Below are positions 1-64,000 of a DNA stretch of 64,000 nucleotides, piece after piece (within the stretch, counting starts at the first letter, position 1; each line of letters begins with the position of its first letter). A program made the position numbers and the translations under genes. This stretch comes from Podarcis filfolensis (taxonomy: Eukaryota), in assembly GCA_964270895.1 (NCBI GenBank), contig OZ185443.1; one strand, 5' to 3'. The notes beneath the pieces are model-generated. The model saw only the letters and a program-made list of their open reading frames with translations, was not told where the DNA came from and ran no database searches.

Positions 1-596
1 ACCCTGGTCTCTTGAGTCTTAGTCCAACACTCTAACCATTACACCACCCTGGCTGTCTTTAGAAGGTTTACTTAGGATCCGTCGTGATAAAGGGAGAGAA
101 GGGACACTGGATTAGTTGGCATACCCAAAACATGCTGTTGGGAGTTGAAGCACACGACTTTCTGAGAAAGTCCTTTGGTTTTCTCAGCTTTAAAGGAATG
201 TGCTTCCCTCTGCCTCCAGCTGGGAACTTTAAGAGTTTCAGGATTCAAATGAAGATGTCAGATTTTGCACTTTTTGCAAGTTAAACTTCCCATTCAGGAG
301 CTGATTATAACCACATAGCTCTTGAGCTCTCCTAGTCTTATATTGTTTCACTGTGTAATAAAAGCAAGGCTAGGAGCAAGGATTTTAAGAATGAACCCTG
401 GGAATCTCCATCATCTTTTAATTAAAAGTCTGGAGGGTTTCACATTCCTCTTCATATAAGCATTTTGCCGTTCTCTCTCCCCAACCCCACCCGCCCGACA
501 GCCATCATGTGCCAATTTAATAGAAATACAGATTATGAAAAAATAATGAACTTAATAGAGGAAATTAGTTCTGCATGAGTACGGCTGCATGCATCA

Positions 597-770
<174 letters not shown>

Positions 771-1279
771 TTACTGAAATAGTCTAATTTTAAAATGCTG
801 TATTATCCCAGAGGAAATCATTGCCTCAGCTGTGTTGAATTTTTTTTGACCTAGCTGGATTATTTTGATTTGTCATGTGGAGTGCAGGGGCCAAGTAACC
901 TCTCTGGGGGTATATCCATTACAGCATTGAAGTCAAAATCTTGTAGGGCAAAGACAGTGACGGAAGACCACCGGACTCCCTGAAGTCAGCACTGCTAATG
1001 AACTACCAAGTATAAGACCTCAGGGATGACCCAATGAGGAGGTAGAATGGGACAATGATAGGCATATGGAAGTGGCAAACTGGCTCCCTTGGACCTCCTC
1101 CTTAACTCATTACTTGGGAAGGTAGGCTTGGCAATGCATTCTGGGTGAGGTGACCTGGAGAATGCCAATGGCGCTGCTTTCTGTAGCAGCTAGGAAGCCT
1201 GCTTAAACTTTTTTTAAAAAGGTGCTTGTTGCAGCTTACAAGAAACTGTAATTTTTGTTTGTGGGCTTTCTAAATGCAG

Positions 1280-1737
1280 TGTCAAGCCTGAGGAATCTCT
1301 CCCTCCCCTCCCGGTGGTTCAAGGAGCCAGGAGAAAACAAGAAAGCTTTTAAGTACGATTTATTCGGTCACTGCGGTAGCAGACAAAGAATTCCAGTCTT
1401 TACACCATTTGCTCAGTTGCTCACTCTGGCTCCCCCAACAGCATCGGGTCCTACGGAAGCCTCCCGTTGCCAAATGTCGCTGCGTACGTTGTTCTTGTAC
1501 TCTCAACGACTGTCGTGTCCTAGGGGATGGAGGGTCTTCTATGTTTTCTAATGACTGCTGTCCCCCTCCCTTAATTCTCTCAGTTCTGTGTAGCTTGGCT
1601 GCTCGCCTGTCTGTACCTTGTTATCTTCCTCATAGTTTGGCTGCAGTTCAAAGCTCTCTCCCCCCCCCCGTCAGCTACAAGAGAAAGGGGGGGGAGATCC
1701 CCAACAGCCCTCTGCTTCTTCATTCCAGTCCCTGACA
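1280..1737 (-). mobile_element. Probable solo LTR (Gypsy-like)
   Basis: TGTCA...TGACA termini, CpG-rich interior, minus-strand AATAAA (1364-1359) ~80 nt from the end. TSD is not clean (TGCAG vs TGCCA). Confidence 0.55.
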
Positions 1738-3155
1738 TGCCATGACAAACTGTGACAGCGGCAAGGGCACTCTCTGGGCCACCCCAGCTAGGGACCTCCA
1801 TGACCCCTTCTCAGAGCAAGGTTAAGGCAAGGAGGAGGACAAGGTGTCATTAAAACCACCCGTGTTGCTGCCACTGCCAACACTAAAGCTAACTGATAGG
1901 TGGCAAGGGTGAAGTGGAGGATACCACTGCTGTCACTGTGAAGAGGAAGAGTGCAGTGGCATTGCATTCTTGTTGTGCCTACTACTTTTGTCTCTTGAGG
2001 AAAGTGATTTGATGGATAACACAAAGGTCCATCTAGTCCAGCACTCGCCATTGGTGGTGGCCAGGCAGATGCACAAGCTGGGATGATGGAGAGAGCTATT
2101 CCATGTCTTTGGCTTTGAAATGTGGATACCACAGGCCTCCAATATATACTCATAGCAAATTCTCTTGATTTTGGAGCTTTTCGAAGTCAAAATGTCACCA
2201 CCCAAGTACAGGAGGAAAGAATCAGCAGCATCAAAGAGCCCCAATCTTTGGGTTCCCACATTGCAGGAGTGCCAACCTGAATAAAATATTGAGGGGTCCA
2301 GGTAAGCCCTGCCTCACATAATCAAACACGGGATGTGGTGCACGCACACCACTTGAATGGCAATGCACATCAACTCTGGGGCAAGGGCCTTGAGCCCCTC
2401 AAATATTTTAGGGAGGGATGAAGGGACCTCGGCCCCTAGGAGTTGGCTCCTATGCCACTTTTGTGCAGAATTTGATGGATTTTTTAAAAATATATATTTA
2501 ATAGAGATTATGGGATAGTATTAGATGTGTGTTGTAATCAATGTATTGGGGCAATTCAAAGTATATAAGGAGCATCTCATGGAGGGACATTATACTGTGT
2601 GAAATGAAAAAATCCCAACCTAAGTTTACTAGCAGAGTTAATTTTTTGGACCACTGCAATCAGTGCCATGAAGAACACGCAAGACCAACTGCTGCCAGAA
2701 GCTAAGGAATTCTGGTGTGGGAAAGATCTGAACCTTGGGAAGTCCTGGGGAAGTCTTTCTTGGGGATTTGGCTATTACTTTCAATACAAGATCAGAAGAG
2801 GTCCCAAATAACTCCTTAACATGTTTCATCCATTGTTCGGCTTCACATAATTAGAAGTAATTTTTATCCCACTTTCCTCCATTATCATAAGTACATTTAC
2901 AACAATTCTAATTTGCATTAGTCACAGCACAGAGTGATCTTAGGAGTGGTAGCTATTTCCAACTAATTACTCTAAAATAAGAAGCATGTGGTGTTTAAAT
3001 GTACTCTAAAGATGTCATTCAATCTTTTTTTAAACTTCAGATTCCCAAGGTCTCTGCCAAAGACTTATTATTATAATGAAACTTAATGTGATTGCAAAAT
3101 AAATCAGGTTGTTTTAGTGTTGATAAGTAGCACCCCACCCACTTTTTTAGCCTAC

Positions 3156-3245
3156 CTGGTTGTTATACGCATCAGGTGCCAGTTTCTTGTAAGTGGGTGC
3201 CATCAGAGTCGAGAGAGTTTGCAAATTGGACTCCAGCTTTTCTTC
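3156..3245 (-). CDS. TET2: TET2 coding exon (human exon 8 equivalent, 90 nt)
   Basis: aaacag|GAA GAA AAG CTG..AAC AAC CAG|gtaggc = [30 protein letters not shown]. Confidence 0.98.
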
Positions 3246-3654
3246 CTGTTTTTCAGTAAAGGAGTGATTTCGCGTGTTAACATTCAACTGTATTAAGTTT
3301 ATATTGTAGTCCTAATTATCCATTACAAGCCAAAAAAGGGGGAGATGGAACGGAGATATTGCAATAGATTAAGTTACTGCAGTTACAATATTCAATGCTA
3401 GTAAATCGGGAAACACAGAGGAAAGTTAAGGTTATAAAATAGAGGAATTTTGAATTTGCAAATAAACCAGGGAAACTGCTGGCTTGGCAGCTAAAAAATG
3501 AATGAAGGGAGAATGGAGAAAAGATGAAAAGTGTGTTTCTGTGCATTTGTGTGAGAAGGGGAAGGAGGGAGGGAAAGGGCATCCTGCTCACTTCTAAACA
3601 AAAAATTTTTTTTCCTTCCAGTAGCACCTTAAAGACCAACTAAGTTAGTTCTTG

Positions 3655-3692
3655 GTATGAGCTTTCGTGTGCATGCACACTTCTTCAGATAC
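3655..3692 (-). ncRNA. Minimal type I hammerhead ribozyme motif (left arm, TET2-sense)
   Basis: GUAU-CUGAAGA-A-GUGUGC AU GCACAC-GAAA-GC-UC-AUAC: stem I GUAU/AUAC, core CUGANGA, 6-bp stem II, GAAA, palindromic AGCU mini-stem III, predicted cleavage after CUC. Confidence 0.75.
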
Positions 3693-4365
3693 ACTGAAAC
3701 AGAAGTTGCCAGATCCTTCTATATAGTGAGAAGGTGGGGAGGGGTATTACTCAGAAGGGTGGTGGGAATGGGTGGTTGGCAGATAGCTGAGATGAGCCTG
3801 TTGACGGCTCTTAACGACTGCAATAGGTCTTACAGGAAAAAGCAAGGGGTGAGAAGGTGAAAAATGGCTTTGTCATGTATAATGAGATAAGAATCCAATG
3901 TCTTTGTTCAGACCAGGTCTCTCCATGGTTTTAAGTTTGGTAATGAGTTGCAATTCAGCAGCTTCTCTTTCCAGTCTATTTCTGAAATTCCTTTGTAGTA
4001 ATACAGCTACTTTGAGATCTTGTATAGAATGTCCTGAGAGATTGAAGTGTTCTCCTACTGGTTTCTCTGTCTTGTGATTCTTGATGTCCGATTTATGTCC
4101 GTAAATGCAACTCATTACCAAACTTAAAACCATGGAGAGACCTGGTCTGAACAAAGACATTGGATTCTTATCTCATTATACATGACAAAGCCATTTTTCA
4201 CCTTCTCACCCCTTGCTTTTTCCTGTAAGACCTATTGCAGTCGTTAAGAGTCGTCAACAGGCTCATCACAGCTATCTGCCAATCACCCATTCCCACCACC
4301 CTTCTGAGTAATACCCCTCCCCACTTTCTCACTATATAGAAGGATCTGGCAACTTCTGTTTCAGT

Positions 4366-4403
4366 GTATCTGAAGAAGTGTGCATGCACACGAAAGCTCA
4401 TAC
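4366..4403 (+). ncRNA. Minimal type I hammerhead ribozyme motif (right arm, antisense to TET2)
   Basis: Identical motif gtat ctgaaga a gtgtgcatgcacac gaaa gc tc atac on the + strand. Confidence 0.75.
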
Positions 4404-4733
4404 CAAGAACTAACTTAGTTGGTCTTTAAGGTGCTACTGGAAGGAAAAAAATTTTTTTTTTTGTTTTGACTATGGCAGACCAACACGGCTACCTATCTGT
4501 AACTGCTCACTTCTGACTTTGACTCCACCCATTACCTGCATTCAGGCCCTGCCCACTTCCCCCTAGAGGAATGCAGCCCCTGACTTCAGAAAGGTTCCTC
4601 ACCTTCCTGCGTCAGACAGAAGAGGTAGATGGAAACACTTAGAAATAAATACCATTCTAGGGCGGAATGTTGTACTTTGACAAAACTTAAGACCATCATC
4701 TGACACTGTGAGTCATTTTTTAAAAATTGAGCT

Positions 4734-4791
4734 TTATCTTATCTTATCTTATCTTATCTTATCTTATCTTATCATTCATTCATTCATTCAT
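4734..4791. repeat. (TCTTA)n followed by (TCAT)n microsatellite
   Basis: Seen directly. Confidence 0.85.
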
Positions 4792-5134
4792 TCCCAACCC
4801 TTTTTCCTGACAAAGACTCAAGGCAGTTTACTGATAAAAACAAAAACAGCTAAAATCATAGGGGGCGGGGAAACCAATAATTTAAAAACCATTAAACATG
4901 GATAGGATTAAAACTATATATAATCTATTAAAACCATGCAAAGGATTACAATAAGAAAGCACCAGCCTTCATATTCAAAGCAGTCAGTTCCAACAAGAAC
5001 ACCTGCACTTGCAGGCAGAAGGACAACAAAGAGGGAGCCAGTCTTAACACCTCTAGGGTGGGGGTTCCAAAGTCTGGGAGCAGCTACCACAATTAGAACA
5101 GACATGCTTTGGAGAGTGCCACACATGCCATCTA

Positions 5135-5329
<195 letters not shown>

Positions 5330-6588
5330 CTAAAAGCATAGTGTGGACACCTGCAAAGAATCCCTGCCTGGAAATTTTTTTTACACATCATAATGTTTTT
5401 GCAGCTATATGCACTACGCCCAACTTCTGCACTCCCTGAAGAACCCTTCAACAGGCCTCTAATAAATTTTTGTAGGAAAGGAGAGCCACCCTTTGGCCAT
5501 GTGTCTAAGGAAGTCTTGGCCATGATGTTGTTGCAACCAGAGCAAACTGCAGACAACTGATCATCTTATATGAAAAGCCTTTAGTAGTACCAAGAGTGGT
5601 TGGAAGTGAAGTCAATTGCTTGTGTTCTACCTTCATCTATAGATATTTGATATAGAAGCAAAACAACAACCTTCTACGTGTGTAGGGGTGTGTGTGCGTG
5701 TGCACATATGAAAGTAGTTTCCTTACAAGCTTCTGAAAACCAGCAGTTCACATTAAGGTTGCAATTCCATACATACTGTGAAGAAGAACCACTCAACTCA
5801 ATGGGACTTGTTTCTGTGTATTCATACATAGTATTGCACTGTAAACAATTACTTTATTAAAAAATGAAAACCAAAGGAAGGCACCTTAGCTCTGAATTAT
5901 ATTGAATAGGTCCAGAGATCCCATGTGTGGTGGGACAATCATGAAATGCTCCAGCTGATAGGAGGAGGTAAGGTGTGATGTCTACTGACTTTCCTTCCTG
6001 CAACCCCTCCAGTTCCCAAATTTATTCCCAGTGGTTTTGAGAGACACCCAGAACATTCTGGGCACAAGCCTGCTGGGGGGCTGCAGAGGGAAAGAATGGC
6101 CAAAAATCGCCTCCATCTCTTTCTATCTGCAGATCAAAAGACCTTTCTGCAAACAGAAGGACCTCACCTGTTTGTGGAAAGGCCATGCTGGAGCCAATCC
6201 TACGTATTCACAAAATTCCAATACACCTGGCACAGTCGTGCAAACCCAGTACACCATTTTTACCATGCCTTGGAAAGAGGTACCTTGCTATAGGGTATTC
6301 TTATTGGTCTTCTATGGTCCTGTCTTTGCTGGTATTGCAATAGGTCTTGTTAAAAGCCATCAAAGCACATGGCCAGATGAGCCATACAATAATCCCACCT
6401 GTCTCACTAAAACTGTGTAGCTATTCAGGGCATTGAAGATGTATAATAAATACATAGTAAGGGCTAATTTGGAAAGACAATTTATGTCTTAGGGAAGCTT
6501 TTAATGTTTAATAGATTATTGTATTTTAATATTATGTTGGAAGCTGCCCAGAGTGGCTGGGGAAACCCAGCCAGATGGGTGGGGTATA

Positions 6589-6674
<86 letters not shown>
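6589..6674. repeat. (AAT)14-AT-(ATT)14 perfect 86-bp palindrome
   Basis: Counted directly. Follows an L2-type 3' end (cccagagtggctggggaaacccagccagatgggtggggtataa), which is also seen at ~20110-20180. Confidence 0.95.
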
Positions 6675-6676
<2 letters not shown>

Positions 6677-7390
6677 GTCTATTGGAATACATTTCCATGA
6701 AACCATATGAGTTCCTTAGGAAAATTGGTAGGGGAACACCCAACAGGAAGTTGTCTTCACAATATGACTGGGGCTGCAAAGACACAATACACTAAAATAC
6801 ACCCTCCCACAAAGAATCCTGGGAAATGTAGTTTACCCTTCCCAGAGCTGCAGTTCCCAGCACCCCAACAAACTACAGTTCCCAATATCCTTTTTTGTGT
6901 AGAGGGGGAAATGTGTTTTAAATGTATGGCATGTATGCAGACTGGGTAACTTCATTGAGCTAGGCACCACAAATGAAGCTTGCTCCCTATATGGTACTCC
7001 ATGTACTGGGCAGAATTTGTTGCAAGAAGTTTGATGCAGCAAGGAACATTAACAGCATCATGGTAGACATGGAACTAGACTCCAACCACTCATGCATATT
7101 GTCATGGCATAGTCCCAAAAGGGGTGTGCTGCAGAACTGAATGTGATGGGAATTGTGGCAATGATAGAAGGGAGGTGAAATGGGCTCTCTGTTAAACAAA
7201 GATGACTTTCTTGGTTACTGACAACATAAAGACAATAACTTCAGTGAGACCAATGACTAATGTCAGCTAAGAACATGAAAAGGAGAACATAGGATACATG
7301 ACTTCAGTAGGAATTATTGTTCCTTAAATCTAGACATTCAAGCTATAGCAAGACCACATTTTGAGAGAAACAAGTACATACTTCACTTAC

Positions 7391-7599
7391 TCTTCATTTA
7401 GAGCACAGCGACGGTTTGTTAGCGTGCCATACTTCCTTAAAGTTTCGGAGAGTTCGGAATACAGCTTGTCCGCTAGGCTTCGAGAAATTCCTTCCCACAC
7501 CAAGATAAGCACTACTATCACTGCTGTTTCACAGCTGTGGCCTGCACGTTCCCGTACCAAACAAAGGAGTTTTTCTTCAGTGCTACTTCTACGAATCAC
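7391..7599 (-). CDS. TET2: TET2 coding exon (human exon 6 equivalent, 209 nt), Cys-rich domain
   Basis: ttgcag|GTG ATT CGT..AAT GAA GA|gtaagt = [69 protein letters not shown](E). Includes the HxC zinc ligands and the NRR 2-oxoglutarate-binding arginine region. Confidence 0.99.
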
Positions 7600-8233
7600 C
7601 TGCAAATACAACCCCCCCAAAAGAAGTTTTCTGGTTTTTAGTGAGATACAAAATAGGATAGAATGTCTGTTTAAGGAAGACATTTATGCTCATATCCAGT
7701 CTGCCTGTAGCACAGTTTACTGCAGTGTTGTGCGCAGAAGGTTTTAGGTTCAATCCCTGTGATCTCAAAGTAGGAAAGACCCCTGCCTGAGATATTAGAC
7801 AGACGTCAATCAGAACAGACAAGACCGGGTTAGATGGACCAGCACCCTAAATAAATACAAGGCATTTCCCAACTTTGGGAGGCCTTTAATTGGAGGTACA
7901 TTTTCAAAATACTATACTTTCCTTAGCTCAGTCCAATACTATTACTAGGTTACATTTCATCTTTGTATACATTTTGTTTTGCAAATTTTGCATGATTGGG
8001 CAGCCGTGAACTTTGAGATACAGTCTGTGTTTAGGTATTTTTTAATATATATAAACTCATTTCAAAGTTATAATACCTCTTTTGACATCTATCCTAGATC
8101 AGAGGCTTAAAAAAAGTCAAAATGGTAATATTCTCTTTTAAAATGATCTGCATATTTACAGCAAACAAATACTAGTATTCTTTATTAAACTTAAAAAATA
8201 TCTTTTATATGATCAAGTGGGAAAAAGGCTTAC

Positions 8234-8327
8234 CCATTTAGCTATAGGACATCCTTGGGCACTTTTGCCTTCTTTCCCCGTATAGACAATCCGCTCTATC
8301 CTTATGGCTTTGCCTTTCTGTCCATAC
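8234..8327 (-). CDS. TET2: TET2 coding exon (human exon 5 equivalent, 94 nt)
   Basis: ttttaaag|G TAT GGA CAG AAA..GCT AAA TGG|gtaagc = [31 protein letters not shown]. Confidence 0.98.
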
Positions 8328-9213
8328 CTTTAAAAATCCAAACAAATGAATAAAAGTAAATATTAGCATTTGAACTGAGCAACAGAGATTGACATGCAGT
8401 GTATGTGTGTATAAATATATATATATATAGAGAGAGAGAGAGTCAAGTCAGCCTTGTGCCATTATTTGTCCATTTTCCCTCAAATCACATCCTTTATTTG
8501 TAGCTATTATGTGTATACATGATGTTTCAAGAAACTCACACCATACTTTGTAAGAGACAATATGTTCATTGAGATTCCTGCATTTGCAAGGGGTTGGACT
8601 AAATGACCCTCAGGGTGCCTTCCAACTCTATGATTCTATGATATATCTATCTGATCTCCTTGCTCAAAAGAATAAAGGCGTGAAGTGTCCTTAGAAGAAT
8701 ATTAAGACCTGCCCTACAGGGGTCTTTGTATCGCATTTTTAGCACAGCAGCTCTAAGAAAGAATGAGCTTAAACATTGAACTAATTATCTGAAAAAGGAC
8801 TCTGCTCGTCATTTACATCTGATAATCTACTGTTTTATCATATCCAACATATATGGAAATGTAAGTGTGCAGAGGAAAAGGAGGCAATGTCTTGAAAAAA
8901 GGTGGAATGTGCTTTAAATTTGCTGCTAGCTGAATGAAGGCCCCTTTAAAATATGGAAAATTTGTGTTGAAGGGAAACAAGACCTAGAGTCCAGAATTTA
9001 GCTAATTTCAATTATATGTGCCTTACATACAATGAAATCTCATCTGCATATAGCATTTGTTTGGCTGCCACTTGATTCTAACAATACAGAACAGGAAAAA
9101 ACACCTCACCCCGGCATATCAGATTAAGGTGCTGTAAAAAAAAAAAAAGGTACTATGATGTAGAAATAATGACCAAGTTTCCAAGCCAAAACTGGTCATT
9201 TATTCCTTTATTG

Positions 9214-9349
9214 CATACATCTCCAACCTTCGGCCCTCCAGATGTTTTGGACTACAATTCCCATCATCCCTGGCCACTGGTCCTGTTAGCTAGGGATCAT
9301 GGGAGTTGTAGGCCAAAACATTTGGAGGGCCGCAGGTTGGGGATGCCTG
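9214..9349. mobile_element. hAT (Charlie-like) hairpin MITE
   Basis: Long internal palindrome (ggccctccagatgttttggactacaattcccat/atgggagttgtaggccaaaacatttggagggcc); 8-bp TSD CTTTATTG/CTTTATGG. Confidence 0.8.
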
Positions 9350-9781
9350 CTTTATGGAATTCAATGAATGGTACTAGATTCCTTAGTGTAAATAAACAGA
9401 AGGAAGATGAACTCTTAATTGTGTTGTGGTTTTTTGTTTTGTTTTGGTGGGGGAGCCTGCTTGAGGTTTTCTTTCCTTGAGCTGCATATGCCTTTTGCCA
9501 TCTCCCCTATGTACCTTGGCATGTGTGGTGGCCAGTCTGGGAATGCTAGGTCCTTTCCTGCTTTTACAGTCAATGCCAATTCGCTAATTTGGCAGGCTGG
9601 CCCTGTTGCTGGCATCTGCCTCAGAGTGGGCAGATCAGGGCAGCAAGCCAGCCGACCTGTCAAATGTTGTCGTCCTCCAGTGAATAGCACAGTGCCCTGT
9701 GCTGGCAAAGCAGGAAGAGCCAGCCTACCAAATAATTACTTGGGAGTATGCAATTGTGGTCTTCTTTGTGTGCAAAGACCG

Positions 9782-9784
<3 letters not shown>

Positions 9785-9846
<62 letters not shown>
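9785..9846. repeat. Compound microsatellite (GT)14(GA)17
   Basis: Counted directly. Confidence 0.95.
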
Positions 9847-9849
<3 letters not shown>

Positions 9850-9908
9850 AATCCTGACATGCACAATAGATAAATTTTAATCTGCCGTGTGCCTTAGCAA
9901 ATTCATTA

Positions 9909-10004
<96 letters not shown>

Positions 10005-12004
10005 TTAAAAACAAACAAACAAACAAAAAGGTTAACGCTGTATGCTTTTGAAGATGTCTTTAAAAGATATTACATAGTAAAGCATAGGTTCACCTTATAC
10101 ACATATTTTGCTCACTTCAGGAAAAAATTCTAAATGAAATCTGTAACAAGACCTGTTTGCACTACACATATGAGTAAAAGCAACCCCAAAGAGTCTTGGC
10201 AGGTCATCTGTGCACCAGATCATTCATGGACTGATAGTAGGGCTAGGGGAAGAATTACTATTTTCACTTGGGAATTGTTTTAGGGAAATTATTGTACCAA
10301 ACAAGATAGTGAGCAATATTTGGGGCAGTTCTAATGCATAATGCCAGATGAATGATATTTTTTTTATATAAGGCATGGTTAATACAGTTACTGTAATAGG
10401 GGTCAATTAGGATTTTCTCTGTTCCCGTTACCATCAGGAATCAATAAAAGTTATTGCTGTGGAATAGCTAATGGAAGAAAATCAGATAGGGCATATTCTC
10501 GACTTTTGATATGTCAGCACCTCTGCTTATTGCTTTTTTGGTGCAGAAATATTGGAAGGTAAAATCCCCTTATTACATAGGCAAGAAACCTATGACCCTC
10601 CATATGTTGCTGTACTACAAGTCCCATTTTCCCTGATCACTGGCCACACCGCCTCGGGCTAATGGGAGCTCAAGTCCAAGAAGAACATCTGGAGAGCCAC
10701 AAGTTCCCCATTCCTGCTTTATTACATCTGGTCGACCATAAATAAAGGTTGGAAATGAGTCTAGATTTTCATTGATAGTATTAGCCTTTTAGCTTTGCAG
10801 CAGTTCCTGCTATCTATATATGCACCCCAAGGCTCAGTTATTAAATTTTTAAAAAAGGTAAATTGGGGTTCAGATAAATTCCTTTAAAACCATCTGTTGA
10901 AAATGCAAATGCCTCAGTGTGACCGGTTCTATAAAGGCAGAGCAAAGTTTAGTACTATGCGTTGAAAGATTCTCATGCATCTGTGTCCATTATTCTCATT
11001 GTGGTGCATACATGGAGGACGACTGTTCAGGCCCAAATTGCATGCATCTTGAAATGTTTCAAATAAAATGGGGCATGTGGATATACCAAAGGGGTGTACA
11101 GTAGAAGATGATGCTAAATGTCCTGCTGCTCTTCTCTACTCCATAGCCAGATGCCAATACAGAGAGAGAGAGCCCACCTTGAGAAAAGGGCAGCGGCTGT
11201 AGAGGGAAGGACCACAAATGGAGGATTCAGAATCCTCAGACCATGCACTTATTTAATACATTAAATCACACCTCTATTCCTTTGTGGCGCTAGGCCAAAG
11301 GTCTTCTATGAAGACGTTATCTTTATTATGTGCAATTTGGTCTTAAGTCATTCTGCACCAACACTTTTCTAGTGTCCTAATTCACCATGACAAAACTAGA
11401 TGCAGTTTCCTCATTTTACTTGCACGGGTTATTTCAAAGAGACAGTTTTCCATTCTGTTTGCCTAGGAAATCATCTTGCATTTCTGGCCTTGCTCAGGCG
11501 ATACCTTCAGAGGAGAAATCATACCTGCAAGAATCTCAACTCCACATTTGCCTTCACTTTGTCCAATCACACCCATATAATGTGCTCAGAATGTAACAAA
11601 CCAGCCATCTTTTTATGCCCGTATTTGATTGTGGGGAAATCTAGACACCATAAACCACTCCCAAAGCAAAGTGGAGAGTGGAGTCAGGATGAATCCATAG
11701 CCAACCACGTGTTGTATAGCATCATTCAACTCACAGTATTTTCCATGAAGGAAACTGAAGGACAGAGTGGCTGGAACTGCAAGAGCCTGAGATACTTATA
11801 ATTTATGGATAAGAAATTCCAACCTGCAAACTGAGAAATGCAGTTTGGGACATTTATTTGAGAAGACAAGGGAAGTCTTCCCTATAGGAGAAAGGGGAGG
11901 AGGGTGACATGAGGAAGGGAGCTGGCTGGGCTTGGAAAATTATAGCAGAATGGTATTATTGTATTCATTTAAAAACAAACTCTGAAACATCAAACTCAAC
12001 TCAC

Positions 12005-15000
12005 CAACGCAGCTACAAGATGGGAAATCGTACTGAGTTTTGACAGGTGTGTCCAGTAGGTTTTTCACAGGAGTATCTAATAACTTGGAAGGTGACTCTA
12101 AAAAATGATTGAGAGCTGTTCCAGCAGCCGTTCTTTTGGTTGGTGTTTTTTCACTGGAATGAATGGGCTGTTGATCTAAAGAGGCTGCGTGGCTGTTGAA
12201 ATCTGCAGCGGCGGAATTCCTTGACAGAATAGTGATGGGTCCCACAGTTTCAACTTTCACATGTTTCGGTGATTTGATAGTAAGGGACTTGTGATCAAAG
12301 GGCGTTCTGACCTGAAACTGTTTCAGCTGCTGCTCCATGGTTTCAATTATACTCTTTTGTTGCATGTTCTCACAACCAAAGTGCTGAATCTCTTGTTTAA
12401 TTGTTTTTTTCCACGCTTTGTTCTCCAGCTGCCCAGCTGATGGAGGGGTGCAGACATTCAACTTGGAGCCAGCTTCAGCTTTAATAGACTTGTGTCCCAC
12501 ACCGTGACAGGTGTCAGATTTGTTTTGTTGTTCTTGCCTGTTTAAGATGTGACACCTGAGAGCAGCATGCTTCTGAAAATCCCTTTGAGGTTGAGTTGGA
12601 AGATGGCAGCTTCTCTGATCAACTCCTGCATGGGACGCCGATTGCTGACTGTAGGGTACGTACCTTTGCTGAATCTGGGCAGGTTGTGGGCTACACATGT
12701 TGCTGGTCAAATTAGAATATCCCTGTGTTTGCTGGAAGGGTAGTTGTCCAGCTGAAGTTGGTGGAGACTGGGAGGCTTCTTCCTGAAAGCAATGAGGCCC
12801 ATCTTGTTTGGGGGCCATACTATGTGTGTAATATTGCATATGCTGTAAGTCATGAGTTACATTTTCTGCAAAGAGCTCAGTGTTCATAGGGTTTTCTTTT
12901 TTCTCAGAGACTAAGTGCATGTTGTTCAAGTAGGAATGCTTCATAACAGTATTTGCTTTGAAAGCATGATTGTAAAGGGAATCTTTACTGTTCATATCGG
13001 ACACCGGTCCTGGCCTGACCTGGGAGTTTTGCACTGGGAAGTCCGTTGATTTGAAGTAATTGTTTGCAGTTTCAAAACATTCTTCCAATTTAAGCTGATT
13101 GAAAGATGCCCCTTCTAGCTGCTGCTCTTGTCTGCTCTGGGAATGAGGAAAGGTCTGAGGAAGTTCTCTACTCTTCATGTGCAATGATTGCTGCTGGGAG
13201 CCCATGGTTAGCTGTGGACTGTGTGGCAACTGTGTTGGCTGGGTCTGGAGCATCTGTTGCAATATATGTGAACGGAGGAACTGTTCATTTTCCAATGGTG
13301 GAAGATTTAAGTGCTGTGGCTTTATCTGCGACTCCAGGGACTGTTCAGTGCGGTGTTCAGCTTGCGGCTGAAAGTGGAAGTGCTTTGCATTTTGCTGCTG
13401 TTCGTGGGATTTGAGCATAGTATCCATCTTTGTAGGCTGTGGTGAGTGCTTTTGGAATTGCATTTGCTTCTCAGCTGTAAGATGAGGTGGCAGCTGTGTT
13501 GCCTCACCCTTGTACAGTGCTGGTATCTGCTCACATTGTGTGATGTTCTGGAAGCAAGTTTGCCCTGTAACCTCCCTTGATGCATTGGGGCTCCCAGGAT
13601 ATTGTTTTGGATGGGTCTGATCAGCTGAATTTGACTGAAGCTGAAGCATTGTCCTTAAGAGCCCTTCATTTGATTTTTGGGGAGACTCACTGGGGCGAAA
13701 GTGAGGGGAAGATATTCCTGTCCAAGATGTTTGCAAGTGAGGGTGTGACTGATGCATCTGATTTTTCACCAAGTCTTTTTCATTGCTAGTTACGGTCTCC
13801 TGGTTAATTTGGCCCAGGAGATGTTGATAATGTTGTTGCAACTCTTTACTGCTTCCTACTATTTCTGTGTCTTGAACCCGCGGCTCCAGTTTTGACTGCA
13901 GTTCATCAGGATATTGTTGCCTGATGCCTGATGCCATTGCAGAAAGCATCAGATCCCTTGTTTCATTGCCAGTCTGTTGTGAAACCTGAACCTCTTGTTG
14001 AAGACCCTGTTGAGAACTAAGTGCTTGCTGGCAAAGGCCAGGAATTTGTGCTGCAAGCTCCCCCTGCTGCTGCTGCTGCTCTCCATTCTTCTCTTTCTTC
14101 AAATGAGTCTCTTGACTTTGGGTCTCATAATGGTTGTGCACTTCTGAAACACTCATGGAAAGAATGCTGTTTATTTCTGGAAGAGGAGAAGAAGCTGCAA
14201 CAGGAGGTGGGCTGAAATAACTCTTCTTGAACATGGGGTCTTGTTGGAACAAAGCACCATTTTCCTCTGCTGGCTCTGCTGGCCTCTCTGAGCTATTGTT
14301 ATGAGCTTTCATATTGCTGTTGGGATTTAGTGAGAAATCTTGACTGGGTAGTGAGAAATCTTGACTGGGAACCTGCCCCATGTTTCCTGGATCATCAGTA
14401 TTCTCTGTAGGGGACTGGCATGCATTTTCGGATTTTTGCTGCTCCAATTGCAGTTCTGGTTTCTGAAAAGTGTAGCAAGCTGGCAATGTGGATATCTTAC
14501 TGCCGTCTTCTGTGCTGTGGACTTCAGTGGCCACAGAATCTAGCACCTGAGGCAGCTCAGAGTTTGAGGTTTGTGGGGAGTTGATCTGCCCTGAGGTATG
14601 GGATGAATGTGGTGTGCCACAAGTCGATTCATTAGTAGTCTGTGTGTTTATGGCATTTGTAAGAGATGTGGTTTTCTGCATTGCAATGGACACATGATCT
14701 GGATTATACTGAGACAGCGTTTTCTCAAGGAGTTCACCATGCATGTTTTCCATAGAAGAGGCAGAAACTATAGCACCATTAGGCATTGACACTGCCTTGC
14801 TCTTGCAGAGCAAGGCAATGTCCCTGTTGTGGCAATTCATGTTTTCGCTCTCCTGTTCATTCTGAACCTGGGGAGCAGGAGGAGTTTCTGAAGCACCACG
14901 GTTGTTTTTGGAGGACTGTATGAGAACTGAAGCTGCATCTTCTTCCATTCTAAAACCCACCAAGTCCTCCTCACTGCATGAATTGGGAGCATTTGGTTGA

Positions 15001-15395
15001 TCACTGCCATCCAAAGAGGTTTCTTTCCCCCCTTTTGCTTCTTCATCTTGTCTAAGCTTTTTGTTCTGGTGAAGCCCGTACAGAGAAGGCTCACTGAAAG
15101 TGCGTTTTATCCCACCATTTTGCATATACCTGCCACAGTCTCTCTTTTCTTGGAGGAGGTCTGGGCTTATTCTGTTATTTGCATTTCCTCTGACAGCGTG
15201 CTTCATTCCATAGTTGGCCTTGAAATGCAGCCACGTGTGGTCGCCATTGACTTCAACCTGGCCCTTCTCTGCTGGTGGGCTCCCATTCTGTAGCTTCACT
15301 GACAAAGGCTCTCCCTGGCAAACATGAGAAGGATGTGGTATTAGAAATGGGCTCAAACTACTGCCTTCAACATGGCTGGTTCTATCCTGTTCCAT
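12005..15395 (-). CDS. TET2: TET2 first coding exon (equivalent of human exon 3), 1130 codons + 1 nt of the N-terminal region
   Basis: Translation MEQDRTSHVEG..LSPFLIP..KLQNGSP..NGGIKRTFSEPSL..HGELLEKTLSQY..KHAALR..KSIIETMEQ..SPSKLLDTPVKNLLDTPVKTQYDFPSCSCV matches vertebrate TET2. ATG at 15395-15393 (the ORF-track start at 15419 is a GTG). Acceptor ctctttcag| ends at 15441, so the exon starts at 15440. Donor G|GTGAGT at 12004. AMPK-site motif KRTFS*EP (human S99) is retained at 15095-15093. Confidence 0.98.
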
Positions 15396-15595
15396 CTGGC
15401 CTACTCTGGGGCCATCCACAAGGCTGCCCTCCTATTGTATCTGAAAGAGAGAATGGGGGAGGGGGAAAAATCCATGTTTATTTGATGCACGCTACACAAC
15501 CCCACATGGCAATTACGCACTTCATCTAATGCACTTCCCCTTCCTAGATCGAGAGCCTCATGGAAATTGTGACAGTCTAAAAGTGCTGGGATATA

Positions 15596-16007
15596 CTGTA
15601 TTCTTCATGCCATAAGACGCACCCGACCATAAGACGCACCTAGTTTTTAGAGGAGGAAAACAAGAAAAAAAAATATTCTGAACAAAACAGTGGATGCGTG
15701 ATTTTGGTGGTGCAGGCTATGTGATCTGATGGTGAATTTGGGGTGACCCAATGCAAAAACCCTGAAGATCCATGTGGATCCATACTTTGTAACCACGTTT
15801 TTGCGCTACTGAGGCCCACTGAAACAGTGGATGCGTGATTTTTTTGGGTGCAGGCTATAGCCATGGACATGCTATGTGATCTGATGGTGAATTTGGGGTG
15901 ACCCAGTGCAAAAATCCAGGGCCCACGCATTTGCTCCTAAGACGCACAGACATTTCCCATTACTTTTTACGAAGAAAAAGGTGTGTCTTATGGAGCGAAA
16001 AATACGG
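15596..16007. mobile_element. Tc2/pogo-type MITE
   Basis: TA|CTGTATTCTTC..CCATAAGACGCAC ... GTGTCTTATGG..GAAAAATACGG|TA, with an internal ~75-bp imperfect direct repeat. Sits 155 bp upstream of the first-coding-exon acceptor. Confidence 0.75.
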
Positions 16008-17319
16008 TATATTATGTCAAAAAATATACAGCTGTGCATCTTTCTTGGAGAATAGCAACATGTATGGGAAGACTCTAGAAGCGTTCTAAGAATCGCAAGC
16101 TCTCTTTCCAAAAGAGATATATTACAATCCATGCTATAATGGAACTCAGCAGCTCTGAGACTGAACAGATGATGGTTTTTTAAAAAAAACATATACACTC
16201 TCAAAAGCAGTGAACACAGCTGGACAGATGTTCACTCTTTCATCAGGGGAGAAGACAGCGCTAAACAGCTTTGAGCATTCTGAGGTTCCAAGATCAAAGC
16301 TTACAAGAGCACCCACAGAGAATTCAAAGTCCCAAGTATGTCTCTGAATACAAGTTGCTGGGAATCATAGTTGATGTTGAGCTACGCTCAGGTCCTGTGT
16401 GTGGGCTTCCCATAGGCATTGGACTGGCCACTGTGAGAACAGGATGCTGGACTAGTGAACCTTTGGCCTGATCCTGCAGAGCTCTTCTTCTATTTAGAGG
16501 TCTGTGAGCTCCATCTTGGGACAAGCCGAGTTTCAAATCATGTGAAGTTTGTCATTAAAAACACTGCTGCTAGTGAAATGGGATGTGAACGCTTCAGTAT
16601 GATTAATTAACACCTGCTTGAATTATTAAAACAGGATATTTGCATGCAATGATTGTAGCAGCAAAGCCACTCTTTGAAAATGTCACCTATTACACAGACT
16701 GCAGCAGTAGAACAAGATTGCTTGCTCCCTTTTCTGTGTGATGTTTGAATGCCGTGCTCCACTTTCCATGGTTATTTCTGCCTTGTAATGTAAAAAGTAA
16801 AAGAAAACAGAAATTCAAATTTTTGCAGTTATCTAAAATGACCACATGTGAAGAAAAAACCAAAACGTCTTAGAAAGTCCTCTGTATTAGACCTCTGCAT
16901 TTAATAAGTGAGCTGGGGTGAGGCATTCCACACCCCCCAAAAAATCCCATTAATTTTTTTCATTTGTGCCCTTTATCTAATATTGGGCCATAAAGACAAA
17001 CCATAGGTGGAGGTGGAACTGTAAATATCGAAGTATGTCCCTCTGCAAGTGCAAGCTTTCATTCCAACAATTCCCACACAAGTTCAAAATTCTGAATTGC
17101 ATTCATACAGTGCACATCTGTATGGTATGGTAAGCACGGCAATCCAAAATAATCCTAAATAGATCCCCGCTTTACTGTCCTTCATGGGACAGGAAAGCAG
17201 CTGGAGGAAGAGAAGTGGGCAGAGGCCAGAGAAAGAACAGTGAGTGGAGGGATGTTATTTTCGCATCCTTGGGACCCCCTGGGAAACTCACTAGACCTGC
17301 AGGACCCAGGTATGGAAAG

Positions 17320-17613
17320 TGTTATGTGCTGAAGTTCTCACCCTGGGCCAGCAGGGGGATACTGTAGATAGTTATGCAAAATGAAGAATCGAAAGTGACG
17401 TTCAGTGATTGGATAGTCTGTATGCAAATGAAGGATCAAAAGTGACGTTCAGTGATTGGATAGTTTTAGAAAGTTGCAACAGTTACATTGTTCTGGAGCT
17501 CTATATAAGCAGGCTGACTGAGCTCCTCAGTACAGTTCTGTTCCAGCTTGCAAATAAAGAGCTGCTTTGGAAGAATTGCTGTGTCATCTGATATGTTCAC
17601 CCACAACTTAACA
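17320..17613 (+). mobile_element. Solo LTR (294 bp)
   Basis: TGTTA...TAACA termini and a perfect 5-bp TSD GAAAG (17315-17319, 17614-17618). Internal ~46-bp direct repeat, octamer ATGCAAAT (17422), ATTGG twice, TATATAA (17502), AATAAA (17553). Confidence 0.88.
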
Positions 17614-19775
17614 GAAAGTGTAGCTGACTGCTGAATAGGGCACAGCTGTAGGAAGCCCCATCTACCCCAAACACCAAGGCTAGAGTTAGAGACTAGGGGC
17701 GATGTTAACAGTTTCCAGGCACCCTTTGTGAGATTTTTGTGGGTGAACTATGGGTTTGTTTGGGCCCTGGGTGGGTGAGTAGAAACCAGGCGGCTGAGAA
17801 GGAAGGTGTGTCAGAAGGATGTAAAATTGATTTTGGTTCATATTTATTAATAGTTTCATATTTTTATTAATGCAACTGTATTTTTGTAGTATTTAAGTTG
17901 TCTCATGTTTTTGTTGTCTATAAACTACTTATAGTGCATGCATATGCGTGTCTCTCGTGTGTGTGTGTGTGTTTACACACATGTGTGCGTGCACACACCA
18001 CACACAAGTAAATAATAAATAAAATTCAGGGGTTGAGAAGGGGAAGGATTGTGCCAGTTCTATATCAGCATCTGCCCACCATTCATGGTAGAACAACTGA
18101 GAGAGAAATTAGCCAATGTGAAAGTCAATTGGCTTATTCAACTGAGTTTGGGACATGGATATATGTCCTTTAGTAAGGAAGAAATCCCAGCCAACTTGAA
18201 GGTCATCTAGGGATTTCTGTTGGAGTTGGGTCACTACCAATATATTGAGCAGTTGGGTCACTGCTCAATATGTTTATTTTCTTTCCAAAATGGGGAATTA
18301 GCAATCTGCAAATAGCTGGACAAATCCCTTCCCCTTTTGTATGAAGTAAATTGTACCTCTTCCAAAGCAGAGTATTTCCCCAAGTATAATAATTTGTATT
18401 TCCTGTCCCCTTCAGTTACTGAACTCCAGCCAATATACTTATCAGCTTTACTTACACACACACACGACCAGCCATAGTTTATTAGAAATTCATGGCACAT
18501 CAGTAGCATCTGCGAAACAATGATTACATCTAGGACCAATTCTGCAGTCTAATCCATCATAATTATGACTGGCCTCTTTGAAGATGTCACGATGCATGAC
18601 TTAGAACAGCACATTAGCGTGCAAAAGGGATAGTGATCGTATTTGCCCAATATGAATTTTAAATAATTCCACCCACACCAATTGACACTTTGTGGAACAT
18701 GGAAATGTTGGTATATTACTTTTCTCATATGAGGCATAAACTATTGCCAATTTAGACGTATGCTGCTACTGTTGCTTTTTAAAAGATGCCCAACATCTCT
18801 TTGCATGTGCCTTCAAGTGCACCACATTGAGAAAAAATGCCAGACACTACTTTTCAAGGAGGGGGCTGGGACCCCTCAAATTTCTGTGGCGGTTGTGTGC
18901 ACATGCCGTGCGTTGTGCTCACCTCACTCACACACTTGCTAAATCACGGGAGCAAGCTGGCACGCTTGCCCAAGACAGACAGATGCCAACAACCCTGACA
19001 TTTTACTTCTATGCATCTACTGTACCACAATTCTCAGTCCAGCTGCTCATCTAATGAAGTAGGCTGTTGCCTGTCAAAGTGCATAGCATAGTGTGTCATG
19101 AAGTTGCTATGGTGACAGGGGGCCTTTTGGTTTTCCTACTGTTACAGACTAGTGTGTTTATTTGTCTGGAGTTTCTTACACATTATTCGTTTGCTATATT
19201 TATATATTGCCATTCAACAGACGGTTTTACAAGAGGACTGCATAGCAAAATTGGTCCATACCCTAGAACATCTTAACTGTAAGATCCTTCACTACAATTT
19301 CTCTCTCTCTTTTAAAAAACTGGATATTCCTTACACCATATAGGTGCAGTTGGGGAGGTGGTTACCTGAAGGCTTGCAATGGCCACAGGGAGAAAAAGGT
19401 CTCCCTGGAAATATACTGAACTCTCTTCTCCTCAGGAACATTCCAGAAAGGTTGGCGAAACCAAGACAGCATTGAATGGCATAAGCTGCTTGCTCAAAAC
19501 ACACTTGGGAATACATATCGGAGGGAACAGGTGCCTAATCTTTTTATGGAAACATTGTCACAGCAGCATACCAAGCATGGCTTCCACAGATAGAGAAACC
19601 ATTCAAAAGTGTGATCTTAAAACTAAGTCCAGCAACAGATGCACAGAGCTGCATAGAAACTCAACACTGTACTAAAGAAGAAATGAACCAGAATACCATA
19701 GCCAGTTGATGTTCTAGTCTGTCTCCCCTTTCCTTCCAAAAGGCCTGTATCTGCAAATGCATACACTTTCAGTGC

Positions 19776-19818
<43 letters not shown>

Positions 19819-21359
19819 TTTTATTTATACCCCACCCTCCCCAGCCGGGCTCCCCGGGCTCAGGGCGGCTAACACCAGGTATAAAAACAATTGATTAAAA
19901 TATTATACTTTCCATTTTATTAGTCCACTCTCTTTAAGGTCTCATTATATTAAAATGGTATGGGGGGCAGGGAACCCTGTCTACATCTGTACATGGGTAT
20001 CCTATCCTATCTTTAAAGCAGCTATCCTATCTTTAAAAGACATCTGACGGCAGCCCTGTTCAGGGAAGTTTTTAATATTTAATGCTGTACTGTTTTTAAC
20101 ATTTGATTGGGAGCAGCCCAGAGTGGCTGGGGAAACTCAGCTAGATGGGCGGGGTATACATAAGTAATAATAATAATAATTATCCATGTGAATTTTTTGG
20201 TGGGACTGGGTAAAGCACTGAAAAGGATGGAACAGGCTATACTCCTTCACACACACAAATGAGAAGAACAGTACCTGTACATTTTGACTCCTCTCTCACA
20301 TTCAACATATGCTAGAAACTTTTTCTTTAAAGAAATGAAAGCTGGGAATTATTATTCATCCGGGGTGGGAGCATCCCCCCCCCCAGATACGCATTCATCT
20401 GAAAGAAATCAGTCGCCCACATTTCACTGCTGGTTAGTTCTAGTCTTCACCAGCTAAGGCTTGGAACTACAATTCCAAGCAGTCCCACAGGGGCCTTTTG
20501 TACCCCTCTCCCTCACTTTCCTTTTAAAATGTTTTCAAAGCTTTGAGAATGGCACGTTTGACTTTGTTCTGGCAGTTTGCCATCTACTGCCAATTCAGTT
20601 TCAGCTCCTAATCTTCCAAAGTACCTAGAAACCCAATTAGATTCAGTATAATTTTAGATGGCTGAAGGAGTACTGAGTTACTTCCTATATTTTCAGATAT
20701 TAAGGGAGACATACGAAAGGTTAATGAAAAAATGACCCTCTGTCGATTTTTCCACAGAGTTCCCCTTCATAGTCTGCCAAAAGCCAGTCACAAGATGCTA
20801 TTTCACAGATTGGTGATTGTCTCCCCAAAGCATGGATGTAACCATTGGTTCACAAAAGCATCAGTGTGGCTAAAATGGATTATTTCTAAAACAGGAGGGT
20901 TTTCCTGACTTCGGTTTGGGTGCTGAATGAAGCTTTTATGGTCTATCCTGATAGCAGTGCTCCTCCCCACCATTTTTAGTAGGTCACCAAGGAGCTTCAT
21001 AAAGGATGTTAGGATGAATAGAAGCATTAATCTTATACCTTTGCTCAACCATAGGAGTGAGGAAAAGATGTTGCTTCTCTGAAAGCAGTGAAATACTCTC
21101 GATGCTTTGAGACCCTGCAGATAAATGCCTGAATTATAAGGGGTCAGGCCTCTATGGTGATGCATTTATAGAATATTGGTAGATAGGCTATGATTTGGCT
21201 AAAAACTAAGGGGAGTCAGGAGGTAGAGTTCATCAAGGAACTCTGTACCTTTCATATAATCTGAACACTGCTTTGGATACTTCCAGTTTATAGTTCACAG
21301 CTAACAGGCATTTCTAGGAATAGCACTTTTCAAGCATACCATTTACTTAACCTAGGGTA

Positions 21360-21685
21360 AAGGTAAAGGGACCGACTCTGGGGTTGGGGCGCTCATCTCG
21401 CTTTATTGGCCGAGGGAGCCGGCGTACAGCTTCTGGGTCATGTGGCCAGCATGACTAAGCCACTTCTGGAGAACCAGAGCAGCACACAGAAACACCGTTT
21501 ACCTTCCCGCAGGAGCGGTACCTATTTATCTACTTTGTACTTTGACGTGCTTTTGAACTGCTAGGTTGGCAGAAGCTGGGACCGAACAAAGGGAGCTCAG
21601 CCCGTCACGGGGATTCGAACCACCAACCTTCTGATCAGCAAGTCCTAGGCTCTGTGGTTTAACCCACAGCGCCACCCGCGTCCCT
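21360..21685 (-). mobile_element. Sauria SINE
   Basis: Minus strand has a tRNA-like head (TGGCGCTGTGG A box, GGTTCGAATCC-type B box) and an (ACCTTT)n tail. TSD TAACCTAGGGTA (21348-21359, 21687-21698). Confidence 0.88.
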
Positions 21686-22869
21686 CTAACCTAGGGTAGG
21701 GTTAGCCAAATAAGTCTACCTTGGTTTCTCATTTTTCCAATCCTGTTTTCAGTGCATCCCATTTCCACATACATCTACAATTCTTTTTCTAAAGTCTACA
21801 TGAATATTTGAATGCACTTTCATGCAATCTCTTCCAATAGACACATTTTTGTGTGCAGTGTTGCCTAGTATATGCATTTGTGCAGGCAAGTTACCCATAA
21901 CAGAACGTATTTTAGCATGCACTTTACGCTAACATACACATTTTTGAGTGCATTCTTTGGCTGGGGAAAAAACCCTGTATTGCAAAATTCAGAGAAACGT
22001 GAATATGTCTCCTAATATCAAAAGCAAACAAATGGCTGCTTCACCCCTACTCTGGAGTACTTGTATGAAAATCAATGAAATGCTACCATAAATTGTGGTG
22101 GTAGCTATGGCCTAAGAATGTACTAGTGTGGGATTTCATGAGTCTGATGAAGCCGAGGAAATATGTCAAGATTAAGAAATCTTGGTCAAGTTCCACAGGT
22201 GTATGTTCAGTTTGAAATCTTTTAAGGCTGCAGCCCTGAAAGAAATGTAGCAGCAGCTGTTACAAAATAAATAAATAAATAAATGGATGACTCCCAAGCT
22301 GCATTTGGTAGTGAAGAGCCTTTGGAAAAATGAACAGCTGTGGATGGAAAAACATGAGCTAGCCACAGAGACTAATTATTAATTAAATCTAAAAAGCCAC
22401 TCCTTTAAATTGAAATGCATTGCTTTCAAAAGCATGTAGGGATTTGAAGCTCGGTTTCCTAAGGCCCAACTCATTACAGCAGTGTTCACAAGTAATCTTT
22501 TTTTCCTTCTTTTTTTTTTAGGTGGGGAGGAAGAGAAAAGAAACACCATTCGTGCACATTATAAAGCAGACTTACAAAGTGAATGGTATTTTTTTTTAAA
22601 AAAAGGTTACTAAAACACCTTGTAGTGCCTCCTGTGACCTTCCACCAATTGGCCCCTGCACCCCAATATTTTCCATTATTTCCTTCTTAATGTCTGGTTT
22701 CCCTATCAAAGGGAATTTTCATGCTCCCATTTTGTGCGTTGGTCTAACTGGCACCCCTCAATTCCCCTATGAGGCAGCTCCCTATGAAGAAACACTGGGG
22801 CCTTCCTTAGTTTGGGAAATGGTCAATAATGGAGAAGATGATAGAGGTGTATGTTATGTATCTCATAAT

Positions 22870-23745
22870 ACTATACCCGAGTGTCATCCTGTGGAAGGTT
22901 CAGAAAAGGCAAAATATTTCTCTACAGTGTATAGTAAAACGATGGAATTTGTTCCCACAGGATGTAGTGATGGGCACCAGCTTGGATGGGTTTAAAAGAA
23001 GATTAGACCATTTCATGAAGGATAAAGCTATCAGCAGCAACTAGCCACAATAGCTATGCTTTGTCTCTACCGCTGGAGGAAGTATGTCTCTGAATATACC
23101 GTATTTTTCGCTCTATAGGACGCACCCAACCATAGGACACACCTTGTTTTAGAGGGGGAGAACAAGGGAAAAAAATTCTCCCCCTCTCTGCTCAGCGCCC
23201 CTTCAGCAAAGCGGCAGGAGAAATGGAGCCCCTTCCATTGCACTCCAGAGGCTTCCTATCCCTGAAGCCTTCAGCAAAAGGAACCCGGCGGCTATCCCTG
23301 AAGCCTTCAGAGCGCAGCGCGGGTACCCGCTGTGCTCCACAGGCTTCGGGTTCCTTTTGCTGAAGCTGGGAGAGCAAGACTCTCCTGGCTTCAGCGAAAG
23401 GAACCTGAAGCCTCCGGAGCGCAGCTATCCCTGAAGCCTGGAGAGCGAGAGGGGTCGGTGCGCAGAGGGAGCACTCCCTCTGTGCTTTGGAGGCTTTGCG
23501 TTGCTATCGCTGAAGCCAAGGAGCCTGCATTCGCTCCATAGGACGCACACACATTTCCCCTTAATTTTTGGAGGGGAAAATGTGCGTCCTATAGAGCAAA
23601 AAATATGGTAAGTGGCTGGGAATCACAAGTGGAGAGAACTGTTACACCCATATCCTGGTTGTGGACTTTTCGTTGGCATTTGGTTGGCCACTGTGAGAAC
23701 AGGATGCTGGTACTTTGGACTGATCCAGCAGGGCTCTTAATATTT
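22870..23745 (+). mobile_element. Older CR1 3' fragment interrupted by a MITE
   Basis: Degenerate CR1 3' sequence (gtagtgatgggcaccagcttggatgggtttaaaagaagattagac..ggccactgtgagaacaggatgctgg), split at a TA by the 23099-23608 element. Confidence 0.65.
23099..23608. mobile_element. Tc2/pogo-type MITE (related to 15596)
   Basis: TA|CCGTATTTTTCGCTCTATAGGACGCAC ... GTGCGTCCTATAGAGCAAAAAATATGG|TA; GC-rich interior with repeated ccctgaagcc units. Confidence 0.8.
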
Positions 23746-24416
23746 TGTTACAGAAGCATCTAAGAACCCTTCCCCTGCCACATTGCAAAATGCTCAGAGA
23801 TTCATTGCTTTGTGTTGTTCAACTCAATTATTAAGTTCTCCCAATTTACTTTAAACTGCCCACTGCATGAAGATGTATGTACCTTCAAAACAGCGGTGTT
23901 CTTATGATAAGAAACACCCACAGAGGCTATCTCCACTTCTAAATTAATGCTTTAACGTGCAGTAATTCAACCATGCCGCAGGCATCGGAAGTTGCGGAAG
24001 GAGCAGGTATTTGGACAAAACATTAAATGTGACTGATCACATCCAGGCTGCATTAGGAAAGCGCAAAGTAGAAGTAAACACATCATAATGATAAAGGGCT
24101 TCAGTTATAATCAATCTATTGGAATTACGGGCAAAAAGAGAGAGATGTATCTATCCCTGGAATACGACCAACTCTTTTCTTCTAGAGGTGTTAAGCAGAG
24201 GTTGCTGTGAGCAGTGGTACAGACATGCTGAGCAGGTTTGTATCATAAGGATGGCACTCTGATTTTAACTCTGGCCCTAGTTTTTAACGTTCTACATTAT
24301 GCTGCAGATGAACTCAGCAATAAAACAAACACTGGTGGAGACTCATGACTGAGACTACCTGGTGACAGTGAAGGCCGCATAGAAGGCACACTATGCTGCC
24401 TCCATTGTCTGGTCCA

Positions 24417-24790
24417 GGGCATGTTTAGCCTGGAGAAGAGGAGGTTAAGGGGTGATATGATAGCCATGTTCAAATATATAAAAGGATGTCACATAGAGGA
24501 GGGAGAAAGGTTGTTTTCTGCTGCTCCAGAGAAGCGGACACGGAGCAATGGTTCCAAACTACAAGAAAGAAGATTCCACCTAAACATTAGGAAGAACTTC
24601 CTGACTGTAAGAGCTGTTCGATAGTGGAATTTGCTGCCAAGGAGTGTGGTGGAGTCTCCTTCTTTGGAGGTCTTTAAGCAGAGGCTTGACAACCATATGT
24701 CAGGAGTGCTCTGATGGTGTTTCCTGCTTGGCAGGGGGTTGGACTCGATGGCCCTTGTGGTCTCTTCCAACTCTATGATTCTATGATTCT
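24417..24790 (+). mobile_element. CR1 LINE 3' end, nearly identical to 53737-54119
   Basis: [22 protein letters not shown]..; (ATTCTATG)n tail; only a handful of differences from the 53.7-54.1 kb copy. Confidence 0.95.
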
Positions 24791-24859
24791 AGGTGGTAGA
24801 ACCAACAGTAGCTCACTGTGACTTGTTTGCAAAGCACTCCCTCTGAAGGTGCAGGTACA

Positions 24860-25620
24860 TAGCTTACAGGTACTTGTGGATACTTTGCTGTCTCTTGAGG
24901 TACAGAGTGCCTTCCATCAGCCTTGGTTGGTGGCCCAGCTGCATCCCTATCTGGACACCAGTAACCTAACTAGTGTTCTCTATTCTCTGGTGACCTCTAG
25001 GTTAGATTACCACAACCTATTATACATAGGACTGCCTCTGAAGATGGTTTGGAAACTTCAGCTTGTGCAGAATTTGGTGGCCAAGTTGCTCACCAGGGCA
25101 AGACGGTTTGAGCACATTACACCAATTCTGGCCTGACTGCACTGGCTGCCATTAGTTTCTGGGCCCAATGCAAAGTGCTATGTTTGGACCTATAAAGCCT
25201 TAAGTAGCTCAGGACTGCAATACCTCAAGGACTATCTCTCGCCATATGAACCAACCTGGATGCTGCAATAATCATATGAGGCTCTTCTTCGTGGGCCTCT
25301 TCTATGAGAGGTCTGGGGGGTGTCCATATGAGAATGGGCCTTTTCTGTGTTGGCTCCCCATTTGTGAAATGCTCTCCCCAGGGAGGCTTGCCTAGTGCCT
25401 TTATTACATGTATTTAGGCACCAGGTGAAAATTTTTCTCATTAGCTAGGCCTTTGGGTGATTAACATTCTATGGCTTTTAAGGGGGGGAGGGGAGTTATT
25501 GGTTTGTGCTTATGTTATTGTATATTTTGTGCTGTAATTTTGCATTTTGCTGTTGTGAACCACCCTGAGATCATCGGATGAAAGGCAGCATACAAATTAT
25601 TATTAATAATGATAATAAAA
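24860..25620 (+). mobile_element. L2 LINE 3' fragment
   Basis: LVTSRLDYHNLLYIGLPLKMVWKLQLVQN..EHITPILA(L)HWLP L2 RT C-terminal signature, with 3' end gtgaaccaccctgag..ggcagcatacaaattattatt. Confidence 0.85.
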
Positions 25621-26180
25621 CTTGCCATGAAACCCAGACCAACACATGACAAGCACACGGTCCGCTTACCACATGTCAGTGGACGACAGAAAATTGTACA
25701 ACTGTGAAGAGGTTATACTGTGGTCATAAACAAGTATGCTGCTGTAGGTTTTTTTTAAGCAGACAAAGAGTAGCATTTAGCTGTAGAAGAAAAGGAAATT
25801 TATCAAGAAAGGAGATGGCACTTTCCAGTATAATAATGCCCACTCAAGAGCTCATAACCCACCTACTCTCAGCAGCCAGAAACATCTTAGCCAGACACTT
25901 TCAGGAGTAAACATGGACCAATGGTATCAAATAGTATGGAAAACAGCCTTATTAGAAAAACTAACTAATAAACTGTAACTGACATGGGGACAAATAGAAG
26001 AAGATGCCTTCACCCCGGTATGGCTCCTCTTTATCATATACATAGCCCAACAAGACAACGACAAGAATCCACTAACAGTATACTAATCAATCTGGATAAC
26101 CTGATAAAAAAAAAAACCCACTCACACATGAAAACAAAGTTCACCACAGCTAATCACAAACAAACAACCATATCCTAGGC

Positions 26181-26318
26181 CAGCGGTTCTCAACCTGTGG
26201 GTCCCCAGATGTTGTTGGACTACAACTCCCATCAACCCTGAGCTCTGGCCTTGCTAGCTAGGGGTGATGGGAGTTGTAGTTCAACAACATCTGGGGACCC
26301 ATAGGTTGAGGAAGGCTG
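26181..26318. mobile_element. hAT hairpin MITE (same family as 9214)
   Basis: Palindromic; 8-bp TSD TCCTAGGC/CCCTAGGC. Confidence 0.8.
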
Positions 26319-29050
26319 CCCTAGGCCAACCCCAACCTGTCTCGCCACCAAAGGAATACAAGAGAATAATAAAGAGAACCCGCACAAGCAGCGCCGACAC
26401 AAAACCCCACACATACATTAAGTAGAACAGAAGCATTGCCACCCCACCCTACCCCCACTCACCACAGCCCCCTCCACCTCTTTCCCCCTTTTCTTCCTAA
26501 TGTAACACTAATGTCTCAACAAATGAAACTGATCTGTAGAAAATGTAACTTGAAAAAAGCACATATTTTTGTAAACCAAGAAATCTTTAATGAAAAATGT
26601 TAAAAAAAGAAAAAGAAGATGGTACTTATCAATATTCTGATGAAATAAATAAATAAAATAAAATAAAATAAGGACATATTTCAGATACAACAACAACTGC
26701 TGTACTTTAGGCTGCAAACACACTAATCAATTTATAACACAAAAATACAGTCGTTTCCCCCCCCCCCCCCAATCTGGAATAATTCATGCTCTTCCACAGC
26801 CTGCTGCTTTCAATCTAGTTTCCAGCGCCTGCTACCAAGAAGGGTAGGTGCAGTTGCAAGATATGCATTTGACAACCCTCCCCTTGATTAGGCCATACAT
26901 GTTTTCTCCTCTCTGTTCATGCCCAGACGTACACGAAGAAGGAAGAGAAGATTGTGATGCTAGTAGCTGAGACCACCTACATCTATTTTCAAATGGACAC
27001 ACTGAAGTAATCAATCTACAACACATTTTAATTTCTGTAATGAAACCAGTCTCTTAAGCACGTTTCAGGGGCAAAAAAGTATGCAATAGATCTATTTTGT
27101 GTGCGGACTACATAGAAAGTCTCCATTGTACACAACCTTACTATTAGTATTAGAGTTGACTGCGTAACATTGCACCTGTTCGCTTATCGGGTACCAAATG
27201 GGTTACCTACTGAGATGAAGTCACCTGGAGCTGGACCAAAATGCCCTTGCAGCAAGAGACCACTATGGGGTAAAAATCTGCTATTTTGGAAGAAGTGCGC
27301 AAACTCTGGCTGAATCTGCAGTGTGCACAGAAAGGTTTGGGCATAATTATTTATGTTTGGATAGATGAATTTTCACATAACAAGCAGGCAGATAGCAGGA
27401 CCTGTGTGTATCATGAATGGGTACATTATGGGGAGTCGGATTTTTGTTGCATGAATGGATCCTACTTTTGTGCAACCTGTAAATGATGTGATGGGTCTGT
27501 TCACACAACCAGCTAAATGTGACCATGTCAGGGGCAAGGCAAACCTCTCTCCTCAACACATTCATTGTACCTAGATTGAACATATGAACTGGGCTATTGC
27601 TGTCAACACTGGAGGGGGGATATTCAGGATTTTATATATATTCACATACACGCACACACACATATACACCACTGTACCACAAAAAAGATATCAAAAGTGG
27701 CTTACGACAATTAGAACATAAAACCAATCAGTAAAGACATAAAAAGGTGAAAAACAAGTTAAAAACAAAAATCAGAATGAGGGCAATCGGTTTTGGATGG
27801 GATCACCCTAGGAAGCAGTCCTTAACAAACAAACAAACCCACAGACACAGCAGTGAGAATAGTGACTGAAAGCACCCAAAAGCACAATTTCCCCACCCTT
27901 TGAACACGGTAATGGATGAACAGTTAGTGCAGCTCTAATTTACAGATAGCTTTTTCCAAAAATGAGGGGGTGGGGATGACTTTCAGTATTTTTATTATGC
28001 CTCCAGGCTGACCTAGTGAACCTAATATTTTTCAGTTGCTCAACAGTTTCATAAAAGCAGGCAGGTGGTACCCCTTACAACAGGGCTGATGTGAAACTAA
28101 AGCACTGCCCGTAATGAAGACAGAAACGAGAAAGTGTGCACTCAGAGACCAGGAAAAGAACAAAGATGCAGATTGTTTCATTGGTCTCTTCTAATTTTAA
28201 TTAGGGTCTTCTTGGTGGGGAAGATTGAGATTATTCCAAGGAAGTCCCTGGTTCTTTACACATTCTCATTCGCTCCCCACAGAATGAATAATCACCCTCC
28301 TGCTTTTTTGCTCCGTGCTCTTTTTTTTTGACAGAAGACACCCACAAAAAATCTAAATTCTGCATTGTTTTGCAATTAACATGCTGAGTAAATGCAGCCG
28401 CATCCCCAAAGGATTTTGAGTGATGCAAAATGTCCTTTCACTGTGAGATACAAAAGCTGAAGCTTGTTAATGTTAAAGAAACCTGTGCTCTTTGAAGTCT
28501 GGAAACACTGAATCTGTTTTCAGTGAGGGACTATTCTTCCCAAGGCTCTCTTGTTAAAGGAACAAAAGGAGAGAAAAGCGCTTCCCCCTTTCTCAATGCG
28601 CTTCGGAGAATCTATTAGCTTTTGTGCAGAAGCATCAGCGACTGGCAGAAATTGCCTGCCATTTTGATTGGGCTGCATTAAGATACATTAATCGGTTGCC
28701 CGCCGTCTCAAACCTCCCCTGTTTTGCTCCCGTTTCCAATCATCCTCTCACTCCCATAACTCAGCTGTCAGAGATGCTTCCAGCACTTCTGCTGTTGTTG
28801 CATCTCGCAGGCAGACCTCCATCCCTAGAAGAAAATAAATCCTTGTACATAATACACCAGAGATGTGAACCGGATATGGAAGACATTAAAATGGAGGGTA
28901 TTGTTGTCCAGGCTGCTGCTGAACTCAAATTTTAAGAAAAACGATTGCCCTGAGTCAGCTTTATGGCTTTCGTGAAAGGAAATAGTTTACACTTCCTCTG
29001 GTTTGTTTGCTTGTTCTTTCACCACTCAGGAAAGGGAGTGGGGAATCGCA

Positions 29051-29228
29051 GAATCATCGCATTGTAGAGTTGGAAGGGCCCTTGAGGGGCATTTAGTCCA
29101 ACACCCTGCATTGCAGGAATTTAAACTAGATAATATATGACAGATGGCCATCCAATCTCTGCTTATAAACCTCCAAGGAAGTAGAGTCTACCACCTCTCT
29201 TGGGAGTCTTCCACTGTCAAACAGCTCT
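29051..29228 (-). mobile_element. CR1 3' fragment
   Basis: Reverse complement of the CR1 3' end (agagttggaaggg..gtccaac..ccatccaatctctgctt..acctccaagga..ttccactgtcaaacagctct). Confidence 0.7.
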
Positions 29229-30456
29229 CACTGGGTGGACTGCGTGGACCCCACCCGTTTACCTCTCAAAGCTTTCACTCTCTCTTGAAATCTCTCTTCA
29301 AAGTCCCTTTCAACTTTCCCTTGTGGTACCTGATGACTATCAGTCTCATGAAGGAGTTAAAAGAGAGAAACTCTCATGTTTGGGGAAATGAAACATTTAT
29401 TTCACCCGCCTGTAAGTTTTCGCCAGCCAACCCTTATGATGAAGACCTATGAATCAGGAAACTTAAAAAAGCAGCTAACTCTGAATAGTCTACTATCAGC
29501 TCTGATAGGTGATAACTGTACCATTTCCAGCCCTTCTGCAATAGACTTTCTTCACAGAGCGACTGTTACATTAGACAAATAGCCCTACCCCAACCCCTTA
29601 ACTGCAAGGCCTGCTACTGCGGCTTCTTAGAAAATTTTATCGTCCCTTCTCCTGTTCTCCTGCTGTTGCTGTGGAAATTCCAGCTGCCTTCCTGCTTCAG
29701 CCCTGGCTACCATCATTGCTCCAGGTGCGGGAGAAGATGGGATTTTTTTCCTCTCCCAAAGGGCAGATATATTAGACAGAAGCAGGGCACATTTTTGCAA
29801 AGTGAAACCGAGAAGACTTCCCCCCACCATTACTGCAGCAAGTCCAGCTGCTTGTTGAAGGGGGGGGGGATGAGGTGAAATTGACAAATGGTTTCTCTCC
29901 AGGAATCCATAGAACAGAATAGCTGTGTGAAAGGCTGCCTACACCTGGGGAAATGGTACAGATGTTAAATTTCACTAAAAAGTTAGATTATCTGAGGATG
30001 TGGGTGAAGGAAGCTGAACATGGAAAATCTGCAAGGTGTGTGACATCAGGCAAGCACCCCTTAAAGGTGAGCGAATAGAGAGCGGCTATTCAGTGTCAAT
30101 ATGCAGATATCCAGATCTATTTCTCCATGTCACCTGAGACAGGTGAGAGCATGCAGGCCCCCAGAGCAGTGTCTGGATGCAGTGATGGACTGGTTGTTGG
30201 GCAATATTGAAACCAAGTGACAACAAGATGTAAGTCCTTTGGGATGGTATTCCCAGGTCTGAGAATTAGGTAATTTTCAGTCAGCACCTTTTAGCACCAC
30301 ATATTCCCCCTGCCTGGCAATCTGTTAATTAGTGCCAACACTTAGCCCACTTCTTAAAGAAGTTATTGTAATCATGGAGCATGGCCTAAATAAAAAGTGC
30401 TTTACCACAAATTAGAAAGTGCTCTAGAAGAAATTGAACATACACACACACACACG

Positions 30457-30689
30457 TACATTCTGGAGGCCCGTTCACAACATGAAAGGAACGCAACCCG
30501 CAGCTGTGCGTCTGCGCACACGCGGATTGCAGCTCATCGCTTCTGTGCATGCACGTGACGTCATTTTGCACGTGTGCACATGTGCAAGCAGCAAAACCCG
30601 GAAGTAACCCTTTCCGGTACTTCCGGGTCGCCGCGGGACGTAACCTGAAATAACGTAACATGAAGCGGACATAACATGAGGTATGACGG
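30457..30689. mobile_element. Truncated Tigger/mariner-type MITE
   Basis: Right end GAGGTATGACGG|TA resembles the 58046 TIR; no left TIR found; CpG-rich interior. Confidence 0.55.
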
Positions 30690-30974
30690 TATATATAACA
30701 ATTGACTGGAGGAAAATAGATGAAAGCAACAGCATATTCAGGTGAAGTGTGCCTTCCCAGACTGCATGGCCATACCATAACTGCTTATATGGACAGGAGA
30801 CAGAGGGATATACAAACTGAAAAGAGCACTCTATCCCCAAAGAGCGAAGAGTCAGTTGCAATTCCACACACAGCAACAGCACCATAGGAATTGTTAGCAG
30901 TGCTAGGAGCTGCCAGTCTGGAAGCTATCGTGTGCCCAAGTACTTAAGAGAAGGTGACATGACAGAAGTGCATG

Positions 30975-31585
30975 CAGTTATTCAGGACATAGAAAAAGTG
31001 CACAGAAAAAAGTTCTTCTCCCTCATAACTCTAGAACTCGTGGAGATGCAATGAAGTACAGTGGTACCTTGGGTTACAGACGCTTCAGGTTACAGACTCC
31101 GCTAACCCAGAAATAGTACCTTGGGTTAAGAACTTTGCTTCAGGATGAGAACAGAAATCATGCTCCGGTGGTGCAGCAGCAGCGGGAGGCCCCATTAGCT
31201 AAAGTGGTGCTTCAGAGTAAGAACAGTTTCAGGTTAAGAACGGACCTCCGGAACGAATTAAGTACTTAACCTGAGGTACCACTGTAGAATGTTGAGGGAT
31301 TCAGGAAAGACAAAAACACCTCCTCAGGACATAGTTAAAATTATGGAGCAGCGATGGGCACCAATTTGGATTAGAAGTAAATTAGACAAATTCATGGAGG
31401 TAAAGGCTATGAAACATGACCGCAGTATGCTTCTGAATTCCAGGTGTTGGGAATCTCAAGAGGGACACGTGCTGCTGTGCTCACGTCCTCCTTTGGGGCT
31501 TCCACAGGTTGGCCACTGTGAGAACAGGATGCTGGACTAGATGTATCATTGGCCTGATCCTGCAGGCTCTTCTTATGTTCTTATA
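30975..31585 (+). mobile_element. Older CR1 3' fragment interrupted by a Tc1/mariner MITE
   Basis: ctcataac..tagaactcgtgg..caatgaag|TA-MITE-TA|gaatgttgagggattcaggaaagacaaaa..ggccactgtgagaacaggatgctggactag..ttcttatgttctta tail. Confidence 0.7.
31059..31284. mobile_element. Tc1/mariner MITE
   Basis: TIRs CAGTGGTACCT(T/C)GGGTT / AACC(T/C)GAGGTACCACTG with TA TSD. Confidence 0.88.
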
Positions 31586-31865
31586 AATTTGACAGTAATC
31601 CCTACTGAATAACCAATGGGATTAAGAGTAAATATCCCTAGGATTGTTACTTAGGACCACCTACAACTGGATACATTACTGTGAAAGATAAGGCATACAT
31701 GTACTGCAGTTTGCATGTGCAAGTGAAATGTGTTCTTGAAAAAGTTTGTGTATACATGCTGCGCATTTATGTGCCCACTATTATCAGATAAAGTCGTTTC
31801 TTTTAATGCAGAAATAGCCAGATAATAATTGCTGGTTTAAAAGCAGCCTGTAAGTATTTATCTTA

Positions 31866-32098
31866 AAAGGTAAAGGGACCCCTAACCATTAGGTCCAGTC
31901 GTGACCGACTCTGGGGTTTCCCGCCGGAGTGGTACCTATTTATCTACTTGCACTTTGACGTGCTTTCGAACTGCTAGGTTGGCAGGAGAAGGGACCGAGC
32001 AAAGGGAGCTCACCCCATTGCGGGGATTCGAATCGCTGACCTTCTGATCAGCAAGTCCTAGGCTCTGTGGTTTAACCCACAGCACCACCCACGTCCCT
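31866..32098 (-). mobile_element. Sauria SINE, internally deleted
   Basis: Same family. TSD TATTTATCTTA (31855-31865, 32102-32112). Confidence 0.85.
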
Positions 32099-32714
32099 TT
32101 ATATTTATCTTACTCGGCACCAAATCCTGTGTTCTTGATCACAGAGTAAATGAACCAGACAGTAGAAAATGGAGGGAGAATTCAGCCATAATACTGTGGA
32201 GGTGGTAAAGAAACAGTGTTTTGTTTGACTCACGTCTGTGTGATCATCTTCCTTCTCTGAGCTAACTTTCAACCAACTGCATGACAAAGTGAGAATGTGG
32301 TTTTGCATTTCCTGTGGTTTGCTTTCTGAGCAAGATCTAAATCAAGAGGCAGTGAATGCTGTGGTCGTTAATGCTCTAAAAAGCATGTGGATACAGCAAG
32401 GAGGCTGGAAAATAAATATCATAAGGATGGCTTGCCCATCACTTCTTGTGTCACCTGCACCTATCACCGCCATTCAGTAAGAATGGCTGCTTTCCCTCTC
32501 TGTCTGCTCACAGTGTGTGCTCATCCGACAGTCAAATATAGGAGAGCTCTGTGGCTACCTCAGTTCTGGCACTTTCACTTTTTTCTCACTGTTGAAGACA
32601 GAAATGGGAAGGGTGGGGAGGCAGACCACAGAGGCAGCAGCCGTAGCACATTGCTGTGTTTCTCCCAGACAGAGAATTCTCCAAAGCGTGCTTTGGCTAA
32701 ACTTAGGTGGAATC

Positions 32715-33144
32715 TAGACACATATGGAAGTGAGAGCTGGACCATAAAGAAGGCTGATCGCCGAAGAATTGATGCTTTTGAATTATGGTGCTGGAGGAGA
32801 CTCTTGAGAGTCCCTTGGACTGCAAGAAGATCAAACCATTTCCATTCTTAAGGAAATCAGTGCTCACTGGAAGGACAGATCCTGAAGCTGAGGCTCCAGT
32901 ACTTTGGCCACCTCAGTAGAAGAGAAGACTCCCTGGAAAAGACCCTGATGTTGGGAAAGATGGAGGGCACAAGGAGAAGGGGACGACAGAGGACGAGATG
33001 GTTGGACAGTGTTCTCGAAGCCACCAGCATGAGTTTGACCAAACTGCGGGAGGCAGTGGAAGACAGGAGTGCCTGGCGTGCTCTGGTCCATGGGGTCACG
33101 AAGAGTCGGATACGACTAAATGACTAAACAACAACAACAACAAC
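32715..33144 (+). mobile_element. BovB (RTE) LINE 3' fragment
   Basis: YGSESWTIKKADRRRIDAFELWCWRRLLRVPWTARRSN..SLEKTLMLGKMEG..RRRGRQRTRWLDSV; tail cgactaaatgactaaacaacaacaac. Confidence 0.92.
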
Positions 33145-33718
33145 AGACACATATAAAAACCGCTCTGAAAATACATTGAATTTTCCATAAGGCTCATCAC
33201 CGCCATCTAGTGTCACATTGCATATTGCACTTAAAACACACTTTAAACATTTTATTTGCAGCTGCATAGCTGAGTCCTTAGACTCAGTGTTCTCTGCATA
33301 CAGAAACCAACAGAGGTGCCATCCTATCCTCAGCCGTCTGGATCTGCCCTGCCTGTGGTAGCTTAGCATGGGTCTTTTTCTCTGCTTTTCGTTATTAAAA
33401 AAAAAAAAGTGGACTAGCACAGCTTCACCTGCACAAGCAGAATCTGAATGTGGTGTCATTTCTAAAAGGTCATCTAGAAGACAAACCTGGGATTATCAAG
33501 GGAGGCGCTTCTGTCAATCCCACCCTCACAGGCACATTTGGTGGGGATGCGGGAAACAGCTGTCTTGGGAGCTGCTCCCAGATTCTGGAACTCTCTCCCT
33601 GAAGCTAGACTGGCTGCTTCTTTGTTGTCCTGGTGAAGACGTTCTTGCTCTGACAGGCTTAGGGGAACCGACTACTTTCAATGAAAGGACTGGTGCCATG
33701 CTGTTTTTATTGTAATTA

Positions 33719-33966
33719 CAGTGGACCCTTGGGTTACATTACCTTCAGGTAACATAACTTTCGGGTTGTGAATGTGGCAAACCCAGAATGTATTCTTCTG
33801 GGTTTCACTGCGCGCATGAGCGGAAATGCTCTGCACACCTCGCGCATGCGCAGAAACACTCTATCACACCGCACACGTGCGCAGAAGCGGCACCTCTACT
33901 TTCGGATTTTTGGGGGTACGTATGGAACTCTGAAATGAATTACATTCATATCCAGAAGGTCCACTG
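33719..33966. mobile_element. Tc1/mariner-type MITE, related TIRs, different interior
   Basis: CAGTGGACC../..GGTCCACTG with TA TSD; CpG-rich interior containing GCGCATGCGC. Confidence 0.75.
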
Positions 33967-35933
33967 TATTTGTATATTTTAAACAAGATTTTATATATGT
34001 ATATAGTTTTCATTATATCAGTGTTTAATGGTTTTTAATTGATTGTTTCTTCTATGTTTTCAGCCATTCTTGTTTTTATATGTAAGCTACTTTGAGGTCC
34101 GCAGGGAAAGAAGCAGAGTATAAATAAATGTATCATCATCATCATCATCAAATTTATCTAATAGAATAATTACAACTCCCCACTTCTGCCACCAGGACTC
34201 TGTAAAGCAGTTGAGCTACTGCTGCATTCACAGCCCGGCAACTTGTGAAGGAGGACTTTCACACAGACTTTTACTCAAAGTGATGTGGAGATGTGGAGAA
34301 CTGAACTTAAGTTTGGAAAAAATGAAAAATCAAAGGAAACTTAAATCGACAGATTCGCCCAAACCTACTCATAGTTTGGCAATATTGGGGTATCTGAAAA
34401 TAGATGCTTGCTCTTTTGTCTTGATGTACAGGATACGCAGAAGTGTGTGTTTGTGTGTGTTTTAATAAAGGACAGAACACAGAATATAAATGTTTGGGGT
34501 GATTAATCTGCTGTCCTACAAATACTGTTGGACTACTATGGACTGATGAGAGTTCAGTAACAACCTTTAGAGGTTAGTTACCTTCAAGGTAAATGGTAAT
34601 ATTCACAGGTTCCGCCTCCCCGCCAAAAAATATTCTTATCATAGAAGATCTTTTGGTAGTTGCTTTAGTAAAAACGTGGATAATAATTCACTACCGTGAG
34701 TGGAATGTTGGCCAATGTAACCACCCTATGAACGCTCAATTGGAAGTGCATCAGGTACAGATCTAGATTTGCATGACTTGGACCAGCCGTTGAAACACAA
34801 TTCCGTTTGTAATTGATGCACAAGTTTCTTCAAAATCAGATAAGCCTGACTGCAGGCTAATTTATTAAACAGTGGCTTGGACAAAGAAGCCTGCCAGGTT
34901 CAAGTAAGGACAGAGAAAAGTATGTGTTGTGACTAAAATGATAAACGAGGTCATGTGTTATCAAGAGGGAGGTCAGCAGTTGCATAAATCAATCCTTGGA
35001 AGCATCGACTCATGAAGTATCTTTTTTGTTGCAGGTCTCCAATTCCTGCAAAAGGAAATGCACGCGTTCCAAGCTGCCCAAAAGCAGGTCAGTTTATCTG
35101 CCCGTCTAGCCCAGTATTTATTGTTGTGACTGGCAACAGCTCTCTGAGCAGAGGCTCGTGTTTCCCCATAACCTGCTACCTTTAGCTGAAGATGTCACAA
35201 GTGACCATGACAAGCACGAAAAGCTTGCCACTGAGCTATGGCTCCTTGCCCTAAAACATATTTGGGAAACTATTAGTCTCCTGCACATTTACAAAAAAAC
35301 CAGGGGTGGCTCAACATGTTTTTGCCCAAACAGTACACTATATGAAGTTTATATTGAAATCAAAAGTTAAGATTAATGCTCTCATTTCAGTATCCATTCA
35401 GTGATGCCACCAGAGTGCTGTTTGGGGAAGAGGTCCAGGGCCCTGCAGCAGAACTGGCTTACCATAATTTGAAGTAAGTGAAATAAAATACACCGCCATC
35501 TCCCTTCCACACACAGGCAGAAGAGGAGGGAGAACATTTCTGCTTGTTTATTTTCTTAAACTCTACAGTTTCACACTAGCATTTCCAATGCTTGTTTTTG
35601 TCCTCCAATAGGCTTTAAAACTTGTGGCTGTCTTAAATGTTGCCTATGAAGTTGTGATGAATACTGTTGTTGTTGCTGCTGCTGCTGTTGTAGTAAAAGC
35701 AGAGCATCATAGGATTAAAATAATAATAATAATAATGAAACTTTTAACTTTTGAAAAAAACAACCACCTGATAATGTTTTTTAACAACAAGAATTAGAAA
35801 GCTTCAGTGCTCTGGGGGCAACCTTTTTTTGAAATTCTCACTTTTTGCAAAGCTCAGGGACCTAGAGAAACATAGGGAAAACATAGAGCTATTAAGTTCA
35901 TAAAAACACGATGCTTTGCAGACCCCCAATCTA

Positions 35934-36023
35934 CATAGCTGTCAATGTTTCCCCTTTTATAAGGGAAATTCCCTTATTCTGAATAGGATTCCTCACAAGA
36001 AAAGGGAAAAGTTGACAGCTATG
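35934..36023. mobile_element. 90-bp hAT-type mini MITE
   Basis: TIR CATAGCTGTCAA../..TTGACAGCTATG; 8-bp TSD CCAATCTA/CCGATCTA. Confidence 0.75.
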
Positions 36024-36726
36024 CCGATCTAACTGGTGGAGTTAACATCAGCCTGGAAGTGGGGGAAAGACTCCCCAGTCACAATTCACTTGATTATTGA
36101 GCCCCCATACAGAGCTCAGCAAAGGAGAGTCTTATTCATCTCTGAGTACAATTTTAACAGATTCAGCTGTGCTTACAGTGGTTTGGATATTTCCTTTAAA
36201 GTTGCTTTAATTTGAATAGTTCTGCTTTTCTAAGCAGCACATCACAAATAGTAATGTGATTTTTCTTTTCATTCCAAAAGGTTAAACATAGGTGGACATT
36301 TTACTCTTTTTAATTGGTAATTGAGATTCATGAGCCAACTTTCCATTGAGGACAAAATTGGTATTCTTAGGATATCTGTGAATATTCTTGCCTCATATTA
36401 GTTGTTCCCTGAAGTGATAAGTGATGCAAAAGGAGTCAGAAAAGCTTTTTAACTGTGACTTACGAACAAACTTCTAGATAGGACACTCACATCATGTAAG
36501 TTGTTTTATTATTTCATGAAAAAACACTGCTAGAAAACAAGTGCAGGAAATATTAAGAGTCCCAAATAATACTCCATCGGATTCCTCATCTGTTGCAGTG
36601 AAAACAACAACCACGACTACCTTTTCTGAATTTGTCCCAAATAATTTAGATTCTGGCATTTAGCTCAAGTCATCTGTAAAAAATCTTCACTGGCCTTAAG
36701 CAATAAGAACATATCCGCCCCCCCCC

Positions 36727-36767
<41 letters not shown>

Positions 36768-37188
36768 TTGTTGATATTCTTCCTTCAAGCATGACTTGAG
36801 ACTAACAAGCCATTCCCACTGAAACTAGGTGTTCTTGCCTTTCTGCACCCAGTGGATTTTGGATTAAGCTATCTTGTGCAACAACAACTGTGTTTCTAAC
36901 AATGAGCAGGACTATATAATATCAAAGCAATTCAGAAAGCTAGATAAAGTCATTAAGGTGGAGCCACGATTGTCAAGTAATTCAGTAAACCTGACTGGAA
37001 GAAGGTTTATAGCAAATAAAAAGAAATGTTTCTTAATGCAATTCACACTTCTAGCATTCATTGCCACAAAATACGTTGATTCTCACTATCTTCAATGGCT
37101 TTTTGAGGGGAAAAGACCAAATCTATGACATCTTAAAATAAAAATACTAATAAATAATAAAAACAATTATGACTTGCATCAGTGTATA

Positions 37189-37414
37189 CAGTGGTACCTC
37201 GGGTTACAGACGCTTCAGGGTACAGGCTCCGCTAACCCAGAAATAGTACCTCAGGTTAAGAACTTTGCTTCAGGATAAGAACAGAAATCGTGCTCCGGCG
37301 GCGCAGTGGCGGCAGGAGGCCCCATTAGCTAAAATGGTGTTTCAGGTTAAGAACAGTTTCAGGTTAAGAACAGACCTCCAGAACGAATTAAGTTCTTAAC
37401 CCGAGGTACCACTG
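37189..37414. mobile_element. Tc1/mariner MITE (same family as 31059)
   Basis: Same TIRs and interior, TA TSD. Confidence 0.9.
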
Positions 37415-37474
37415 TAATTCAATGTACCAGTGTAAAAAGGCGCAAGAAAATTCAAATTCATATGCTTCATTGAA

Positions 37475-37510
<36 letters not shown>

Positions 37511-39050
37511 TAAAATTTCTACACTGTCCTCCTGGTAGATCAAGGAGTTCTAGAAATAAAGTAGATTCTGCAAGCCTGTCCCTCTGTAAGCTGATTCAAT
37601 GGAATTCCTACAGCAAATGCTCCAATTCTAATGTGTGAACATCCAGACTAAGTTTCCCTGCTAGCTGCAGTTAAATCGGGTTGGGAGGCAGCACATGTGG
37701 GATCTCATGCATGCACAATGGCTCCCCCAATGTTGGGAGCAATGTTGGGGCATCTGCCGACAGCCCCAAGAGCCCTCCCTCCACCTTCCCAAATGGAGAG
37801 GAGGCAGGAGGGCTCCAGCATTCTGTCAGAGCCCGGGCACCTCCTTCCCAAAGCTCAGGAAGCTTCTGTCTGACTTAGGGAGACGTGATGCGTACACATG
37901 CAACATCAAGATGTCACAAGTACAACATCATCCCGCCCCCCATCACCCTTGCAAGCTGGTGCCTGTGGCCCTAACTGTTCTCCTGCCAAAAAATTCACCC
38001 CATGCCACTGCTCTCAATCCACATGAAAATCTAACATTGATGCTTCTGCAGTACAGTGAACTTGACCACAGTTCAGCCTTGATTGCAGCATTGTGGTGAG
38101 GTTAAGGTGGGATAAATTGGTGGTTAGCACAGAATCTAGGGGTGGGGAAGCCTACTATTCTTCTGACAAGATGGAGTTGGTCAAAAGCAGGGCTGGTGAT
38201 TGATGTGGCCTGAAGCTCCAAGCACAGCTAGAAAGCCACAAGTATATAGAAGTGAGAAAGCCACCTTAGCCAAGGAACTCTTTATACACACCATCTACAC
38301 TGCATGTCCCTGTGGTCACAAGGGGTGCTATTGTTAGCCTACTCTCCCCACCACAGTCTCTCACTGTTGCAGATAAGCACGGATCCAGTTCACAAGTGGT
38401 CTCTTGCAAACCCCGGACATGTCTTCCAAGCCACGTTAGTGACACCAAATGAAACAAACAAGCCACAACTGATTTTCCGAAGTCTCAGAGTCTGAAACTG
38501 CTTTCAAACATGTGGTGCCTAGCCCAATATAATCAGCTTCATTCATCAAGATCACAGCAAGCAAGTTTTAAGGTAATCTCCAGGAAAGCACAAACTGTTC
38601 ATGAAGCCGTTTGCCCCCGGTGCAGTTGTGTCAGACAGTTGTGCCAGACAGCATCCTGTAGATATACAATGAGTGTAATGATTTCTTTGGTGCTGGCACT
38701 AAAATGGCATAGTCTTTTTTTTTAAAAAAAAAACCCAACACAACCAATATGTGCAGCACTGCATGGGCTTTGTTTAATTACCTGCTTTCCCACTTCGTTC
38801 ACACCCTGTGTCGCCTAAAGAGAATTGTGCCAATGAAAATATGCAAGGCCTGGGAGCAAGCATGTAAATTCTTAAGTGAAAGGCAAACCTCCTTTTGCTC
38901 AGTCTTCATTCAAAGATGTGCTGTGGCATTGTAAAGTCATGAGAGCTGTGAATTAGATCTATACTGCTTATTCCAGTACATGTGTAAGAATGACTGGTGT
39001 CTTAAAAAGCAATGATTATTATCCCTTCCTCCAATTTCTCAGGATTCCAT

Positions 39051-39258
39051 TGTTGTTGTTTAGTCATTTAGTCATGTCCGACTCTTCGTGACCCCATGGA
39101 CCAGAGCACGCCAGGCACTCCTGTCTTCCACTGCCTCCCGCAGTTTGGTCAAATTCATGCTGGTAGCTTTGAGAACACTGTCCAACCATCTCGTCATCTG
39201 TCGTCCCCTTCTCCTTGTGCCCTCCATCTTTCCCAACATCAGGGTCTTTTCCAGGGAG
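39051..39258 (-). mobile_element. BovB (RTE) LINE 3' end
   Basis: SLEKTLMLGKMEGTRRRGRQMTRWLDSVLKATSMNLTKLREAVEDRSAWRALVHGVTKSRT, with a (CAA)n tail. Confidence 0.92.
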
Positions 39259-42045
39259 TTTGGTAGGATAGTAAATGCTAGCAGATGCCCTTGTATCCTA
39301 GCCACCACTCCTAGTTCCTGAAGACTGAGTTTGCTAGGAAGTTCTGTCTGTGACCCATCTTTTGGGAAACAATGGGATATTGTGTTCCAGATCCAAATCT
39401 TGAAACAAACCTGCAAGTACAGTAGTTTCTCTCTTTCCCCAGAAAACAGTAGCCATGGTCAACTGCAGTATCTACATTGCCAATGTTCTCCTGCCCCTAC
39501 TGAAGATTCAATTATACAGCCCATAATGCATGTACCACCAACAAACCATATAATGGTTTGAGGTTTCTTCATACTAAGAGTCATGGATTTCCCACACAAT
39601 AACAACAAATGAGCCGTTTCATACACACCTATCTCAGTACCTCCAGTGATCTCAGTCTGCAAGACAGCAATTAATTCTGCAAATGTGTGCATCTTGATCA
39701 TGGATCTGAAGTAAGCTGGTGTCTGTCAGCAGATACAAGGCTGCAGACAGAGTAATCAGGTCAAATTGAATCCAACAGTCAGACTAGTAGCAAGCAACAG
39801 CAGAGGCAAGTCAGCAATCCCTGTCCCTTCCCTACCATAGTAATAATTTGCACCCGTGCTATAGTAAGTTTCTATGCAGAAGTCCGTGTTCCATAACCTT
39901 CCAAAAAAAGTATAAGATGTCAAATGTCCCCCTCTTCATGTCAGCCCTGTCTGGGTGTTCAGTTCACTTGGGTGAAGACTAAAACATGAAGGACAGCGAG
40001 GACATGCTGGCCTCCAGGTTCTAAGGACTTAACTATAGAGCTGCAAATATAACGTTTTAACTGTGTTTTAAGTGCATTATACAAATGTGACACTAGATGG
40101 CAATGGTGAACGAATGACACACACACACACACAAGCGCATTTTTAAAAAATGTATTTTCACAGCATTTTTCATATATATGTAAATTCCACCTAAATCACT
40201 TTAGGAACCTCCAAAAGTACAGAAATCTCCTTGCTTCAGAATGCTGCCCTGCAACTCACGGAAGGCTGTCAAGGACTAAAAAATAAATAAACGCTCCGAA
40301 TATGCTCTGCAAAAAACCATTGTAAAGCTCACAATTGAAAATATCACTGAGTTGCGATTTCATCTCTACAGCGCCATTTGGTGCCACAGTGTTATAACAC
40401 ATTGATAATGCTGTATTTTGACTAATGTAGCTGAGTCGAAGGAGAAAAACACAAACTGGGGGAGACGGGAATTGTCAGCCTGCTGCTTCATGCGGTTGTC
40501 TTCATGTAAAATATGAACTGAACACCCAAACAGGACTACTGTGTACAAGATTAAATGGAATACAGTTACTGGACGTGCTGCTTGTCAGACTTAAACATGG
40601 GAAGTTATGCACATAAACTAAACCTGAACACTCATATTACTGTAAGGATTGCCAACATGATTTGTGGCCCGTTAATAGGCAGTACTGCTTGCTACGGAAG
40701 TGTCCCCACATCTTGTAGCATAATCCCTAGAACCCAGAGAGTATATATACACCAGCACTGAATTGTCTGACTTGCAGTCCTAAGGTTTCCTGGAGAGGTC
40801 TTTCCTAGTCTTGGCATTTGAGCAGCGAGAGGAGCCAAGGATTAAACCGGAGATCTTCTGCACGCAAAACATATGTTCTTCCAGCCAGCCCCTTTGCTGT
40901 GTTTGTAGGGCATCACAACAACAGGAAGAATGGATGTACTGCTCTTTGCTTCATCCCTCGGAATGAGGGATGTGTATGCATGTGAAGAATTTGTCCAGCT
41001 ATTATACAGTAATGTATCAGCAGCAGAACAGAGCTTTCTTTAGAATAGCAATCTTACCTCCACACATACTCCATGTAGCTTCAAGGAAATCCTTAGCAAA
41101 CCACAGAAAAATCAACTGTCCAGCTCAAGCAGAACGCACTTAAAATAAAAGCTTCCATTCAGGTGGGCATGTTATCTTTTTATTCTCTCTTATACCACCT
41201 CTCTGAGCATCTGCTTCAAGAGCCTTTCAGCTGTTTAGTAAGGAGACCACACATTACACAAACCACAGCATTCACAGCACAGTTTCCATAGTAACCATCT
41301 TATTAAAGCAGCCATCTGCTTTAAATATTAAACTTCATAAGACCATCATGGCTTTAAAACAATATCACATGTTCATGAAATATTAAAACGGGGAACAAAG
41401 GGCTGCAAAGAAGAACAACTCCTGATTTTATTTTATTTTAAAGTCTGATGGGTTATCCTGGAGTTTGTTCTGACTCTTTAGAAACATAAATGTGTAAATG
41501 TGTAACAAATCCATAAATATACCTACTGCAAAAACAGTGTGTCTCTCTCTCTGTGTGACTATTATTTTTGCATATTCACAGAGCAAGCAAACAAAAACTA
41601 CATAAGTAGGGACTTTCCAAGGTTTTTTTTTTAACGCAAATTTAAACACATTTCATTTTAATAATCATTCATTCTTTATCACTTTTTAAGTACCAGATCT
41701 CATGAGCATTGCAAAAGAAGTGTTTGAGACAATGGGGCACAAGATAGGTGTCCCTTTCCTGCACTGTTAAAGGTCTCATATTGTGCACAATAAATTTACT
41801 AGGAGATCATCTGTGAAGGATAGAATTACAACACAATGTCAAGTCTTCTTTCCAAATAAAGTATGAGGTCTGGAACCTTTAAATACTTTATCAGCAGCAA
41901 TTCAAATTCAAATAGCAACCTGCTTTACTTAATGGTGACTTCAAGTTTAGATTTTATTATTATTTATTGAATTTATATACCGCCCTATACTCGGAGGTCT
42001 CAGGACAGTTCACAGAAAAGATCAACATAAAAATCACAATATATA

Positions 42046-42543
42046 ATAATAATAATAATATCTTTATTGTCATTGCCCCCTCTCAGGGACAACGAAATTA
42101 CTTGACTGCTCCATAAAAACACTAATTAAAACAATACAGTATAGTACAGCAAGGAAGATTAGATGACTTTCAAAGTCCAGGCTTCCCATTCAGGGCCGAG
42201 ATCGCTCTGGAAAAGAAGCTGTTCTTAAGACGGCTTGTTCTTGTCTTCATCGTCCTGTATCTCCGTCCCGACGGCAGGAGCTCGAAGAGACAGTGACCAG
42301 GATGTGATGGATCTTTTACTATGTCCAGTGCCTTCCTATGGCACCTTGTGGCAGAAATCTGCTCTAAGGTGGAGAGTGGGCAGCCAACAATGCTCTCTGC
42401 TGCCTTAACAACTCTGCACAACCTCATCCTGTCCTGGGTAGTACAGCTTCCGTACCACACACATAAGCCATAAGTGAGCACGCTCTCAATGGCACAGTGA
42501 TAGAAGGCAAGCAGCAGTTTCTGCGGAAGATGGTTTTTCCTTC
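42046..42543 (-). mobile_element. Rex1/Babar LINE 3' fragment
   Basis: LTYGLCVWYGSCT..DPSHPGHCLFELLPSGRRYRTMKTRTSRLKNSFF, typical of the Rex1 ORF C-terminus; 3' end caatgacaataaag + (ATT)n. Confidence 0.85.
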
Positions 42544-42669
42544 TATATAATCAAAATAAAAACAACCCAGTAACACACACACACACACACACACACCGAA
42601 AAAGAGCTACATTTTAAAGGGGCATAGGATGTCAGTCAGATCAACCAAAGGTCTGGTTAAAAAGGAACG

Positions 42670-42890
42670 TTTTTGCCCAGCGCCTAAAGGTGTATATAAT
42701 GAAGGTGCCAGGTGAACTTCCCTGGGGAGAGTATTCCACAGATGGGGACCCACCGCAGAGAAGAACCGTTCTCGTGTCGCCACCCTCCTGACCTCTTCAG
42801 GAGGAGGTACATGAAGAAGGGCCTCAGAAGATGATCTCAGGGTCTGGGTAGGTTCATATGGGAAGAGGTGGTCCTTGAGGTATTGTCTTC
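42670..42890 (-). mobile_element. L2 LINE fragment
   Basis: Reverse-strand similarity to the 25230-25430 portion of the L2 above. Confidence 0.6.
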
Positions 42891-43861
42891 TCTATTTAAA
42901 TGTAGTCATTTTGTTCACTGACATTTCATACTGTTTGGTTATTGGAGGAGTACTAGCAAGTTTTATTTTGTTTTGTTTTTTTAAAATACCCATAGAAGCA
43001 GTGAGCAATTTCTACCCTAGCCCTCAAGAAGCAATGGCATATGCAACAGGTCCTGCCCTACACACAGTGTTTATCAAAGTCCAGCAAAAGGGTTCCTTTT
43101 TCAGTTTTCCTTCTTTTCTGCTCCATAGCTGTTCTCCCCCTTTTTTCTTTTAAAGTAAGGTTATCTAAGGCAATGCATTCTTTTCAGATAGTCAGATGCA
43201 CCACTTCTTGAGGACTACTCCGGAGTCATTCGGCAGTGAAGAACTTCAGAAATAAGAGGTTTACAACTCAAGACTGCTGTATTCCAAAAAGGAATCCTCT
43301 CTTCCTCTTGAACTCAATCTCTGTTTGAAGCACAGGAACTTTTGCTTGCATCAGTCAAGCAACTCAGAGGCCTATGGGCCACTGCTGTGTCCTGCCATGC
43401 CTTGATGCACTTTCAAGCAACATTCTTCTACAGATACAAAATTACAAAGTAGTCTCTCAGTTCTGCCCTCAAATACCTAAGATCCACTTCTTCAAAAGCA
43501 AAGGAGGAAGAATAATTCAGCTCTTAGGTGCGGCTTCTGCTAAACCAGCTATTCAGGATTTCTCTTTCTTCTACTGTTTAGATGACAAACCCATGACAGC
43601 GTCTGTATTTATTCTGAGATATTAATCTAAACTGACACATAGTGCTTGCCTTCCGGCAGAAACCTCTTTCCCAATGTCCTGCACATCTATCAATCCTATT
43701 CTCTAAAAATTAAGCTCTGTAGAATCCCCAACAATCTCCAAAGCACTCTGGCAGCTAAGTGCAAAGGGCAAAGTCCTCATGAGCATTCATTTATATTTAT
43801 TATTATTATTATTATTATAGCTGCCTCACATTGTTAATCAGGCTTTACAATAATGATAATA

Positions 43862-44216
43862 GGTAAAGGTAAAGGGACCCCTGACCATTAGGTTCAGTCA
43901 TGACCGACTCTGGGGTTGCGGCGCTCATCTCGCTTTATTGGCTGAGGGAGCTGGCGTACAGCTTCCAGGTCATGTGGCCAGCAAGACTAAGCTGCTTCTG
44001 GCGAACCAGAGCAGTGCACGGAAACGCCGTTTACCTTCCCGCCAGAGTGGTACCTATTTATCTACTTGCACTTTGACGTGCTTTCGAACTGCTGGGTTGG
44101 CAGGAGCAGGGACTGAGCAACGGGAGCTCACCCCGTCGTGGGGATTCGAACCGCCAACCTTCTGATTGGCAAGTCCTAGGCTCTGTGGTTTAACCCACAG
44201 CGCCACCCGCGTCCCT
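43862..44216 (-). mobile_element. Sauria SINE, full length
   Basis: Same family. TSD AATAATGATAATA (43849-43861, 44219-44231). Confidence 0.9.
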
Positions 44217-45722
44217 AGAATAATGATAATACTGGTGAAATAATAACAAGTGGTCTGTAACACTTCAAGCAAGGACTCCCATGATTCCTTGATTCTCTGT
44301 TCTAAAACACCGCACAGAGAAAACAAGTTGCCACACCTATCCTTCTCCCTGACACGCTACTCTTCTACATGTAGGGAATATTCTTCCCTATGCAGAAACA
44401 GCCATCCATTCAACCTGCAGATTGTATCTCGAGTCACAACACACAGACATATTTACTCACAGAAATATGTTTACCGTGTCATCTCAAAACAGCATGCCTT
44501 TCTTTTGTAGTACTTTTGCGATAAGAACTGTCAGGAACGATATCTTGTTAACCACAGTGTTTCCCAACTGGCAAACTATTGTAGACTTCTTGTTTTTTCA
44601 AAAGCCAAGCCATGGACCCCCTACTTTTGAAAATGTTGATATCTCAGTGGCAGTTTTGGTCATGTGAATGCTGCATTTCCCAGCACAAAACTGGGTTGTG
44701 TGTCTTCCAGAGCCATGAGAGCCATGTGAGAGCACAGTGGTCCCTAAACACATATTTTTGGGCACCATGATCTCCCATGAGATGTGCGTCTGGCCACAAC
44801 CTCACACATTTCTGGGCACTGTGCTCTCACGTGAAAGCATGCTCTCTGAAAAATGGGATGTGACAGACAGTTGATGGGTATGTGTCACGGACCCCCTGGG
44901 TGGGTTACACAAACCCCCCGGGGTCCACAGACCCACAATTGGGGACTGCTGTCTTAGTAGATTCACAGCACAATCCTAACCATTTCTATTCAAGAGTAGG
45001 TCCTATTGAATTCAATTAGGTTTACACCCAGTTAAGTGGGGTTAGGACTGCAGCCTTACCATTCCAAAAACTTGTGGAAACTATTGGGATTCTGGACATT
45101 ATATGTAATTTTAGCATGCAATGTTAACACATGTTTTTGACAGAATAATGCAATAGTAGAGTTGGAAGGGACACCTGTTGGAAGTCCAAGCCCCTAAAAT
45201 GCAGAAATGCTGCCCACAGCTCGAAACACATACCTTCTGGTTAACGGCCAGACCCACTGTCCCACTGCTAAATTGTTTTAAAATTACTGGTTTTATGGTG
45301 TGTGTTTTTTTTAATGTAACTTGCTTTTAATGTTTGTTTTTATATGGCTTTTGTAAAGTGCTTGGCGTTTTTCTCCCTCAAGTAAGCAGTATATAAATTT
45401 AATAAATAAATAATTTAAAATAAAGAAAAAGAAAAGAAAAGAATATGGTGCCCCTGCAGGCAATCATGTTGTCTGACCATGGCAGTCAGCACTGTAGTAA
45501 CTAACATAAGATGGAGGTGGGGTGGGGGGTAGAATGGTAAGTGGGTCCATTCATATGTCTTGAACTGAAACCTGTCAATTACATGAAGATGTTGTTTTCA
45601 GGTTGTTTGAGTCAAAGTTAAAACTAAAGGTTTGGGTTTTTGTTTTTGTTTTAAAAAAGAGAGAGAGATTTATACCCTGGGAGAAGTACTTCAGGAGTTT
45701 CTTCACACACTTGACTGGATTA

Positions 45723-45944
45723 CAGTGGTACCTTGGGTTACAGACACTTCAGATTACAGACGCTTCAGGTTATAGACCTGGAAGTAGTACCTCGGGTTAA
45801 GAACTTTGCTTCAGGATGAGAACAGAAATCGTGCAGCGGCAGTGGAAGGCCCCATTAGCTAAAGTGGTACCTCAGGTTAAGAACAATTTCAGGTTAAGAA
45901 CGGACCTCCAGAACGAATTAAGTTCTTAACCCGAGGTACCACTC
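45723..45944. mobile_element. Tc1/mariner MITE (same family as 31059)
   Basis: Same TIRs and interior, TA TSD. Confidence 0.88.
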
Positions 45945-48900
45945 TACGTGAAAAACACTTTGAGAAGGATACCATTGTTTCACAGAACTGAATTCTGTAT
46001 GCCAGTTAATGCCAAAATGTAAAGCTGTATGTGTCTCCTCAGAAGTAAAACCCATTCAGTTCAATGGGGCTTGCTCTCAGTTAAGTGGGCAGGGAACTGC
46101 AGCCATGGAATTTCAATTCTGTGCAATGGCTTGTTGCTTGTTTTAATTCCTCCAGTCTCTTTCTTAAGAAAACTTCAAAAACAGCGTATTTTTTATAAGG
46201 GTTTGGCTGTGGTTTTAGTCACAGTGTAATTTTTAAAAAGAGTGTAGTGAGCAGAGTACGGCATTTAAAATTAGCTAAATGCCATGGGGTGGCAATAATT
46301 AAACTGCCACTGGTTATCTGATATATTTGAAACAAGAACTGAAACACATTAGCAGCCAACTCAGTTTCAGGAGGTGAACTAAAAAGGTGCAGCACAGATT
46401 TGACTGGCAGTTCCAAAGCCTGTATAAATCTAGAGAATCTGAACAAAACAAATCTGGAAAAAAAGAAAAGACAGGTAATGAGAAGCAATTTCTGACAACA
46501 GAGCCACAGTTGTTCCCATTTTTTTTAAAAAAAATCATGCTTCGCTTACATCCGAAAGTGTTACTTTTACGGCTTGTTAAGAGTAAAGACTGTCAAGATG
46601 TGGTATAATTAACAATTGCCCACTCTCAAGAGTGTTTCTGGGAATGTCTTGCATTGGACATGCAACCTTCTGGTGATTCATGTAATCACCCAATGGGAAG
46701 TCTCCCAGCCTCCCTTGTGCTCAGTGGGTGATCATCATTGATGAAATGAGGAGGAGGAGAATTATGCAGGCCACGTTGAGCTCCTTAGAGAAAAAAGTGG
46801 GGTACAAATGTAGCAGATAACAAAGCAAGAAAATCCATTCATTCATCAAGGGACACGAGAAGTTTGATCATGGGCATCATCAATTTAAGGATACTATATG
46901 CATCACATTCTTAACAGAGCTGCAAAGTAAAATTCTGCACTCACTTCAGGGTGGGAATCCAAACAAAATGTGGTCTCATGAATAGCTCAGCACACACTCT
47001 TCATTGTCATCCTGCATGCACTGAGAAAGCTCAATAAGTACCGTTTGTCTAATTAAGGACCCATTTTGGCCAACAGTTTCATCATTATCTTACACACAGC
47101 AGCACGGATGCCCCCACTGTTTGTTTTTAGGCCCAGCAAAACCACTTCTATTTACCCAGGCTTTTGATCCTTAATTGGAAGAGTAACTGGCTAAGTCTGT
47201 GTTCTTTTTTTTTTTACTCACCCCTTTAAGTGGGGTAGTAGGATTTGTCCCCCTCCCCCTACGCACACCACTTCCTTTTCTAAGATATTCATGGCACATT
47301 TACAAACTTAATGTATGGCATACTGAGTGGTTGATTAGCCTGAGCAGATCCCACAGTCTTCATAATTAATAATGGAAGTGTGCAAAACCCTGATATCCAC
47401 AACTGATATTGCAGAAAGATAATTACACGGCTCCAGTCATACAAAGTCTTCTGCATATGAAATCCATATGTGGAACTGTGGAATGAATGTCTTTTTTTAT
47501 TTTCCACCAATACCCGTTCTTTCCAACATGGAATTGTAAAAGTGGCAAACGGATTCTAATAAAGAATCTGAGACAAGTCCTTTCAGAAGAATATGTCACA
47601 ACACGAGCTCCTTTTGTACTTTTATAAAATGTTCCAAGTCACTACACACTCGAAGAAATGGAAGCTTACGACGATGAAGAAAGCGCCATCAAATTTATTC
47701 TGAGTTGCCTGAAACGCTTATTCAGGCTAGTTAGTGGCTGCATGAGTAAAGTTACGTGCTCACATACCCAACGTGCATTTTCCTAGCATGTGTGTTTCCC
47801 CACCTCCCGCCCAACTGCTCTGTTGAGTCTACGCCAACATCCGTGATCCAGGTCATTTTAGCGAGCCTGATACAGCACTTGCTAGCTGTTACATAACTGC
47901 CCTCAGGAATTCTGGGATAGTGTTTGTAAACACTACAGCCATGTGCGCGAAGCCACGTTGCGAGACATCAGAATGACCTGGAACGCCTGCTTTCGAGGTA
48001 AACCCTGACACTACAATGTTTGTACATCCGAGCTGCGCTGCAGGGCTAAGACCAGCGTGTTCCAGTCTATTTTGCCCTAGCAAGTTTCATCACCGGTGCC
48101 CACAAATGGCCCACAAATGTCAATCAATTCATGCTGCCAGGCATTTTTCTCCCAAAGAGAACTTCAAGGCAAAGCGTCTTCAATTCAGGGACCAAGAGCT
48201 GTGCTTTCTACTTCCAGCATTGGTTGATTTGATATATACAACAGGCAAAGAAATGATAAGAGTACCACAAGGATACACAGACATTTAACAGTATAAATGC
48301 AGCAGCACAGAAGCAGGCTTTCGGTGTTTAAAGGAGGAGACATTTAACTATTTCCACTCATCACAGTTGTATGGAAAACACACAAACAAAGCTCTATCAC
48401 TTCCCCTCTTTCTTAGAGAAGCTTTCCTTTTGAAAAACAGCTGAAGGGGTTCACTGAAAATGTAATTCATAATCATGTACATTAAATGTTCTACTAATGT
48501 ATCCAGGCAAATGGAAAAAGGTGGGGGGGGGGAGTGAATAGATTTGCCTCTGCCAAGCTATTTTAAATGCAGCTGCGAATCCCATTTGCTTTTGACCTTT
48601 ACTGCAAGAGGAGAGAAAAGGATGGAGTTAAAAGGTTGCTAAGCCCTGCTGAGTTTGCATTTCTTCAGACCGTTTAAGCCAGGAATAAGAAGGAAAATAG
48701 GCGAGGCCCGCCCCAAACTAAAACAAAGGGAGAACCTTAGAAAAGACAACAATATTTTTTTTCTTTTGAAGTAAGGTAACATGTCATTTGGAAAGAGAAA
48801 AGAGTTCTAGAACTCTCATCAATCAAGAAATAAATTTTCAATAGAAGAGATATAAGAAGTGTGGGGTTTAACCATAATGTGACACAACCTCAGCGTACAC

Positions 48901-49603
48901 TTACCTGGAAGCAAGACCCATTGAACAAGGGTGTTCTAATTAATTAATTAATTAATTTGTTAGTTGCTTTATCTTGTCCAAGGCAATGCAAAGTGAATTA
49001 CAACCAACCAACCAACCAACCAACCAACCAGACAAAAACAACCCCCGCACACGTAGATGCATCAAAACCAGCGGAAGGAAACAGATTTTTAAAAACCCCA
49101 CTCACTTCAAAATTATAACTCTCATTTGCCCACAAATTCTTGGAGATTCTAGGAAAGCGAAAGCAGGGGGTGCCAAGAGGAGGTTGGCAAACAACCACCA
49201 CCACCACCCAACAACAACAAACCACCTTTGGTAACAGAATTTCTTTCTACTGCAAACATTTATCCAAGAACTGCTTGGATCCTATGAGCGAGCCTATGTC
49301 TCCAGCATTCACAGTTGCTTCCATCCTTGAGATATGGATCACTCATGAGATCCAAGCAGTTATTGGAGAAAAGGAGAATCACCTTCCCAAACAGTACCGG
49401 GTATTGCTTCAGGAGAACAGTCCCACAGACCTCCAAGAAATTAAAGAGAACTGCACCCACCACATCTCTCTTCTGAGTAAGCATGCTTAGGATAGCTGCA
49501 TGATAGTCTTTGCACTTGTGTTTGAAAGTTGGTGCCGCCATATGTGACAGCATACCCTGCTCAAACAACTATGAATGTGTAGCAGCCTGCTCACCTTAAA
49601 CAA

Positions 49604-49958
49604 AAAGGTAAAGGACCCCTGACAGTTAAGTCCAGTCGTGAACAACTCTGGGGTTGCAGCGCTCATCTCGCTTTATTGGCCGAGGGAGCCGACGTTTGTC
49701 CGCAGACAGTTTTTCCGGGTCATGTGGCCAGCATGACTAAGCCGCTTCTGGCGAAACCAGAGCAGCGCACAGAAACACCATTTACCTTCCCACCACAGCA
49801 GTACCTATCTATCTACTTGCACTGGTGTGCTTTCAAACTGCTAGGTTGGCAGGAGCAGGGACCAAGCAGCGGGAGCTCACCCTGTTGCGGGGATTCGAAC
49901 CGCAACTTTCTTATTGGTAACCTCAGTGATTTAGACCACAACACCACCCGCATCCCAC
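49604..49958 (-). mobile_element. Sauria SINE
   Basis: Same family body and tail; TSD uncertain. Confidence 0.85.
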
Positions 49959-52900
49959 CTTACCACCCCTCACACCTGTAAAGCACTTTAAAACCCCATG
50001 CTTACCTTCAACCGTAACAAGAAAATCACTGCAGTAGCAAAAAGTTTGTCTGCTTTTTTGGTTGGAAGAGTTTAAATGTTTAGACTAGAATTCTGGACAG
50101 CTAATCTGCTACAGCATGCTCTTCTGTGCGATTTATGCAGCCCTACTTTGTGTGTGCATGACTGCAGCCTGGGTTAAAGATTGCTGATTGGACTGTTTAG
50201 CATTTCCCCCCATAGATCCAAATAGCAAGGACGCACCCAGCATTACTTTCATATGTTTGCAGTTGTCTGCAGACTATTAGTCCTTTCGGAAAGCAGAAAC
50301 TACGTCTACTCCCCATGGCACACAAGGTTTGCACTGGCCGGTTCCAGTTCTTTGTCAAGCGGTGAAGCTTCTATTTTTGGCTCACCGCAGATGACCTTGC
50401 TGTATGCTACAGAGCTGAATGTCGCCAAAACAAAAGGAGATTATTAAGGGGGAAAAAGCAGTGAGGGAAAAGAACCCTGAGTATTGTGGAATACTCCAAC
50501 CAGCCTATAACAAGGTTATGATGGCTGTGGGCGATAGTAAAAATGGAGGGGAAAGTAGACCATTGCGGGTGAACGCTGCCGACTCGCGAACTGTTGCACC
50601 CGCCAGACTGTTACGCAACAGCTCTTGGGAATTCTGGGAGGGTGTTTGTAAACAGTCAGACATGTGCGCAAAGTCCACGTGGTGCTGACTGAGGCTGGAT
50701 TGGAAGAAACTCTGAATGGAAAGAGCAGCTCAGTCTGCAGCATTGAAGGGAAAGCAAGTTGGAGCCATGCATCTCGGGGCCTTCCTGGAGAGCAAAATGT
50801 TGCAAAAAGTGTGCACCGCATCACAGTGGCAGACATTTCCTAGAACAGTTAGCTGCTTTCTCCAAAGCAAGACGAAAACGTGTGCCAACTATTGAGGAAA
50901 GAAATCAGAAGGAACTGTATGAGGAGTGAACAAGCTACGATGCAACTTTCTGTAACTCAAGTACAGGCAAAGGAATGTTAGCAATAAATTTAAAACAAGT
51001 ATCCTCATGAAAATAAAGAACTGATATACTGATTGCTGTGATGAAGATACTGAAATTTATTTTCAAACTTTCAGCTTTCACACAAAAGACACTGTTCAGT
51101 GGTTTCCAACAGGATACCCAGTCCTATCTGCATTAATTTCTAATGAAGTCTCTTGTGGGTTCATGAGTATTTACTTCCACATATATAGACATGATGGTTG
51201 CAGAATTTGGGCACAGCGAGTATGAAGTTCTGCTTGAATATATTTTGTTTCTCTGTCCACTATACCCAGACACCTGGAAGGTTGCAATCTCAAACAACAA
51301 ACTTGAAAGTGACTTCAGTCCAACAGGGCAATACTTGTCAATATGGTTTGAACAATGCAAGAAGTCATTCTATCTTTGAACTCGTCCTATCTCTGAACTG
51401 GTAAGCAACCTACAGATGCTAGGTCTGAACTAATTAATGGCGTCATTGCATGTGGTAGGTGATGTATATCAGGGCACAAGTCAAAGAGCATACAGGTTTA
51501 ATAAAAGAAACCAGAGCCCCTTGTTTATTGAAGTGGCGTGCCACAGCCTTATCCCCTAACTGCTACTTTTAATTGTGGTTATTACTTCATAGTACAATTA
51601 TTTTTGACAGAAGCATGCACTTCAAGAAAAAGACAGGTTGGACTGAGGGTCCCCCCCCCAATCTGTTTGGTATTCTTTTGGCTTCAATTCTTGCATTCAT
51701 TCATCTGCCATTAAAAAGCCATGGCCTGAAGCAGCCTTCCCACTGAAATAAGTTAAATATTTGGGATTATTCACTGAACTATAACAGACACAAATGAAAA
51801 TTAAAGCTGTAGTGCAAGAACTAAAAGGGAAATCTAATTTCAAGAACTAAGGCCAGTTTACCTGGCATCACAGATTTGGATTTCATGTATGGGTAGGAAG
51901 TCACCAGATAATATTTATTTTCCTGTATAAAGTTATTGGGCTTTCAGTTTCTGCCTCTAAAACAACTTATTTCAGTAAGCAATGAGTGTTAAACTTATTA
52001 GAAATCTGCAGTAGAACTATAGATAGATAGATAAGAGAAAGAGAGAGATAAACACAACACATTTTTCAAGCTGAGTTGTGGACATATTACTTTTCAAGGG
52101 AAACCCCTTTACACCTCAGTGGACCAGCTATGGACTCATACATTATGGTACTTCCACATGCTAAGTTTTTTACCATGATAATAGCATTCTTGTGCAAGGC
52201 AAGCCAGCACGTCATATATCCATAAGCTAGACAAATACTTTGTCAATGCCAGTTAGTCCAAATGTACAGACAAGTTTAGCTCATGGGGACCAGCAGCCTT
52301 TGTGCAATGCCAGCAATGGTAGCTCCAAACCAGCATGGTACCAGGTCTCTCTTCTGTTACCCACTTCCTATTTCACTCAGGCTTGCACCCGTCAACAGTG
52401 GGGAAGTGGATAATGAGAGGTGCCCAAGAACTAGAGCTGTTTCCTTCCATTTCAAGTTCAGCACTTTGGAGCAGGCCCTAGCTCCCGTGTGCAAACAACA
52501 GGGTAAAAATATAACCCAAACAATAATTATTCCCTGTTAGTACTGCATTCGAGCCCAGATTGCCTTTCATCTTGAGACATAGCTCATGCAGCCTCCACAG
52601 CTAACTTTCCAGTGGGTCCCTTCAAACACAAGGATTTTGTGGAACAATAAAGCATTGTGAGCCACCCAAAGAACTCTCATTCTGTGATGGCAAAGAGTTG
52701 TCATAAATAAGTAAACAAATGAGGGATTAATTATAGGAGCAGAAATATGCACAATCTAGCATTGCTATCCAATCTTCTCTAGCACAACTATTACTTTATT
52801 GGATTACAACTTTCTCTTTTTATCTCAGCATCTCCATTTACTCTATTCACCACTTCCCATTCTATATACTAGCTTAGTGAAAAGGAAGTGATGTAACAGG

Positions 52901-53134
52901 AGTGAGTAATCTATACTCCTCCAGATGTTGTTGAAATGCATAATCCCTTACCACTGGCCATGTTAGCTGTGGCTGTTGGGTAAGCCGCAGACCCCCCCCT
53001 CCCTGGTTGTATAGACCATTAACTATTCTCTCAGTGTGATCACCCCCCCCCCAAAAAAAAGTGCATTTAGGCTCATTTTACAAAGCACACTTTCTGCACA
53101 AGACTCTAGCAAAAGCTTCACAATTCAATCAGAA

Positions 53135-54119
53135 CTAGTGGGGTGCCACAGGGTTCTGTCTTGGGCCCGGTCTTATTCAACATCTTTATCAACGACTTGG
53201 ATGATGGACTCAAGGGCATCCTGATCAAATTTGCAGATGACACCAAACTGGGAGGGGTGGCTAACACCGCAGAGGACAGGATCACACTTCAAAACGACCT
53301 TGACAGATTAGAGAACTGGGCCAAAACAAACAAGATGAATTTTAACAGGGAGAAATGTAAAGTATTGCACTTGGGCAAAAAAATGAGAGGCACAAATACA
53401 AGATGGGTGACACCTGGCTTGAGAGCAGTACATGGGAAAAGGATCTAGGAGTCTTGGTTGACCACAAACTTGACATGAGCCAACAGTGTGACGCGGCAGC
53501 TAAAAAAGCCAATGCAATTCTGGGCTGCATCAATAGGAGTATAGCATCTAGATCAAGGGAAGTAATAGTGCCACTGTATTCTGCTCTGGTCAGACCTCAC
53601 CTGGAGTACTGTGTCCAGTTCTGGGCACCACAGTTCAAGAAGGACACTGACAAACTGGAACGTGTCCAGAGGAGGGCAACCAAAATGGTCAAAGGCCTGG
53701 AAACGATGCCTTATGAGGAACGGCTAAGGGAGCTGGGCATGTTTAGCCTGGAGAAGAGGAGGTTAAGGGGTGACATGATAGCCATGTTCAAATATATAAA
53801 AGGATGTCACATAGAGGAGGGAGAAAGGTTGTTTTCTGCTGCTCCAGAGAAGCGGACACGGAGCAATGGTTCCAAACTACAAGAAAGAAGATTCCACCTA
53901 AACATTAGGAAGAACTTCCTGACAGTAAGAGCTGTTCGACAGTGGAATTTGCTGCCAAGGAGTGTGGTGGAGTCTCCTTCTTTGGAGGTCTTTAAGCAGA
54001 GGCTTGACAACCATAGGTCAGGAGTGCTCTGATGGTGTTTCCTGCTTGGCAGGGGGTTGGACTCGATGGCCCTTGTCGTCTCTTCCAACTCTATGATTCT
54101 ATGATTCTATGATTCTATG
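53135..54119 (+). mobile_element. CR1 LINE 3' fragment (RT domain, frameshifted), young
   Basis: [52 protein letters not shown]-type RT motifs, (ATTCTATG)n tail, 12-bp direct repeat ATTCAATCAGAA at 53123-53134 and 54120-54131. Confidence 0.95.
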
Positions 54120-55989
54120 ATTCAATCAGAAACTCAAGACTAAAAGTCTATCTAGACCTCTAGCTGACTATATGTGCAGGGTAAAGGAATCATTCCAGAA
54201 TTTTAGACAAGAGAATTAATTATCTGCGGCTGCAGCCAAAATGCCTTTCTCCCATATCCTGCTGCCTGCTTGGCAACTTATTCTCTGTAATACATTGTGC
54301 AAGACCTGAACTAAACTGTCATTTGGGGCAATTCCAGCCAAGAGATGTATATTTATTGTAGGTTCCTCACCTGGCAAGTCAACAAAGCAATCACCTCGCT
54401 TTTAATAGACTAATGGCACGGTTCTTTCAGAGGAACAAATATCAAGCTCTACACAGAGTTTCTTATGCTAGAGAGGAGAACAGAAAATGTGCAAGTGTAC
54501 ACTATCACAATAATAAATGCATGGGTATCAGTATATCCAGTTAAGTAATAAGCTCTCTCCAGGCCGGTACTCTTCCTCACCCTTCTACATTACAGAGATA
54601 ATTTCAATAATATGAATTAATTAATCATTTCAAATAGAGGAGCAATACACACACAAACCTTTTTTTAAAAAAAAGGTGCAAAGCTGTTGACCCAACTCCT
54701 GCTTTCATGCTTTAAACCTCTTAAAAGCTCTGCTTCAAGATCTGTGGGAGAACCCCTTCTTGGCATCCCATTACTGGCTGAAATTCACTATGATGTGGAA
54801 TAGTGCCTTCTCAGTGGTGGCACCAGTTTCACGGAATGCCCTCCCCTCTGTGATAATGGCTGGCCTCTGATGCATTAAGAACCAGCCTATCTCATTTGGA
54901 GCACATTAATGTAGTGAGGCCAGACACTAATAGGGTCTTGCCTGCTATAGGATTAGAACTGCATGGGGAATTTTATTTAGCATTTCAGGAAATTTTCCAT
55001 TGTAGTGGTTTTATGATCCTGATCTGCGGTGTATGTTACATACACTGGAATCATTACACAATGAAGGGTGGGGTACAAATTGAAAGAGAAATTAAAACAA
55101 TACATCGAAACATTTCTAAGGGCAGGTTCATATAGTCAAGGACATCACTTGGTTATGGGATCCCAATGAAAGTATGAACGGACTCCATTTAGAAACACGT
55201 ATGTACCTGCTATATACACACACATCAGTGGTTGATTCACACATGCCAGTCAGACCACTCCTGAACATGTGAACTAGACCTAAGAGTCCATGTCCATAGA
55301 TCTCCACACTGCATGTCCTCTATTCCTTCTGTGAATAAACAGTCACAGCTGTCCAGACATTATCACCATTATGGCTATAGGGGAACCCCAAACAAATCTG
55401 TTTAGTTTGCTTGGGGGCAAGAACGGCAGGTGATACACCCTTCTTGACAGAAGAACTACAAACTATAATTCAAAGTCTCCCGCTCATGTAAGTATTTTTC
55501 ATGCCTGGCAATGGCAGGTGGTGGAGCTCTGCAAAATGTGTGGAGCTTTGCCTTCCACATTTACATGATGTATACGGTGTGGCTGTTTATGTATTCAGGG
55601 CTATTGCGTAGGATTGCAGCCACAACCTCCAGTGTTGCATATTATCTGGAGTTTCAGCAAAACTGGATTTCCTTGCAGATCTGCTTCAAGTCCCATTTTC
55701 CTTGTGCAGAGGAAAACAATTTCAAATGCCAACGATTAAGAACAAGAACAGTTCTCAACTGTTCTAGAATATATCTACAATATTGGCTGCATTCACACAC
55801 CATGGTAAACCATAGGACAGGGGACACAGGAAATGTGCTTTGCTTGCTGAAGCTCCATGATTCAATCTCTACTATCTTCAGGTAGGGCTGGGAAAGACTC
55901 CTGTTTGAAACCAAGAGTGTTCAGATCAAAGCTCTTCTTGCACTCTATACTGTTGAATCCAGAAGACAGGGGAGTAGGAAGAAAGACTT

Positions 55990-56165
55990 ACATCAGTGGT
56001 ATAGTACATTCTTTGCAGGCAGAAATCCCACATTCAGTCCCTAGGAATTCTGGGCAGGGCTGGGAAATATTATTGCCTTAAACTCTGGAGAGCCACCACC
56101 AGTCAGTGTTGAATGCTAACGTAGATGGACCAGTGGTCTGACTTGGTTAAGGCAGCGATCCTATG
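55990..56165 (+). mobile_element. Squamate tRNA-SINE (Squam3-like)
   Basis: cagtggtatag..cagggctgggaaa..ctggagagccaccaccagtcagtg..tagatggaccagtggtctgact..aaggcagc..cctatg. Related fragments at ~7720-7865 and ~55860-55915. Confidence 0.55.
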
Positions 56166-56227
56166 CATTTGGCCTGGGGTTGAGGCCAAGGGAGTAGTTT
56201 GTCAGAAGCCAATTCATGACTTTAGGG

Positions 56228-56363
56228 CGGGGTTTCCCAAATATGAGTCTCCAGCTGTTTTTGAACTACAATTCCCATCATTCCTGACCATTGATCCTGC
56301 TAGCTAGGGATGATCGGAGCTGTAGTCCAAAAACAGCTGGAGACCCAAGTTTGGGAAACCCTG
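56228..56363. mobile_element. hAT hairpin MITE (same family as 9214)
   Basis: Palindromic; 8-bp TSD CTTTAGGG/CTTTAGGA. Confidence 0.8.
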
Positions 56364-57667
56364 CTTTAGGACAGTAGCACGGCTAAAGGGGGGGCGTTCC
56401 CAATTCATAGCACAGTATCTTCATCAGTAAACTAGACATGGGTTAAATCAGTCACCAGCCCTTACAATTTAGGCTTCTTAAATCTTACACTGATTATTAG
56501 AATATTCACAACTACACCTGTATCTGTGAGATGCTTTGTATTTCTGTAGCATCTTCAGTTAGCGATTTTTCAAATAAATTTAAAAGACTTCTAAGTTTCC
56601 AGAGGTCAACTGAAGTGGATTTGTTGTTACCTGCAGTTCAGATTAAAATTACAACAGAGCTATGATAGGTATGTTCAAATCTCTCTTTAGCTTCTATCCA
56701 TCTCTGATTCACACTGCAGTCAGTTTTTTATGATTCATAATGCATCCCACTGCGTTTCAGAACCAGATCAAACAAATAGCCTTTCTAGATGATGTCATAA
56801 CATTAAGAATTGGCAAAATGCCTTCACAGCAGCCAGAGAGAACAAGACAAATCAATAGTTTATCTTGTTTGGCAAAATAATTTGAGATTGTGTTTTCCAG
56901 CATTGTTCAAAAGAACCACCAATTCTTTTCGAACCTTAGCAAGGGCTCAAAAGTGGACAAAGGGGGTCAAGAGTGAGAAAGAAAACAAAGGAGAAAAACA
57001 GCACAGATGAAGTTAGCATTGATCTTGTACCAAAGCTGACCCAGTTGTGGCACTGATCGTTGTTAAAAGGCTATGCTGCAGCAATGGCAGTTGTGAAGAA
57101 TGCTTTGGAAACTCCAAAATGCCATCACATAGAATTCTTCTGGGTGGTGACAGACACAGTAAATCTAGACTGCCTGTGCCCATAAAGACATAAGTGCTAA
57201 CTTTCTGTATTGGATTAAATGTCTATCTAATCTAATCCACTTCTGACTCCTAGAGCTCTCAAGCAGATGCCCTGGGGAAGTTCACAAGCATGGTGTTCTG
57301 GGAACAGCCATTAGCCGTTCCTTATAATTTGGCCCCAGTATCTAGTAGTCAGCAATATTTTACCACTGGGCATGGCACAATATGCATATTTAGTTGTTAT
57401 GTGCAATAGCTAATGACACATTTACCTTCCATGAATTAATCTAACACCAGGGCCCACCTTGCCACACACAGAGGTTTTCAAAAATACCTCCGGGTGCTTG
57501 AATTCCATGGAGAAGCTTTCAAGTTACATATCCAAGCTCAAAAGTGCCCTGGAGAAAACAGCCGGGTATAAGTGAAATAAACATGGAGAATCTTCATCCC
57601 AGAGCAGCTACGAACCAACCAGGCCTTACAGATTTCCAGTTCCTAGAAGTTTAAGTTGCAATGGCTC

Positions 57668-57903
57668 TAGTGTGGTGTAGTGGTTAAGAGCGGTTTACTC
57701 GTAATCTGGTGAACCGGGTTTGCATCCCCGCTCCCCCACATGCAGCTGCTGGGTGACCTTGTCACACTTTCCTGAAGTCTCTCAGGCCCACTCACCTCAC
57801 AGAGTGTTTGTTGTGGGGGAGGAAGGGAAAGGAGATTGTTAGCTGCTTTGGGATTCCTTAGGGTAGTGATAAAGCGGAATATCAAATCCAAACTCTTCTT
57901 CTT
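57668..57903 (+). mobile_element. tRNA-derived SINE with L2-like 3' end
   Basis: Head gtgtggtgtagtggttaagagc..gaaccgggtttgcatcccc (A/B-box-like), body ctcacctcacagagtgtttgttgtgggg, (TCT)n tail. Confidence 0.7.
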
Positions 57904-58045
57904 GTACTACTTGGTGACATGGCCATAACAATCTCTTTCAAGAAGATTGAAACAGAGTAGCCACTCTGCTTCTTGCATGTAACCAAACAACTTTGTAACC
58001 AAAGTGTTCATTACTATAATGCCATTGACAATCCCTTAGGAAGTA

Positions 58046-58287
58046 CAGTCGTACCTCGGAAGTCGAACAGAATCCGTTCCAGGAGTCTGTTTAACTTCCA
58101 AAATGTTCAGAAACCAAAGTGTGGCTTCCGATTGGCTGCAGGAAGCTCCTGAAGCCAGTCAGAAGCCCCTTCGGACATTCGGCTTCCAAAAGAACATTTG
58201 AAAACCAGAAGACTCACTTCTAGGTTTTGATCGTTCAGGAGCCGATTTTTTCAGGAGCCAAGGTGTCTGAGATCCAAGGTATGACTG
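58046..58287. mobile_element. Tigger/mariner-type MITE
   Basis: CAGTCGTACCTCGG../..CCAAGGTATGACTG with TA TSD. Confidence 0.8.
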
Positions 58288-60047
58288 TACAATGAATACA
58301 ACATGCATACAGCCCACATCTACATGGTGGGAAGTCACTAGCAGTATATTACATCCATGCTGCATCATCTGCATGAGCTTCCTATTGATTCCAGGCCCAA
58401 GTCAAGGTGACAGTTTTGACCTAGAGTCTCATGTATGGCCCAGGAGAATCATGCCTGCATCTTATCACGATCCTCGACTATAATGGGGAAAACTAAGTTT
58501 AGCAACCAAGTTTAGCATCTCACACAGAGAGGAATTTTTAGCAACTGCTTCTCAGAAGTTGCTCAGCAAAGTCACAGTTTTTCTTTATCTAGCTGTTGGG
58601 GAGTGTGGGAAATATCTGTTTGAGTCTCATATATGTTTACCTGCCCTTACAATCGACTAGCCAGCAGATCCACTGACAGCAGCATACACACATTCCAATC
58701 CAAAAAAATAAGGTTCTGGTAAACCACAAAATTGTAGAACAAGAAAACTTATTTACATTTGTCCAATGGAACATGAAGAAGATCTCTTTGCTCTCTTCAA
58801 AATCAGCAATATTGCCCTGAACAGAACTTTTTGCCAATAGTTAGCTTATCCTTGCAGGGAATTAAAAAGTGAATGTACTCCCCATCACTTTAAGGATTCC
58901 ATTTCCCCTTTGCACATTTATTATCAAGAAAGTAATTATTTTTCAATCTTTCATTAGCAATGTGAATACTCTAGAGATGGCATGGACAGTGAGCATCCCA
59001 TGGACGTTCGGGAAAGTTGTCTTGTTTTTTTAAGTAGTCAGTGGGGTTGATCCAGACTAGCAGTAAAGTCCTACATGTGTCTATTCACGAGTAACCTTTA
59101 ATTAGTTCAATGAGACTTACTCTCAGGGTAATTGTGTTTAGGAGCACAGTCTTTTAGCTGAACATGAGTTCCACAGTGTGAAAAGTTAGCCATAGTTAAA
59201 CCTCAGCAAGTTTAACAGAAATAAAGCACAGCTAACTTATGGGTTGATCCAGCCCATAAGTTTATAACTGCACTGTGCCAATCAAGTAGCATCCTAAGTA
59301 AAATAGCAACCCCAGCAGAAAAAGCACTTAGGCAAGCTGCAACAAAACAGTGCAGTTTGCCACATGTACATTTATGAAACCTTGAGGACAGAGATGCTTT
59401 TGAGAAGGGCAACCAGTTTTAGTTGGTCCTGCAGGAATAATGTACTGATTTCAAATGGCAATTTCAGTGCTACACATTATTTTGAAAATCAAGACAATCA
59501 CCATGACTCTAAACATGTTTGCTTAGAAGCAAGCCCCACTGAGATTAGGACTGCAGCCACAGTCACTTCACATTGCCCTTTTGCCATTCAAAATTGAGTA
59601 ACAATTGAACAACCATAACAATTTATCAGGGCACAACACTTTTGGCATAACAAAGTCTAAGGCTAGGAACCTCATTTCAAAAATGAGGTTTGTGTATGCA
59701 GAACAATACAATAAGTGAAAGGTCCCAGAAGTAATAACAATAACATGCTTTATCTCTAGAAGGGCAACATTCTGATAAAGTTGTTCACTGTTTATTCTGA
59801 TGATATGCAGTAACCTAGAACTCTTATCGCATCCACTAGGATGTTCAACAATGGAGCTTTTAAAGAGAAAAAGTCATTCAACTCTACAGTATATATTATG
59901 TATAATGTTGCTAAGCTAAAGGTTTTATCCTACAAGTTACACAAGTAAAGATTTAAGTACTTTTGAGGCAGGATCTAGATGCCCTTACCCTTACTAAGTA
60001 CAAGATGCTACAGAATCTGTCACAGAACACTGGTAATATATTTATGG

Positions 60048-60420
60048 TAAAGGTAAATGACCCCTGGATGGTTAAGTCCAGTCAAAGGCGACTATAGGGT
60101 TGCAGTGCTCATCTCGCTTTCAGGCCGAGGGAGTCGGCATTTGTCCACAGACAGCTTTCCAGGTTGTGTGGCCTAAACTGCTTCTGGCACAATGGAACAC
60201 CATGATGGAAACCAGAGCACACGGAAACGCCATGTACCCTCCTGCTGCAGTGGTACCTATTTATCTACTTGCACTGGCGTGCTTTTGAACTGCTAGGTTG
60301 GCAGGAGCTGGGACAGAGAAATGGGAGCTCACTCCATCGCAGAGACTCAAACCGCCAGCCTTCTGATCAGCAGGCCCAAGAGGCTCAGTGGTTTAGACCA
60401 CAGCGCCACCTGCATCCTTT
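60048..60420 (-). mobile_element. Sauria SINE (more diverged)
   Basis: Same family. TSD ATATTTATGG (60038-60047, 60424-60433). Confidence 0.82.
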
Positions 60421-63280
60421 ACCATATTTATGGACTACATGTGGCAAATGAACTTTATGAACTGTGCTAACTTGTTACCTGCTTTCCTAGAAACCAGTGT
60501 CATGCTGATGCTCAGTGCTCCTAAGTCGAGATACATTTGTGTGCACCAATATGCATGCAGCCCAAGACTGTAATTTGGGATAGAGACCAGTTTCACTGAA
60601 AGAGAAGGATGAGCCTACTTCCATATTGTGAATGGAAGCTGTACTGGTTCCCCAACCAATCTGTGTGTGGAGTTCCCAGTTGAGAAAGAGAATCTGTGTG
60701 CAGAAGCTGCTTTCAAAGGTTAATCCCATCAGCAGTACTTGAGGATTTAATTTTTTTGTTTAAGCTTTTCAGAATATTGAATATTCTTGACAAAACACCA
60801 ACGGCTCAGTTCATGATTATGGAAGAAAGTTTCCCCATTGCAGAGAGAGAGGTCTGGTAGGTGGATACCGTTTTGTTTAAAGAAAACAGCTATTTTCCAC
60901 TGTACTTCATACGTGTGTCACTAACTTAAATAAAACAACAATTATTATCTGGGAACATATCAAGCAGCACATGAGAACAATGCACACTGCTATTTTTATT
61001 ATTACTGAAAAATAATAGAACAATGTGAGGAAATATGAACTTCTTAAGCTTATACGAAAAAAATCAACCCTCCGCTGATGTAACCAGAAAAAGTCAACAA
61101 AGCACATTAACCTTTGAGGAGTAATGTGGGAGTTGTTGCTAACATCCCTTTTACTTTTCAAAGCAGACTGCAGCTTGGACACAAGCTAACTGAGTGAATT
61201 TGTTAACAGAGATAAGAGTAGCAAGAACTCACAAGGGAGTTTCAACAGGTTTGTGTTGGGGAGGTTTGGTGTTTTTTAGTTTTTGTTTAAGACCAAGGCA
61301 TGCATTGGGTATGGGGTTGTTTCTGCCTTCTGATCAACCCCCCACCCCAATAACTGAAGCCTGCTCATTATGCTTGACCATTAACACCCATCTGCTGAAT
61401 TTGTTTTACAAATAAGCTCTGTTCTATTGGCTTTAGTTCTCAACTGAAAGTGCCATCATGGAATACACATGCAATTCCACAAATGACTGTAAGGCTATTG
61501 CTATTCCTCCTCTCCACCCCTCTTCCTGGAGTGTCAGTCTGCCATTAAAATGCAAATACAATTGCCTTATTAGCTAGCAAACAACCACCCACTGACCTTC
61601 TTCTACAGAGGGAAGGCATCTTTCCCGTCATTGTTTTAAAAATGCATTTGTGAATATATAACAGCCAGACGAGTCCTATTCTACCATTGCTTACCATCTC
61701 ATGGTATCATGTTTTGTATTTGCATACTCACCATGGAGGGGAAAAACATATCTCAAAATGAGATCATCAGAGTGAACGTTTCAGTGGAAAGCTGCTAAGA
61801 TCACATCAGCTCCTTCCATCCCCACCACAATCAGTTTACAAAGGCAAATTTTATATAACGTACACCCAAGTACTGTTGCAGAAAGCCTGCTAAGTGGCAA
61901 AAAAGAAACACTTCCAATTCGATTAAAGCTCCCATTACAGATCTAACATATGACCTATGGGAGTGATTGGAATTAGGTTTAATGCTAAATAATAAATACA
62001 AGAAGGCACAACGTTTTGCATTTGACTGGCACATTCCTGGTAGATTATGGTTTAGTAGCCTTGATCTCGTTAAATGGCAATTATTTTAAAAGGGCACAAG
62101 GAAGCTTCCCTCGTCGTCCTGCCACCCCCCCCCCCGCCCACCACCCACATTGAGTAACTGGCTCTCATCACGGGATCCGGCAATTACGAAGCCAAGATAG
62201 CACAGAGAATTGCGAAGGTAGAGAATTGCGAAGGGGAGCAAATGTCCTCTCCAGTTCTCTCTTCCTTCCCCAGGATGGGGGGCTTCACTTTCCTTCTGCG
62301 CCCCTGACCTTGCCGTCCTGAAAAGTCCACAGCCCCCCTCTCTCCCCCCCTCCCGCCCTCTCTCTTGGACTGCGCCTGCCTTTGTGTCTGCTTGTCACTC
62401 ACCGGTAAACCAAATGAGAGCTGATTCATGAAAAGCACAAAGCCGGGGGGGGGGGACACTTTCACACATTAAAGATCTCGCACGCACGCACGCCTCTCTA
62501 ACCCGCTGCGTCCAGGCAGAACGTCCCTGCCCTCTAACGCTAGGCACCTCTCAAGAAAGAGTTTGCTTTTGCCCAGAGATCACAAACCCTCTTCCACTTT
62601 ATTGCTATTCTTTTTTTAGTAAGGGCATATACTCTTAAAGTTTTGGTCACATAACCCAACCATCGATTTTTTTAATTTTGTAAAGCGACCCTCCGCAAAC
62701 TTGCTTTCCCCAAGGCCACTTGGGAGTCTCTTTCCAGAATAAAGCCCGGACGCGATTAAGAACTCAGCACGTGTGTAAGCGAGAACACACGTTTAAAGGG
62801 CGGCTGCAACTGGGGGTGGGGGGTGTAGCGTGGAAGCGAAGAGGAGGAAAAAGAAGTGCAATTTTATAAGACAGAAAAAAACAAAACTTAAAGCAGATCG
62901 ACTTCTCTGTCCAACAAACACAAAGGTGTGTGTGTGTGTGGGGGGGAGATTCATCCACCCCAAACCCAAGTAGCTAAAACAGCAAAGTTCACAAGGCGAA
63001 AGCTACACACATACAGGGGGAAATAGAAGGGGGAAGGAACCCCCAAAATAGCTTCGAATTTTTCTATTTGTCAGCCATGTTGGCGAAGCTGCTGTAATTT
63101 TCTTTTCCATTTGGACCCGCGGAGAGTTGTGTGTGTGTGTGTGTTTCTTTCCCTAAAAGTCACACCAAGGAGCCCCACGGGCTACTAAAGGAGGTCAGAA
63201 AAGGAGAGCGTTTCGGAACAGGGGGGAAAGGGAAAGAGAGACAGAGAGAGGGAAGAAGGAGAGAGAAGCGCGCCTCTGAC

Positions 63281-63620
63281 CTCTTTCCAGCAGTCCCCTC
63301 CGCCTCGCCGAATCCAGCCGAAGCAATCTGCTCTCCCTGCTAACCAATCCTAAAGGGCAGCCATCTTGCTTCCTTCTGCTCCTTTACGAAAGCAGCCTAG
63401 CCTCCGTATCAATATTCATAAGGCCGTTTTGACGTCTGCTCCCTCCTCGCTCGGCGGAGCCCCAGCGTCGCTCCCAGCGGCGGACGTGACTGCCATCCGA
63501 ACGAGGGCGGGAGAGGGGGAGGCTGCTGCTGCTGCTGCTGCTGCTTCGCTGTCTCCCCGACAGCGCCAGGGCGGGCGAGCGAGCGGGCTCGGGCTACTGG
63601 CTACTGGCAGAGACGCCAGC
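63281..63620 (-). other. TET2: TET2 non-coding exon 1 (5' leader); 5' end approximate
   Basis: Lies in the CpG island. Minus-strand text ..GTCACGTCCGCC..AGACGTCAAA..CCTTATGAATATTGATACGGAGGCTAGGCTGCTTTCGTA..GCAGAAGGAAGCAAGATGGCTGCCCTTTAGGATT.. matches the human TET2 5'UTR as I recall it. Donor GAG|GTCAGA at 63280. Confidence 0.85.
63522..63545. repeat. (GCT)8 = (AGC)8 on the TET2 sense strand, in the 5' leader
   Basis: Counted directly. Confidence 0.9.
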
Positions 63621-64000
63621 CTCTCCCCCTTTGGGGGTTTTCCCACACAAAGGCGTGGGAGACTTTTTACTGGGATATCTCTATTGGGTTGTTCTAACAG
63701 GGGAGCCGGATAGGAAAGGGTGGTGTTGTAACGCGCGCGCGGGGGGGGGGAGGTGGTGTTTGGTGGATTTTATTATTTTTTATCACTTTTTCGGCTCTAA
63801 AACCAGAAGGGCAGGAAATGCCAGAAAGCAGTCGCGTGTTTTTTGTGTGTGTTTGTGTGTTTTCCCAGCCCCCCCCATCCGCCCTTTTCCTTGCTGCTGC
63901 ACTGCAGCCCCGATAATGTGACACAGTTGCAGACAAAGGACTCAAAACAAGGAGCTGTCATTCTTAACAGATGTTGTTTCCTGGTTAGGGAGGGAGGGAG

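Follow-up and report, generated by a model that had tools for sequence, protein, structure and literature searches.

The window analyzed here, a stretch of 64,000 nucleotides from Podarcis filfolensis (contig OZ185443.1 of assembly GCA_964270895.1) whose letters include no N, carries on its minus strand a series of exons running from a long N-terminal exon to an exon with the HxD iron-binding motif (15419-11940, 7683-7390, 5297-5147, 3245-3156 and 743-606), and an insertion with two hammerhead ribozyme motifs lies in one of the introns between them (Table 1). Splice sites were read from the sequence, and the exons were searched one by one, not as a joined coding sequence. Pieces of the Pfam domain Tet_JBP follow one another along the minus strand in the order of the profile, at 5135-5329 (profile positions 1-29), 3147-3287 (17-60) and 597-770 (55-103), and the HxD exon has a PDB match to TET2 (E = 1e-29). 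Human TET2 chains are matched in consecutive order by the exon at 7390-7683, the next one upstream, and by two of the Tet_JBP pieces; identities are 90-94% where alignments were printed (64 of 71 and 48 of 51 residues); the latter figure is that of the 151-nt exon, aligned with residues 142-192 of chain 5d9y_A. The exon at 15419-11940, which encodes 1159 amino acids, contains no Pfam domain and hence no CXXC finger; its start appears to resemble the TET2 N terminus, and the exon lengths of 151, 90 and 138 nt presumably equal those of human TET2 exons 7 to 9. Judged from sequence, the host gene is TET2, transcribed from the minus strand: the Tet_JBP exons with HxD, the near-identity to TET2 and the long N-terminal exon without a CXXC domain agree with the gene named in the preliminary description of this locus.

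The insertion makes up 48% of the 1901-nt intron 5146-3246, with 644 nt between it and the donor and 350 nt on the acceptor side. It had been placed earlier between the exons encoding the zinc region and the HxD motif; on the upstream side this stands, as the Cys-rich exon of 151 nt is indeed the preceding one, but the next exon downstream is the 90-nt exon 3245-3156, and HxD follows one intron further on.

Table 1. Positions of the TET2 exons, the Penelope-like element (PLE) copies and the hammerhead motifs within the 64-kb window
Feature	Position	Strand	Remarks
Cys-rich exon, start of Tet_JBP	5147-5297	minus	151 nt; acceptor AG 5299-5298, donor GT 5146-5145; upstream of insertion
Exon downstream of insertion	3156-3245	minus	90 nt, 30 codons; Tet_JBP profile positions 17-60
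HxD iron-binding motif exon	606-743	minus	138 nt; one intron further downstream; Tet_JBP E = 6.6e-18
Target-site duplication, left copy	3584-3595		CTGCTCACTTCT; perfect 12-bp direct repeat adjoining insertion; no strand
Target-site duplication, right copy	4503-4514		12-mer identical to left copy, CTGCTCACTTCT; no strand
PLE copy A	3596-4102	minus (4102 to 3596)	About 507 nt, 5'-truncated; endonuclease C-terminal coding remnant and 3' UTR; sense to TET2
PLE copy B	4103-4502	plus	400 nt, 5'-truncated; antisense to TET2; arm 98% complementary to 3596-3955
One-sided tail	4463-4502	plus	Last 36-40 nt; outside inverted repeat, inside target-site duplication
PLE ORF remnant	3876-4103	minus	76 codons, C-terminal half of GIY-YIG endonuclease; stop 3875-3873
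Minimal type I hammerhead	3692-3655	minus	Sense in TET2 pre-mRNA; C17 at 3659; predicted scissile bond 3659/3658
Minimal type I hammerhead	4366-4403	plus	C17 at 4399; TET2 transcript holds only its complement
Plus motif, helix I 5' strand	4366-4369	plus	
Plus motif, core CUGAAGA	4370-4376	plus	
Plus motif, unpaired A	4377	plus	
Plus motif, helix II	4378-4391	plus	
Plus motif, GAAA	4392-4395	plus	
Plus motif, GC	4396-4397	plus	
Plus motif, U16.1-C17	4398-4399	plus	
Plus motif, helix I 3' strand	4400-4403	plus	

Anatomy and identity of the insertion

A target-site duplication of 12 bp adjoins the 907-bp insertion at both ends and bears out the limits, 3596 and 4502, that had been proposed for it. 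Between these limits lie two 5'-truncated copies of one retroelement, joined at a head-to-head junction. The inverted repeat arms (3596-3955 and 4103-4462) measure 360 nt each and are 98% complementary, with seven mismatches, two of which fall in a terminal A/T run; they are separated by a unique spacer of 147 nt (3956-4102), which together with the first arm makes up copy A. Copy B comprises the last 26 codons of the element's ORF (4105-4182), the stop codon (4183-4185), the 3' UTR and the one-sided tail. Beyond 3596-4502, the 64-kb window contains no further copy of the element. The sole other inverted repeat found at the search settings used, with 66-nt arms at 26174-26239 and 26260-26325 that are 89% complementary and a spacer of 20 nt, is possibly a small hairpin-forming transposon (26174-26325).

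That one target-site duplication encloses the entire composite is an argument for a single insertion event, and we infer that both copies arrived together by one retrotransposition. The 98% identity of the arms suggests that the insertion is fairly recent. PLE insertions have been described as carrying an adjacent inverted 5'-truncated copy and a tail of 30-40 bp at one end (PMC8557442), and the insertion structure of EN+ PLEs, that is, 5' truncation, adjacent inverted copy, one-sided tail and target-site duplication, is found complete at 3596-4502.

The coding remnant required some care, as the minus-strand ORF in which it lies (4160-3873) is partly an artefact, its first 19 codons being the antisense of the other arm. 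Neither this 95-aa ORF nor the 76-codon remnant had a match in Pfam, and a word-based protein search returned two short fragments only. An exhaustive search of representative proteins with the 76-codon remnant yielded 251 relatives at E<=1e-3, 44 of them at E<=1e-10. In the longer relatives, ten of which were scanned with Pfam, the match sits at the extreme C terminus; RVT_1 was found upstream in seven of the ten; nine have a GIY-YIG domain, in some cases a weak one, that immediately precedes the match or overlaps it. The relative P0004 has RVT_1 at 28-193, GIY-YIG at 500-549 and the match to the remnant at 528-600. Endonuclease-encoding PLEs are built in this way, with a reverse transcriptase and, C-terminal to it, a GIY-YIG endonuclease (PMC4209133, PMC8557442). 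The copy in the window keeps only the last 76 codons of the ORF and has lost the reverse transcriptase through 5' truncation. On the protein matches, the element is an endonuclease-encoding PLE; the position of the remnant's match, at the C terminus of proteins with RVT_1 and then GIY-YIG, sustains the earlier assignment to Penelope-like elements.

Several observations were made on these relatives and on other retroelement sequences in the window. P0001, an ENA fragment of 86 aa, begins with about 32 residues that resemble the antisense translation of the hammerhead region (plus-strand ORF 3657-3860); its first 17 residues match this hammerhead-antisense ORF save at one position, and the sequence then runs straight into the endonuclease tail. 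As far as the protein can tell, P0001 seems to represent a further Penelope palindrome of the head-to-head kind whose junction differs, and its R-to-C difference would fit CpG decay at C11.1-G12, a change that would kill its ribozyme. Three further relatives (P0003, P0010 and P0011) are chimeric gene models, in which a CARD is combined with a GIY-YIG tail or MROH2B-like HEAT repeats with GIY-YIG; judging from these models, predicted host genes seem to have taken up Penelope fragments, via either exonisation or annotation error. Two ORFs on the plus strand, 53403-54032 (209 aa) and 32387-32851 (154 aa), we take to be similar to the C-terminal part of LINE reverse transcriptases (CR1-like; BovB/RTE-like), and they would presumably be further retroelement relics upstream of TET2.

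Hammerhead motifs in both arms

Both arms contain an intact minimal hammerhead, and the motif written out in the preliminary description agrees base for base with 3692-3655 on the minus strand and 4366-4403 on the plus strand; the cut predicted there between 3659 and 3658 is also correct, C17 of the minus copy being position 3659. The conserved positions C3-U4-G5-A6-N7-G8-A9, G12-A13-A14, A15.1-U16.1 and H17 are all present in the two copies, with an unpaired A at 4377 and 3681, respectively. Helix II opens with G and closes with C over 5-6 bp and is, in both arms, a 14-nt palindrome of 5 bp with a CAUG loop. Helix III is reduced to A-GC-U, that is, the palindrome AGCU without a loop 3, in agreement with the earlier classification as minimal type I hammerheads with a palindromic stem III. 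Since the two arms both retain the complete catalytic core, with the CpG at C11.1-G12, the sequence by itself is compatible with activity. On the sense strand of the element the hammerhead core begins 185 nt 3' of the ORF stop, and the motif has every feature given for PLE minimal hammerheads (PMC4209133). As TET2 runs on the minus strand, its pre-mRNA contains exactly one sense ribozyme, that at 3692-3655, as had been claimed.

A check with Rfam models or a motif descriptor, as suggested in the preliminary description, gave a divided answer. None of the Rfam 15 hammerhead models (Hammerhead_1, Hammerhead_3, Hammerhead_II, HH9 and HH10) reached its gathering threshold anywhere in the 64 kb, and over 3500-4560 at E<=10 they returned nothing, the sole match being a chance one to snoZ223 (E = 5.8). 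We presume that the models miss these motifs because curated hammerhead models expect a closed helix III. By contrast, a full descriptor (4-bp helix I, core, optional bulge, G-C-closed helix II, GAAA, palindromic insert, U, non-G) found exactly two sites in the 64 kb, which are those in the two arms; it found no site in 300 dinucleotide-shuffled versions of the window. A less strict IUPAC pattern, allowing at most two mismatches, found the same two sites only, a count of 2 against 0.68 expected that is not significant alone. The two copies cannot be counted as independent, because both come from one insertion.

As an independent test set we used 45 metagenomic loci whose encoded proteins are distantly related to the endonuclease tail; the greater part of them align with most of it at 31-61% identity, and the remainder with short stretches only. 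Viral contigs searched with the same endonuclease-tail alignment contained no relative. With a descriptor loosened for these loci (helix I of at least 3 bp, helix II of 3-9 bp with or without G-C closure), 12 matches were obtained against 0.01 expected. All but one (11) lie on the coding strand, ten of these 11 downstream of the protein match and seven of the ten at 119-128 nt after it. The helix sequences in the metagenomic loci are entirely different from those of the window motifs with pairing retained, and their helix III palindromes include AUAU, ACGU, ACCGGU and AUUAAU, against AGCU in the window. A covariance model, R1, was built from nine of the metagenomic motifs only, with a structure given by hand and two rows imperfectly aligned; a MAFFT alignment of the divergent hammerheads was misaligned and was set aside for the hand-structured one. 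Over the 128 kb searched, R1 ranked both window sites first (21.6 bits, at a rough E of ~0.0025), matching them over its full length with all helix pairs kept.

These results bear on the possibility that the motif is a chance likeness to a hammerhead inside an unrelated palindrome. Such a likeness would be in keeping with the missing Rfam match and with a monomer fold that is no better than that of shuffles (z = 0.02), but its probability is negligible: it is refuted by the descriptor with its zero matches in 300 shuffles, by the metagenomic loci, where the motif has the same placement 3' of a PLE endonuclease tail in unrelated PLEs, and by the independent covariance model.

Predicted behavior in TET2 pre-mRNA

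In the folding models, the whole insertion forms one hairpin of -697 kcal/mol, in which all 38 of the 38 ribozyme nucleotides are paired to the other arm. As TET2 is transcribed from 4502 towards 3596, synthesis of the ribozyme's complement precedes that of the ribozyme by about 700 nt. Nascent RNA was modeled with its end at either 15 nt or 409 nt beyond the motif, and in these models the motif pairs to the antisense arm with a probability of 0.997-1.0, against approximately 0 for a local helix II. The monomer cannot close helix III, since it has the AGCU palindrome only and no loop, and an AGCU/AGCU duplex contributes -3.9 kcal/mol. No second sense motif on the TET2 strand was found within the 64-kb window by either the descriptor or the covariance model, a search that covered the window, parts of TET2 lying outside it. 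For two copies of the motif, RNAcofold prefers an intermolecular duplex of 14 bp between the helix II sequences (-30.6 kcal/mol versus 2 x -6.8 kcal/mol), which is probably inactive, as the two AGCU elements end up at its opposite ends; the active dimer would be a kissing contact between two multiloops, a form that nested dot-bracket does not represent.

The reading that we favor, with a probability of roughly 0.8, is that of a single PLE event whose hammerhead is a passenger in TET2 pre-mRNA, masked by the hairpin and inert. It would comprise the following steps: (i) one PLE retrotransposition would have put two 5'-truncated head-to-head copies into a 1.9-kb TET2 intron among the catalytic-domain exons, each copy bringing the minimal hammerhead of the element's own 3' UTR; (ii) the antisense arm (4462 to 4103) would be transcribed first, and the sense arm (3955 to 3596) would zip onto it from the loop end; (iii) the ribozyme would enter the 360-bp duplex on emergence, and helices I and II would never form; (iv) even if unmasked, the ribozyme would be left alone without a helix III, with no second sense copy in the window to supply one; and (v) the outcome would be no meaningful self-cleavage, the intron being removed together with the hairpin by normal splicing. 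From these models we infer that the ribozyme would be inactive in vivo; folding at equilibrium takes no account of helicases, RNA-binding proteins or ADAR editing, each of which could loosen the duplex. In the life cycle of the element, the motif is thought in the literature to process multimeric PLE transcripts as a dimer, a role that is itself unproven.

The preliminary description listed three fates for the sense ribozyme, namely, co-transcriptional self-cleavage, dimerization via AGCU with other Penelope transcripts and inactivation by pairing with the antisense arm, and only the last of these gains support from computation, through the predicted hairpin fold (P ~1.0). It went on to propose a transposon-derived RNA switch in a DNA demethylase gene, in which the sense hammerhead would cut TET2 pre-mRNA alone, in trans with Penelope transcripts or upon opening of the hairpin, and would lower TET2 output. 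An intact, TET2-sense core in an intron of the catalytic-domain region is what such a switch would need to start from, but the proposal does not hold up well, and we regard it as highly improbable: with AGCU and no loop as helix III the monomer cannot fold, the 4-bp contact available in trans is worth only about -3.9 kcal/mol, no cis partner is present in the window, the antisense arm, made first, is predicted to hold the entire ribozyme in the duplex, and the insertion, with arms 98% identical, looks fairly recent. Published minimal hammerheads also cut poorly even as dimers: single PLE motifs reportedly do not cleave and their dimers cleave slowly and poorly (PMC4209133), and eight of nine Xenopus dimer constructs did not cleave (bioRxiv 10.64898/2026.07.22.740005). 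Approximately 43% of Xenopus retrozyme copies overlap introns (bioRxiv 10.64898/2026.07.22.740005), and an intronic location is thus commonplace for related hammerhead-bearing elements. A version in which the 360-bp hairpin serves as a conditional mask, with ADAR or a helicase freeing the ribozyme in some tissues and AGCU pairing with abundant Penelope transcripts leading to cleavage of TET2 pre-mRNA, would tie TET2 output to transposon expression, and we find it barely credible. If the ribozyme truly cut TET2 pre-mRNA, DNA demethylation would be connected to transposon activity in a new way; the evidence argues against such cleavage.

In animals, ADAR typically acts on long inverted repeats within introns, and what matters at this locus might be the 360-bp intronic double-stranded RNA itself, with the ribozyme irrelevant and the duplex acting as a substrate for ADAR hyper-editing or small-RNA production that may slightly affect processing of the intron. 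The near-perfect 360-bp duplex with its 147-nt loop, wholly within one intron, would suit this explanation, but the argument is generic to any inverted transposon pair, both arms lie in the same intron with no exon looped out, and the element adds no AATAAA within 3596-4502 on either strand; we consider the explanation unlikely. In the whole window, AATAAA occurs 117 times on both strands against 61 expected from shuffles, an excess that reflects AT-rich low-complexity runs (e.g., 22266-22283 and 26644-26667), not signals.

The element might also be seen as a non-autonomous retrozyme, a hammerhead-bearing tandem repeat making circular RNAs. Metazoan non-LTR retrozymes share with the window motif a type I hammerhead and a short palindromic helix III, and they are evolutionarily linked to the pseudo-LTRs of PLEs (PMC7229834; bioRxiv 10.64898/2026.07.22.740005). 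Retrozymes, however, are direct tandem repeats without coding sequence, and the window has an inverted pair only, with no direct or tandem repeat; the endonuclease coding sequence that is present points to a truncated autonomous element, and a circle needs two sense cuts, for which there is one sense motif per strand. The repeat structure contradicts a retrozyme, and we give this explanation hardly any weight.

If, as we favor, the hammerhead is an inert passenger, the finding matters little beyond annotation, as a clean and well-delimited single-event head-to-head Penelope-like insertion with twin intact hammerheads. The segment 3596-4502 could be of use as a positive control for hammerhead descriptors where Rfam models miss. 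Regulation does not follow from the mere presence of an intact sense-strand ribozyme in a gene, and here the inverted architecture is predicted to mask it.

Comparison with known hammerhead-bearing elements

The amniote intronic hammerheads HH9 and HH10 are deeply conserved and cleave fast as monomers, and they possess a stable helix III as well as tertiary contacts between loops. The window motif, which appears to have none of these features, differs from HH9 and HH10 in that it has no helix III as a monomer and is not matched by the Rfam models, and in that its 98% identical arms suggest a fairly recent insertion. It resembles them in being a type I hammerhead located in the sense orientation in a host intron (de la Pena & Garcia-Robles 2010, as cited in PMC4209133).

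The likeness to EN+ PLEs (Penelope/Poseidon, Neptune and Nematis; PMC8557442) is much closer, and comprises the GIY-YIG C-terminal remnant, the 5' truncation, the inverted truncated neighbor, the one-sided tail (30-40 bp in the published elements), the target-site duplication and the hammerhead near the 3' end. The window copy differs from these elements in having no reverse transcriptase part, which is a consequence of truncation.

With respect to the motifs themselves, the minimal hammerheads in PLE repeats were described by Cervera & de la Pena in 2014, together with the bulged nucleotide, the G10.1-C11.1 pair, the palindromic 15.2-16.2 and the requirement for a dimer (PMC4209133); the same paper reported dual motifs 100-700 bp apart on opposite strands, as well as motifs in reptiles. 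PLE minimal hammerheads were also treated by Lunse, Weinberg & Breaker (RNA Biol), as cited in PMC6765202. The hammerheads at this locus are standard PLE parts, and all of their features, twin motifs on opposite strands included, were already published in 2014. The window motif shares with the PLE minimal hammerheads the canonical core, one unpaired nucleotide between A9 and 10.1, G10.1-C11.1, a long helix II, an open helix I of 4 bp, a palindromic 15.2-16.2 without loop 3 and a location in the 3' part or pseudo-LTR of the element. Nothing substantial differs between them; what sets the window copy apart is that it comes from a lizard, lies in TET2 and has as its helix II a perfect 14-nt palindrome.
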